A program made the translations under genes and the position numbers. Shown here one piece after another: positions 1-64,000 of a DNA stretch of 64,000 nt. The notes under the pieces were generated by a model. That model was given only the letters and a program-made list of their open reading frames with translations. It made no database searches and was not told where the DNA came from. Numbering within the stretch: position 1 is the first letter of the stretch; each line of letters begins with the position of its first letter. Source of the DNA: a virus; IMG/VR virus record IMGVR_UViG_3300008110_000009, one strand, 5' to 3'.

Positions 1-121
1 AAGCGTCTTGTTGTGTGAATTTTAAGGATAAAATTTCTAAAAGATCATAATCCTGTTTTAATTCAACAGTTACTTTCTTATCCCCGTTTAAAGTGGTGTT
101 AATTCTGTGCTTTTGTACCAT
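1..121 (-). CDS. 5' part of a probable structural protein (runs off the window): MVQKHRINTTLNGDKKVTVELKQDYDLLEILSLKFTQQDA...
   Basis: Hand-translated; ATG at 121, open to the window edge, TATTTAT motif at 129-135 just upstream; not in the ORF track. Confidence 0.7.
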   Translation of the reverse strand, partial: MVQKHRINTTLNGDKKVTVELKQDYDLLEILSLKFTQQDA

Positions 122-181
122 ATTAACTATAAATAGAAACTCATCAATTTTCCTATAGAAAAAAGATAAGTAAAAAAGACG

Positions 182-2014
182 TTAATATGTAGTCGTGCCT
201 AATGTTTTTACCCTGATTTTTATATCTTTTTGAGGAAATCTAATCTGGAATATTTGATTAGCTTTCATAAAAATCGTCATATCATTTTGTAAAATTTCTT
301 TTGTAGCTGAATCTTTGTATGACTGTGAAACCTGTGACGAAGAATATTCGCCACCGATTTTATTGAAAACTCTGACATCAATAACGTTTACAACACCTGG
401 AACATTGTTTACTTCTTTCATTAATTCACCAACAAATAGTGGGTCTCCCATTTTTCTTTTATCAATAGAAAAATACTCTGTTGTTGATGAGATTACATCT
501 CTTATAACTTCTCCTTGGTTTTGGTTTTTATCCAATAAAAGGTCAATTTCTAACCCCATATCAATGACTTCACCGCTAACAATATCAATGTAGTCATTTA
601 TCATTCTAAACTGAGAAAGATAGTTTAATATGTTTTGTTTTAGTGTATTAGAAACTACGCTCGTTAAATTACCACTCTCATCATATGACAATAGTTTAAC
701 TCTCACTTTGTTGTCTTCTTCCATAACATTAACCTTTGCTGGAGCCCCATATGTTGATGGCATAGTTTCAATCATTGATTTATAGTCATTTAGTGTGACC
801 GCTCTATTCTGTGCAGCAAAGTTATATGCAACCATGGCTCTAAGTTCTTCAACAGTTGGTTGATCAGCTCCGCCAACAGCTGGTGTTACGTTAGTTACAC
901 TTAAAGATTGTGAAACTTGACTATTTGTGTCAGAATTGGGGCCTGTAATAATAAAGTCTGAATTTTCCACATTATTGATGACACCAACCCCAATATTGCT
1001 TTCTTTACCTCCACCTATTCTGTATTTTATGAATAGTGTTGTTTCTTGTTTTGGAATTGAACCTAGTGAAAGGTTATTTAGATATGATGATAAATTTACT
1101 TTTAATTTATCAGTAATATAATTATCTAGATTATCAAGTGGATCAATATTTCCCGAACCAAATGTTAAAAAGAAATATCCTTCTGGGGTGTATTCTGTAA
1201 TAAATTTATTTTGTACTGTAACATATTCACCAGCTTTAAAATTTGGTCTGTCAGAAACACCAGTTGTACTTGGAACAAACACTTTGTCTTGAACTAGGGA
1301 TTGAACTTCGTACCATTTATTTGGATCACTTATAAACTCACTATAAGCGGGATTACCCGCAAATGTGGTTCCTTCCTTATGAATTACAGCAGAAACACCA
1401 AGTACGTTTCTTTCTGGTAAAAATATCTTTAAAAACGGTTTTTGATCTTGCTGAGTGATAACTTTTCTGAAAATCTTAGTTACACCGTTAACAACAGGTT
1501 CTCTTTTTACGATCGTATAAGAAATTAATCTGTTGTTATTATCAAAGTTTGGTAGTTTTAATCTATTCGGTTCTCCTTTACTATTAAAAGGATTTGAAAA
1601 ATCAATATCTTCAATTGTTTCAAATATTTGACCACCTCCAGAAATTTGTGCGCCAGCTCTTAAAATTCCTTCGTATCTATCATCATCTTTATCACCTCTA
1701 ACTGGTACATTGATACTAAAATCACACAAAGCCACTGAAGGTCTTAAGCCGGGTATTCTGATACCATATGTTTTTGCAATATGAAATAAAGATTGTCTTT
1801 TTTGAGCAAAATCTAACATTGTTTCTTGCCAAACTCTATCGATATGAAAGTGTAAGTTATCAGAAACCGCCGCGTTCAAATCCAGTAAAACAGAATAAAT
1901 CGACGCGTCGTTTGTATTTTGAATAATATCCGGGTAATATTCTTTGGTTAAGTTTACTAGGTCTTGTCTCAAACCAGCAAAATCCCTGTTAGTATATGCT
2001 ATCTTTTTGCTCAT
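182..2014 (-). CDS. Baseplate wedge subunit (T4 gp6 / baseplate J-like)
   Basis: N-terminal YTNRDF..LRQDL; FLTFGSG, YRIGGG, GGAD..EELR..QNRAVTLNDY motifs typical of the gp6/gpJ family; follows gp25-like gene. Confidence 0.9.
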   Translation of the reverse strand: MSKKIAYTNRDFAGLRQDLVNLTKEYYPDIIQNTNDASIYSVLLDLNAAVSDNLHFHIDRVWQETMLDFAQKRQSLFHIAKTYGIRIPGLRPSVALCDFSINVPVRGDKDDDRYEGILRAGAQISGGGQIFETIEDIDFSNPFNSKGEPNRLKLPNFDNNNRLISYTIVKREPVVNGVTKIFRKVITQQDQKPFLKIFLPERNVLGVSAVIHKEGTTFAGNPAYSEFISDPNKWYEVQSLVQDKVFVPSTTGVSDRPNFKAGEYVTVQNKFITEYTPEGYFFLTFGSGNIDPLDNLDNYITDKLKVNLSSYLNNLSLGSIPKQETTLFIKYRIGGGKESNIGVGVINNVENSDFIITGPNSDTNSQVSQSLSVTNVTPAVGGADQPTVEELRAMVAYNFAAQNRAVTLNDYKSMIETMPSTYGAPAKVNVMEEDNKVRVKLLSYDESGNLTSVVSNTLKQNILNYLSQFRMINDYIDIVSGEVIDMGLEIDLLLDKNQNQGEVIRDVISSTTEYFSIDKRKMGDPLFVGELMKEVNNVPGVVNVIDVRVFNKIGGEYSSSQVSQSYKDSATKEILQNDMTIFMKANQIFQIRFPQKDIKIRVKTLGTTTY

Positions 2015-2015
2015 A

Positions 2016-2471
2016 TTATATGTTAATAATTACAAAGTCGGAACTAGAAAAAGTTCCATTATTTGTTGTATAATCAATTCTTATTTTGGCAGTATATGGT
2101 TTAGTAGAACCGTCACCAACTCTAAATAATCTAGTATCCTCATCTTCACTAATACTTGAAGCGCCGTCTTCTGGATCTATATCAGGATTTGTAATTTTTA
2201 TTGCGTTTATCTCTAGATTTGGTATATAAATTTTAACAGTTTCTCTAATTTCATCTTCTATACTGCTGTAGGTTATACTATCATTTAAATCAAATATGAA
2301 TTCATATAACCTTGTACCGAAGTCAGGTAAAAAATATCTACTTCCTTTTCTAGTTAATAATAAATGAATAAGGTTTGCTCTAACCTCCTCATCTACATTC
2401 AATGTCATTCTAGTATAGTCACCTAACGTGCTATTTCTAAAAGGAAAATCTATACCATACTTTGTAGCCAT
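2016..2471 (-). CDS. Baseplate wedge/sheath initiator, gp25 (GPW/gp25) family
   Basis: GIDFPF, NLIHLLLTRKGSRYFLPDFGTRL motif; start re-assigned to MATKYG (ATG 2471) because the longer ORF crosses a terminator and the TATTTAT motif lies at 2476-2482. Confidence 0.9.
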   Translation of the reverse strand: MATKYGIDFPFRNSTLGDYTRMTLNVDEEVRANLIHLLLTRKGSRYFLPDFGTRLYEFIFDLNDSITYSSIEDEIRETVKIYIPNLEINAIKITNPDIDPEDGASSISEDEDTRLFRVGDGSTKPYTAKIRIDYTTNNGTFSSSDFVIINI

Positions 2472-2510
2472 ATCAATAAATATAAACAATACTAAAATGG
2501 ATATAAATAA

Positions 2511-2534
2511 AAAACCCAACCGAAGTTGGGTTTT
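2511..2534 (-). terminator. Intrinsic terminator after nrdA (potentially bidirectional)
   Basis: AAAACCCAAC-TTCG-GTTGGGTTTT on the minus strand followed by T-rich sequence. Confidence 0.85.
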
Positions 2535-2540
2535 AGTATT

Positions 2541-2630
2541 GTGACTTGATATTCGCACCCTGTATTGTCAAGTCCTGGATGCTCAAGGTACGCCTTGACG
2601 ACAGCTAAACTTTGAGGGCGCCACCCATTA
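2541..2630 (-). ncRNA. Candidate structured (pseudoknotted) RNA in the nrdA 3' UTR
   Basis: GC-rich island with four complementary segment pairs (see findings); family not recognised. Confidence 0.5.
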
Positions 2631-2632
2631 TC

Positions 2633-5068
2633 TTACGATCCACATCCTTCACATTCAAATGGTGAATCATCTGGCCTACTAGCCATCATTACAACTTCAG
2701 GCGTTTCTTCACTTATAATAGTATTTTGAGGTGTAGCGTATGCTGTTTGTTGCTTTGGTTGTACTTCAGCAACTGGCTTTACTGTTGAGGTATCTAAACC
2801 TAATCCTTTAATTGGGTCAACAGCAGATCTTGTTCTCAAATAATACATTCCGGTTTTAAGACCTAGCTTCCAACCAAACAAATGAGCCGCGAGTACTTTT
2901 GCTTTTGTTGCGTTATCGATAAATAAATTCATTGACTGTGATTGATCGATAAAAATACTTCTATTGGCCGCCATTTGTAAAATTCTCTTTTGAGACATTT
3001 CCCAAACAGTTTTATAAACTTCTTTGATTGGTGTAGGAATTTCTGGAATATTTTGAATAGATCCATTCTCAAGAATTAGTTTCTTTTTCAAATCTTCATT
3101 CCATAATCCAATATTCATTAAATCTTTAACCAAGTGTTTATTGACAACAATAAATTCTCCACCTAATGTTCTTCTTGAATAAAGATTCGTTGTAAATGGT
3201 TCAAATGCTTCGTTGTTACCTAAAATTTGTGCGGTTGATGCCGTTGGCATTGGTGCAACAAGTAATGAGTTTCTAACACCATACTTTACAACTTCTTTTC
3301 TCAAAGATTTCCAATCCCATCTTCCTGACATATCTTTATCTGTCTTACCCCACATTTCATATTGAAAAATTCCCTTTTCTATCGGTGAACCAGAAATTGA
3401 TTCATATGCCCCAACTTCTTTTGCAATATCTTTTGATGATGTTACTGCAGCAAAATAAATTGTTTCAAAAATTTCTGTTTGTAGTTTATCCGCCTCTTCA
3501 CTTTCAAAAGGTAATGACAATATACAAAATACATCTGCTAATCCTTGTACACCTAAACCAACTGGTCTATGTTTAAAGTTAGATCTTTTTGTTTCTTCTG
3601 TTGGGTAAAAATTCAAATCAATAACATTATTTAAATTCTTAACAACTTGGTAAGTGTATTCAAATAATAGCTGATGATTAAATTCACCATCTAAAATATA
3701 TTTTGGTAATGCTATTGATGCTAAGTTACAAACAGCTTGTTCAGTTGGTGAACTATATTCAATAATTTCAGTACACAAATTTGAAGATTTAATTGTACCT
3801 AAATTCTTTTGATTTGACTTATAGTTAGCAGCATCTTTGTATAACATATAAGGTGTTCCAGTTTCAATCTGTGCGGTTAATATCGCATCCATTAGTTTTC
3901 TAGCTTTGATTGTTTTTCTGGCTAAACCCTGTTGTTCATATGATTCATACAAACGAGTAAAAGCTTTATCTTCTGGTGTATCATACATGTCAGATAGCCC
4001 TGGTGCCTCATCTGGTGAAAATAAAGACCAATCACCGTCAGATTCAACACGTTGCATAAATAAGTCTGGTGTCCACATTGCTAAAAATAAATCTCTAGCT
4101 CTCATCTCTTCTTTTCCATGATTCTTTCTTAGATCAATAAACTCTAATACATCTGAATGCCATGGCTCAAGATAAATTGCAAATGAACCTTTTCTTTTAC
4201 CTCCTTGATTAATCCAACGAGCAACTTCATTGTAAGTTTTCATCATTGGTAGTAAACCATCTGACATTCCGCCGGTGCCTTTAATGTATGCCCCTTTAGC
4301 ACGAACATCATGAACATGTAAGCCAATACCACCAGCCCATTTAGAAATTTTTGCAACATCTTTGATTGTGTCAAATAATCCATCAATATCGTCACCTTTA
4401 TTTCCAATTAAGAAACAAGATGACATTTGTGGTCTGCGTGTTCCAGCATTGAATAATGTTGGTGTCGCGTGCGTATAAAAGTGTTGTGACAAATCATCAT
4501 AAATTCTTAAAGCCATCTGAACATCACCATTACAAATACCAACAGCAACCCTCATGTACATATACTGTGGTCTTTCAACGGTTCTTTCACCAATTTTTAA
4601 AAGATATGATCTTTCTAAGGTTTTGAAGCCAAAATAATCAAAATCAAAATCTCTCGTAATATTGATTGCACCATCAATAATTTCTTTATTATCCATCACG
4701 AACTCATATACATCATCTGAAATCAGTGTTGATTCCTTTCCAGTCTTTGGTTCAATAAAAGAATGTAATTCTTTAATGGCCTGAGAAAACTTCTTTGGTG
4801 TTGTCTTGTGTAAATTTGTTACAGCCAATCTCCCCGCTAATTTTGCATAATCAGGATGCGTTGTTGTCATAGATGCCGCAGTTTCTGCCGCTAGTACATC
4901 CAACTCTTTAGTTGTAATCCCATCATAAATTCCTTGCGTAACTTTTAGTGTAATAAATGTAGGATCAACATAATCCATATTAAGGTCATCACAAAGAGCA
5001 CTAATTCTTTTAGTGATCTTATCATATCTCATCTCTTCTAACGTTCCGTCTCTTTTTAGTACTTTCAT
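2633..5068 (-). CDS. nrdA: Ribonucleotide reductase class Ia alpha subunit with N-terminal ATP cone
   Basis: VLKRDG ATP cone, ATPTLFNAG, SSCFL, SNLCTEI, APMPTAST, KTGMYYLR, C-terminal CEGCGS. Confidence 0.98.
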   Translation of the reverse strand: MKVLKRDGTLEEMRYDKITKRISALCDDLNMDYVDPTFITLKVTQGIYDGITTKELDVLAAETAASMTTTHPDYAKLAGRLAVTNLHKTTPKKFSQAIKELHSFIEPKTGKESTLISDDVYEFVMDNKEIIDGAINITRDFDFDYFGFKTLERSYLLKIGERTVERPQYMYMRVAVGICNGDVQMALRIYDDLSQHFYTHATPTLFNAGTRRPQMSSCFLIGNKGDDIDGLFDTIKDVAKISKWAGGIGLHVHDVRAKGAYIKGTGGMSDGLLPMMKTYNEVARWINQGGKRKGSFAIYLEPWHSDVLEFIDLRKNHGKEEMRARDLFLAMWTPDLFMQRVESDGDWSLFSPDEAPGLSDMYDTPEDKAFTRLYESYEQQGLARKTIKARKLMDAILTAQIETGTPYMLYKDAANYKSNQKNLGTIKSSNLCTEIIEYSSPTEQAVCNLASIALPKYILDGEFNHQLLFEYTYQVVKNLNNVIDLNFYPTEETKRSNFKHRPVGLGVQGLADVFCILSLPFESEEADKLQTEIFETIYFAAVTSSKDIAKEVGAYESISGSPIEKGIFQYEMWGKTDKDMSGRWDWKSLRKEVVKYGVRNSLLVAPMPTASTAQILGNNEAFEPFTTNLYSRRTLGGEFIVVNKHLVKDLMNIGLWNEDLKKKLILENGSIQNIPEIPTPIKEVYKTVWEMSQKRILQMAANRSIFIDQSQSMNLFIDNATKAKVLAAHLFGWKLGLKTGMYYLRTRSAVDPIKGLGLDTSTVKPVAEVQPKQQTAYATPQNTIISEETPEVVMMASRPDDSPFECEGCGS

Positions 5069-5083
5069 CTCAAATTATATTTT

Positions 5084-6061
5084 TTAAAATTCTAAATCAC
5101 CAAATGCTGATTCTAGATCCTCCGCTTCCGCAGTTTTATTAACACCTGCTTTTTGATACTCAGCAACTCTCTTTTCAAAGAAATTTGTTTTCCCTTGTAG
5201 AGCAATATTTTGCATAAAATCAAATGGGTTTTCTGAATTGTAAACTTTAGGAACCCCCAAAGCAACCAATAATCTATCTGTAACAAATTCAAGATATTGA
5301 GCCATTAAATCTGAGTTCATACCAATAAGTCTAACTGGTAAGGCTTCAAGAATAAACTCTTTCTCAATTTCTAATGCGCCACAAATAATATCTTTAATTT
5401 GCTTTTGTGATAACTTGTTTTCAATATGGTGATTAAATAAGTGACATGCAAAATCGCAATGCATACCTTCATCACGAGAAATCAATTCATTAGAAAAGGT
5501 TAAACCCGGCATTAAACCTCTTTTCTTCAACCAGAAAATTGCGCAGAAAGATCCAGAGAAAAAGATACCCTCAACTGCTGCAAAAGCGATAAGTCTTTCG
5601 ACAAATGTTCCTTTTTCAATATATCTTAGTGCCCATTCAGCTTTTCTTTTAATAGCTGGAACAGTTTCGATGGCATTAAATAATTTATTTTGTTCTTCCT
5701 TATCTTTGATGTATGTGTCAATTAACAATGAATAAGTTTCACTATGAATATTTTCCATCATAATCTGAAAACCATAAAACATTTTAGCTTCAGTGTATTG
5801 AACAGCATTAACAAAATTCATTGCTATGTTCTCATTAACAATACCATCAGATGCCGCAAAAAATGCTAATACATGTTTAACAAAGTGTTGTTCGTCTGCG
5901 TTTAATTTATTTTCCCAATCATAAATGTCTTGTCCTAAATCAATCTCTTCAGCAGTCCAAAAACATGCTTCTTGCTGTTTATAAAGCTTCCATAAATCAT
6001 GGTGCTCGATTGGGAAAAGGACAAAGCGTCCGGGATTGTCAACTAGAATCTTCTCGGTCAT
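5084..6061 (-). CDS. nrdB: Ribonucleotide reductase class Ia beta subunit
   Basis: [53 protein letters not shown]. Confidence 0.98.
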
Positions 6062-6075
6062 AGTGTTTGTTTTTT

Positions 6076-7467
6076 TTACTTGTTTAATAATTCTTTTTGT
6101 GCTAAATATTCGTTGTAGATTTTGTTCTTGCGCTGCTTTGCTTCTTCTTCCTTATCGGTTTTGAAACCAAGCAAAGTATTTTGATGGTCAACATCAATTT
6201 CAAGAAACTCATTATTGAATTTGCAGTTATTGAATACAACACCATCTTTACCGATTCTGGATTTCAATAATGTTAATGTTGCAAGATTCATTTCTTTTTG
6301 TTCAATTGTTTTACCAATAGACAATACAACGTGTCCAATTTGGGCTTTTTTAATAGATCCACCCATTTGATCTGTGGTTACTACTTCACTCTTAATAGAT
6401 TCTCTATTACCTTGGGTAGCAGTCCATATTGCGATATCAAATTCAGATGTCATAGCTTCTAATTGTCTCATAATTGCACCATCTCCCTTCCACTCTTCAT
6501 TATAATTTGTCTTCTCAGGGGTGATACAATCAACATAGTCCAAAGTTAGTAAATCTACTCTAAAACCATCAGCTTGCATCTTTCTTAATTTTGATTTAAT
6601 TTCAGAAATTGTAACAGAATCACTAGGTAACTTCAGTAATCTAAGCTCGCCAGTTGATATACTTTTTCTTTCTGTTACAATTTTCTCAACCTCTTCAGCA
6701 TGTAATGGTTGTTCTTTTGGAGAAATACCGGTCCAAATGGTAAAATGTTTTCGTTTAATGTTATTAACGTTATCTTCAAAGAAAACTTGAACAACATTGT
6801 AACCCTGATTAAAGGCCTCGTTAGAGAATTTAGTCAATAAAGTTGTTTTACCTGTTCCGGTTGGGGCTAAGACTACCCCAAGTTCGCCTCTTCCCAAACC
6901 ACCATCCAATAGGTTGTCAATACCCACAACGCCTGTTGGTATTGGTCTTCTATTATCAGCTTGTAAAGCTAAGCTAATACTATCAAAGATGTCTACTACA
7001 TCATTATCACTAACACCAACTTGTAGAGCGTCTTGAATTAGTTTCTCAATTTTGTGGTACTCTTCAAATTCACCCTTAGCTGTTATCTCCTCTATTTTCT
7101 TGATGGTTTTCTTAAGAACTTGCTGCTTACAGAAGTTCATAGCTTTGTCCTTAATTAAAGGAATTCCACCCTGATCAATAACGTGGTCTTGTATATTCTT
7201 AATGGTATCAATAAAAGCAGTCCTGGCTGTGTCTGAAACGCTTTCTGATAATATTTTTTGTTCTAATGCGGTATATGAAGGTAGTGTTTCGTATTTTTCA
7301 TAACACTCCTTAATATTTTGCATAATGAACTTAAACCCATTATTGTCAAAATAGTTTTGATCTATGACCTCAACAATAGTTTCACCGAATTTTCGGTCTT
7401 CTATAATAGTTTTTAATAGTGATATTTGATACGTTTGCCCTAAATGGCCAAAATTTTTCTCGGTCAT
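6076..7467 (-). CDS. Replicative DNA helicase (DnaB / T4 gp41-like)
   Basis: IPTG..ID..L.GG, Walker [26 protein letters not shown]. Confidence 0.93.
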
Positions 7468-7496
7468 AAAATATATAAGTTATAAAATAAAATAAA

Positions 7497-7940
7497 TTAA
7501 AGTTCGTACTGAAGATATGTCGTCTCTGGATCGCTTACTGACAAAACTTCAGTTAAATCTGCCAAAATTCTTCTTAATTTTGGTCGAATGTCTACCGCGT
7601 ATCTAACCTTTGGGTGGTAATAGTGCGCAGCAAATATTCTTGAAATAAATACATCGTCACCTTGCTTAATTTGCAGTAAAAAATACTGTTCTTCCATCTC
7701 TTTAGGATCTTCCACAACTTCATTATTCATAAAAAATCCTTGATTTTCGATTAAGTATTCGGAACTTTTTATTTTCAAATCTTCCGAAATTTCTTCACAA
7801 ATATTTTTTACTTCATAATGCAGATTCATAGACTTCCTGGTATAAGGATTATAGTCTTTAACGTTAAAAAATCGCTGGCAGATGATATTGCCGTCTAGTG
7901 TAAGTAAAAATTCAAACTTGTTTTGTTCTTGAATGTTCAT
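7497..7940 (-). CDS. Hypothetical protein
   Basis: 147-aa ORF in the replication operon. Confidence 0.7.
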   Translation of the reverse strand: MNIQEQNKFEFLLTLDGNIICQRFFNVKDYNPYTRKSMNLHYEVKNICEEISEDLKIKSSEYLIENQGFFMNNEVVEDPKEMEEQYFLLQIKQGDDVFISRIFAAHYYHPKVRYAVDIRPKLRRILADLTEVLSVSDPETTYLQYEL

Positions 7941-7952
7941 AAGTCTTAGTTT

Positions 7953-8972
7953 TTATTTAATTTTAAATTTAATTGTATGTTTATTTTTTTCTTTAGTAGT
8001 TAGTCTTAGAAAAGGATTTAGGAATTTTATCCATGCATCATCACTCTTTGGTAAAACAGTGAAAATACCGTCCTCCATCATCATTTTCATAGTATTTTTA
8101 TAAGAACGCCCTTCGGTATCAAGATTTTCTTTTATTAAAGAATTAACACCATTTTTGGCTTCTTCGGTTAAAATTGGCTCATCCAAGCAAACCATTTTAT
8201 TATTTATATCAAAAAATTCATCACCGAAAACACCGAGCTTAGTAACACCAGTTAAAAAGTTCTGTACCAATTTATTTTCCTTGTCTTCCGAAAATAAAAG
8301 ATTACCTCTCTCTCTTGCTTCACTTAAAGTAATTTGCTTTTCTTTTATATCGGGGAAAAGTGAGATTAATCTTTTAATACCCATATTTTTAATACCGAAG
8401 ATGTTATCAGAAGGATCACCACATAAAATTTTAACCAGTTTGACATTTTCAATCAAGATAGTTTCATGATCATAATCAATTATGTCATTCTTCTTATATA
8501 CTTTTCTGTGTGATGGGTTATAGAGCGTTACATTCTCATTTACGAGCTGTGCTAAGTCCCTATCAGATGAGTAGATTATCTTTTTCTCTTTAGGAGAATT
8601 TTGTGTGTAGTAGGCGATGCAATCATCAGATTCACAATACTCGAATTCACCTTGCCTAACATAAAGTTCTTCCAAGTATTGTTTAATCCTAGATCTTTGC
8701 CTTTGGTATGAGAAAACTTCCTCTTCAGTCCTTGTTCTGGACTTTCTGTTCTCTTTGTAATGATGATATATTTTCTTTCTAGATATATGACCATCTTTAC
8801 CATCCCAGAATACGCAGATTTTATCAAGTTGATAATTTTCAAACGATCTTCTGAGTGTGTCGATAAAGTGAAATAATCCACCTATATGCTGACCTTTATA
8901 AAAATGGTTTTTTAAACCGTAGAAACCAATGGTTAATAGATTATCTCCATCAACCAACAATGTATTAGACAT
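7953..8972 (-). CDS. 5'-3' exonuclease / flap endonuclease (T4 RNase H-like)
   Basis: LLVDGDN, VFWDG, YKENR, ESDDCI, SSDRDL.QL, GDPSDNI.GI..MG. Confidence 0.93.
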   Translation of the reverse strand: MSNTLLVDGDNLLTIGFYGLKNHFYKGQHIGGLFHFIDTLRRSFENYQLDKICVFWDGKDGHISRKKIYHHYKENRKSRTRTEEEVFSYQRQRSRIKQYLEELYVRQGEFEYCESDDCIAYYTQNSPKEKKIIYSSDRDLAQLVNENVTLYNPSHRKVYKKNDIIDYDHETILIENVKLVKILCGDPSDNIFGIKNMGIKRLISLFPDIKEKQITLSEARERGNLLFSEDKENKLVQNFLTGVTKLGVFGDEFFDINNKMVCLDEPILTEEAKNGVNSLIKENLDTEGRSYKNTMKMMMEDGIFTVLPKSDDAWIKFLNPFLRLTTKEKNKHTIKFKIK

Positions 8973-8999
8973 TTAGTCTAGTCTTTAATAGTTAAACAA

Positions 9000-10031
9000 T
9001 CAATCTTCGTTCTCTTCTTCTGGTATCGGCTCAAACTTTAGTTCTTCAAGATTATCGACTTTTTCATCGAATAATGAGCTAATATAGTCTAAGTTATCCT
9101 TTACATAATCCTCTCTAGATTTTTTCTCTTCTGCAGCTTCTTTTGCTCTCATAAATCCATGAGGTGTAACCATAATTTTACCATCACCAAACTGAATACC
9201 GTTTACGTGGTTTTTCATAACTGTAATTTTACTTCTTGTTGCAACAGTTACAGTTCGCTTATTCTTAGTGATTGAAATTTTTGTTGTACCAGCATTTTTC
9301 TCGTTACCAAATCTGAATACTAATGTTGAATTCAACCAAATAGATTCACCACCCTTAGCTTTGATTTTAGGTTGACCAAATGGATTATCAGGAAGTTCAA
9401 CCCAAGGTTGGTTAACGATAATCAAAGTGTTTGTATGAGCCTTATCTGCTCTTCTAGAGCCAGATATTCTTTGGTTGATACCCATACCAATCTTATCAGA
9501 TAAAACAGACGCATTATGTTGCTTTCCGCCTTTACCTTCCCATGTCATCTTACATGGTACAGAACCAACAGAATCCCATAGGAATAACAAGTCATATGGT
9601 AATTCACCTTTTTCTTGTAAATCAAGCATCTCATTAATAAAATCTGTGATTTGCTCAATATATTCAAAATCGTTTCTAAAAATGAAATCACCAGAATATG
9701 TTACTTCTCCAGTTCCTTGATCAACATCTTTTGTTACAGGAATACCCATAATTGAAGCATGATCAAAATCAAACTTTTGTTCAGTGATTATAAAAATTGG
9801 TAACATACCTTTTTTAATACCATCTGCAGCTGCTCCAAGTAGTGCTGTGGTTTTACCTGTATCTGAGTGACCTAAAAACATATTAATATGACCTAATGCT
9901 GGCCCAGGTAAACCAGTTGCATCCAAAAATGCATCACCAAGGTCCAAAAAACGATCTGGTTTATATGTTGTTTTGCTTGAATATTTCGAAGCAAGTTGTG
10001 AAATCGAGAAGTTTTGTTTTTTTATAGCCAT
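9000..10031 (-). CDS. RecA/UvsX-like recombinase
   Basis: Walker A GHSDTGKT, WDSVGS, IIVNQ, KGGE, KNH. Confidence 0.9.
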   Translation of the reverse strand: MAIKKQNFSISQLASKYSSKTTYKPDRFLDLGDAFLDATGLPGPALGHINMFLGHSDTGKTTALLGAAADGIKKGMLPIFIITEQKFDFDHASIMGIPVTKDVDQGTGEVTYSGDFIFRNDFEYIEQITDFINEMLDLQEKGELPYDLLFLWDSVGSVPCKMTWEGKGGKQHNASVLSDKIGMGINQRISGSRRADKAHTNTLIIVNQPWVELPDNPFGQPKIKAKGGESIWLNSTLVFRFGNEKNAGTTKISITKNKRTVTVATRSKITVMKNHVNGIQFGDGKIMVTPHGFMRAKEAAEEKKSREDYVKDNLDYISSLFDEKVDNLEELKFEPIPEEENED

Positions 10032-10048
10032 AATAATAATTTTTTAAA

Positions 10049-10079
10049 AATGGGCCATTGACGTTATCTCCGGCCCGTT
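10049..10079 (-). terminator. Probable terminator after the SSB gene
   Basis: GGGCC...GGCCC stem followed by ATTTTT on the minus strand; long loop. Confidence 0.5.
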
Positions 10080-10082
10080 GGG

Positions 10083-10931
10083 TTAGAATGGCAGATTTTC
10101 ATCTGCATCTTCATCTTCTTGTGGATCTTCAATTGGTGTAGAAACTGTTTGTTTTTTACCAACAATAACATCTTCTCCACTAGCACCTGAAACCCATTTT
10201 TTACCTTCTGAGTCCCAAGTAGGTGTTTCACCTTTTGCTACCATTTCCAAATATTCTTCTGGTTTTTTAGAATAAACATCAGACCAACTTAATTCATCGT
10301 TAACCCAACCTTTTGCCACTGTTTCATCTGAGTGAAGTGGTGATGGGTCTTCCGGAATGATAGAGTTAATTGTTGTGTATTCTTTACCATTACCAGATTT
10401 TGTTAATGTTAAGAATAACGTTAAGTCTCTACCTGTTTGTAGATCTGTAATATCTCCCTTCTTTTGGAATAATGGGAAAATCTTATCTAGAATACCGTCT
10501 TGTTTTGAATTGTGTTTAAATCTCCAAAACTTTGGTCCGTCTTGCTCATTATCGCGATCGATAACTTTTACAATATAGAACTTCTTAGAACGATATTGAC
10601 GAGCGTATTCTTTATCTGATTCTACACCTGTATTCATTAAACTTTGATACACCTCATTTAATGGAGAGCGCTTACCATCTTGCTTTGGATCGTATAATTT
10701 AACCCACTTTCCATCCACTTGGATTTCATGGAAATAAGCCTCTTTAAATGGTGATGTTCCATCTGCTGTAGGTAGAATTCTGATTCTGCGTTCTTCCCCT
10801 TTAGAGCCTTTAGGTAATACTGTTGTAAAATACCTTTTAAGTCTCTCTTCGCTAGATACTCTGTTGTTGTTTCCGCTTGCGGATTGCTTGCTTTTTTCGT
10901 ACTGTGCTAGTACTGCATCTACTGTACTCAT
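10083..10931 (-). CDS. Single-stranded DNA-binding protein (gp32-like)
   Basis: RIRILP..DG.SPF, GDITDLQTGRDL, acidic C-terminal tail ending DENLPF. Confidence 0.85.
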   Translation of the reverse strand: MSTVDAVLAQYEKSKQSASGNNNRVSSEERLKRYFTTVLPKGSKGEERRIRILPTADGTSPFKEAYFHEIQVDGKWVKLYDPKQDGKRSPLNEVYQSLMNTGVESDKEYARQYRSKKFYIVKVIDRDNEQDGPKFWRFKHNSKQDGILDKIFPLFQKKGDITDLQTGRDLTLFLTLTKSGNGKEYTTINSIIPEDPSPLHSDETVAKGWVNDELSWSDVYSKKPEEYLEMVAKGETPTWDSEGKKWVSGASGEDVIVGKKQTVSTPIEDPQEDEDADENLPF

Positions 10932-10969
10932 ATTATTTGTTTTTAAATTGACAATAGTAAAATATAAAC

Positions 10970-10998
10970 AAAAAAACCCAGATTACAAAATCTGGGCT
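10970..10998 (-). terminator. Intrinsic terminator ending the late baseplate operon
   Basis: CCCAGATT-TTGT-AATCTGGG followed by a T run on the minus strand. Confidence 0.8.
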
Positions 10999-11026
10999 AA
11001 AAATATTTTAAAAAATATATAAAAAA

Positions 11027-11407
11027 TTATTCTAGGGTAAGTAAATATGCTAATTTGTTCAACGAACCCAACATTTCGTCTCTAAGGTTTAAAAGATCGG
11101 TATCTCTTTCTTGTGATAATTCACCACTAAAACCTATAAGTCTATTTTTTGCGGTTTGTAAAAATTCCACAATATTAAGTTCGGATAGGTTATTCATTTG
11201 GATGGTATTTGTAGAATTATCTAAAGCAAATCTACCATGTTTACCCATACAAATTTCAACATATTCGTCAATAAGACCGTCTAAAGTCTCATAAATTTCA
11301 CCAAAAGCTTTATGTCTAGCATAACCTTTAGTTTGCCAGTGTAATATTTTAAACTGATTCTGTAGTCCTAAAAAGAAATTTACATTAGAACTTAGGTTGT
11401 TGTTCAT
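11027..11407 (-). CDS. Ferritin/Dps-like four-helix protein (DUF5856-like)
   Basis: HWQTKGYARHKAFGEIYETLDGLIDEYVE resembles the Dps HW..G..H..E.Y..D..E signature. Confidence 0.75.
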   Translation of the reverse strand: MNNNLSSNVNFFLGLQNQFKILHWQTKGYARHKAFGEIYETLDGLIDEYVEICMGKHGRFALDNSTNTIQMNNLSELNIVEFLQTAKNRLIGFSGELSQERDTDLLNLRDEMLGSLNKLAYLLTLE

Positions 11408-12026
11408 CTTGGTAAGGGTTAAAGCTTCCAGCTAGCTCTTCTTTTGAATAGTTCTCAATTTCGTTTTTTGTTAAAACATATTCGTTTTTACCGCTAGCTC
11501 TCATTTCGTCTTGTTTATGAGCAAAAAACTCTTGTGGTTTTTCGTTAAATGGATATGAATCCAGTGAACGCATCTCTAGCTTCTCTTGTGGGGTTTGTGG
11601 TTTCATTTCTTCAACTCTAGCACCCAGTTGATCAATTTTAGATATTATAGCGTCCATATTACTTAACTTAGACTCTAAATCGTCTAGTTTACTGAATACT
11701 GTATCCATTTTCTGGATAACACTATCATTTTCCATTTTTGAGGTTTCCAGTTCGTTTTTAATGTTTTTGGTCATATTAACCAAGTCGGTAACATCCACCT
11801 CTTCTGTTTCACCCATAGCTGGGCTATCAGGTAATCCTGGTGCTGCTGGAATTCCCGCATCTGGTGCTGGCATTTCTGGCGCAGCTGATGCGTCTGGCGC
11901 AGCTGGGGCGCCTGCTGGAGGTAAAGCGGCAGGCTCAGCCTGTTCTTTTATAATATAATGCTTAGTTGCATTTCTATTGATTTCTCTAAATCTATTAACC
12001 TCTTGTAAAAGCTTTTGTTCTAACAT
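11385..12026 (-). CDS. Hypothetical protein, Pro/Ala linker plus coiled coil (possible head-associated protein)
   Basis: 213 aa; N-terminal LLQEVNRFREI and IIKE motifs. Confidence 0.65.
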   Translation of the reverse strand: MLEQKLLQEVNRFREINRNATKHYIIKEQAEPAALPPAGAPAAPDASAAPEMPAPDAGIPAAPGLPDSPAMGETEEVDVTDLVNMTKNIKNELETSKMENDSVIQKMDTVFSKLDDLESKLSNMDAIISKIDQLGARVEEMKPQTPQEKLEMRSLDSYPFNEKPQEFFAHKQDEMRASGKNEYVLTKNEIENYSKEELAGSFNPYQDEQQPKF

Positions 12027-12030
12027 AGTT

Positions 12031-12228
12031 TTAGTCTTGTAATAATTGTCTACCGTCTTCGGTAATGTATTTTTTATTTATTCTTTCAACAATACCATCT
12101 TTAGATCTGATGACATAACATTCACCAGTCTGCAAATCGCATTCTTCTCTTTCCATTTGGTCATTAGAAACAGCTTTTGTAACCTTTGGGTTTAAAAACT
12201 GATTGACCGCGTTATTTAACTTTTCCAT
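12031..12228 (-). CDS. Small hypothetical protein
   Basis: 65 aa, CDLQTGEC; TATTTAT upstream at 12248-12254. Confidence 0.7.
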   Translation of the reverse strand: MEKLNNAVNQFLNPKVTKAVSNDQMEREECDLQTGECYVIRSKDGIVERINKKYITEDGRQLLQD

Positions 12229-12280
12229 AGTGTTAAAATGTATACATATAAATACTACAATCTTTATGTTTTTTCTGGTT

Positions 12281-15200
12281 TTATTTCCTTACGTACCTTA
12301 AATATAAAACATCCCCCTCAACTAACCTTAGTTTTCTCATTAAACTAGGACTAATAGCAAAGCCATATTGTGCATAAGTGGGATCATCTATACTAGGCCC
12401 ACTATGAACTGGGCCATCAAATTTACCGTCATTAGGATTGACGTTGGTCTCAAGTGTGTATGTTGCGTTTGATTTAGGTACATAAAAAATAGTATCCCAA
12501 CCAAAAAGGGTTTCTTTATTTGTGTTTGTTACATTCGCTCTTATAGAATAATATTCATATAACGGTCCAATGTCTGATAATTTAACAAGTTTATTAGGAT
12601 ATGCTTTCCATCCACTAACCATGGATAATTCTGCTGGTGACCCATTTTTAATTGGTATGTATTTTCCTGAGCCTAGAACACATACTCTAGATCTAAGCCA
12701 ATTCTCGTTGTTGTAGTTAATTGATTGAATATATTGTTCTGGTTTACCATTTATCTGTTGACCATTATATGGAAGTAGATCGCCAAATAAAAATCCGGAT
12801 GTTTTATTAATATTATTTAAATCTTCTCCTCTTGCTGGAGCTCCAGGATCAATTGTAAAAGTTTTATTATCTGTCGTTGTAATTGATTTAGCTGTTGTTT
12901 GAGCTTGATCCGATTGTTGTTTTTTCTTAACTGCAGCTGAAAGTATTCTACTAAATAGCGGCCTATAACTAGACATAAATGTACTTTCTAATGATGGTAA
13001 CGAACTATTAGAAATTCTAACACCAGTAAATGTTGTTTCAAATGTTCCTTGCTTAATTGCGTGATTAACGTCAAAAACAAGATATGTTCCAGCAAACATA
13101 GGAACATTAGCCAAATAAAAATACATGGTTGGCTGTATCATTGCATTACCCATACAAGTAACACTACATTGATACGAAGCTGTTTTATAAATGTCAAATA
13201 AACCTATATCAACAGCATGGCTACCGCCGCCACCTTGTGATCTTGCTAATCTTTCTTGTGCTAAAGCACTTTCTGTTGTATTCTTATATGTGCTTTGATC
13301 AAGAGAAATGTTTTTAAATATATTTTGTGCTTGATCACCAAAGTTTATTTCAAATGAAACTACTCTGTTTGATTTCGATAAATCAGCATCCATGAATATT
13401 TTTGGTTCAATCAATAACGGATTGTTGTTTGGATTTTTGATATCAAAACCATCGTTTTTAAATTTATACTCTTTACTAACTTTAGACATATCTAGATATT
13501 GAGATGTCTTGTTAATGTACTGAAGTATAATTTTAGGTGACGATTCTTGATAATCTACATCTAGGTGTGTGCCAAATAATGTACGCGCAATACTTTTAGA
13601 AGGTAGTATTTTTTTCTTATTAGTAGAATTAGTGCCATAGAAATTTACATAAGCCGGTAGCGGTCTCAAATCAAAGTTTGTTCCTTGAATCAATAATGAA
13701 ACTGCGCTATATAAATCTATTTTAATATTTTTTTCATCCGCTAATGAAATTAAACGTTCAAGACTTATGTATGCCTCATCTCCAATGTCTCTATTAGATC
13801 TATCTAAAAATAAAAATTCATCCATTAGACTTCTTTGGCCAATTGCGTTTCCAGAAATCCATTTATCATTAAAAGATTTAAAATATTGATATAAATCTAA
13901 TAATGTTGATTTTGCCTCATTAAATCCATGATAAATGGTGACCTTTCCTTCTAATGTTTCTTCTTTTAAAACTGAAAATTTTCTAGTAAGGTTATTTAAA
14001 AAGTCATTTAATCTATTTACCTGAGGACGGAATATATTAGCCTCTATATAAGTTTTAAAGTTAGTATAATTTGGTGAAAATCCAGGAGTATTAACAATTT
14101 GATCTTTGACCCATCCGGCATAAATTCTTGCTAATTCTCTATGTGCATATATATTTTCAGAGTTAACCTGAATATCGCTTATTTGAAAAAAGTGATGATA
14201 AAGGTTACTACTAATTCCGCTATATGTTGCACCAGTAATATTTTGACCAATGTATAATTCAATTAGTTTTTGATTTTGTGCTGTTAATTGAGAAACATTA
14301 TATTCATTTACACCATAAGTTTTTGATCTTCCGATATATCCACGAATAACATAATCATCAATTTGTCTAGGGTTACCAATTGTTAAAATATCTAAAGCTT
14401 TATTGTTTAAAAGTTGATTAGTTAAATCTTCTAGCTTTTTTGTTTGATTTTCCTTTATTTTTGTTTGGTATCCACTAGAATTAAAATCAATACCGTCTTT
14501 AGATATACTAGTAATTTCTTTCAAAAGACTTTGAAAAGAACTATAATCAATTCCCTCTTTTACTGTATCTAGATCGAGATCTAATGACGCAAAATTAATA
14601 AACATTTTTTCAAACTCATCTAATATGTCTGGGCTAAAAACGGCAATTAAATCCATCACGCGTTTTTTATTACCATTTAAAGTATATTCTCCAGAAATAT
14701 TTTCAAATCTTTCTCCATATGTTGGAAAGTACACTGTACTATATGATGGGTTGTTATTTAAATTATTTGAATCATAAATAAGTCTGAATGAATCTTGTGT
14801 TAGTGTATTGAAATTATTAATCAAGTCGGTTATTTGACCCCCGTTAAATGAAGGTAAAACAGTATAACGAGTATCCTTAGGTGAAAATATTGAATTATCA
14901 ACCAAACACGTAAAAGTATATCCGGATGTTGATGTTGGTTTGGATATAACAAACTTGGTCATTCCTGATGCTACTGCAGCAGAATATTGGTTTGCGGCAT
15001 TAGCAGCATTTGCACTTGTTTTTGTAAATCCAGATGGGTTATAAAAACTATACCCATTAACAATTTGTGAATAGATACCATGGTAGAATGGATACAACCC
15101 CACATAACTATTACTATTATATGTTGCGCCGGTTATTGTACTAGTCATTCCAGTTTGATCTGGTGTTGTATTTCCAGTTAAACTAAATGAAGCATTAGTT

Positions 15201-18103
15201 GCGTTATCAAAAAATGTAGCTCCGCTAATAGGAATTGTAATTCCGCTTATAATATCAATACCGTCAGTAAGATATTTTTTATATCTGTGATATTGTGCCC
15301 CCCATTTTAAAATTAAATGATGTGGTATATAATGTGTCGCACCAACTTCTTTAAATAACGAAAACATAAATGTCTTTTTACCATCAAAGTCTAAAACGTC
15401 GTCTAAATCTTTATATGGTAAAGAATTTAATAAAATATATGCCGATCCAACATATCTACCCTCAACCCCGCCTTTCATAAAATCATCATATAGTTGCTTG
15501 TGAAAATATGGCGTGTTTAATAGATTTCTTGTAAAATTATCATACTTTATTTGACTCGAAAACATATTTTTATGGTAACTTGAATTAACCCAAGCTTTCG
15601 GATTAATTGGTGAGCTAATAAAATTAGAATTTTCATTAACCTTAAAAATACCTTTATAACCAATAGATGAGCCGGAACCGAAAGTGTTACTCAATAAATT
15701 AGTTGAAACATATGAACTGTATAGATCAGAATTAAAAGGAAACTCTTTTGTTCTATATTCTGGAATAACAAATGAATCTAAAGCAGATTGTAATTTCTCA
15801 AATTCATTACTTTTGGTACCATTATTTTGAACAGAATTAGTATAATGTTCAATTTTAAAATCATCATCAAGTAACCCTCTAATATATTCTACTGTTGTTA
15901 GACCATCTTGAAAATATGGGTATCTCTCTTTTTCTGCGTATTTTTGAAGTGAATCTGTTAAATCTGTTATACTTTTAATTCTTGTACTAAGTAATGCTCT
16001 TATATCAACATCACTTTGTGTTGCTCCACTAATATTTTTAAATTCATTTTCAACAATTTCGTCTAAACCTTTTCCATAATCAAAACTCTCTAACGATGTA
16101 ATTAACTGTGCTCTCTCATAAATCTCGTAAAGAATATTTGATAAAGATTTGTTTATATATGGTGCGGGGTCTGCAATTTTTAATAATGAACTTACATTAA
16201 AAGTTTCTCTTGTTTCTTTATCATCATCAAAAACAAACGTAATTTCTCCGGGACTAACTTCTTTACCAGTTCCAGTATCCACTCTTTTAACAGCTACGCT
16301 ATTATATGTTTCAACAAACTCAACCTCTGGCCAAATATTATAGTTATTACCTTTTGTTAATCCTATTATTTCTGGATCTGCGGGATAAAAGAATGTTGGT
16401 TTATCATCTCTACCATTCTTTTTAACTTCTGGCCAAGGATAAATTATTTCTCTTTGATCATCTGCGGTTTTAGCGGCATACGCTATTTCTTTTTTTCTTA
16501 AATCAGATTTTTGAATTGACTTGTTGTGTACGTCTTTCATTAGTCTAATGTACGTATCTGCATTTGCTAAAATAACAGCAAAAATATTTCTAATTGTAGG
16601 TTTAAAACCAAAACCAACCTCTTTGTTTTGTATCACCACATTCATTTTATTTTCAACTTCATTTTCTACCGCGTCTCTTTGCTTTATGAATGTGGCTTGT
16701 ATTGATTTTATATAATTTATTAATTTTTCATTTGATACAACTATTTGGCTATCTTTTATTTCATAAAAGTTTTTAATATTTTTTACTGTATCTAACGATA
16801 CTGTCTGTGTTTCTATACCGTTTTTTAGTTTGGCCTTTGGTTTAGCACCAAATGCTTTATTTTTTTCAAGATCATCTACATAATACTTTATAATAGATGC
16901 TAATGAGTTACTTGTTGTTGCTCCTGTAACTATTTCAAAATTAAGCGGGCCACTTGTAACTTTACTGCTATCGTTTGTTGGCTTATTTAATCTATAATAA
17001 TTTACAGTTGTATCAGTGGTTGATCCGGGAAATCTAACGGTCTCAGAATATGGTGGATTATCTGCTGAAAGGTATCTACTACCCCAAGAGATAATAGCCT
17101 TTTCAAATTTATCGAGAGTCTTATCATATTGTGCCACATCACTTAAAACATCTGGTTCAATTGTTTCAGAAAAAAGTGCTTTTTCTATAATTGTATCCAA
17201 AGCGGTTGCAGTCATTAATAAATCTCTAAGAGTTTTAACTGGAAAATTTTTATCTATATAACCCTTTGCTTTATATTCGTTATAAACAGATTTTAATATT
17301 GCGTATCCTTTTGTTGTTTTAGAAATAGTTTTTTCAATAAACCCTGTTTTTTCATTCACCTTAAGTGGTTCTGGTTTTTCAACCATATACATGAATGGCG
17401 CATTAATAATGTTTTGTAAAAGTATATCGTTTAAAAATGCGTAGCTTGAGCCAACAAATTTTGTTGCAATTTCAAAATTACCGGTACTGCCATTGAATTT
17501 AGATTTAAAATCAACTAACTGAAGTCTGTATCTTATCGCTTTACCATAAAATCCTTTAATTGTTAAATAAAATATTGGCCATGGTTGATGAAAAAAAGCT
17601 TTATATGGTGAATTGTCCGGGGCGTCAAATAAAGTTTTACCTCTAACATCAATAAAATTTATACCAACTTGAGGGATGTTGTTTGCCCCTTTAACTGTAA
17701 CATTTATTGAATCAATACCGAATGTTTGTGCAGTTGGGTCGTAATGTACACCTTCTCCGGTTGTTCTACTAGACGCTATATTATTATTTGAAACAAATGT
17801 TTCTGTCCAATTTGTATCAAAATTGTTTTCAAACTCATTTTTTGGGTCTGAGTTTCTAAGTAAATTAAATTTTCCTTGTGCAACAGATGTTAATGTATTT
17901 GTTTGAGATTCAGAATATAAAACACTTCTTGGTACCAGATCGGCCTCAAGGTTAACATACATTACTAAATTTTCGTGATCAACAAATCTTGGTTGCAAAT
18001 CGCCAGATGAGGAAACAACGGTATTAGGATCAATGTGTACTATGTTTTGTTGATCTACTAATACTAATATGTTTTCATTCTGATTTAATTGATTATTCGC
18101 CAT
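12281..18103 (-). CDS. Very large baseplate hub protein (gp27/gpD-like fold split by large insertions)
   Basis: N-terminal FGIDSINV..PQV.INFIDVRG; C-terminal YQCSVTCMGNAMIQP.MYF....FAGTYLV.DVNH.I....FETTFTG; follows the LysM/gp53 gene. Confidence 0.7.
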   Translation of the reverse strand: MANNQLNQNENILVLVDQQNIVHIDPNTVVSSSGDLQPRFVDHENLVMYVNLEADLVPRSVLYSESQTNTLTSVAQGKFNLLRNSDPKNEFENNFDTNWTETFVSNNNIASSRTTGEGVHYDPTAQTFGIDSINVTVKGANNIPQVGINFIDVRGKTLFDAPDNSPYKAFFHQPWPIFYLTIKGFYGKAIRYRLQLVDFKSKFNGSTGNFEIATKFVGSSYAFLNDILLQNIINAPFMYMVEKPEPLKVNEKTGFIEKTISKTTKGYAILKSVYNEYKAKGYIDKNFPVKTLRDLLMTATALDTIIEKALFSETIEPDVLSDVAQYDKTLDKFEKAIISWGSRYLSADNPPYSETVRFPGSTTDTTVNYYRLNKPTNDSSKVTSGPLNFEIVTGATTSNSLASIIKYYVDDLEKNKAFGAKPKAKLKNGIETQTVSLDTVKNIKNFYEIKDSQIVVSNEKLINYIKSIQATFIKQRDAVENEVENKMNVVIQNKEVGFGFKPTIRNIFAVILANADTYIRLMKDVHNKSIQKSDLRKKEIAYAAKTADDQREIIYPWPEVKKNGRDDKPTFFYPADPEIIGLTKGNNYNIWPEVEFVETYNSVAVKRVDTGTGKEVSPGEITFVFDDDKETRETFNVSSLLKIADPAPYINKSLSNILYEIYERAQLITSLESFDYGKGLDEIVENEFKNISGATQSDVDIRALLSTRIKSITDLTDSLQKYAEKERYPYFQDGLTTVEYIRGLLDDDFKIEHYTNSVQNNGTKSNEFEKLQSALDSFVIPEYRTKEFPFNSDLYSSYVSTNLLSNTFGSGSSIGYKGIFKVNENSNFISSPINPKAWVNSSYHKNMFSSQIKYDNFTRNLLNTPYFHKQLYDDFMKGGVEGRYVGSAYILLNSLPYKDLDDVLDFDGKKTFMFSLFKEVGATHYIPHHLILKWGAQYHRYKKYLTDGIDIISGITIPISGATFFDNATNASFSLTGNTTPDQTGMTSTITGATYNSNSYVGLYPFYHGIYSQIVNGYSFYNPSGFTKTSANAANAANQYSAAVASGMTKFVISKPTSTSGYTFTCLVDNSIFSPKDTRYTVLPSFNGGQITDLINNFNTLTQDSFRLIYDSNNLNNNPSYSTVYFPTYGERFENISGEYTLNGNKKRVMDLIAVFSPDILDEFEKMFINFASLDLDLDTVKEGIDYSSFQSLLKEITSISKDGIDFNSSGYQTKIKENQTKKLEDLTNQLLNNKALDILTIGNPRQIDDYVIRGYIGRSKTYGVNEYNVSQLTAQNQKLIELYIGQNITGATYSGISSNLYHHFFQISDIQVNSENIYAHRELARIYAGWVKDQIVNTPGFSPNYTNFKTYIEANIFRPQVNRLNDFLNNLTRKFSVLKEETLEGKVTIYHGFNEAKSTLLDLYQYFKSFNDKWISGNAIGQRSLMDEFLFLDRSNRDIGDEAYISLERLISLADEKNIKIDLYSAVSLLIQGTNFDLRPLPAYVNFYGTNSTNKKKILPSKSIARTLFGTHLDVDYQESSPKIILQYINKTSQYLDMSKVSKEYKFKNDGFDIKNPNNNPLLIEPKIFMDADLSKSNRVVSFEINFGDQAQNIFKNISLDQSTYKNTTESALAQERLARSQGGGGSHAVDIGLFDIYKTASYQCSVTCMGNAMIQPTMYFYLANVPMFAGTYLVFDVNHAIKQGTFETTFTGVRISNSSLPSLESTFMSSYRPLFSRILSAAVKKKQQSDQAQTTAKSITTTDNKTFTIDPGAPARGEDLNNINKTSGFLFGDLLPYNGQQINGKPEQYIQSINYNNENWLRSRVCVLGSGKYIPIKNGSPAELSMVSGWKAYPNKLVKLSDIGPLYEYYSIRANVTNTNKETLFGWDTIFYVPKSNATYTLETNVNPNDGKFDGPVHSGPSIDDPTYAQYGFAISPSLMRKLRLVEGDVLYLRYVRK

Positions 18104-18413
18104 AATATAGTCTATACAATTCTACGCCCTTTTTATAATCTTGTAAAGAATTAATCAAAGGAAAAGGAATCCTAATAATTGCGTTATCTGGTATCTCAAA
18201 CTCTACGGAACCTAATTTGGGATTAGCCATTAAAATTAACCAACTAAACAATGGGGTTCCATAATATTCTTGTGATATTTTATCTAAACGGTCTTTACCC
18301 TTTTTATAGTTAAAAAACTTATCAGTAGACTTTTGGGGTATTTCAATACCTGGAACAATTTTATGTTCCCCGTCTTCTAAAAAGTAATCATATCTATTGA
18401 AATACTGATTCAT
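18093..18413 (-). CDS. LysM-like baseplate wedge protein (gp53/gpX-like)
   Basis: DRLDKISQEYYGTP..WLILMANP...IRIP. Confidence 0.85.
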   Translation of the reverse strand: MNQYFNRYDYFLEDGEHKIVPGIEIPQKSTDKFFNYKKGKDRLDKISQEYYGTPLFSWLILMANPKLGSVEFEIPDNAIIRIPFPLINSLQDYKKGVELYRLYYGE

Positions 18414-21400
18414 TATTTACTAGGTTTTAAAAAATTTAATTTGGTTGCTCCTGCAGCACCTTTTATTGCGTGTACTTTTTCAAGTATTTCAATTTCTTGG
18501 CCACTTAATGTTCCAGTATAGCTGAAATCAAATGGTTTTATTTCTTTTTTAAGCTTAGCCTCTTTGTATTTAAATTTCTTAATATCCGAATCAGATTTAT
18601 TGTTCTTAATAAATTTCTCAACTCTCTTTTCTATTCTGTTTAATGCATTTTGATCAAAATACTTTGTGTCTTTTGAATCGTCATATAGTTTTCTAATAAC
18701 AGAAACTTTGTCTTTTATTATAAATGCTAATATCTTTTTATAAGCAGTATCATCAAAAGATGGTAAGTTAAAATTAATTGTATTATCTAAATCAGTTGTG
18801 AAGATTGAGTGCTTGTCTTTTATAAGGTTTATCGCTTCATCATATTGTGTATAAAACTTAGTATAATCAAAATTTGCTAATGTTGCAACAGTGGTTTCTT
18901 TTTTATCAAATCTGCCGTCTTTACCATTGGTTTTCATTATAAAATTAACCCTATCAATTAAATCAATAAGTTTGTTTCTATTTTCTTCTAAATCTTTAGT
19001 TGCTTTTTCGTCTCTTATTTTATTTAAAAACTCGGTTATTGTTGTTTTGATATATGCATCAATTATTTCTCTAGATCTATCATACTTTGATGTTCCGGAA
19101 TCAAATCCTAAATCTAAAACAACATTATGATCTGATGAACTAACTTTAGCAAGTAATTCTTTTTCTACTCTTCCATAAAGATTGGCAAAATCAACAAATT
19201 GTTTGTATTCGCCCAATAAATTAACCTGTATTGTTGATGACAATGTATTTTGAACATCAATTTGATTAATTGTTCTATATGTTTGTGATATAAACATAGG
19301 TAAAAATTCTTTACCATATGATTCTGTTAGTTTTGTATATGTGTTTTTGAAAGCACTAAAATAATCATTGGTTGATTTAAATAAATTTTGAATGACTTCT
19401 TTATAGGTCATTTTAGTTCCATTTTGTGATCCAATCCAAGTACCGTCTTTTTTAGTTTTATCTTCAGTTGGTAAACCAGCAACACCTGGTGTTTTAACGC
19501 CTCCGGTTAATTTTTCTAAGAAATCAACATTGAATCTCTGTAGTTTGTCTTGGTCAACAGTAGAATCGGCTCTATAATCATAAACCTCAGTATTTGCATA
19601 AAAGTTTGAACTTAAAGCATTTTGTAACTTGGCTACTGGCTCTTTAATACCTTGACCACCAATAAAGTTAACTTGTAATGTCACATCAGCAACCATTGGT
19701 TGTACACCAATACCTTCTGGGTTTAAATCCCATGTGCTATTTTCATATGTAATGTTCATAGCCGTTATCACAATCTTTGAATGGTAAAAATCACCAATTC
19801 TTAAAACACAAACAGGTGGCGGGCCAAATGTTGTATTTCTAGCATCGACAACGGTTCCATTTATGTCTGTTCCTAATTGTTTAACTGGTATCGTGTCACC
19901 AGGTCTAATACATTGATGTAAGAATGTTAATCTAGCGTTTAGTCCTTCTGGTGTCATTGAATGGAAAGCTGGATGAAAATATCTCAACTTTTCTTTTAGA
20001 CTACCAAATACAACAGGATCTGTTTCTTCTAATTTCTTAAAATAGAAACATTCAGAAAGAGCCTTCATTATAAGTTTCTTTACAACATCTAATGGTGGTT
20101 TTCTTTTTTTAGTTGTTGTAATTTCTGAAATATCTGTTTTGCCTGGGGTTATTGTTGTTTCTCCGGGGATAAATCTAGTTTTCTTTTCTGGTTCTGTTTT
20201 ATTAACTTGTTCATAAGTTATTTTAACACTCGCAGATCTACAATAAAAAGTAATTGGAGCGTATTTTTTTAAACCAGTTTTATTTTTAATTTCTTTACCA
20301 GTGCAATCATATGTTTCTGGTCCACTTGCTGTTGCTTTTTCACCCTTGTTAACAAAGTCAACAACCATTGATCCTTCAATATCCTCACCATATCCTAACT
20401 TTTTAAGATCAATTGTTACCGTTTGATTGGTCTGTGCTGGATTAGCATTTAATTCATCAATTGTTTTATCCCATTTATATTCAGGTATTGTATTTGAATC
20501 TTTTGAAATCGACTTTAATACATATTTTATCAAACTATCAGATCTTCTATGTGAAAGTTTAATATTGTATGAATCATCCGCAACAAATGATGTTGATGAC
20601 TCAATAGTTAGTTTTATTTGTTTTATATTTTTCTTTTCTAATTCTGATTTAAGTGTTGCTGTTGCCCCACTTATTATACCAAAATTTGTTTGTAGTTGTG
20701 TAAAAGCTGTATCAATTAAACCCTTTTTCTCATTTATTAATGTTTGAATTGAAATCGTACCTCCACTTGTTGGATCTTCTGTTCCAAATATTACAAATCT
20801 ATCTGCTTTGTTATCTTTTGTATCAACGGTTAAAATAGTATTAAGACCACTAGCTAATTGATTTTTAAAATTTTCTTTATCTTTAATATAATCACTATAT
20901 ACTGAATCATATGATTGACTTTTAGCATCAATGTATATGTTGCTTTTAGGGCCTGGAATATCATTTGGAAAATAAATTATATTATCAGCTAATACTTGGC
21001 CAAGGGTATTTCTACCATCCGCAGCTGGACTTTCAATAGGTTCTTCTCTTCCTGGTTTTACAGTCACTTCACCAGCAACGCTATTAAATTCAAGTGATGT
21101 TGTTGTGTCTTCTCTTCTAAAATTTTCATCTTTTCTATAATACTCAAGATAAGACATAATCAATTGAAGATCGGATGGATCTAATGTAATATATTTTCTA
21201 ACTAAAGTATAAAAATCAACATCATAACATCCAGCAAAGAATGAATTTAAAAAGTTCTCAGCTTCTTCATCAGAAATTTCTTTAATTAATAAATTAAGAA
21301 TACTCGGGTGGTCAACAACAACTTTAAAAGATATTGTACCTGTTCTTTCTGTATTCTGATATGTGTATATCGGTTCTGGTCTACCTAGAAAATTATTTTT

Positions 21401-23218
21401 ATCCCAGTTAGCTGTATTAGTTTCGTTTACCTTTAAATCATATGGAGGAAACCACATAACACGGCCACCAGTAGCACCTCTTTCACATATAGGTAAATCA
21501 TTAACAGTATATCCAAATTTGTTTGAAGTTTTCCATGCTAAATTCTCAATAGAAAACATATATTTTTTAGCTTTACCCTCTATACCGTCTATGTTAGTAG
21601 ACCCAACAAAAGATCTATTACCATTTGACATGGGGGCTATATTTAAATTCCATGGTGTACTCATAACACTGTCTTCGATTTTTCTAATCGTTCCAGTTTT
21701 TTTCATGGTATCTGTATAGTTCATATAAGCCCTATCCTTTGTCCAAACTCTACAATATTCTGTACCATCTTGTACCCCCGTTGCTTTATCAACATATGCA
21801 ATTGCTGAACCTCTTGATATAAATTTTGTACCCTCTTTAAAAACTCTTGAAGTTTGATCAATAACATTTGCAACATGTGATCTTGATTCACCACCATTCT
21901 TTGGTAATGAATTTAATAATTGTTGTGTTTTACCAAGTATTGAATCGTCTCTAAATTCCTGCTTTGTTGATAAGCTATCCTCAAGGATACCTCTCTCTGA
22001 AGAATATTCCGTATTGTTGGCACCTAATCTATTTTTTGAATTAATACTAAACCATGTTAATTTTCCCGGAATTGAACCTCTTTCTGAAATATTTTTCTCA
22101 TTAGAAAATAACTCTGCAGCTTTTGAATCAAATTTATATGAAAGATAGTATGGGCTTAATACTTTATTTTGATTAAAATCTTCTAAAACATTTTTAATAT
22201 CATCTCCTCTATCATCTCCGATATATGCTTTACCTTCTGGAGCTTCTCTACCTAATACTTTATTTATACCAGTAGCAACACTATCAACAAAATTGAATAG
22301 TTTACTTGTATTTTGTGATCTAGCTCTGGTTGTATAATTTGGTGCATAAGTTGAAAAAGATAAATTATCAAATAAAACATCTTTTTGACCATCACTCAAA
22401 TATTCAATCATTAAGTCTGATGGTTTTCTACTTGCCGCCGGTCTTCTTTGTATTCCTAATAATGAACCTAATACACCTGTAGCATCTTGAAATATTTTTC
22501 CTAATTCAGTTTTAGGTACTGGTCTGTTTACAACAGGGTTTGCTGGATTTGTTAAATAATCACCAGGTATTTCTGACCATGGAAATTCTATACCAGAAAC
22601 TGTTTGTAAAAAATCTATTGCTTTGCCAGGTATAGTTTTTGCAACAGTAATCTTATAATTTTTTTCAATTAATCTTTCTCTACCTCTTATAATATTAATT
22701 GCAGATGAAAGATTACCATTAACGGCGTCTAATATTCTTGCTCTACCTTCTGTAGCTGTTTTTAAATTTTGCCTAATTCTAGATTGAACTGGACCGTCTG
22801 GTGATTCGGTTAAATGATAGTTGGCAAATTTTGCTAATGTCGATTCAAATTCGTAATTACCAGAATTTAAAGCCCCAATAAGACTTCTACCTAATATACC
22901 GTCAGCTATTGGAAAATATGGATACAACCCTATATTACCTGCTGGGTCAATTAAAATTCTTGTATTTTCTAAAACCTCATATTGACTATTTTCAGGTCCA
23001 AATCTATTACTACCATCTGTTGAAACTAATTGAGCAGCTCTAGATGTATCATCGTTTAATGTTACATCCCCTAAATCCCTATTGGCAATATTTCTGGTAG
23101 TTTGAATAGAGTAGTTAGATGTGTTAAAAGTTTGTGGACCATTTGGCTTTTGTAGGGTCTTAGCTAATAACTCATCTCTAAGTTTTTTTGTAGAATTAAA
23201 ATCTAAATAACTTGGCAT
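18413..23218 (-). CDS. Large tail-tube initiator/baseplate protein with inserted OmpA-like domain
   Basis: W....LGRPEPIYTY.NTER..ISFKV and PPVCVLRIGD..I..MNITY tube-initiator motifs; YNIKLSHRRSDSL OmpA-like motif; lies between tape measure and LysM genes. Confidence 0.65.
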   Translation of the reverse strand: MPSYLDFNSTKKLRDELLAKTLQKPNGPQTFNTSNYSIQTTRNIANRDLGDVTLNDDTSRAAQLVSTDGSNRFGPENSQYEVLENTRILIDPAGNIGLYPYFPIADGILGRSLIGALNSGNYEFESTLAKFANYHLTESPDGPVQSRIRQNLKTATEGRARILDAVNGNLSSAINIIRGRERLIEKNYKITVAKTIPGKAIDFLQTVSGIEFPWSEIPGDYLTNPANPVVNRPVPKTELGKIFQDATGVLGSLLGIQRRPAASRKPSDLMIEYLSDGQKDVLFDNLSFSTYAPNYTTRARSQNTSKLFNFVDSVATGINKVLGREAPEGKAYIGDDRGDDIKNVLEDFNQNKVLSPYYLSYKFDSKAAELFSNEKNISERGSIPGKLTWFSINSKNRLGANNTEYSSERGILEDSLSTKQEFRDDSILGKTQQLLNSLPKNGGESRSHVANVIDQTSRVFKEGTKFISRGSAIAYVDKATGVQDGTEYCRVWTKDRAYMNYTDTMKKTGTIRKIEDSVMSTPWNLNIAPMSNGNRSFVGSTNIDGIEGKAKKYMFSIENLAWKTSNKFGYTVNDLPICERGATGGRVMWFPPYDLKVNETNTANWDKNNFLGRPEPIYTYQNTERTGTISFKVVVDHPSILNLLIKEISDEEAENFLNSFFAGCYDVDFYTLVRKYITLDPSDLQLIMSYLEYYRKDENFRREDTTTSLEFNSVAGEVTVKPGREEPIESPAADGRNTLGQVLADNIIYFPNDIPGPKSNIYIDAKSQSYDSVYSDYIKDKENFKNQLASGLNTILTVDTKDNKADRFVIFGTEDPTSGGTISIQTLINEKKGLIDTAFTQLQTNFGIISGATATLKSELEKKNIKQIKLTIESSTSFVADDSYNIKLSHRRSDSLIKYVLKSISKDSNTIPEYKWDKTIDELNANPAQTNQTVTIDLKKLGYGEDIEGSMVVDFVNKGEKATASGPETYDCTGKEIKNKTGLKKYAPITFYCRSASVKITYEQVNKTEPEKKTRFIPGETTITPGKTDISEITTTKKRKPPLDVVKKLIMKALSECFYFKKLEETDPVVFGSLKEKLRYFHPAFHSMTPEGLNARLTFLHQCIRPGDTIPVKQLGTDINGTVVDARNTTFGPPPVCVLRIGDFYHSKIVITAMNITYENSTWDLNPEGIGVQPMVADVTLQVNFIGGQGIKEPVAKLQNALSSNFYANTEVYDYRADSTVDQDKLQRFNVDFLEKLTGGVKTPGVAGLPTEDKTKKDGTWIGSQNGTKMTYKEVIQNLFKSTNDYFSAFKNTYTKLTESYGKEFLPMFISQTYRTINQIDVQNTLSSTIQVNLLGEYKQFVDFANLYGRVEKELLAKVSSSDHNVVLDLGFDSGTSKYDRSREIIDAYIKTTITEFLNKIRDEKATKDLEENRNKLIDLIDRVNFIMKTNGKDGRFDKKETTVATLANFDYTKFYTQYDEAINLIKDKHSIFTTDLDNTINFNLPSFDDTAYKKILAFIIKDKVSVIRKLYDDSKDTKYFDQNALNRIEKRVEKFIKNNKSDSDIKKFKYKEAKLKKEIKPFDFSYTGTLSGQEIEILEKVHAIKGAAGATKLNFLKPSK

Positions 23219-23257
23219 CTATTCTTTTATCTAATAAATAGATAATTTATTATTTTA

Positions 23258-25213
23258 CTATGCGTATGTTTTGGTGCTTTTAACAATATTAGAAACAAAT
23301 TCAGCCCTCATTTGTGGATTTTTAGATAGTTCATCAACCACAATACCCGCTAATTGTGTGCTATTACTGTTTATATCCACTTTAATATCTACAGAGCCTG
23401 TAAAACCTTTTAATCCCTCATAAGCATCTTTACCCTTCTCTATACCTCTTTCAATTAATTCTTTTGCTTTTTCTAGGACCTCAGTTGCTTTTTCTTGAAT
23501 ATTCAAATCTTTAGTTATGTCACTTAGTTTTGTTTCTAAATACTTAATTGTCTCTTGTACCTCTTTTGGCATTCCCCCTTTTACTTTATCGATTATTTTG
23601 TCTAAAGCTTCGCCAGCGGCTCCTGTAGCCTCGCCATATACTTGTTTCATTGTTTGTGCACTGTTATTTTGAGTAGGGTTAATTTTTTCAGTAAAATCAA
23701 CTGCCTTCTTCATTAAATTAGCGGCAGCATCTCCAGCTGGTCCACTTCTAACATCTTCCATTAATCTTAGATAAATGGCTGTCGCTACATTTAGTATTTT
23801 GGTTGTTTCGTTAAATTGATTTCTAGCAATATCTATTGGTTTTTCGTCTGCTGCTTTTTTCTGTAAATCCTGTAATTCTGCTAATTGTTTATCTGTTAAA
23901 TCACTTAAACTAACAAAACCATCTTTAACATTGGTTAACCCCATTTGTTGAACCATATTTTTAGGTATATCAAAACCAACTTTTCCATCTTTTATTGTTG
24001 CAATATTTGAAACAAATTCTCTTTGATCATCTGTTAATGATGGGAACATATTCAACTCGCTCATTGCTTCAAATTTAGCAGCACCTTTAACCGCCATATT
24101 TGTCAATTCACCCATTGAAATACCTAAAGCATCAGACATTGCTTTTGCTCTTCTTAAATTGGCGCCACTTACTTCAAATCTTCCTTGTTCTGCATTGTAT
24201 GTTGCTAAACTTCTTGCTGCCCCAATAATGCTTGTTTGTAACGATTCAACATTATTTGTTGCGTCGTACATTAATTTAATTGGGTCTGCTAAATCACCGA
24301 CAGCACCACCAACAACTTGCAAATTAGCAGCTAAATTTATTGCACTTTCTGGATCATATAATTTATCAGCAACAGTAAAAATACTTTCCATATTTATTTT
24401 TAAAGCTTGAGCCTCTTGAACCATTTTACCTAAACCAGCTATTCCGTTTTGGAATCCAAATGCATTTAATTTACCAAGTTGACTTATTAAAGTTTCTGAT
24501 GTGGCTTTTGCACTAAGGCCTAGTTTTATTGATCTTAAACCAATTTGTTCAATAGATTTTGCCGCCCCATCAAGACCAATTCCAACATTTCTAAAATTTT
24601 CAGCATTCTCTAATAATGTTTTTGAATTTTTTGTAAACGCTAATGATGCAACCATCCCATTTGATATGGTTTTATCACTGTAGGCCGCCATCCTTTCAGA
24701 ATTAACCATTAAAGACTCAACGGCGCTTACTGTTTCATTTGTTGTAACACCAAATCGTTGAGCTTCAATCATAGCAAATCTGGTTGAATCCATCATTTCG
24801 GTAGCTATTCTACCAACATACCCACCAGATCCCCTTGTCTTTTCTAATAATTCAACATTTAATTTAGCAATATCACCTAGCAAGGCTTCACTTGTTGCAA
24901 GTCCAGCATCGAACATCCCAGATAATAACTCTAAAGGATTAAATGTTGCCATTCCCTTTACGGTATCAATTATTTTTTTACCTGTTTCTGTATTAATCCT
25001 AGCTAAAGTCTGTGCTTGTTGATCTATAAAAGCAGCACCTAGTGCACTTGCAATAGTATTACCACCGCTTGTGGTTTTTGATGTTGATTTAGAGGCTTTA
25101 GCTGCTGTATCAGCAATTGCACTAGCGTGTTTTTCTGATGCTTTTTTTGCATCATCATCATCAATACCTAAACTTCTTAAAAAGTCGTAAAAATCTTTTT
25201 TTATGTCTGCCAT
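23258..25213 (-). CDS. Tail tape measure protein
   Basis: Ala/Gly-rich helical 651 aa with few Pro; canonical position after tube and chaperone genes. Confidence 0.75.
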   Translation of the reverse strand: MADIKKDFYDFLRSLGIDDDDAKKASEKHASAIADTAAKASKSTSKTTSGGNTIASALGAAFIDQQAQTLARINTETGKKIIDTVKGMATFNPLELLSGMFDAGLATSEALLGDIAKLNVELLEKTRGSGGYVGRIATEMMDSTRFAMIEAQRFGVTTNETVSAVESLMVNSERMAAYSDKTISNGMVASLAFTKNSKTLLENAENFRNVGIGLDGAAKSIEQIGLRSIKLGLSAKATSETLISQLGKLNAFGFQNGIAGLGKMVQEAQALKINMESIFTVADKLYDPESAINLAANLQVVGGAVGDLADPIKLMYDATNNVESLQTSIIGAARSLATYNAEQGRFEVSGANLRRAKAMSDALGISMGELTNMAVKGAAKFEAMSELNMFPSLTDDQREFVSNIATIKDGKVGFDIPKNMVQQMGLTNVKDGFVSLSDLTDKQLAELQDLQKKAADEKPIDIARNQFNETTKILNVATAIYLRLMEDVRSGPAGDAAANLMKKAVDFTEKINPTQNNSAQTMKQVYGEATGAAGEALDKIIDKVKGGMPKEVQETIKYLETKLSDITKDLNIQEKATEVLEKAKELIERGIEKGKDAYEGLKGFTGSVDIKVDINSNSTQLAGIVVDELSKNPQMRAEFVSNIVKSTKTYA

Positions 25214-25243
25214 ATTACTAGTGCTATAATATTATAAATAGTT

Positions 25244-25390
25244 TTATTCAGTTTTTTGTAATATAGCATTAATCATACTTGTTCTTTCGTGAATTGGTAG
25301 AATTAAGATATCTTGATAACTAAATCCTCTTGATACAAGAAATAGTATTGTTTCTATTTGACTTTTTTTATATTCCGTAGAAGGGACGAA
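25244..25390 (-). CDS. gp51-like ORF without an ATG start; probable +1 frameshift extension of the upstream chaperone
   Basis: Hand translation FVPSTEYKKSQIETILFLVSRGFSYQDILILPIHERTSMINAILQKTE*; FSYxDxLxLPxxER resembles the T4 gp51-type motif. Confidence 0.7.
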   Translation of the reverse strand, partial: FVPSTEYKKSQIETILFLVSRGFSYQDILILPIHERTSMINAILQKTE

Positions 25391-26108
25391 AAAATTCCAC
25401 CCCAAAGTCAACCAAAACTGGGACCTTTTCTCCTGACGGGGCGATTACATCTACTATTAAGTCTAAACCTGGTTTATTTTCTGATACAAATTTTTTAAAT
25501 TCTAACGAATCTTTAATTGGTAGATTTTGAATAAATTGATAAATAGCCATTTGATCTCTTTGACCTTCTACCGATTTTATCATCATTTCCAATCTTTTTG
25601 TATTAACAGGAGCAACGTTTGTGCCACTTGATTCTTTAATTAATTGTAATTCTTTTTCTTGTGTATTTGATAAAAACTTAAAAGTTACATTCTTTTTGGA
25701 TACTGGAAGACTAAAAGTATATTCACCGTTAGCATCTGGTGTCAATTTAAAGTCTTTTACCTTTAAAACAGATAAATCTATTACAGTTTCAAATTGCTTT
25801 TTTGTTGCTGGGTCTGTAATTGTTACTGTATACTCAGTTCCAAATGCGGTATTTCTTAAAAATATTAATATTGCTTGTCTATCTTCTTCTACAATCTCAT
25901 CAAAAGAAACATCTTTATCTAAAATTTTTCTTTTTAATAATTCATCCACAACTGTTTCGGATTGAATCAGGTTTGGTGACATTAAAATATTTTCATCTGA
26001 TGCAGTTAAGTATGCAACTCTTAATGATTTTCTTCCGTTGGAATAATGTACACCTTGAGAAGGTAATTGAACAACATCATACGCAACCATTGGGTTAATA
26101 TTTTCCAT
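25368..26108 (-). CDS. Baseplate hub/tail assembly chaperone (T4 gp26-like)
   Basis: VQLPSQG..Y, YLTASDENIL, DRQAILIFLR, LPVSKK.VTFKFL, C-terminal GVEFF. Confidence 0.8.
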   Translation of the reverse strand: MENINPMVAYDVVQLPSQGVHYSNGRKSLRVAYLTASDENILMSPNLIQSETVVDELLKRKILDKDVSFDEIVEEDRQAILIFLRNTAFGTEYTVTITDPATKKQFETVIDLSVLKVKDFKLTPDANGEYTFSLPVSKKNVTFKFLSNTQEKELQLIKESSGTNVAPVNTKRLEMMIKSVEGQRDQMAIYQFIQNLPIKDSLEFKKFVSENKPGLDLIVDVIAPSGEKVPVLVDFGVEFFRPFYGI

Positions 26109-26169
26109 AATAGTATTGAATTCTTTTCTTTTAATATAACTATAAAATAATTAAAAATCAACAGTGTAA

Positions 26170-26185
26170 GGTTTCACGTGGAACA
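26170..26185. promoter_or_regulatory. parS-like palindrome (ParB/Spo0J binding site consensus)
   Basis: TGTTCCACGTGAAACC on the minus strand; 15/16 match to the canonical TGTTCCACGTGAAACA; intergenic. Confidence 0.7.
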
Positions 26186-26215
26186 CTTGTTACAAGTAAT
26201 TGATAATCAGTTAAA

Positions 26216-26252
26216 TAAAAATCCCACATCCGTTTTTCACGAATATGGGATT
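26216..26252 (-). terminator. Intrinsic terminator after the tail tube gene
   Basis: AATCCCATATTCG-loop-CGGATGTGGGATT followed by TTT. Confidence 0.8.
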
Positions 26253-26273
26253 ATAAATAAAACTATTTGAATA

Positions 26274-26762
26274 TTAGTAAACTTGGATACATCTATCCAT
26301 TCTTAGTTCAGCATCGATTGAAGCTAAAGCATCTTCTGAATAGCTAAGATCACCAAAATTTAAACTTGTTAAGAAACAGCCTTCTAAAATCCACTTCTCA
26401 ACAACAACCCCTGTTGGATCTAACATTTCAAGTTCTACGTTCTTTTTATATCCTGCAGCATAGCCCATTCTACCGGTTACGGATTCAGCATGAAGACGGA
26501 ACCATTCCATCAATGCTTGGGATGCAGATGGACCAATTGGATCTTTAAAAGTAACCTTAATTGGGTCCCAGGTAAATCTACCTGCTACATATGTTGAAGT
26601 ATTTAAAAACGGAATTTCAGTTGAATTAATTTTAGCACTAGGACGGGATGTAGATGTTACATACCACTCGTTGATACCCAAAGATGATGGAAATCTTAGG
26701 ATAAACCTATTTTTACGTTTCGGCTCATATGGAACCGGCATTTTCATTAATAAATCTGCCAT
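26274..26762 (-). CDS. Tail tube protein (gp19-like)
   Basis: EPKRKNRF, YVAGRFTWDPIKVTFKDPI, YKK.VEL.MLDP.G.VVEKW.L.GCF; follows the sheath gene. Confidence 0.92.
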   Translation of the reverse strand: MADLLMKMPVPYEPKRKNRFILRFPSSLGINEWYVTSTSRPSAKINSTEIPFLNTSTYVAGRFTWDPIKVTFKDPIGPSASQALMEWFRLHAESVTGRMGYAAGYKKNVELEMLDPTGVVVEKWILEGCFLTSLNFGDLSYSEDALASIDAELRMDRCIQVY

Positions 26763-26877
26763 TGTGTTTGTGTTATATTGTTTTGTTTATTTCTTTCCTT
26801 ATAAATATATCAATATTAGAAATAAATTTATTTTTCAAAATACTTGACTTTTTGGAAAAAAATCGTTAGCTTTTTGC

Positions 26878-27006
26878 TACTACGTTACTAAAATACTAAT
26901 GTTCTAATATTACTATTTTACTTTATTCTAATATTTCTATGTTCTATTATTTCTAATGTACTGATTTTCAATGTACTAATATTCTTTAATTACTACTTTA
27001 TACTAA
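26878..27006. repeat. AT-rich degenerate tandem array of T(A/T)CTA-like units every 7-10 bp
   Basis: About 16 units (tacta/ttcta and variants) read directly; G-poor on the plus strand. Confidence 0.7.
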
Positions 27007-27007
27007 T

Positions 27008-27039
27008 AAAAAAGGGATGGTTAAAAACCACCCCTTGTT
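27008..27039 (-). terminator. Intrinsic terminator after the sheath gene
   Basis: AAGGGGTGGTT-TTT-AACCATCCCTTTTTT. Confidence 0.85.
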
Positions 27040-27056
27040 CAGTCAGATTCTGACTA

Positions 27057-29900
27057 TTAGATATTCTCAAAAGAAGCTCCTGTTGGTGTAATAATAAACT
27101 CAACATCAATAAATTCTAACGCTCTTGTAGGTTTGATGTAAATCTTACCTCTCAATGTGTTAGCATCAATATCTTCTGGATCGTTTGATACGCTTACACG
27201 GAAATCATAAAGACCTCTTTCTTTCTTAATTGATTCAAGAATTGGGTTAACCAATCTTAAGAACTCTTGTCTAACTTGATCATCGTTTTGTTCAAACAAT
27301 AATCTTACAGCTACTGCAGATATTAACTTTCTTGCTCTTAATAATAATCTTCTTACGTTGATTCTATCAAGTGCTGATTCTCTAACTTGTAACGTTTTGT
27401 TACCCCAGATAATAGTACCTGTATCAGAGAATGTTGCAATTGGGTTAATTCTAGCTTTGTAAAGTTCATCTCTTTCATCAAGAGTTAACTTCTTAGTTGC
27501 TTTGATTGAGTTAACAAGACCTCTTGAATAACCAGCGACCGCAAACCATGGGTAAGATACATTATCAGTTAATGCAATATTCTTCAATACTTCACCTGTT
27601 GGCGGAATATAAAGTTGTGTAGCGTTATCTGTATCTCTTACTTGAATCCAAGGCCAGTAAGTTGCTGAGTAGTTAGAATCGAATCCTAAATCATCTAAAG
27701 CACCAATTACTTCGTCAGCACCTGTTGTACCACTAAAGTTAGGAGCGTTGATGATATAAAGCGAGTCTGCTCTATCATTCTCAATAATATCAACCGCCTG
27801 ATTTACAAGTGAGCTATGGTCATTCCAGTTAATACCTGGTGTAGCAAAAATATTAATATCAACAGCTTCAGGATTTTTGAATGTTTCAATACCTTGTAAA
27901 AATGCATAGTAATCTGAGTTACCAACTAAACTATTGAATACACCGCCATTAGTTGTGTGCCCACTTATGTAAGTTGTCTTTCCGAAAATGAAACCATCTC
28001 CGTTTGATCTAACATTTCTATAGATATCCCAACCATCAAATCCACCAAATACTGGTAATGTAAATTTACGGAAATTAACACCATCTAATTTACCTTTATC
28101 AGTACCTTCTAAATCGTATGAAGTTGTTTTAAATAATTTTTCACCAGTAGTTCCTGTAATATTTGCTGCGTTAACAGACAAGTGGAAACCAAAAGACGAA
28201 TCAGTTGCATCGGTACCTTTAAATTTGAACATATCTCTATCGAAAATGAAGTGTTCATCTGTAGATAAACCTAATGTAACCTTCTTAACCTTATCACCAT
28301 TTGTTGTTACAGGGGTTCCGTCTATATTGTAGTATAGAACATCACCAGCATCGTAGTATTTTGTTTTAAAACGAATACCACCAACATTAGCTTTTGTTGT
28401 TACGCCCTTGAAACCAGCTGGGATTGCATCTGTTGGAGCATCATCTGCCATAACCAACATAATGTACTTAGATCTTAATTCATATTCACCATCAGAAGTA
28501 CCGATCTTTCTACCAACATAACCTGGAAGATCTGGATTCATAGTACATCTACTATATTTTTCTAATACAACTTGATTTGCATCAGTATCGTTGAAATCAC
28601 GAACAAGAACATCAAATTCACCTGTGTCTAAATCAATATTTTGAACAGTTACTTTAACTTCGTAATTAGATGCATCACCATCAGATATTGTTAAGAAACT
28701 GAATAGGTCAAATACCTTACCGCCCCTAACTTCAGAAACGATGGTTGAAGATCCAGCCATATCCCACTGGGTCATGAAGTTATCACCTTCAGTTGCGTTT
28801 ACAACTGTTGTACTTAAACCTCTAATTAAACCTTGTTCAAAAAGATTTGAAACTAAGTTTGGATATGCTTCGTGTACATATAATGGATATTCAATTTTAT
28901 CTTTATCAAATACATCAGCACCAATTACCTTTGTAAGGTATTTTGTGGAAGTTTGATCTAAAGAACAATTAAATGTTCTAACATCACTATCGATATCAGT
29001 TACTTGAATTGTAAAGTCAGCTAAAGGATTGGTTGATAATCCAGAGCCACTAACACTAACAGTTGTGCCGGTTACTCTATGTGTTAATACGTTTTGAATA
29101 TAGTTACCTCTAGATCTTAATAAGCAAACTTGCATATCATGATAATCAGTATTCAAAGACGCGTTATACTTAAATCTTGTAACGGTAAATTCTGAAGTAC
29201 CAGTTGAGTAAACAAAAAGGTATGAATATACACCATCAATTGTTGAATCAGTAGAACCTGTTTTAGTATAGTAAACGTTGTACCAATCTTTATTATTGTT
29301 TGAGCCGATTGGTGAAACCAACTCTGTTCCTGTAAGTCCGCTAGTAGCAGATTCTGGAACTTCCCCAATTGTAAACCACTCGTTGTGTGCATAAACACCA
29401 CCAGAATTGGTTGCTGCTACCAAGTAGTTAGTTATTGAAGAACCTTCTGTTGAAGTTTTTCCTGATAATTCAGCATAGATTGTGCTGCCTGTTACACCTG
29501 TTGTTGTTGGTATTAATGAAATACCTGCTGTTGATCCGCTTAGTGAACCAAGAGTTACACCGCCTAGAGCTTTGATACCCCAAGTTCTGCCTGGTTTATA
29601 TCCAGTAAGTCCTAATACACGGGTTACAAATAATTGGTTTGACTCTTGTAAATAAGATTTCGCAACATATGGAAGTTCATATTTTGGATTTCCAGCACCA
29701 TCTTTTGCGGGGCTAGTACCACCAAAATAAGTTCTAAATTCATCAAAATTTGAAATTAGAATTGGTTCAAATGCTGGACCTTTCAAAGTCTCACCAACCA
29801 GACCCAATGTTGTAACACCTACACTTTGAGCTACGAATGTTAAATCTTTCTCTGATGTATACACACCTGGAGAAACGAATACTCTGTTTGAATTTGCCAT
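27057..29900 (-). CDS. Tail sheath protein (gp18-like)
   Basis: SPGVYTSEKD, SNYSATYWPW, PWFAVAGYSRG, RDELYKARINPI, WGNKTL, RINVRRLL, FEQND, KPTRALEFI. Confidence 0.97.
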   Translation of the reverse strand: MANSNRVFVSPGVYTSEKDLTFVAQSVGVTTLGLVGETLKGPAFEPILISNFDEFRTYFGGTSPAKDGAGNPKYELPYVAKSYLQESNQLFVTRVLGLTGYKPGRTWGIKALGGVTLGSLSGSTAGISLIPTTTGVTGSTIYAELSGKTSTEGSSITNYLVAATNSGGVYAHNEWFTIGEVPESATSGLTGTELVSPIGSNNNKDWYNVYYTKTGSTDSTIDGVYSYLFVYSTGTSEFTVTRFKYNASLNTDYHDMQVCLLRSRGNYIQNVLTHRVTGTTVSVSGSGLSTNPLADFTIQVTDIDSDVRTFNCSLDQTSTKYLTKVIGADVFDKDKIEYPLYVHEAYPNLVSNLFEQGLIRGLSTTVVNATEGDNFMTQWDMAGSSTIVSEVRGGKVFDLFSFLTISDGDASNYEVKVTVQNIDLDTGEFDVLVRDFNDTDANQVVLEKYSRCTMNPDLPGYVGRKIGTSDGEYELRSKYIMLVMADDAPTDAIPAGFKGVTTKANVGGIRFKTKYYDAGDVLYYNIDGTPVTTNGDKVKKVTLGLSTDEHFIFDRDMFKFKGTDATDSSFGFHLSVNAANITGTTGEKLFKTTSYDLEGTDKGKLDGVNFRKFTLPVFGGFDGWDIYRNVRSNGDGFIFGKTTYISGHTTNGGVFNSLVGNSDYYAFLQGIETFKNPEAVDINIFATPGINWNDHSSLVNQAVDIIENDRADSLYIINAPNFSGTTGADEVIGALDDLGFDSNYSATYWPWIQVRDTDNATQLYIPPTGEVLKNIALTDNVSYPWFAVAGYSRGLVNSIKATKKLTLDERDELYKARINPIATFSDTGTIIWGNKTLQVRESALDRINVRRLLLRARKLISAVAVRLLFEQNDDQVRQEFLRLVNPILESIKKERGLYDFRVSVSNDPEDIDANTLRGKIYIKPTRALEFIDVEFIITPTGASFENI

Positions 29901-29980
29901 TGATAAATGTTTGGTTAATTAATTTTATTCTTATCAAATAAATATCTTTGTTTTCAGCAAAGATTTCTGGATTTTTTCGT

Positions 29981-30020
29981 ATTTATATCCTAATTTATCT
30001 TTTTATATCGTTATTTATCT
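29981..30020 (+). repeat. 20-bp direct tandem repeat upstream of the RHH gene (possible operator)
   Basis: ATTTATATCCTAATTTATCT / TTTTATATCGTTATTTATCT (17/20 identical). Confidence 0.5.
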
Positions 30021-30026
30021 TTAACC

Positions 30027-30185
30027 ATGGAAAAGAAAAGTAAAAACGTAAAAATCAGTGAAAAGCATCATGAAATGCTAAAAACCTATTGTGATAAGAA
30101 AGGTTTAAAAATTTATAAAGTTTTGGAAAAAATGATTGAAGAAATTGTTAAACCAAAGAAAACCGACATTTACGGAGAGGATTAA
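30027..30185 (+). CDS. 52-aa ribbon-helix-helix-like DNA-binding protein
   Basis: Hand translation MEKKSKNVKISEKHHEMLKTYCDKKGLKIYKVLEKMIEEIVKPKKTDIYGED; beta-strand + helix + G + helix pattern; below the ORF-track cut-off. Confidence 0.7.
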   Translation: MEKKSKNVKISEKHHEMLKTYCDKKGLKIYKVLEKMIEEIVKPKKTDIYGED

Positions 30186-31417
30186 TAGACATAGGTAACA
30201 CCAATTTTAGATCCAAGAGTTGGTGAAAAGTTCAATTTAACCTGAGTAGAAGAGTTAACGTCAAACCCTTGACCCTCTTCTTCAACTAGTCCATTTATAT
30301 CTAAACTAACAATACTATCTATTGCATTATTCAATGTAAAAATCAAAGAACCCCCATTATAGTTAAAGTATTCTGTAGTTACCTGTAATGTTTTACCATA
30401 GCTATCAACAAATACACTATTTCTACCTTTAAAATATGTTATAGTAATAGTACTTCCTTCCGGAGGAGGTGACGCAAACGTTATTTTAGATGTTCCCGCT
30501 ATATGAAAGAAATCGATATCTCTTTCTTGTAAGAGACCATTAATTGAAACATTAAACAACATACTAATACTTTCACCAACACTAAATGCGGTCTGCATAC
30601 CATCTGCAACAAATGTTCCAACAGTAATATCAATTCTTTTATTAATATATTTTTTTTGGAAATTCGTATTTTTAGCAAACTCGGTCATTAAGAAGAATCT
30701 ACTAACAGCCGGCTTAACCTCAAATTCGTCTTGGTCTATTAAGAATCCTAACATTGTGAATTGATAATTTTGAAGATAAAATCTACGCCCATCTATTTGT
30801 TCAATTGGTGAATTGTCTTCAACCTTATCCATTATAATTGGGATGTAATGACCTTTTACCATGGTATAAGCCTGTCTAGAAGCAAACTTTTGAAGTATAA
30901 TTTTATTAAATCTATTCAATTCCCTAAGTTTTGTACAAACTATAGTAACCTCAAAAGTAATATCTACCGGAACCGGTTGTGGTATTTTATATATGTCCGC
31001 ACCCATTTGATTCCCGTTCCATGTTGCCACAGAAGCATAATGAAATTGTAATCTTTCTGGAATTGTCCTGATAATAGAGGGGTTTGTCCCTGGCTGAACG
31101 TCCGGTCTTCTAATTACACCAATAAATGGAACCTTAAGATTTCCGTCATCATCCGAAAACTCCCAAGTATTCATAATTTGAGCCCATCTTTGTATTGTTA
31201 ATATTTTTGGAATTACAGGAATTTTTTTACCATCAGATATTACAATAAAATTTTTTGATACGAAATCTAACATTCCCGCATCCAGGTCATCATGTAAAAC
31301 AGAATCTGGAAGATAAGAATCAGATTTTGTTATTTTATCTAATAATTCTTCCCTTCTTTCTGTTAAGATTTTACCTTTGTAAATCTGTATATCTGTTTTT
31401 CTTTTAGGTATTCCCAT
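30182..31417 (-). CDS. Tail terminator / neck protein (gp15-like) with two C-terminal beta-sandwich repeats
   Basis: PQPVPVDITFEVTI...LNRF motif; position between the head-closure and sheath genes. Confidence 0.65.
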   Translation of the reverse strand: MGIPKRKTDIQIYKGKILTERREELLDKITKSDSYLPDSVLHDDLDAGMLDFVSKNFIVISDGKKIPVIPKILTIQRWAQIMNTWEFSDDDGNLKVPFIGVIRRPDVQPGTNPSIIRTIPERLQFHYASVATWNGNQMGADIYKIPQPVPVDITFEVTIVCTKLRELNRFNKIILQKFASRQAYTMVKGHYIPIIMDKVEDNSPIEQIDGRRFYLQNYQFTMLGFLIDQDEFEVKPAVSRFFLMTEFAKNTNFQKKYINKRIDITVGTFVADGMQTAFSVGESISMLFNVSINGLLQERDIDFFHIAGTSKITFASPPPEGSTITITYFKGRNSVFVDSYGKTLQVTTEYFNYNGGSLIFTLNNAIDSIVSLDINGLVEEEGQGFDVNSSTQVKLNFSPTLGSKIGVTYVY

Positions 31418-31418
31418 T

Positions 31419-31931
31419 TTATACTCCTCTAAATTCTTGATCCTGTGCTATTGCACAAGTAATTGTTCTGTAATATGGTTTATAACCAAATAAATGATGT
31501 GAGTTATCTGAGGTAACCTTCCCATCATTAGTTACAGTATAATATCTTATTTTATTTTCTGACTCTGGATAACCTATATAATCCCCGTATTTTATATCTA
31601 CACCAAGTTCTTCTAAATGTTTAATATAAACAGATAATATTAAATTACCAGGCTCTAGGTATCTCAACATACCACCTTTATAACTTGAGTTTTTCGGGGC
31701 CTCCACTTTAACAAGTGCATTAAACTCAATTGGTGGAAAATATTTTATTTCGTCCTGCCCAACTTCTCCGTAAACATCATCCTTATCTGTCTTCTGTCTA
31801 TCAACCCTATAAAGGACAAGTTTTTGATTTAAATCACCATGTAAGTATTCCTGACCTATTTGGACTTGTAAATTAAAGTCTTCTTCAGAAAAGAATTTAC
31901 TTAATCTGGTTATGGGTAGTTTATTGCTCAT
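31419..31931 (-). CDS. Head closure / neck protein (gp14-like)
   Basis: LVLYRVD...DDVYGE, LEELGVDIKYGDYI; synteny. Confidence 0.6.
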   Translation of the reverse strand: MSNKLPITRLSKFFSEEDFNLQVQIGQEYLHGDLNQKLVLYRVDRQKTDKDDVYGEVGQDEIKYFPPIEFNALVKVEAPKNSSYKGGMLRYLEPGNLILSVYIKHLEELGVDIKYGDYIGYPESENKIRYYTVTNDGKVTSDNSHHLFGYKPYYRTITCAIAQDQEFRGV

Positions 31932-31982
31932 ACCCTATAAATAGTTTATAAAGTATTTAGAATTACTTATATTATATACTGT

Positions 31983-33734
31983 ATGGAAACTAAAATACCA
32001 GAAATTGTAGCGAGAGAGATACTTTTTTCATATGCTGGTTCTAATAACCATCTATTGGATTTGAAAAGGAAAGTTTTAGAGCTTAAAAACTATTCTTTAA
32101 GTAGACCGCAAGCGGACTACGTTATAAAATATGAAAAAGTAATACCTAAGGTTGCTAGGAAATGGGTTAAAGTATTTTCTTCTTTTGCTGAAAAGATGAG
32201 AGAAGATAGGTTGTTACCTATCGCCCCAGAACAAATATGGGTAGAAAAACTATTATGTGAAACAGATAAGGCTTATCATATATGGGGTAAAGTTGTAGAC
32301 GGAGATATACTTCACGCTTTTTGGGTTCCTAAAATTGCTATAATACCAGAAGAAAAAAAATTAAATAGAACTATTGATTATAGCCCATATGATAACAGGC
32401 CACCGATGGATCATCAAAAAGAAGCCATAGAGAAACTATTAGCAAATGACAAATTTATTCTTGCAGATGATATGGGGCTTGGTAAAACCACAGCCGCGGT
32501 TATTGCCGCTTTGGAAAGTGGTGCTAAAAAAATATTAATAGTTTGCCCAGCAACCCTAAAGATAAACTGGGAACGAGAAATTAAAAATTACACTGACAGA
32601 AGAATATTGGTAATTGAAGGTAGAAAGTGGGGTTCCACTTTTGATTTCTACATTATCAATTATGATATTCTTAAAAATTTTCACACAACAGACAAAAGTG
32701 AAGATAGTGAAGCATATAAACTAATTGCAAACAATGGATTTGATTTAGCAATTGTAGATGAAGCTCATTACATCTCAAATGCCACAGCACAGAGAACAAA
32801 ACTATTAAATGATATATTGGGTTTAATTCCTAGGGTTTGGTTATTAACCGGAACCCCAATGACTTCTAGACCTATTAACTATTATAACTTATTAAAAATT
32901 GTTGAGTCGCCGTTAGCACTAAATTGGCAAAGCTATGTTAGAAGATATTGTGCTGGTTATCAGTTTAGGGTTGGTAATAGAAAAGTTTGGAATACTAGCG
33001 GAGCATCCAATCTAGATGAATTAAGGGAAAAGACTAAAAATCTTGTTTTAAGAAGAATGAAGACTGATATCTTGGATTTACCAGAAAAAATCATTACCCC
33101 TGTTTATCTAGAGCTTCAAAGTAAATTCTATGATAATGAATTAGAAGACTTTATAAGAATATCTTCTGAAAACAAACAAAAAGAAAGTATATCGGTAACA
33201 CTTAATCGTTTAATGAATATTAGACAATTAATTGCTATGGAAAAAATACCATACACTTGTGAATTGATTGATAAGTTTATTGAACAAAATAAAAAAGTCA
33301 TTGTGTTTACAAATTTTACTGCAAGCCTAGACGCGTTACATGAAAAATACAAAAAGAACTCTGTAATTTTGGATGGTAGAATGAGTAAAGATAAAAGACA
33401 AGAAAGTGTTGATAAATTTCAAACAAATGATAAAATAAAAGTCTTTATCTCCAACATAGTTGCAGGTGGCGTAGGAATTACTTTAACGGCGGCTGAGGGG
33501 GTTATAATGAATGATCTATCATTTGTACCTGCCCACCATTCACAAGCCGAGGATAGAGCTTATAGACACGGACAAACTAAAAGCGTTTTAGTTTATTATC
33601 CAGTATTTGATAATACAATTGAAATTCAAGTATACAACATACTTCAGAAAAAGAAGAATATTATTGATCAAGTAATGGGTGACGGCGAATACGGAGATAC
33701 GTTTGCTAGCGAATTACTTAAGAACTTATTATAG
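31983..33734 (+). CDS. SNF2/SWI2-family helicase (HARP-like)
   Basis: ILADDMGLGKT, IVCPA, INYD, DEAH, LTGTP, LRRMK, GITLT, QAEDRAYR.GQ. Confidence 0.95.
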   Translation: METKIPEIVAREILFSYAGSNNHLLDLKRKVLELKNYSLSRPQADYVIKYEKVIPKVARKWVKVFSSFAEKMREDRLLPIAPEQIWVEKLLCETDKAYHIWGKVVDGDILHAFWVPKIAIIPEEKKLNRTIDYSPYDNRPPMDHQKEAIEKLLANDKFILADDMGLGKTTAAVIAALESGAKKILIVCPATLKINWEREIKNYTDRRILVIEGRKWGSTFDFYIINYDILKNFHTTDKSEDSEAYKLIANNGFDLAIVDEAHYISNATAQRTKLLNDILGLIPRVWLLTGTPMTSRPINYYNLLKIVESPLALNWQSYVRRYCAGYQFRVGNRKVWNTSGASNLDELREKTKNLVLRRMKTDILDLPEKIITPVYLELQSKFYDNELEDFIRISSENKQKESISVTLNRLMNIRQLIAMEKIPYTCELIDKFIEQNKKVIVFTNFTASLDALHEKYKKNSVILDGRMSKDKRQESVDKFQTNDKIKVFISNIVAGGVGITLTAAEGVIMNDLSFVPAHHSQAEDRAYRHGQTKSVLVYYPVFDNTIEIQVYNILQKKKNIIDQVMGDGEYGDTFASELLKNLL

Positions 33735-33775
33735 TTTTATTTATAATCTGGTATTTATTAGTAAAAGCTATTTTA

Positions 33776-34891
33776 ATGAGTACTGTTATAAGCGCACCAG
33801 AAAAAGAGAAACTTTATAGTCAGATATTACACCTTTTGGGTATGCCAGTTAGAGGTGTTGAATTAACAGAAGAACAAATGGACTCGTTCCTTGAAATATC
33901 TGTAAGTGAATACGAACAACTAGTTAATGATTGGCTTATTGAATCTCAATGGTCAGCCTTAGCTGGATTAGATGTAGACACACAATCTTTAACAAAAGCT
34001 TTTACTACTAGAGATATTAATTACGAAACTCAATATACCTATTCTTACTCGAAAATTGTTGGTCTACAAGCAGGGGGCCCGTGGGAATTAAAAAAAGATT
34101 ATATAACCCTAGAGCGCAATAAACAAATTTATGAAATACCAGCCGGAAGAGAAATAAATGAATTACTTTGGTTTTCAAGAGCTGAGCTAACTGATTCAAT
34201 TGTTGACCCATTCTTAGGCGGTTTTGGCGGTCTTGGTGGTGTTGGTTTTGGTGGCGTAGGTGGTTTTGCTCAAGTTGGCGCTTCAGGATCTTACTTCTTA
34301 TTACCAGCGTTTGATTTGTTATTAAGAATGCAAGATAGAAATATCAAAAATCGTTTAATTGGCGGGGATTTAACATATAGAATAACAGCTGGACCAAATG
34401 GTGTAAAATATGTGCACTTAATGAACGTGCCAGGTGGTAAATATGATTTTGGCTCAATACAAAACAACAATATTAAAGTCTGGTATTGGTATTATGATAC
34501 TTTTGATAGAGATACCTGTTTAAAAGAAAATAAAGATGTAGTTAGATTACCATCAGACGTTATGATGGACCAACTTCAATGGGACGAATTAAATAGACCG
34601 GCACAAAACTGGGTTAGAAAATATCTAATGACTTATTGTAAAGAAGCATTAGGCAGAATCTATGGTAAATTCTCTGGCGACCTAAAAGTACCAGATAGCG
34701 ATGTTAAATTAGACTACACATCTCTTCTTACAGAAGCTAAAGATGAAAGACTTAAGTTAAATGAAGAATTAATGTTAAGACTTGAGAGACTTCGTCCAGA
34801 CAAAATGCTTGAAAGAAAAGGTAATGAAGCTGAGAACCTTAATAAGGCTCTCAAGTTCAGACCTATGACAAATCCATTTAATGTTATTTAA
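33776..34891 (+). CDS. Neck / head-tail adaptor protein (gp13-like)
   Basis: LG.P...VELTEEQ.D, WVRKY....KEALGRIYGKF...VP....L....L..EAK.E. Confidence 0.8.
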   Translation: MSTVISAPEKEKLYSQILHLLGMPVRGVELTEEQMDSFLEISVSEYEQLVNDWLIESQWSALAGLDVDTQSLTKAFTTRDINYETQYTYSYSKIVGLQAGGPWELKKDYITLERNKQIYEIPAGREINELLWFSRAELTDSIVDPFLGGFGGLGGVGFGGVGGFAQVGASGSYFLLPAFDLLLRMQDRNIKNRLIGGDLTYRITAGPNGVKYVHLMNVPGGKYDFGSIQNNNIKVWYWYYDTFDRDTCLKENKDVVRLPSDVMMDQLQWDELNRPAQNWVRKYLMTYCKEALGRIYGKFSGDLKVPDSDVKLDYTSLLTEAKDERLKLNEELMLRLERLRPDKMLERKGNEAENLNKALKFRPMTNPFNVI

Positions 34892-37794
34892 TCTGGTATA
34901 GCGGCATGTAATGCATAATCGTGAGAGTTTCTTTCGATCATTTCATCCTCCTCGTGCTTCTCTTTGATACTTTCTGCTTGGAACGAAACAACTTTTCTAT
35001 TGTACTCTATCCACTTTTGATCAACGTGTTTTAAACTATCTTCAACGTACATAAAAAATGGATCTTTATTAATTCTATTCCAGAATATAACTTCACCGTC
35101 AGATAATGTCATTACTTCGTCTAAACTATCTTGGCCCTCTGTTTTTAATGGAAATCCTGAAACTAACTCACATTGTTTTTTTGTGAAGAAGATTCGTTTT
35201 GATGGATCATCAATCAATATATCTTCCCTAATTTCAGGTTTAAAAACAACCAACAATGGTTCAACCCTTTTGTTAAAAATACTAATGTATCTTGCAGCAT
35301 TATAATCACCTGTCATATCAGGATTATTAACTAGATCACGCTCGGTAATCATGTAACAATTAATTTGAATATAATCAGTTGGTAAAGGTTTACCATGTTT
35401 TGCAAAATATTCCTCTTGTTGTTTTTTTGTTGGCTTGGTTAGTTTTTGAACATCACCATCTCCTTTTTTAGAACCATTATTAACATAGTAAATTGTTTCA
35501 CCTAAGGTTGCGGGATAGTTGTTTTCAAGAACCAATTCCATATGTGCTTGTCTTGACATTGCAGCACCAGACTTAGTTACTTTTTTACAATGTTTTTTGT
35601 AATCCTCTACACTTTGTTTAACACGAGCCTTATTTGCAATCTTTGTTAATGGTATTTGCTTGTTATAGATTTTTTCAATTGTTTCATAATACAAATTTAA
35701 AAATTCAACACCGTCACCATTAAGTAAATGAACTAATCCTTGATCTAAAAACTCAACAACATATTGCTGAAGTTTTTTAGATTTGATTGTATTTCCAGTT
35801 AGTTTTATTTTTTCTTTACCTTTCTTGATAAGTTTAATAATATAATTTTTACGAGAAACATTAATACAAGCTGGTGCCATATAGTCAATGTCTAAGCCCA
35901 TTTCATTTCTCATAAACAAATCGTTGAATTCTGCAGTATCTGCCTCAACACCACTATATTCCTTACCAGCTTCAACTAATTCGTTATTACCCTTACCGAT
36001 ATATTTGTGCTCGTTAATAGTTTCAGGTGTTTCAAAGTTAACACCATCAGTATCCATTACAAGAGGTTTATATCCTTTTTTCATAAAGAACATAATCATC
36101 ATTCTTAAACACTGACGACCAGTACAGGTAATCATTTCACCCATATTCATATCTCCCCATGGAAATACCTGTGGTGCTGACAGCGATCCAAAATATGCGT
36201 TGATAAAAATTTTAATTGGTAACTGCTTTCTATCATACATCTCAGCTTGTACCGGATCTTTATCTTTTAATTCCGCTGCTAATCTTTTGTATAAGATACG
36301 AATATTACGGAAATACTTTAACATTGATTTTTGTACCCCCATGATATCACAATCAGGGAATACATCGTATACAAGTTGAATAGATGGATAAAGTGACGCG
36401 TAGTCAAACTTAACAATATTCTTTGAATAACCAACTGTCAACAATCTTGACAAACCTCCGGTAATGCTTCTTTTTTCATCTTTAAGAGGGACGGCTAAAT
36501 CATTTTCATAAGACCAAGCTAACATTAGAATTTTCCAAAGAGTAGCGGTACCCATTGTTGCAATTCTTTCATATGTTGTTGGGATCACCTTAGAAAGTAA
36601 AAACGTTGATTGACTAAAAGAATCATCAACAATCATTGTTTCATACAAGTCATCGTCAAGATATTGTTCTACAATTTTTCTACCTGGCCAAACTTCATAT
36701 TTACCAGGGTATTTTTCTAATAAACCATCTGTTCCTGGTTCACCAATTTTTTTATATTTTCCTGTCTTAGGGTTTATGTAATAACTTTCGTTATCCAAAT
36801 AAATTTTAGAAATGAAAGCACCATCAACGTACACACGATTTGGTTTTTCTTTTTCTAGATACTTGGTAATATATTTCAGTCCCCAAGATTTAATTTCAGA
36901 ATTAATCGCCTGTGCTCTACGAACAGAGTGCGCAATATCAACCATGCTGAATCCCCATAAAACATATTGAGTATACGGTTCAACTTCGTTTGCCAATTTT
37001 AAAACACCATCTTTTGTTTTAATGCCACTTTTTGTAAAGATCTGAGTAGCCTTTTTGATATCCACACCAAGTAACTCTGCTCTTTTCATTATGAACGGTA
37101 AGTCGAATGCTGCAGAATTGTAACCACTAATAATTGTTGGTTTAAGGTCTTTTATAATTTTGAAAAATTCTTCGATACATTTTTTCTCACCATCTTCACC
37201 ATATGCGTCCAATAGTTTTCTATAACCGCGATTATCTTTGATTCCAATCAAAATGATTTTATCATTCAACGGATCAAGACCCGTTGTCTCAATATCGAAT
37301 ACCATTCTATGAACTTCATTATAATCTTCAATACCCTTGAATAATCTTTTTTTCTTTTGAATAAGGTATTGTTCTACCGGCGTTAAAATAATAAACTGAG
37401 ATTTGAAATTTTCTCCCCAAGGATCAATACCCCCATCTTTAAAAAATTTAATAAGCTCTTGGTATCCCTTCGTACTTTTAACCATATACTTTAAGCCGGC
37501 TTCCAATCTTTCATTTTCACCAGTTTGAAGTTTGGTGCTTAAAATACCATACTCACCCATTTTCTTTTTTTGAAGGGCTTTACTACCACCATAGAAATTG
37601 AACTCACTTAAATCACCCGCCCAAAGAAATGGTATGAAGGTGTCTTCGGTGACGTATTTTCCTCTTACGGGGTCTTGTATAATTTTGTAGATTTTGTTGG
37701 CCATGTAATCATACTCAACACCAACAATGTAGTTTTCCGGATCGGAACCGTTCAAGAAGCTCTCGATAACTTCTTGAGATATAATCTCTTGCAT
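34888..37794 (-). CDS. DNA polymerase family B
   Basis: Exo I FDIETTG, Exo II GYNS..FD, DYASLYPSI, KIFINAYFG, DTDG, KNY. Confidence 0.97.
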   Translation of the reverse strand: MQEIISQEVIESFLNGSDPENYIVGVEYDYMANKIYKIIQDPVRGKYVTEDTFIPFLWAGDLSEFNFYGGSKALQKKKMGEYGILSTKLQTGENERLEAGLKYMVKSTKGYQELIKFFKDGGIDPWGENFKSQFIILTPVEQYLIQKKKRLFKGIEDYNEVHRMVFDIETTGLDPLNDKIILIGIKDNRGYRKLLDAYGEDGEKKCIEEFFKIIKDLKPTIISGYNSAAFDLPFIMKRAELLGVDIKKATQIFTKSGIKTKDGVLKLANEVEPYTQYVLWGFSMVDIAHSVRRAQAINSEIKSWGLKYITKYLEKEKPNRVYVDGAFISKIYLDNESYYINPKTGKYKKIGEPGTDGLLEKYPGKYEVWPGRKIVEQYLDDDLYETMIVDDSFSQSTFLLSKVIPTTYERIATMGTATLWKILMLAWSYENDLAVPLKDEKRSITGGLSRLLTVGYSKNIVKFDYASLYPSIQLVYDVFPDCDIMGVQKSMLKYFRNIRILYKRLAAELKDKDPVQAEMYDRKQLPIKIFINAYFGSLSAPQVFPWGDMNMGEMITCTGRQCLRMMIMFFMKKGYKPLVMDTDGVNFETPETINEHKYIGKGNNELVEAGKEYSGVEADTAEFNDLFMRNEMGLDIDYMAPACINVSRKNYIIKLIKKGKEKIKLTGNTIKSKKLQQYVVEFLDQGLVHLLNGDGVEFLNLYYETIEKIYNKQIPLTKIANKARVKQSVEDYKKHCKKVTKSGAAMSRQAHMELVLENNYPATLGETIYYVNNGSKKGDGDVQKLTKPTKKQQEEYFAKHGKPLPTDYIQINCYMITERDLVNNPDMTGDYNAARYISIFNKRVEPLLVVFKPEIREDILIDDPSKRIFFTKKQCELVSGFPLKTEGQDSLDEVMTLSDGEVIFWNRINKDPFFMYVEDSLKHVDQKWIEYNRKVVSFQAESIKEKHEEDEMIERNSHDYALHAAIPD

Positions 37795-37806
37795 ATTTTA
37801 TTTTTT

Positions 37807-37851
37807 GGGTGACACATTAGCTTACGGGGAAACCGTAATTTGCCTTTACCC
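37807..37851 (-). promoter_or_regulatory. Structured 5' leader of the polymerase mRNA
   Basis: GGGT/ACCC, GGCA/TGTC and TTACGG/CCGTAA nested stems; followed by an A-rich tract and the ATG rather than a U tract. Confidence 0.55.
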
Positions 37852-37885
37852 TGTAAATATACATAAAATTATGGATAAAAAAAAA

Positions 37886-38254
37886 TTAAATAATGTTAAT
37901 GAATAATTTTTCTTTTACTGGTAATATGAGTTTTGTGGTTGGATTAGAATTAGTGTCTAAAAATTGAACAATAAATTTACCTTCATACTTACCAGGTTTT
38001 ACAGTTTGAGCCTCTGTAAATCTGTAAGTTATATAATACTCATCTGTTGTTTGATTATACTTTTTCGTTCTAGTTGTGAGTAGTGCTGAACCATTAAGTA
38101 TTATCGGTTCTTCAGTTTTATGATCATACATTTCAAAACTAATATCGGAATTTTCCAATAGATCATTAAATGATGATTTATCATTTTTAGCGTCATCAAT
38201 TAATCTCATTTTTAATATTGGATCTGAGGCTCCTTGTCTAATAAAAAATTCCAT
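37886..38254 (-). CDS. BppU-N-like baseplate/structural protein
   Basis: FFIRQG..P.L, Y.FT..QT..PGKYEG.F.V.F......LP pattern. Confidence 0.55.
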   Translation of the reverse strand: MEFFIRQGASDPILKMRLIDDAKNDKSSFNDLLENSDISFEMYDHKTEEPIILNGSALLTTRTKKYNQTTDEYYITYRFTEAQTVKPGKYEGKFIVQFLDTNSNPTTKLILPVKEKLFINII

Positions 38255-38266
38255 ATAAAATAAATA

Positions 38267-39181
38267 TTATGTTAATCTAATCATTACAAAACTACCACTT
38301 CTGTAAAGACCTTGTAATGGGACACCCGCTGCGGAAGCCTCAATATCGTTGTTAAAACTTGACGTCACTTGTGATAATATAGTAAATCCATCTACTTTTA
38401 ATTCGTCTTGAAGTTTAACACTACCACTAAACTCATATAGATAACCAGGTGTAACAGAGTTTGTGTTAAAAGAAATTTCGCTACCAGTATGAACCGTTAT
38501 TTGTGGATTTTCCCAACTATTATTTGCGAATAGTTTTAATTCTGCTGGATGAGACGTTCCACCAACTGTTCCAACATATAAATCTTTACCAACGTTTAAA
38601 AGATATGCGTCATTTTCGTACCCAACGTAACCTCCATTATACGTGCTAGAATTTATACCCAAATCAACAAAATGAACAGTTTCATTTCCATTGTCTGCAG
38701 TTAAAACCAAATCAGAACTAGCTAAACTTCCGGAATTAATATTTGTTATATTAACCTGAGCGTAATATTCGTTATTAGCTTCAAAATGTGTGATATTAAA
38801 ACTACCTGAATTGGTTAAATGAAGCTTAGGTGTATCTGGGCTGCTGATTGGCATTTTATCACCCATCACAACAAAGCCCGAGACATATAGATTACCATTA
38901 TCTTGAATATTATTTGCACGTAGGCTACCCGTAATAAGAAACGATCCAGTAAACTTATGGTTATCATCCAAGCTATCGCCAAAATTTGATGACCCACTAA
39001 TTGTTAAGTCGCCTTTAATAACTTGACTTCCAGTGAAGACGTGTGAACCACTATCAACAAGAACTTGTCTAAGACTTTGAAGTGTAGATTTATATGTTGT
39101 ACTACCCAATACAACCGGGGTAACGCCCGTTAAACTTGGTGCTAGTGAACTAGATAATTGGGAAATTTTTAATCCTGCCAT
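38267..39181 (-). CDS. Tail fibre-like structural protein
   Basis: KISQL N-terminus, FTGSQ.I.G.L.ISGS beta-repeats, C-terminal D.EA.AAGVP..GLYRSG motif seen in fibre tips. Confidence 0.6.
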   Translation of the reverse strand: MAGLKISQLSSSLAPSLTGVTPVVLGSTTYKSTLQSLRQVLVDSGSHVFTGSQVIKGDLTISGSSNFGDSLDDNHKFTGSFLITGSLRANNIQDNGNLYVSGFVVMGDKMPISSPDTPKLHLTNSGSFNITHFEANNEYYAQVNITNINSGSLASSDLVLTADNGNETVHFVDLGINSSTYNGGYVGYENDAYLLNVGKDLYVGTVGGTSHPAELKLFANNSWENPQITVHTGSEISFNTNSVTPGYLYEFSGSVKLQDELKVDGFTILSQVTSSFNNDIEASAAGVPLQGLYRSGSFVMIRLT

Positions 39182-39194
39182 TTAAATAAATATT

Positions 39195-40643
39195 TTAGTA
39201 TAAAGCCATATTATCGTCTTCTGTTATTAAATATTCACCGTTTTCAGCCAAAAGGCCATTTGTAACGTATGATATTAAATCGTCATCACAATCAATGCCG
39301 CATATAAAGAAGTCATAATTATTAATTCTTGTTAAGAAATTGTGTCTAACATGTACAAAGCCTAGCGGTTCTTCATAATATTTTATTGATTTAATATTAA
39401 AACAAGAAACCCCAGAATGTACATTATTCATTAACCCTGTTCCCCCACCCCACGATTGAATAAATGGTTGAACCCCTCTATTAGAAGCAACAACCTCTTC
39501 CCAGTTCTCTTTTTTATAAATTGGTCTACCATTTAAGTATATTTTAAGCGTCCCTAATCTTCTTTGTCTCTCATCTGCCCACTTTTTATTTAAAAATTCA
39601 TATTTTTCTTCATATGTTGCTAATTGATTTGAGGTAACCGCAGTTATCACTGTATCAGAATAGTCAGATATTTTAAAACCAAGCATATCATTCCATCCAC
39701 CCATATTTTCAATATCACAATTATCATAATGTTTGTATCTATCGAAAACAATGGTAATGTTAAAATCTTTGGTCAACCCAGTTGCACATAAAGTTGGGGT
39801 TTGATCCATATCTGTATAATATGTTTCCGTATAAGCGTCGTTAGCGCAATACCCCGAATATCGAATAGCGGTCCATTTTATTCTTCCATCAGAAGTAAAC
39901 TGAAAAGATAAATTACTGTCAGCATAATCGGATGGGCTATTTGATCCTCTAGTTCCAAAATAATAGAAAACACCTCCGCTAGACCATGGCAACCCCTCCC
40001 TATTAAAAATAAAATCCAAAGTCCACCCACTAGCTGTTCTTCTTTCAATTGTTGAAGGACAATCTAAAAAGGGCTCTTTAAACTGATAAGCCCAAGGTTT
40101 GTTACTTAGTTTATTAGGTAAGCCGCAACAAGCATCTTCATCAGCCAAACGTAATGTGCATTTTAAAACATTTGTTGTTCCTGTTGTAAATCCCGTAATT
40201 ACGGATATTTCATCTGGTGAAGTAAACCTAATATCTTTAGCTAAAGGTTGGTTAAATGCTGATATTGTAAAATAGTGCGTTTCTCCAGTAAAACCTGTGT
40301 ACTTGTAAACGTCACTGTTTAATATGGTGTGCTGGTAATTTGTTGATACGTGGTTTACAAAATTAGAATATGGCACAGTTAATGTTAATCCAGAATATTT
40401 GTAATTTGGATCATTAATGGTATTATTATACTCATTTAAGCTAATAGTGTTCCTTGAACAACTAAAATTAAGCAAAGATTGGTCTATTTTTAGTGTTTGA
40501 TAGGTAATTGGTGTGGACAAATCCAATACATCGGTATTATAATCGTCTGTTACTTTACTTATCTCATAATCATAAAATTCTGAACTATCTAATTTAGAAT
40601 CCAATCTACTACCATAAAACTTTAAAATATTCTGGCTATTCAT
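39195..40643 (-). CDS. Virion structural protein, LamG/concanavalin-like C-terminal domain
   Basis: ITIVFDRY, GTLKIYLNG, IKSIKYYEEPL; C-terminal LLAENGEYLITE; start re-assigned to MNSQN (40643) below TATTTAT at 40650-40656. Confidence 0.6.
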   Translation of the reverse strand: MNSQNILKFYGSRLDSKLDSSEFYDYEISKVTDDYNTDVLDLSTPITYQTLKIDQSLLNFSCSRNTISLNEYNNTINDPNYKYSGLTLTVPYSNFVNHVSTNYQHTILNSDVYKYTGFTGETHYFTISAFNQPLAKDIRFTSPDEISVITGFTTGTTNVLKCTLRLADEDACCGLPNKLSNKPWAYQFKEPFLDCPSTIERRTASGWTLDFIFNREGLPWSSGGVFYYFGTRGSNSPSDYADSNLSFQFTSDGRIKWTAIRYSGYCANDAYTETYYTDMDQTPTLCATGLTKDFNITIVFDRYKHYDNCDIENMGGWNDMLGFKISDYSDTVITAVTSNQLATYEEKYEFLNKKWADERQRRLGTLKIYLNGRPIYKKENWEEVVASNRGVQPFIQSWGGGTGLMNNVHSGVSCFNIKSIKYYEEPLGFVHVRHNFLTRINNYDFFICGIDCDDDLISYVTNGLLAENGEYLITEDDNMALY

Positions 40644-40696
40644 ATGTAGATAAATATCTTTCATAGGATTTGATATTTATATAAAAAACCGTTTAG

Positions 40697-41428
40697 ATGA
40701 ATAATTTTATTAAACAAGTAATTGAAGAAAAGTTTGCATCGAAGGCTCAGCAAAGATTTTTCTACGCTCAGGCTGGAAAAGGTGGCAAAAAGGGTAAGAA
40801 GTGGGCCAAGTGGGCTAAAGAATTTTCAGCTGATACCGATTTCAAAAAAATACCAGAAAAAATAGAAAAAGATGAAGAGATTGAAGAAATTGTAGACGAT
40901 CAGGGTAATATCAAGAGAAGCGAGGTTCCTTTAGCTATGAAAAAAAGTACAATAGGCTCTAAAAAAAGAACCGACAAGGTGGTTAAAACCGGAGCTGGCG
41001 CTATGGGTATTCATGGTGTTCACGGTACACATACATCATTAAGATATTGGGCTGAATCTGATATGAGTGCTGCTTTAGGATATGACGACACCCTTGGTGA
41101 TGACGCAACATATGATGAAGCTTATTCACATTTTACTAAAAAATTGGGTCTAAGCGATGAGGAAGCTAAAGAAAGACTAAAAGCTATGGGTTATATTCCT
41201 GGAGAAAAAGAATTAGTTAGATTGGTTGAAAATCCCAAAAAATTTATGCAAGATTATATTGAAAGTGTTCTTGTAAAAAAGGGTGACGATAAAGAAGTGA
41301 TAGCAAAGGAGGAAGACGAAACCGAATTAAATCCATTAGTTAAGAAACAACTTGATTCTTTAAAGAAAAGTTTAAAAAATAATAATATACCAGTAGAAAA
41401 AATTGTAAACCATCTTAAAAGTGAATAA
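40697..41428 (+). CDS. Hypothetical protein (probable head-associated)
   Basis: 243 aa; FASKAQQRFFYA...WAKEF motif; late motif upstream. Confidence 0.7.
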   Translation: MNNFIKQVIEEKFASKAQQRFFYAQAGKGGKKGKKWAKWAKEFSADTDFKKIPEKIEKDEEIEEIVDDQGNIKRSEVPLAMKKSTIGSKKRTDKVVKTGAGAMGIHGVHGTHTSLRYWAESDMSAALGYDDTLGDDATYDEAYSHFTKKLGLSDEEAKERLKAMGYIPGEKELVRLVENPKKFMQDYIESVLVKKGDDKEVIAKEEDETELNPLVKKQLDSLKKSLKNNNIPVEKIVNHLKSE

Positions 41429-41912
41429 TCAATTAAAAGATAACGTTTACGATGTTCCGAATGATATTTTAGAAAAAATCAATTCGGTACTTTCCTCAGT
41501 TAACGATGATTCCCACGGGGTTCAACGAGCTAAAACGCTTTGTTCTGAAAAGAAAGTAACATATGGTCAACTAAAAAGGATTATACACGATATAAAAACA
41601 ATCGATAAAGAAAAAGACAAATTAAGGTACGAATTGTATGGTGGTGAGTTAATGGAAAAATGGGCAAAACAATTTTTAGATGGTCAAAGAGGTTTGATTA
41701 AATCAAAAAAACAATCTTCTCAAAAAATAAACAATTTGACGGGAATGAATGGTATGAGAAAAAATCCTTTTTTATCTACACATAAAAAGGCGGAAGAGAA
41801 ACCATCGTATAAAAATTTTTTAAAATCTAATTCAGACAAAACATCAATATCACCAATAACCTCTGTCGGTATTTTTGAAGAGATCGAAAGAATAAAAAAA
41901 TTAATGTTATAA
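41421..41912 (+). CDS. Hypothetical protein
   Basis: 163 aa; GTG start overlapping the upstream stop; C-terminal IFEEIERIKKLML. Confidence 0.7.
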   Translation: MNNQLKDNVYDVPNDILEKINSVLSSVNDDSHGVQRAKTLCSEKKVTYGQLKRIIHDIKTIDKEKDKLRYELYGGELMEKWAKQFLDGQRGLIKSKKQSSQKINNLTGMNGMRKNPFLSTHKKAEEKPSYKNFLKSNSDKTSISPITSVGIFEEIERIKKLML

Positions 41913-41915
41913 AGT

Positions 41916-42569
41916 ATGCCAACACAATTAGAAATAATCGCAGAAAAACAAAGACAAGAGCATTTATCTAGAAACTCATACATCGATAAGAACGGTTATG
42001 CTACAACTCATGAAAATGCATTATCTACCGGAGACGATAAGGGTAAGGGAGAAACAAACACAATTGGATCGGCGACAGACATCCAAACTAGAATAAACAA
42101 TTTGGTTAAAAACCCATATTCTGCGGACAAACGCTATGATTCAAATAATCCAAACGCATTATCCGATGGTGATGAGAAAGGTAAAGGTGAAACTTTGACA
42201 ATAGGTTCTAAAACAGATATAAACACCAGAACCGAATTATTATCTAAAAACATATATAGTAACGTTAAGGGATATGGCGTAACAAACCCAAATGCTGTTT
42301 CTGATGGTGACGAAAAGGGTAAAGGTGAAAACAATGGAAAAGTTGGATCACTAACAGATATAAACACCAGAACAGAATTAGTAAACAAAAATGTTTATAA
42401 TGGTCAAAATGGTTATTCTAGTGTTCACCCAAATGCACTATCTGATGGGGATATAAAAGGAAAGGGTGAAATCAACACGCAAATAGGTTCTTCTGTGGAT
42501 ATTAATAATAGAATAGAATCAGTAGCAAGAAACAAATACGGAGAAACAAAAAAATATCCAGATTTTTAA
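41916..42569 (+). CDS. Protein with four ~46-aa tandem repeats
   Basis: NA[LV]S[DT]GDxKGKGE...[IV]GSxxDIxxR...KNxY repeated four times. Confidence 0.8.
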   Translation: MPTQLEIIAEKQRQEHLSRNSYIDKNGYATTHENALSTGDDKGKGETNTIGSATDIQTRINNLVKNPYSADKRYDSNNPNALSDGDEKGKGETLTIGSKTDINTRTELLSKNIYSNVKGYGVTNPNAVSDGDEKGKGENNGKVGSLTDINTRTELVNKNVYNGQNGYSSVHPNALSDGDIKGKGEINTQIGSSVDINNRIESVARNKYGETKKYPDF

Positions 42570-42570
42570 T

Positions 42571-43572
42571 ATGAAGTTAGAAGAAATTATTGAGGAACAA
42601 AACGAAGGGATATTAAAAACAACTAAAAATAAGCCTCTAGTTGATGCTATTGTAAATAGACATCCAATTACCTTTTATTATAGTGGCCCAAGAAAACCCA
42701 AAAAGAAAAGTGTTAAAGCGGGATATAGAGTAAAAGCAGAACCAGTTGCACTTGGGGCACATAAAAGTACTGGTAATTTATTAGTTAGAGCGTATATTGA
42801 CGACCCCTCAACTTCAAAAAGAGGAACCCCCGGTAAAGTTGGGAAAGAAAAATCCAATTATGGTTGGAGAACGTTTTTAGCGGCTAGAATGTCAAATGTT
42901 CAAGTTGTTAAGGATGAAACTTTTAATACAATTAGAGAAAAATATAATGGAGGAGGTGATGATAAATCAATGAGTGTTACATACGTAAGCACCGACTTTT
43001 CTAAAACCCCACCTAAACCAAGAATTGGTGACATAAAAAAACCATCAAAAACGCCAAGCATAGAGCCTGAAAAACCGAAACCAGCAACAATAACAAAACA
43101 GGCAAGAAACGTAGATGCAGAACTAAAAAAATTCGACGTCGAATTAGATACAATTGAAAAGGATATTAAAACAAATTTAGATGGTTACAAAGCAAATAAA
43201 GGTAAACCAGAAGAAGTAAAATTTATTCAACAATTAAAAGACCTTAACAAGAAAAAAGATGAGCTTTTAAATAAAATTGCTGATACTATTGAAAATATTG
43301 GTAAAGATGTTAAGCCTGAAGATAAAAGTAAAATAAGTAACTTTACTAGGAGAGTTTCAGCAAAGAAAAAAGATCCAGAAACGTTGATCCCAACACCAAC
43401 GGAAAAACCATCTAAAAAACCAAATCAAAAAGATCAGGAACCAGAGAATAAAGAGAAAAAGTTACCTGAAATTCCTAAAAAACAAAAGCCAACAAACGAG
43501 CCAGAAGATAATCGTTATGATTTAAATGAAGAATTTGTAAACAGAGTAAAAAAACTTATTACATATTTTTAA
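42571..43572 (+). CDS. WYL-like domain protein with Lys/Pro-rich C-terminus
   Basis: DAI..R..ITFYY.....R.AEP.ALG....L.RAY......WRTF...RM.NV pattern of WYL domains. Confidence 0.7.
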   Translation: MKLEEIIEEQNEGILKTTKNKPLVDAIVNRHPITFYYSGPRKPKKKSVKAGYRVKAEPVALGAHKSTGNLLVRAYIDDPSTSKRGTPGKVGKEKSNYGWRTFLAARMSNVQVVKDETFNTIREKYNGGGDDKSMSVTYVSTDFSKTPPKPRIGDIKKPSKTPSIEPEKPKPATITKQARNVDAELKKFDVELDTIEKDIKTNLDGYKANKGKPEEVKFIQQLKDLNKKKDELLNKIADTIENIGKDVKPEDKSKISNFTRRVSAKKKDPETLIPTPTEKPSKKPNQKDQEPENKEKKLPEIPKKQKPTNEPEDNRYDLNEEFVNRVKKLITYF

Positions 43573-43611
43573 CTTTATTTTAATCAAATAAACAAATATA
43601 TTTATAATATT

Positions 43612-44169
43612 ATGGGAAACGGAGCAATATCAGAAAACGACTTAATGCACAAATTAGTGCAAGCAAAAAAAGTAATGAATAAAGTTGATGGTGGTAACTT
43701 TGAAAGAGGCCACATTAATGAAGACATTTTAAGAAGTGCACCAGAAGATATTTCTGAACAATCTGCCCCGCCAACTAGACAAATGGCGCCCCCAAGCGTT
43801 GATAGAATTCAACAATCAAAATTACCAGATCATATTAAAAAAGCTATGATCGATAACCCAATTCCACAGATTTCTTTAAATGAAACATTAGATATGGATT
43901 TCGTTAAAGGAGCTAAAAAATTAATGGAAAGAGAAGGTTTAGCAAAACCAACCCCACAACAAAAAAGTTCAGGCACAATAACAAACTCAAATATTGACAT
44001 GAACGCAATCGCCACATTAATTGAAAATACAGTTAGAAAGGTTATGGATGAAAAATTAAATCAAATCCTTACTGCACAGCAAACAACATCAATTAATGAA
44101 AATCTAGTTTTAAAAGTTGGTGATTCAGTATTCAAGGGTAAAATCACAGGCGTAAATAAAGCCAAGTAA
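43612..44169 (+). CDS. Hypothetical protein
   Basis: 185-aa ORF with late motif upstream. Confidence 0.7.
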   Translation: MGNGAISENDLMHKLVQAKKVMNKVDGGNFERGHINEDILRSAPEDISEQSAPPTRQMAPPSVDRIQQSKLPDHIKKAMIDNPIPQISLNETLDMDFVKGAKKLMEREGLAKPTPQQKSSGTITNSNIDMNAIATLIENTVRKVMDEKLNQILTAQQTTSINENLVLKVGDSVFKGKITGVNKAK

Positions 44170-44220
44170 AGTTCACTTTTAATTTAAAATTTCTTATAAT
44201 AGACATATAAGATCACAAAA

Positions 44221-45447
44221 ATGTCTAAAATAAGAATATTAGCAATTCCATCTGATGGCCACGGTGTTGGCAAATACAGAGTACTAGATCCATTTAAATT
44301 TATTGGAAATAATCATTCTGACGATATCCATGTTGATATTGTTATGAATCTAGAAGATAATGATAGCGTGTTTGATAACTATGATATTGTTCTTTTTCAT
44401 AGTTTTATACACATGGTACCATTTGAAAGAAATTTGGAAAGAATTGAATGGTTAAAAAGAAGAGGTATTAAAGTTATTATGGATATTGATGATTTTTGGA
44501 ATGTGGACCAAAGACATCCAATGTATGAGCAAATTAAAAAACAAAAGATTGCGGAAAAAAAGATTGCATTTTTAAAAGCGGCAGACTACATCACTTGTAC
44601 AACTGAATTTTTTGCAAACGAAATCAAGAAAAGATTAGGTGTTAAAAATGTTATTGTATTCCCAAATGCTGTAGATGAAGAAGAGCAACAATTTAAGTCC
44701 AACCCATTAAAGTCTGATAAAATAAGATTTGGATGGTTAGGAGGCTCATCACACTTATATGATATCGAATTAATGAAAAGTGGTATTGAATCTATTCAAA
44801 ACGAGTACAAAAATAAAACTCAATTTGTTTTATGTGGATTCGATTTAAGAGGAAGTGTTCACGAGATTAATAAATCAACCGGAGAGGTTACACAAAGGCC
44901 AATACAACCACATGAAACTGTATGGTCTAAATATGAAAGTATTTTTACCTCTGGGTATAAAGTATTAGATGAAAACTATAGAAATTTTTTACTTTCATAT
45001 GCACAAGCAGATTACCCTTCAATGGATGTACCATATCTCAGAAGATGGACACAGGATATCACCAAATATGCATTAAATTACAATTACTTTGATGTTTCAT
45101 TAGCCCCACTACTTGAATCTCATTTTAATTCATGTAAATCACAATTAAAAATTATTGAAGCGGGGTTTCATAAAAAAGCTATAATTGCTAGTGAAACCAT
45201 GCCCTATACTATGGATTTAGTATCCGCAGTAAATGAAGGTAAATTTAACGATGGAGGTAATGCACTTCTTGTATCAGCAAGAAAAAATCACAAAGACTGG
45301 GCAAAACACATGAAAAGATTGATAGATAACCCAAACATGATTGAAGACTTGGGTAATAGATTATACGAAACAGTTAAAGACAAATATTCTTTAAAAAAAG
45401 TATGTAATGATCGAGTTCAATTCTTCAAATCTATTGTTAACAAATAG
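44221..45447 (+). CDS. Glycosyltransferase (GT-B / GT4-like)
   Basis: GVGKYR..P, DIDD, FPNAVD, GWLGGSSH..D, DVSLAPL....FN.CKSQLKIIEAG. Confidence 0.88.
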   Translation: MSKIRILAIPSDGHGVGKYRVLDPFKFIGNNHSDDIHVDIVMNLEDNDSVFDNYDIVLFHSFIHMVPFERNLERIEWLKRRGIKVIMDIDDFWNVDQRHPMYEQIKKQKIAEKKIAFLKAADYITCTTEFFANEIKKRLGVKNVIVFPNAVDEEEQQFKSNPLKSDKIRFGWLGGSSHLYDIELMKSGIESIQNEYKNKTQFVLCGFDLRGSVHEINKSTGEVTQRPIQPHETVWSKYESIFTSGYKVLDENYRNFLLSYAQADYPSMDVPYLRRWTQDITKYALNYNYFDVSLAPLLESHFNSCKSQLKIIEAGFHKKAIIASETMPYTMDLVSAVNEGKFNDGGNALLVSARKNHKDWAKHMKRLIDNPNMIEDLGNRLYETVKDKYSLKKVCNDRVQFFKSIVNK

Positions 45448-45505
45448 TTTTTGGTTTTTTGAAAAAAAAGACTTATATTAGTTAATAACATTAAAACTAA
45501 AAATT

Positions 45506-45736
45506 ATGTATTATTTAATTACTATCGGTTACGAAACCGAACAAATGGACAGAGAGGGTAACCCTAGAATCAAAAAAGTTAAATACGTGCTTCAAGCTGA
45601 ATCTGTTGAAGAAGCTACTATGGTTGCCGCCAAATATAGGGCTGGTGACATTAGAGGTAGTGAAAGCTTGAGCGTAGTAAAGATGCCGATTGAATGTGTA
45701 ATAGACGAGAAAAACACTCCGGAATATTACAAGTAA
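45506..45736 (+). CDS. DUF4494-like small protein
   Basis: Y......E.......KK..Y..QA.S.EEA resembles Bacteroidota DUF4494. Confidence 0.55.
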   Translation: MYYLITIGYETEQMDREGNPRIKKVKYVLQAESVEEATMVAAKYRAGDIRGSESLSVVKMPIECVIDEKNTPEYYK

Positions 45737-45737
45737 A

Positions 45738-46307
45738 ATGATTTCGAAAGAAAAAATTGAAAAAAATAAAAAGAAGTTTCTTGAAGTAAATGAAACTTAT
45801 GGCATTTTTACAAAAGAGTTAGAAGAATTTCTGGGTGATGATTTTTTTCATTGCCCAGCTTCTCCTTCTCTTGATTTATACGGAGCATACCCAGGCGGAC
45901 TACTAGATCATTTATTAAAAGTTTGTAAATTTTCATTATATATAAATGATATTTTACCCGAAAAAATAAAAATTGAAAAAAATAAAATAATAAAAACTGT
46001 TTTTTTATCACAAATCGGAAAAGTTTTTCTATTTAAACCAAACCCAAGTGAATGGCATAGAATCAATCAAGGTAAAATGTATGTTTACCAAACTGAAAAT
46101 ATGATTGCAATGAAGGCTGGCGAGAGAAGTGCTTTCTATGCTTTAAAATATGGATGTAATTTAGATGATGACGAATATCAAGCAATAATAAATGTTGATA
46201 AAGACTCTGATGATAAAATGGCAAAGTGGCACTCATCGATCTTATCACAGATACTAAAACACGGTTTTGAATTAGCACTAATAGAAGAAAAATATGGAAA
46301 CAAATAA
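45738..46307 (+). CDS. HD-domain-like protein, degenerate active site
   Basis: PAS.....AYPGGLLDH conserved, but LHDIGK is replaced by LSQIGK. Confidence 0.65.
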   Translation: MISKEKIEKNKKKFLEVNETYGIFTKELEEFLGDDFFHCPASPSLDLYGAYPGGLLDHLLKVCKFSLYINDILPEKIKIEKNKIIKTVFLSQIGKVFLFKPNPSEWHRINQGKMYVYQTENMIAMKAGERSAFYALKYGCNLDDDEYQAIINVDKDSDDKMAKWHSSILSQILKHGFELALIEEKYGNK

Positions 46308-46911
46308 CAACTTTTTAAGTATTTTAGATAAACTAAAAGAATACGAAGCATTACTTTCCAAAGATGATGATTCTGAATTAGACGAAGAGTTGGTTAAACA
46401 AATTAACCAGACACTTGATGAATTGAATGAAGAGGTTTATTCAGCTCAAGCAAAAGAGCTATCATCATTCTCTGTTAAGTTTATTAATAAATCAACAAAC
46501 GAAGATCCAAAATTTGCATATGAGGGAGATAGTGGATTTGATCTTAGAGCGGACATTGAAGAGCCAATCATAATCCAACCATCTAAAAGAGCATTGATAC
46601 CAACTGGTTTATATTTTGAATTAGTTAAAGGTATTGAAATACAGGTTAGACCAAGAAGTGGGTTAGCTGTTAAGCACGGAATAACAGTTTTAAATAGTCC
46701 AGGTACTGTTGATAGTCACTATAGAGGAGAGGTTAAAGTACCATTAATCAACCTAGGTGAGGAACCTTTTAAGATCGAAAAAGGTGATAGAATTGCTCAG
46801 GGGGTTATAATGCCAGTATTCGGTGAAGGTAAGATTACATTAGCAAAATCAGACCAAATTAACGATACAACAAGAGGTGAGGGTGGCTTTAATTCTAGTG
46901 GAATTAAGTGA
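46294..46911 (+). CDS. dut: Trimeric dUTPase with acidic N-terminal extension
   Basis: SGFDLRA, RPRSGLA, GTVDSHYRGE, GDRIAQ, RGEGGFNSSG. Confidence 0.95.
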   Translation: METNNNFLSILDKLKEYEALLSKDDDSELDEELVKQINQTLDELNEEVYSAQAKELSSFSVKFINKSTNEDPKFAYEGDSGFDLRADIEEPIIIQPSKRALIPTGLYFELVKGIEIQVRPRSGLAVKHGITVLNSPGTVDSHYRGEVKVPLINLGEEPFKIEKGDRIAQGVIMPVFGEGKITLAKSDQINDTTRGEGGFNSSGIK

Positions 46912-46956
46912 TATTTATATGGGTGAGAATAACTGTTAATTTTAAAATTTAAAATT

Positions 46957-47670
46957 TTGATAAAATCGAAAAACAAAGCCGCCGTTATAGAGGAGAAGAA
47001 AACACCACATAAACAAAGAATTAGAGAGATCATTAAAAAACCCAAGGAAAAATTTTTAACACAGTCACAAGAAGAGTATTGGAAAATATTGGGTGAAAAT
47101 CAAATAACATTATGTTTTGGGCCTGCTGGGGTAGGTAAGTCATATATAGCAATGAAAAGAGCTATTGATTTACTTTGGGACGATGATAACAAATATGAAA
47201 AAATAATCATTGTTAGACCAGCAGTTGAAGCTGAAGAAAAACTAGGTTCACTACCAGGTGGGTTAGAAGAAAAATTAGATCCATACATTTATCCCTCATA
47301 TTATCTTTTAAATAAAATAATAGGTAAAGAAGCTAGAGAGCGAATGAAAGATGAAGGGTATATTGAAGTTGCTGCTTTGGCTTATATGAGAGGATGGAAT
47401 GTTGATAATACTATTCTTGTTTTTGAAGAAGCTCAAAACGCAACACCAGCACAAATAAAATTACTTTTAACGCGTATTGGTTTCAATTCTAAATTTTTCT
47501 TATCCGGAGATTTAGAACAATCAGATAAATTCAAAGATAAAACTAAAACCGGTCTATATGACGCTAAAAAAAGACTAGATGGGGTTAGAGGAATTGGCAT
47601 ATTTGAATTTGGTAATGAAGATATCGTTAGAAACCCAATTATTAGCGAAATTTTAAAGAGATACGAGTAA
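46957..47670 (+). CDS. phoH: PhoH-family ATPase
   Basis: GPAGVGKS, RPAVEAEEKLGSLPG, AYMRG, EEAQN, LLTRIG, GDLEQSD, DIVRNP. Confidence 0.95.
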   Translation: MIKSKNKAAVIEEKKTPHKQRIREIIKKPKEKFLTQSQEEYWKILGENQITLCFGPAGVGKSYIAMKRAIDLLWDDDNKYEKIIIVRPAVEAEEKLGSLPGGLEEKLDPYIYPSYYLLNKIIGKEARERMKDEGYIEVAALAYMRGWNVDNTILVFEEAQNATPAQIKLLLTRIGFNSKFFLSGDLEQSDKFKDKTKTGLYDAKKRLDGVRGIGIFEFGNEDIVRNPIISEILKRYE

Positions 47671-47713
47671 ATAGATATTTACTTTATTAAATTTTAACCC
47701 TATCTTTTGAAGT

Positions 47714-48355
47714 ATGAATATATATATTTCAATAGATGGGGTTTTACGTAATTTCGTAAACAGGTTTCACTACCATTATGAAAACGCATACATTGATGTT
47801 GATGTTGATGCAAGTGAAGACAAGTTTGATTATAAAGTAGTTGAACCAATTACTAATCTTGATCTTTCTAATCATTTTATATTTCAATCAAAAGAACAAA
47901 AAGATTACTTTCAGTATATTGAATATCCAATGGAACTTTATGGGCACTCCCCAGTAAGTTATATCAATGTTTATAATGAGTTCAATAAACTAGTGTATGA
48001 TCATAAAGATGATAATGTTACGCTTGTTGGTTTGGATGAATTTGGCAAAGCTAGACCAGCCACCTTATTTTTTTTATCACGAAGTGGTTTTATGCCAAAC
48101 AACATCAAATTTGTATCAAGTAAAGATTTAGATACGGAATGGAGAAACGTCGACATATGGATATCAGATTCAAAAATTATTTTAGATAATAAACCGGATA
48201 ATAAAGAGTTTATTTTATTTGAAACCCCATATAATCAATTCTTTACTTATGAGAAAAAAATAAATAAATTAAGTGATATCACCATAGGAAATGGTGATAT
48301 ATTAATTAACCCAAAAGAAGAACAAAAATTAATAATAGATGGCGGAATTTTATAA
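47714..48355 (+). CDS. HAD-fold 5'(3')-nucleotidase-like protein, degenerate motif I
   Basis: IYISIDGVLRNF (cf. DxDGVL), PYN near the C-terminus. Confidence 0.6.
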   Translation: MNIYISIDGVLRNFVNRFHYHYENAYIDVDVDASEDKFDYKVVEPITNLDLSNHFIFQSKEQKDYFQYIEYPMELYGHSPVSYINVYNEFNKLVYDHKDDNVTLVGLDEFGKARPATLFFLSRSGFMPNNIKFVSSKDLDTEWRNVDIWISDSKIILDNKPDNKEFILFETPYNQFFTYEKKINKLSDITIGNGDILINPKEEQKLIIDGGIL

Positions 48356-48623
48356 TAAAAACTACTACATCGATATCGATGGTATGATCGATAAATGTAG
48401 GACAGGAGGTACGCTTCAGGATGAAGACGGAAAAGATGTGATGGAAATAAACGTCTTTAAATACGAACTTTTAAAGATGATGATTGATAGAGTATTAAAT
48501 GAGATTGATGATATTGATGATGATGATGTGTTATCATCATTAAAGCCAAGTCAAAGTTCAGTATCGTTCAATTTAGCATTTAATACCCTAATCCAATATG
48601 GAATAATAAACGAAGAAACATAA
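48339..48623 (+). CDS. Hypothetical protein
   Basis: 94-aa ORF, coupled to its neighbours. Confidence 0.7.
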   Translation: MAEFYNKNYYIDIDGMIDKCRTGGTLQDEDGKDVMEINVFKYELLKMMIDRVLNEIDDIDDDDVLSSLKPSQSSVSFNLAFNTLIQYGIINEET

Positions 48624-48627
48624 AAAA

Positions 48628-49695
48628 ATGAGTGAAAAATTAAAAAACATCGAAAAATTACAAGATGCACTTTCTAGAATAGAATCTAAAGAAAATAAAA
48701 TTTATTTTTTATGCTATGACACTAGAAATAATGCTAAAGCTTCTGTAAAACATATCTATGATATGGCCCTCTTTTTAAAAGAGGCTGGAATGGACAGCAA
48801 AATATTAGTTGAAGACAAAAACTATAGCGGGGTGTCTAGCTGGTTGGGAGATAAATACAATGAGATACCTGTAGTTTCAATCAAAGATGATAAAATTGAA
48901 ATGTCAATCGACGACGTTTTGGTTATCCCAGAACAATATTCAAATGTGTTGCAACAATTAGCGAATATTAGATGTACTAAAATAATGTTAGTGCAACAAA
49001 AAGAATACATGTTTGATTCTCTACCTATCGGCAGCCGTTGGAGTGATTTTGGGATTGAAAAAGTTATTACTACTACAGAAGCAGCTAAAAAATATATTCT
49101 AGAATATTTTCCAGAATCACTAGTATTTGTTATACCACCAGTAATTGAAGATTATTTTAGTAAAAGTGAAAAATTACAAAAACCATATATTGGTATTAGT
49201 ATAAGAGACAGAGTAAAACATAGGAAAATTATATCTGAATTTTATTTAAAATACCCGCAATTAAGGTGGGTTACTTTTAAAGATATGGTACAAATGACAA
49301 ACGAAGAGTTTGCAAATTCTCTAAAAGAATGTTTTGTTTCTTTATGGCTTGATGATGATAGTACATTTGGTACTTTCCCATTAGAATCCATGAAGTGTAA
49401 TATCCCCGTAATAGGTAAAATACCTTCTACAGAACCAGATTGGTTGACTGAAAATGGTATATGGACATATGATGAAAGTAAATTAGTAGAATTGCTTGGC
49501 ACATATTCTTTAGCATGGTTAGAAGGTGTTGGAATTACAGATGAAGTTAAAGAAAAAATGGCAAGTACATTAATACCATATGAAAAAGAAATAACAAAAA
49601 ACAACACCATAAACGTATTTCAATCCTTTAATAATAAAAGAGTTGAGACAATAACAAAAGCATTAGAAAAATTAAAAGAAGAAGAAGTTGTATGA
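48628..49695 (+). CDS. Glycosyltransferase (GT-B-like)
   Basis: DVLVIPE, STFGTFPLESMKCNIPVIG (cf. EGFGLPPLEAM.CG.PVI). Confidence 0.8.
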   Translation: MSEKLKNIEKLQDALSRIESKENKIYFLCYDTRNNAKASVKHIYDMALFLKEAGMDSKILVEDKNYSGVSSWLGDKYNEIPVVSIKDDKIEMSIDDVLVIPEQYSNVLQQLANIRCTKIMLVQQKEYMFDSLPIGSRWSDFGIEKVITTTEAAKKYILEYFPESLVFVIPPVIEDYFSKSEKLQKPYIGISIRDRVKHRKIISEFYLKYPQLRWVTFKDMVQMTNEEFANSLKECFVSLWLDDDSTFGTFPLESMKCNIPVIGKIPSTEPDWLTENGIWTYDESKLVELLGTYSLAWLEGVGITDEVKEKMASTLIPYEKEITKNNTINVFQSFNNKRVETITKALEKLKEEEVV

Positions 49696-50477
49696 AAAAT
49701 ATCACAGTAATATTACCGGTTCATAAATTAAACGAAGATTATAAAGAAATGTTATTTTATTCTGTTGAATCTGTAAAACAATTTTATAACGATGTTAAAC
49801 TACTAATTGTGGCCCCAGCAAATCTTAAGAAGGATTTGTCAGATATAGATCTAGGTCAAAAATTAGAAATAAAATATCATTACCATAATGAAAGCGCCGA
49901 TTTCTGTAGTCAAATAAACGAAGGAGCTAAAATTTGTGATACAGAATGGTTTTCAATTTTAGAGGTTGATGATGAATATCAAAAGATCTGGTTAACAAGT
50001 GTAAATGAATACATGAATGAATACCCAGAAGCACAAGTATTCTTACCAATCGTAAAGGATATTGATGAAACTGGTAAATTTACAAATTTTACAAATGAAT
50101 CCGTTTGGGCATATGGGTTTTCAGAAACACAAGGGTTTTTAGATAACGAAGTTCTAATGGAATTTCAAAGCTACCAAATAAGTGGCGGGGTTTACAAAAC
50201 AAAAACATTTTTAGAATTCGGCGGCTTAAAAGAAAATATCAAATTAACATTTGGCTACGAATTGTTATTAAGATTAACCCATAATGGTGTGAAAATTGTT
50301 GTTGTCCCAAGAATAGGATACAGACATGTAAACTTAAGAGAAGATTCCCTTTTCTGGAAATACAAAAATGATCAAGAAATAAAACTAGGAGAAAAAGAGG
50401 CCAAGTTTTGGATTGATACAGCAAAAAAAGAATTTTTCTTCACCAATAAACGAGAAGTAAATTATAGTGAAGCTTAA
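49692..50477 (+). CDS. Glycosyltransferase family 2-like
   Basis: ITVILPVH, INEG....DTEWFSILEVDDEY, YELLLRL...G.KI.VVP..GY.H. Confidence 0.85.
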   Translation: MKNITVILPVHKLNEDYKEMLFYSVESVKQFYNDVKLLIVAPANLKKDLSDIDLGQKLEIKYHYHNESADFCSQINEGAKICDTEWFSILEVDDEYQKIWLTSVNEYMNEYPEAQVFLPIVKDIDETGKFTNFTNESVWAYGFSETQGFLDNEVLMEFQSYQISGGVYKTKTFLEFGGLKENIKLTFGYELLLRLTHNGVKIVVVPRIGYRHVNLREDSLFWKYKNDQEIKLGEKEAKFWIDTAKKEFFFTNKREVNYSEA

Positions 50478-60438: not shown

Positions 60439-61644
60439 TTATTTTAACTTACTCATTAAGTCCTTCATTCTTCTGAATTGTGGGTTTTCATAAGCTTTTG
60501 ACTCTGCCAACATTTCTTGTGAAGATGAGCTTGAAGGAGTAGTTGCAATTTTTTCAACAACAGACTCGGTTACTGGTTTTTTAGTTTCAAGTTCTGCTTT
60601 GATAGAATTGTATAGATTTTTAGATTCGTTTATAGTTGAAATTGAATCAAATCTTTTTAAAATATTCAATTTCTCCTGTTTTGTAGTTGAATGTTCAGTA
60701 AATAAACGTGTTGCATAAGCAAGATTAGCATTAAACACAGCAACTTCATTAAGTTTTTCTTTGAAAAGAACTAAAGCTTTTTTGTATTCAGAATTTTGCT
60801 TTTTAAGATTCTCAACCTCTTCGTTGATTGCTCCAGCAGCAAATACTTTCTTACTTTTTAAACCAGCTCTATCAGATCCACCCTTATCACCATGTTTATT
60901 CCATTTGGTTCTAGCAGCTTCTGTCGCTTCAACCTCCATAGCATCTTCTTCAGCCATTTCCGATTCTTTTTCAGAATCTTCAACGTCTTCGTCATCTAAT
61001 TCGATTTCGTAAACAGTTTCTTCGCTACCGTCTTCACCTTCTGCAACTTCTTCAATAGACTCTTCCTCATTCCAGTCTTCAGGTATTTCAATTTCTTCTT
61101 CTTCAGAAACTTCACCTTCTTCCTCTTCTTCGGATTCGTCTAATTTAATGATGTATTCATCGTCCTCATCTTTAAGTTCGATGTTGTTACCATCTTTTTT
61201 AACAACTATACCATCTTCATCAGACATAGCTTTGAAAACTTTTAAAACTTCCTCATCAGAAGCTCCTGTCATATCAAGCATATCATCATCAGCTGGCTCG
61301 CCCATTGATGGCATATCATCCATTGCTGGAGATTCGTCATCAACATTTTTTGATGGTTCATCATTTATCGAGGGTATTTCATCATCATCAGCTTCCTCAG
61401 CATCATCTTCCTCTTCTTCATCGGAAGCTGGCTGTTCTGACATGTCTTTTGATTCCTCTTCTTCAGGATTCATAGCTTCTTCTTCAGCAGCTACTTCTTC
61501 CTCTTCTTCTTCTGACTCTTTAAGCAACTCATTTAGTTCTTGCTTCATTACTGAAGAAAGTATACCTTTTGCATTTTGCTTTACTGCTTCTTCAAGTGTA
61601 TTAACTTGAAGCAACGCTTGTTCTAGAATAGATTTTTCGGTCAT
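60439..61644 (-). CDS. Prohead core / scaffold protein
   Basis: Highly acidic with coiled coils; lies between protease and MCP; many [LIV]xE sites. Confidence 0.8.
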   Translation of the reverse strand: MTEKSILEQALLQVNTLEEAVKQNAKGILSSVMKQELNELLKESEEEEEEVAAEEEAMNPEEEESKDMSEQPASDEEEEDDAEEADDDEIPSINDEPSKNVDDESPAMDDMPSMGEPADDDMLDMTGASDEEVLKVFKAMSDEDGIVVKKDGNNIELKDEDDEYIIKLDESEEEEEGEVSEEEEIEIPEDWNEEESIEEVAEGEDGSEETVYEIELDDEDVEDSEKESEMAEEDAMEVEATEAARTKWNKHGDKGGSDRAGLKSKKVFAAGAINEEVENLKKQNSEYKKALVLFKEKLNEVAVFNANLAYATRLFTEHSTTKQEKLNILKRFDSISTINESKNLYNSIKAELETKKPVTESVVEKIATTPSSSSSQEMLAESKAYENPQFRRMKDLMSKLK

Positions 61645-61735
61645 CTTTTTATTTGATTTACTATATAAATATGCGTATAATCAAAAAAATCTACTTCTCA
61701 ATATTGAAAAGAATGATTTTTTCTCGTTTTTATTA

Positions 61736-62425
61736 TTATTTTGTTAAAAAAGAATCTAGTTTACCCATTAGTTTTTTCATCCTATCTTCAACGACCGGTC
61801 TTTCTTCAACAGTTTCGTTGAACTTATCCTTATCATTAATATCTTGGAATACATATGCACCAGGTGTTGATGGTGAAGACACTAAGTCAAAACAAACTAA
61901 CTCAAAATCGTCTTGTACAATATTTTGACCTTTAATTTGTTTTAATGATCCAACCCCTCTAGATGATATACCTAGAGTAACCCCATTTAGTATTAGCATA
62001 GCCGCCTGGTCTCCCTTGCAGCTAACTATACCCATTTTTTTCCAACCAGGTGATGTTAAAATTTTTATTTTACCCATTAAGGTTTTTCCTTCCCACCACG
62101 TTTCTAAAATTGTGTGAGAAACTCTATCAAGATCGATTAGAGATGAGGATGGGTGATTTAATTCGTTTAATGCAGATCCCTTTTTTATAATTGTTTGGTA
62201 TTTTTCATTTTCCCTTTTTAATAAATTTTCAGGGTAAATTCTACCATTTTTATTTGGGGTATCAAACTTTTGTAAAACAGCATACAGAATAAGGTCCTGA
62301 TCGGTATCCTTATTCTGCATTTCTGTAATAATATTCTTGTTTTTATAATCTTCGGGTGATATGTGACCAGCATCATATTCAATCAAAATGCCTTTACCCG
62401 TTTCATTTGGTCCCAATACTTTCAT
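61736..62425 (-). CDS. Prohead protease (gp21-like)
   Basis: NKNGRIYP, ELNHP, VSH, GISSRGVGS, FDLVSSPSTPGAY. Confidence 0.95.
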   Translation of the reverse strand: MKVLGPNETGKGILIEYDAGHISPEDYKNKNIITEMQNKDTDQDLILYAVLQKFDTPNKNGRIYPENLLKRENEKYQTIIKKGSALNELNHPSSSLIDLDRVSHTILETWWEGKTLMGKIKILTSPGWKKMGIVSCKGDQAAMLILNGVTLGISSRGVGSLKQIKGQNIVQDDFELVCFDLVSSPSTPGAYVFQDINDKDKFNETVEERPVVEDRMKKLMGKLDSFLTK

Positions 62426-62469
62426 TTATAGATATATTAATATATCATATAAATACAAGCATTTTTGAA

Positions 62470-62898
62470 TCAAATCTTAGATTTGCTAAAATTGAACAAG
62501 CTTTTGTCAGATAAACACTTTTCAATTGAAGAATAAAGAAAGGTTTTTAATATTGATTTAATACTCTGAGATTTTACATCAAAAAAATTATCAACAAATA
62601 ATGTGATCTCTAAATTCATAAAAGATCTCTTATTCATTTTTATCCCCTTTGTTCTAATATCAAGATCAACTATACTTTCTTTTTTAAAATAACCATTAAA
62701 ATCGTGTGTTCTTATTAGTTCTTTTATAGATTTCCTAGCAAAAGAAATTGTTTTGTCAAAATCTAATTCTTCGTTTTCAGGTTCAACCCAAGCATTTAAT
62801 TTTAAGTAAATGGTTTTTAAATTTTTAAAGTCTACAGTACCATAACCAATTTTTACTTCTTTATAATCCCCTAGAGGAATATATTTCCCGATTTTCAT
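62470..62898 (-). CDS. Hypothetical protein
   Basis: 142-aa ORF. Confidence 0.7.
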   Translation of the reverse strand: MKIGKYIPLGDYKEVKIGYGTVDFKNLKTIYLKLNAWVEPENEELDFDKTISFARKSIKELIRTHDFNGYFKKESIVDLDIRTKGIKMNKRSFMNLEITLFVDNFFDVKSQSIKSILKTFLYSSIEKCLSDKSLFNFSKSKI

Positions 62899-62992
62899 TA
62901 ACTTTTTACATAATTTTATTTATATTATGGTGTAATATAATAATAACTAAAAATTTTTAATTTTCCAAAAAATTGTATTATATTTATTTTAT

Positions 62993-63187
62993 ATGATTAT
63001 AATTGACTTAAAAAAAGAAAAAAACATTGAGTCTGCTTTAAGAACTTACAAATATAAAGTTCAAAGAATAAAGCAGGTTCAAAAGTTAAGGGAGAGACAA
63101 GAATTTGTCAAACCATCAGTAAAAAGGCGCGCTGAAATTCGCAAAGCGATATATGTGCAAAAAATCAAAAATGGTCTCGATAATTAA
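62993..63187 (+). CDS. rpsU: Ribosomal protein bS21
   Basis: IESALR.YK.K......LRERQEFVKPSVKRR...KAIY, matching Bacteroidota-type bS21. Confidence 0.9.
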   Translation: MIIIDLKKEKNIESALRTYKYKVQRIKQVQKLRERQEFVKPSVKRRAEIRKAIYVQKIKNGLDN

Positions 63188-63927
63188 TCAAGACCATTTT
63201 TTAATTCTATCAATCTGAAGTAATTTAATCTGGAAACTTCTTTTGTGTTAACTTCTTGTTTAACTCTATTAAGTTTTTCGTTCATTTCTTTGTCATTCGA
63301 TTCTACTAAAAGACCTTCAATTTTATTATTGATACCTTCTTTCAGTTCGGTTGTTTTAACAACAAGCTCATCATTTGATAATGACATAATATCTTTAAAT
63401 TCTTTCTTTTGTTCTTCGTTTAAATTATTAGAATATAAAACATTAAAATTGTTTGCCAATACCCCGTAAAGAAGACTTTCATTAACAGTAAAAGGCTCAT
63501 TACCTTTTGTTGCAATATCTTTTTTCTTTGTTAAATGCTCAACTAATTTCTTTTTCGCGACAACTTTGCTTTCAATATTTGATAATGTATCTTTTGAAAA
63601 TAGTTGATCCAAAGACTCGTATAATTCATTACTATCTGAAGATATATTACCTAATTTTTTATCTAGTTTTTTACAAAAATCAGTAATTTCACTAATTGTT
63701 GATTGGCTATTTACCATATTCTCCAACCCCTCAATATATAGCTTTGCGGTTTCTTTATCCTCAATATATTTGTTTTCGATCTCCTCATAAAACAAATACA
63801 TCTCTTTGAACTTCTTGTTCTCAAGTACGGTTTTAATAATATCTTTTATTTCAGATTTATTCTTGCTGCCGTATGATTCGGTCAACTTCTTTAACAGTTT
63901 AGTTTTAATGATACCAACTTTGCTCAT
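63184..63927 (-). CDS. Hypothetical head-module protein
   Basis: 247-aa helical ORF. Confidence 0.7.
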   Translation of the reverse strand: MSKVGIIKTKLLKKLTESYGSKNKSEIKDIIKTVLENKKFKEMYLFYEEIENKYIEDKETAKLYIEGLENMVNSQSTISEITDFCKKLDKKLGNISSDSNELYESLDQLFSKDTLSNIESKVVAKKKLVEHLTKKKDIATKGNEPFTVNESLLYGVLANNFNVLYSNNLNEEQKKEFKDIMSLSNDELVVKTTELKEGINNKIEGLLVESNDKEMNEKLNRVKQEVNTKEVSRLNYFRLIELKNGLD

Positions 63928-63929
63928 TT

Positions 63930-64000
63930 TTATTGGTTTAATATGTCTTTTAATTTATTTTCTATTTCATAAATATTCTTCTTAGCTTTATCTAGATCAA
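63930..64000 (-). CDS. C-terminal end of an upstream gene (possibly portal, by synteny)
   Basis: ...DLDKAKKNIYEIENKLKDILNQ*; identity inferred from position only. Confidence 0.4.
   Translation of the reverse strand, partial: DLDKAKKNIYEIENKLKDILNQ

What the first reader, a model, noticed from the sequence alone, without database searches (positions are those of the whole stretch)
2541..2630. Pseudoknotted GC-rich RNA element between the nrdA stop codon and its terminator
Seen: directly after the nrdA TAA the minus strand reads UGGGUG-GCGCCCU-CAAAGUUUAGCUGUCGU-CAAGG-CGUA-CCUUG-AG-CAUCCA-G-GACUUGA-CAAUAC-AGGGUGC-GAAUA-UCAAGUC. Four pairings are possible. P1 UGGGUG/CAUCCA encloses a CAAGG/CCUUG hairpin. 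A second hairpin is GACUUGA/UCAAGUC, and its loop (AGGGUGC) can pair with GCGCCCU inside P1. Two G-U wobbles favour the sense strand, versus one for the antisense strand. About 90 nt of GC-rich spacer is anomalous in this tightly packed AT-rich genome. Inference: a 3'-UTR-derived sRNA, nuclease-blocking fold, ribozyme or ligand sensor tied to dNTP supply. The topology recalls the ZTP riboswitch, but its conserved bases are absent, and I do not recognise the family.
Basis: partly seen in the sequence, partly recalled or inferred. Interest (0 to 1): 0.7.

Follow-up and report, generated by a model that had tools for sequence, protein, structure and literature searches.

The report
New knotted phage RNA after nrdA
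The 90 bases after this phage's ribonucleotide-reductase gene encode a real, strongly conserved, knotted RNA from an uncatalogued phage RNA family that also sits among tRNA genes and before DNA-polymerase genes in other phages; its job is unknown.

Summary
97% of cells are paired, against 31-55% in slid controls. Unpaired core bases are 87% identical where neighbouring four-fold codon sites are 52%.

The element starts 5-7 nt after the nrdA TAA. An intrinsic terminator starts 4-18 nt after its end. It has no Rfam match.

New here: it is one branch of a wider family with the same invariant core. That family occurs once per phage record in unrelated contexts:
- inside tRNA arrays;
- abutting a tRNA 5' end;
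- upstream of DNA polymerase A;
- after a different reductase.

The clamping helix is wired in three alternative ways.

Tests gave no support for stop-codon read-through, for a terminator/antiterminator switch, or for pairing with the nrdA start region.

My best reading is an autonomous phage RNA module that rides on the nrdBA transcript. It most likely acts as a stable small RNA that works through its conserved core. A new self-cleaving ribozyme is the main rival. It is probably not an nrdA-specific sensor.

The same scan already flagged the nrdA branch on other DNA (e1-5409930).

The parts
2633..5068 (-). nrdA (class Ia ribonucleotide reductase large subunit, 811 aa); TAA stop at 2633-2635
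   Evidence: Pfam matches Ribonuc_red_lgC at 4e-200, plus Ribonuc_red_lgN and the ATP-cone
2628..2632 (-). AU-rich spacer between the stop codon and P1
   Evidence: The spacer is 5-7 nt and the stop is TAA in all 72 relatives scored
2622..2627 (-). P1 5' strand
   Evidence: Pairs with 2576-2581; 99.5% of cells paired; one pair switches U-A/A-U in 32 against 33 sequences
2615..2621 (-). Pseudoknot (PK) 5' strand, directly after P1
   Evidence: Pairs with 2555-2561; three pairs change on both sides; 98.8% paired across the wide family
2599..2614 (-). Junction: conserved CAAA(G), a variable linker (a hairpin 'Pa' in other branches), and conserved UGUCG
   Evidence: Alignments A2 and A3; CAAA is invariant in 23 diverse members
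2583..2598 (-). Inner hairpin P2 (6 bp, loop CGUA); its sequence is nearly invariant across the whole family
   Evidence: Three pairs change on both sides within the nrdA clade; used as a probe, it found the wider family; deleted in several short forms
2576..2581 (-). P1 3' strand
2568..2574 (-). P3 5' strand
   Evidence: Pairs with 2543-2549; two pairs change on both sides; at least 10 different complementary sequences across type-A members
2562..2567 (-). A-rich linker before the PK 3' strand
   Evidence: AAUA is nearly invariant
2555..2561 (-). PK 3' strand, lying in the loop of P3
2550..2554 (-). Linker GAAUA after the PK 3' strand (GAAA/GAAU in other branches)
   Evidence: AA is invariant in the wide alignment; in L300 the family core ends exactly here, at a tRNA 5' end
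2543..2549 (-). P3 3' strand
2505..2534 (-). Intrinsic terminator (stem-loop plus U run) ending the nrdB-nrdA transcript
   Evidence: Terminator scan; all 65 distinct element-plus-flank combinations have such a hairpin starting 4-18 nt after the element, from two unrelated sequence families
5084..6061 (-). nrdB (small subunit), upstream in the same orientation
   Evidence: Pfam Ribonuc_red_sm at 6e-113
2016..2471 (-). gp25-like baseplate wedge gene, the first gene after the terminator
   Evidence: Pfam GPW_gp25

Best explanation
The stretch encodes a compact RNA, not a protein extension and not a DNA site. It folds into two hairpins (P1, carrying an optional inner hairpin P2, and P3) locked together by a 7-bp loop-loop helix.

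It is the local representative of an uncatalogued phage RNA family with one copy per genome. The invariant core is P1, the pseudoknot, a CAAA junction, a UGUCG-plus-P2 hairpin, and an A-rich lead-in to the 3' pseudoknot strand followed by GAA. This core is held shut in one of three interchangeable ways:
- a local hairpin around the 3' pseudoknot strand (this window);
- a helix between the 5' and 3' ends;
- neither.

Because the same core sits in tRNA arrays, at a tRNA 5' end, ahead of DNA polymerase and behind two kinds of reductase, I read it as an autonomous RNA module that borrows whatever transcript it lies in. I do not read it as a regulator made for nrdA.

Here it is transcribed as the tail of the nrdB-nrdA message and ended by the intrinsic terminator 9 nt further on. 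Inferred: it persists, or is cut free in the AU-rich 5-7-nt spacer, as a stable fragment of about 130 nt. It would act through its sequence-invariant core by binding a specific partner, either a protein or another RNA.

Shown: the fold, its conservation, the family, its contexts, and the absence of a switch platform. Inferred: release, stability and partner binding.
For: - Fold: (covariation in every helix; about 29 independent double changes).
- Selection beyond pairing: unpaired core columns are 0.87 identical against 0.52 at four-fold sites of the adjoining nrdA. A river metatranscriptome relative is about 7% diverged in nrdA but shows no listed difference over the part of the element its contigs cover, nor below 2663.
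- Wider family with the same core in other contexts.
- tRNA arrays on the same strand.
- The core ends at base 3575 of L300 and tRNA-Leu starts at 3576.
- Ahead of the DNA polymerase A/UDG gene in soil phages.
- After a reductase unrelated to this NrdA.
- One copy per record.
- Accessory behaviour: at least 7 losses and at least 3 trimmed forms among close relatives.
- Terminators are swapped between two unrelated sequence families while the element stays the same.
- Closing helices with 7 (end-to-end helix) and more than 10 (P3) different complementary sequences.
Against: - No transcript end, stable fragment or partner has been observed. The RNA-library data are assembled contigs, and their ends at 2545 are best explained by assembly branching where the flanks diverge.
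- Short forms without P2 exist in the nrdA clade, although P2 is the most conserved part elsewhere. These may be decaying copies, or P2 may not be essential.
- Wide-family members were found with a P2-based probe, so P2's invariance is partly by construction.
- The nrdA association could still be functional: two different reductase genes precede it.
Confidence: 0.4

Rival explanations
1. It is a new class of small self-cleaving (or otherwise catalytic) RNA that processes the transcripts it lies in. It would cut the nrdA message just after the stop codon, or trim neighbouring tRNAs in arrays.
For: - Context-independent, single-copy distribution including tRNA arrays and a direct tRNA junction, as known for phage hammerhead, twister and HDV-like 'theta' ribozymes (PMC10879173).
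- Invariant junction bases plus a pseudoknot.
- Optional hairpins and alternative strand connectivity, a hallmark of small ribozymes.
- The topology equals that of pistol (types A and B) and of HDV-like ribozymes (types B and C).
Against: - No Rfam ribozyme model matches at E up to 10.
- The position where an HDV-like catalytic C would sit varies among C, A and U.
- There is no P3/L3/P1.1 equivalent.
- No cleavage has been observed. Many complex phage RNAs of this kind have turned out not to be ribozymes.
Confidence: 0.22
2. It is a 3'-end guard: a mechanically stable knot in front of the terminator that stalls 3'-to-5' (or 5'-to-3') exonucleases and prolongs the life of the nrdBA message.
For: - It always lies between the stop codon and an intrinsic terminator in more than 100 contigs.
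- In soil phages it again lies upstream of a terminator.
- Three helices of 6-7 bp sit in a knotted arrangement.
- It is dispensable.
Against: - A roadblock needs pairing, not sequence, yet unpaired bases and the P2 hairpin are nearly invariant from AT-rich freshwater phages to GC-rich soil phages.
- Copies inside tRNA arrays and in a 5' leader have no message 3' end to guard.
Confidence: 0.12
3. It is a ligand-sensing riboswitch aptamer (for a nucleotide or NAD-related metabolite) that tunes termination or read-through into the downstream genes, or tunes mRNA stability.
For: - Aptamer-like anatomy: pseudoknot, conserved junctions, and a closing helix in type B.
- An aptamer-terminator-gene layout here and ahead of DNA polymerase A.
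- Neighbours in nucleotide or NAD metabolism (nrdA, another reductase, polymerase, NAMPT).
Against: - There is no complementarity between the element and its own terminator beyond that with other loci's terminators (-6.0 against -6.1 and -6.6 against -6.6 kcal/mol).
- There is no consistent complement in the 250 nt downstream in 17 diverse members (2 of 34 tests at p<0.05).
- Terminators are exchanged freely.
- Copies lie in tRNA arrays.
- It was lost repeatedly while the gene layout was kept.
Confidence: 0.08
4. It is a recoding or termination-linked signal: a pseudoknot placed to make ribosomes read through or shift frame at the nrdA stop. Alternatively, it is a put-like RNA that makes RNA polymerase ignore the next terminator.
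For: The 5-7 nt spacing from the stop codon is the spacing of known recoding pseudoknots, and the element lies immediately upstream of a terminator.
Against: - In the 34 distinct members with a 6-nt spacer, 31 hit a second in-frame stop after at most one codon. Three spacer lengths put the element in three frames.
- There is no slippery site.
- Other family members are not next to stop codons.
- For antitermination, phages that lost the element keep the same terminator and layout.
Confidence: 0.03

Closest known systems
Pistol self-cleaving ribozyme (Rfam RF02679)
   Same: It has the same abstract topology: a hairpin loop pairs with a strand enclosed by a second helix (ABACBC). The pseudoknot is 6-7 bp and G/C-rich, the size is small, and it occurs in phage-like DNA.
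   Different: There is no Rfam match at E up to 10. The order of elements is mirrored, and the conserved bases differ. No G-U cleavage dinucleotide is present at the equivalent junction. Activity is untested.
HDV-like ribozymes, including the phage 'theta' ribozymes next to tRNAs (PMC10879173)
   Same: Types B and C of the family have the strand order P1, P2 (PK), hairpin, P1', (hairpin), P2', which is a nested double pseudoknot. The association with phage tRNA genes is also shared.
   Different: - The base at the catalytic-C position is not conserved (C, A or U).
- The inner hairpin is 6 bp with a 4-nt loop, not a 3-bp P3 with L3, so no P1.1 can form.
- The L300 copy lies upstream of its tRNA, whereas theta ribozymes lie downstream.
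- There is no Rfam match.
Small stable RNAs in phage tRNA clusters (T4 rnaC/rnaD, species 1 and 2) and 3'-UTR-derived bacterial small RNAs
   Same: These are discrete structured RNAs made by processing a longer transcript (a tRNA precursor or an mRNA tail plus terminator). Their function does not depend on the neighbouring gene.
   Different: No sequence or structure relation is known. The comparison rests on my general knowledge and was not tested here. No transcript ends are available for this family.
   Same: A pseudoknot links a 5' subdomain to a 3' hairpin region.
   Different: There is no match to the model at any threshold. The conserved bases are absent, there is no expression platform, and the gene contexts differ.

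Membership tests
Any Rfam 15 family (4227 models, including ZTP, pistol, twister, hatchet, HDV, hammerhead and preQ1/SAM pseudoknot riboswitches) | Covariance-model score at or near the curated gathering threshold | tested here: not met
   The whole window gave 0 hits at the gathering threshold. E-value scans up to 10 of the element and of five diverse members gave only terminator-driven or noise hits. The only gathering-level hits in eight other loci were tRNAs.
HDV-like ribozyme | Nested double pseudoknot with strand order P1-P2-P3-P1'-P4-P2' | tested here: inconclusive
   The order fits types B and C. In this window's type A, the 3' pseudoknot strand is enclosed by P3 instead.
HDV-like ribozyme | Invariant catalytic cytosine at the first position of J4/2 | tested here: not met
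   The bases before the 3' pseudoknot strand vary: AC-A, AA-A, AU-A, UC-G, AC-G and AU-G.
HDV-like ribozyme | A 3-bp P3 with an L3 loop that forms P1.1 | tested here: not met
   The hairpin before P1' is 6 bp with a 4-nt loop. It is wholly deleted in the short forms.
Pistol ribozyme | Conserved core bases and a G-U cleavage site between P3 and P2 | tested here: not met
   The equivalent junction reads GAAUA or GAAA, and there is no model match.
Terminator-coupled riboswitch (generic) | Mutually exclusive pairing between an aptamer strand and the terminator or an antiterminator | tested here: not met
   Duplex energies with a locus's own terminator arms equal those with other loci's arms. No conserved downstream complement was found. 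The element and terminator are separated by 4-18 nt and do not overlap.
Terminator-coupled riboswitch (generic) | Specific ligand binding | not testable with these tools
   This needs in-line probing or ITC.
Recoding (read-through or frameshift) pseudoknot | An open, conserved reading frame beyond the stop, or a slippery site | tested here: not met
   A second in-frame stop follows after at most one codon in 31 of 34 members with a 6-nt spacer, and the frame varies with the spacer.
3'-UTR-derived or tRNA-array-derived stable small RNA | A discrete transcript with defined 5' and 3' ends | not testable with these tools
   Only assembled contigs of RNA libraries were available. They cover nrdA plus the element but cannot show ends.

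The most novel reading that the evidence does not exclude
The family is a new class of catalytic RNA (self-cleaving or tRNA/mRNA-processing), or a new high-affinity aptamer, carried as a single-copy accessory gene by diverse uncultured phages. Naturally re-wired architectures would preserve one active core.
Probability: 0.28. Interest if true: 0.85.

Novelty: new variant of a known kind. Interest (0 to 1): 0.62.

Why it matters
Complex, deeply conserved pseudoknotted RNAs with invariant junction bases have repeatedly turned out to be ribozymes, riboswitches or protein-controlling RNAs. This one is small enough (60-150 nt) to test directly.

It occurs in giant freshwater phages and in soil phages of 70-90 kb. 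It is kept at about 87% identity where neutral sites are near saturation, yet it is repeatedly discarded. That pattern fits an accessory weapon or tuning device.

The three natural wirings of its clamping helix give ready-made controls for structure-function work. The finding also shows that a structure read as an 'nrdA 3'-UTR element' is better seen as a mobile RNA gene.

Tried and rejected
1. The single-sequence fold is not better than shuffles on either strand.
2. Rfam gave nothing at any threshold.
3. tRNA/tmRNA likeness: ARAGORN finds nothing.
4. Stop-codon read-through or a coding extension is rejected because of tandem stops and a variable frame. A 30-codon ORF starting at the AUG inside P1 exists in L033 but is broken in the window.
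5. An antiterminator or expression platform is rejected. Isolated hints in L293 and L319 are at chance level.
6. Pairing of the CAAA loop with the nrdA start region: UUUGAG before the AUG is limited to the window's nearest kin.
7. Origin from, or mimicry of, nrdB coding sequence: the structure model gave weak hits (24.8 bits) in the [11 protein letters not shown] codons, but a sequence-only profile finds nothing. I treat this as chance.
8. A repeated promoter-like motif after the terminator was not found to be enriched.
9. GenBank phages: no DNA match for the element or for a type-B member. Phages pT24, Larrie, phiST and LR756502 (NrdA about 50% identical) lack it.
10. Bacterial genomes: all 19 pattern hits were false by the model. 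There was no hit in 151 genomes sampled from one phylum plus 4 others. This means 'not found in those searched', not 'absent'.
11. RNA-library contigs (river metatranscriptomes) cover nrdA and the element. Two contigs stop at 2545, but that is where related strains' flanks diverge, so I draw no conclusion about RNA ends, and DNA carry-over is not excluded.

Full report
**Setting.** The window is part of a 121-kb uncultured phage record. It has about 32% GC. The nearest contigs reach 250-330 kb. On the minus strand lie a DnaB-like helicase gene, nrdB (5084-6061) and nrdA (2633-5068), then the element, then gp25-like and J-like baseplate genes. The closest named NrdA proteins, at about 52% identity, are from Tenacibaculum and Cellulophaga phages.

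**The observation.**
- TAA at 2633-2635, followed by a 5-nt spacer.
- P1: 2622-2627 with 2576-2581.
- Pseudoknot strands: 2615-2621 and 2555-2561.
- Inner hairpin P2: 2583-2598.
- P3: 2568-2574 with 2543-2549.
- An intrinsic terminator at 2511-2534.

The local GC of 0.50 is real but not unique in the window. Folding the single sequence gives nothing beyond chance (z -0.67 sense, -1.18 antisense).

**Comparative proof.** The NrdA protein retrieved 80 loci from IMG/VR at 84-98% identity. Of the 75 loci with enough downstream DNA, 38 carry the full element, 9 carry a shortened one and 28 carry none. A pattern from the 3' half found 104 stretches. Among the 100 retrieved stretches (63 distinct sequences), every one that reaches far enough upstream except one chance hit starts a few bases after a stop codon that ends nrdA.

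On the model-guided alignment of 65 distinct sequences, 97.1% of pair cells are standard pairs, against 31-55% for slid partners. Nine pairs change on both sides, each helix has at least one such pair, and no shuffle of 500 reaches the covariation score (for the first alignment). Parsimony on a tree of the adjoining nrdA codons gives 11, 9, 5 and 4 double compensatory events in P1, PK, P2 and P3. Recombination could inflate these numbers. About 8% of cells are G-U, so the structure is specific to the nrdA-sense strand.

Selection reaches beyond pairing. Mean pairwise identity is 0.52 at four-fold sites of the last 900 nt of nrdA, but 0.87 in 25 unpaired core columns and 0.84 in paired columns. 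Contigs from river metatranscriptomes belong to a relative about 7% diverged in nrdA. They show no listed difference over the part of the element they cover, nor anywhere below 2663.

**Anatomy around it.** The spacer from stop codon to P1 is always 5-7 nt and the stop is always TAA. All 65 distinct element-plus-flank combinations have a terminator hairpin and U run starting 4-18 nt (median 9) after the element. These terminators belong to two unrelated sequence families. The own genome holds one copy.

**What it is not.**
- It is not a recoding signal. With the 6-nt spacer a second in-frame stop follows after at most one codon in 31 of 34 cases, and the three spacer lengths put the element in three frames.
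- It is not a terminator switch. Duplex energies between the element and its own terminator arms equal those with other loci's arms. No conserved complement lies within 250 nt downstream in 17 diverse members.
- It is not paired with the nrdA start region.
- It is not tRNA-like by ARAGORN.
- It is not in Rfam.
- A weak structure-model hit inside nrdB codons disappears with a sequence-only profile.

**The wider family.** This is the main new result. Scanning IMG/VR with the nearly invariant P2 hairpin, and then IMG/VR and metagenomes with a junction-plus-P2 pattern, brought in far more distant members. They share:
- P1;
- the 7-bp pseudoknot;
- the CAAA junction;
- UGUCG plus the P2 hairpin;
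- an A-rich lead-in to the 3' pseudoknot strand;
- a GAA(A/U) tail.

On 23 diverse sequences, 96.1% of cells pair (98.8% in the pseudoknot), with 10 pairs changed on both sides.

Most members add a variable hairpin between CAAA and UGUCG. They differ in how the 3' pseudoknot strand is clamped:
- Type A, as in this window: a local helix (P3) encloses the strand. It is seen with more than ten different complementary sequences, including GC-rich soil versions.
- Type B: the 5' leader pairs with the 3' tail instead. This is seen with seven different complementary sequences, and often with an extra hairpin after P1'.
- Type C (L300): neither clamp is present.

**Contexts of the wider family.**
- Inside long tRNA arrays, on the tRNA strand (L303, L307).
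- Behind a NAMPT gene, with the core ending at base 3575 and tRNA-Leu starting at 3576 (L300).
- Between a conserved 150-aa gene and a DNA polymerase A/UDG gene, followed by a C/A-rich linker and a terminator, in soil phages (L317, L320).
- Behind a reductase that shows no similarity to this NrdA (L296).

Each of five other phage records holds one copy. None of these members matches Rfam. GenBank phages hold no similar DNA. A sample of 155 bacterial genomes gave no hit. The 19 pattern hits in reference genomes are false by the model. I found no description in the papers searched.

**Evolution in the nrdA clade.** On the nrdA tree the element is ancestral. It was lost in at least seven separate lineages, some with visible remnants or clean deletions. 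It was trimmed of P2 at least three times. It is therefore dispensable, or only conditionally useful.

**Interpretation.** The element is context-independent, single-copy and sequence-invariant in its core. It sits where processing or termination can set it free, and it has interchangeable clamps. That describes an RNA gene rather than a regulator of nrdA. I commit, at about 40%, to a stable small RNA that acts by binding a specific partner. In this window it would be produced as the tail of the nrdBA transcript.

The main rival, at about 22%, is a new small ribozyme. Re-wired architectures, optional hairpins and tRNA neighbourhoods are typical of that class. The fold shares its abstract topology with pistol and, in types B and C, with HDV-like ribozymes. 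It fails their defining features: the catalytic-C position is variable, there is no P3/L3/P1.1, and there is no G-U site.

A plain exonuclease guard (about 12%) does not explain the invariant unpaired bases or the tRNA-array copies. A riboswitch (about 8%) lacks any platform. Recoding or antitermination (about 3%) is largely excluded.

**Relation to earlier notes.** The scan had already followed this nrdA-linked RNA on another genome (e1-5409930) and reached the same reading for that clade. The extension to tRNA arrays, polymerase leaders and alternative wirings is new here, and it changes the reading from 'reductase 3'-end device' to 'autonomous RNA family'.

Noticed in passing
L010:5497-5560, L009, L025 and other relatives (downstream of the element): One of the two terminator families is built from repeats of a CGCGACA-like word, with two or three direct copies before a long hairpin made of the same word. 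This may be a phage-specific regulatory or protein-binding repeat.
   Followed up: no
L040:354-398, L066:2877-2922; window about 5150-5190 (minus strand): The nrdB codons for [12 protein letters not shown] form a hairpin that resembles P3 of the element (26 of 34 bases in L040). The structure model scores it at 24.8 bits, but a sequence-only profile does not find it.
   Followed up: yes
L317, L318, L295, L319 and other soil members (P1): Soil-phage members keep a G opposite G at the P1 position that is U-A or A-U in the freshwater clade. Fifteen freshwater members keep a C opposite A inside P3. Both look like tolerated or functional non-canonical pairs.
   Followed up: partly
L293:3955-3975: About 40 nt after the type-B member lies a 9-nt perfect complement of the pseudoknot 5' strand plus junction, itself part of a hairpin. 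It stands alone among 17 members (p about 0.02), so it is not evidence for a switch.
   Followed up: partly
L296:937-1743 (minus strand): In a phage with the same downstream baseplate genes, the gene before the element is a reductase with no similarity to the window's NrdA (phrog_367, C-terminal CSGGSC). The reductase seems to have been replaced while the RNA stayed.
   Followed up: partly
window 6851-6950: A second local GC peak (0.52) lies inside the DnaB-like helicase gene.
   Followed up: no
L303 and L307 (whole loci): These are very large phage tRNA arrays, with more than 20 tRNA genes in about 10 kb on one strand. The new RNA lies in a gap of 560-680 nt that also holds small ORFs.
   Followed up: partly
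L019:5422-5470, L023:3434-3480, L076:5431-5460: Relatives that lack the element keep recognisable remnants: the first bases of P1 in a new small hairpin, or the linker that normally follows P3. This shows loss by deletion rather than original absence.
   Followed up: partly
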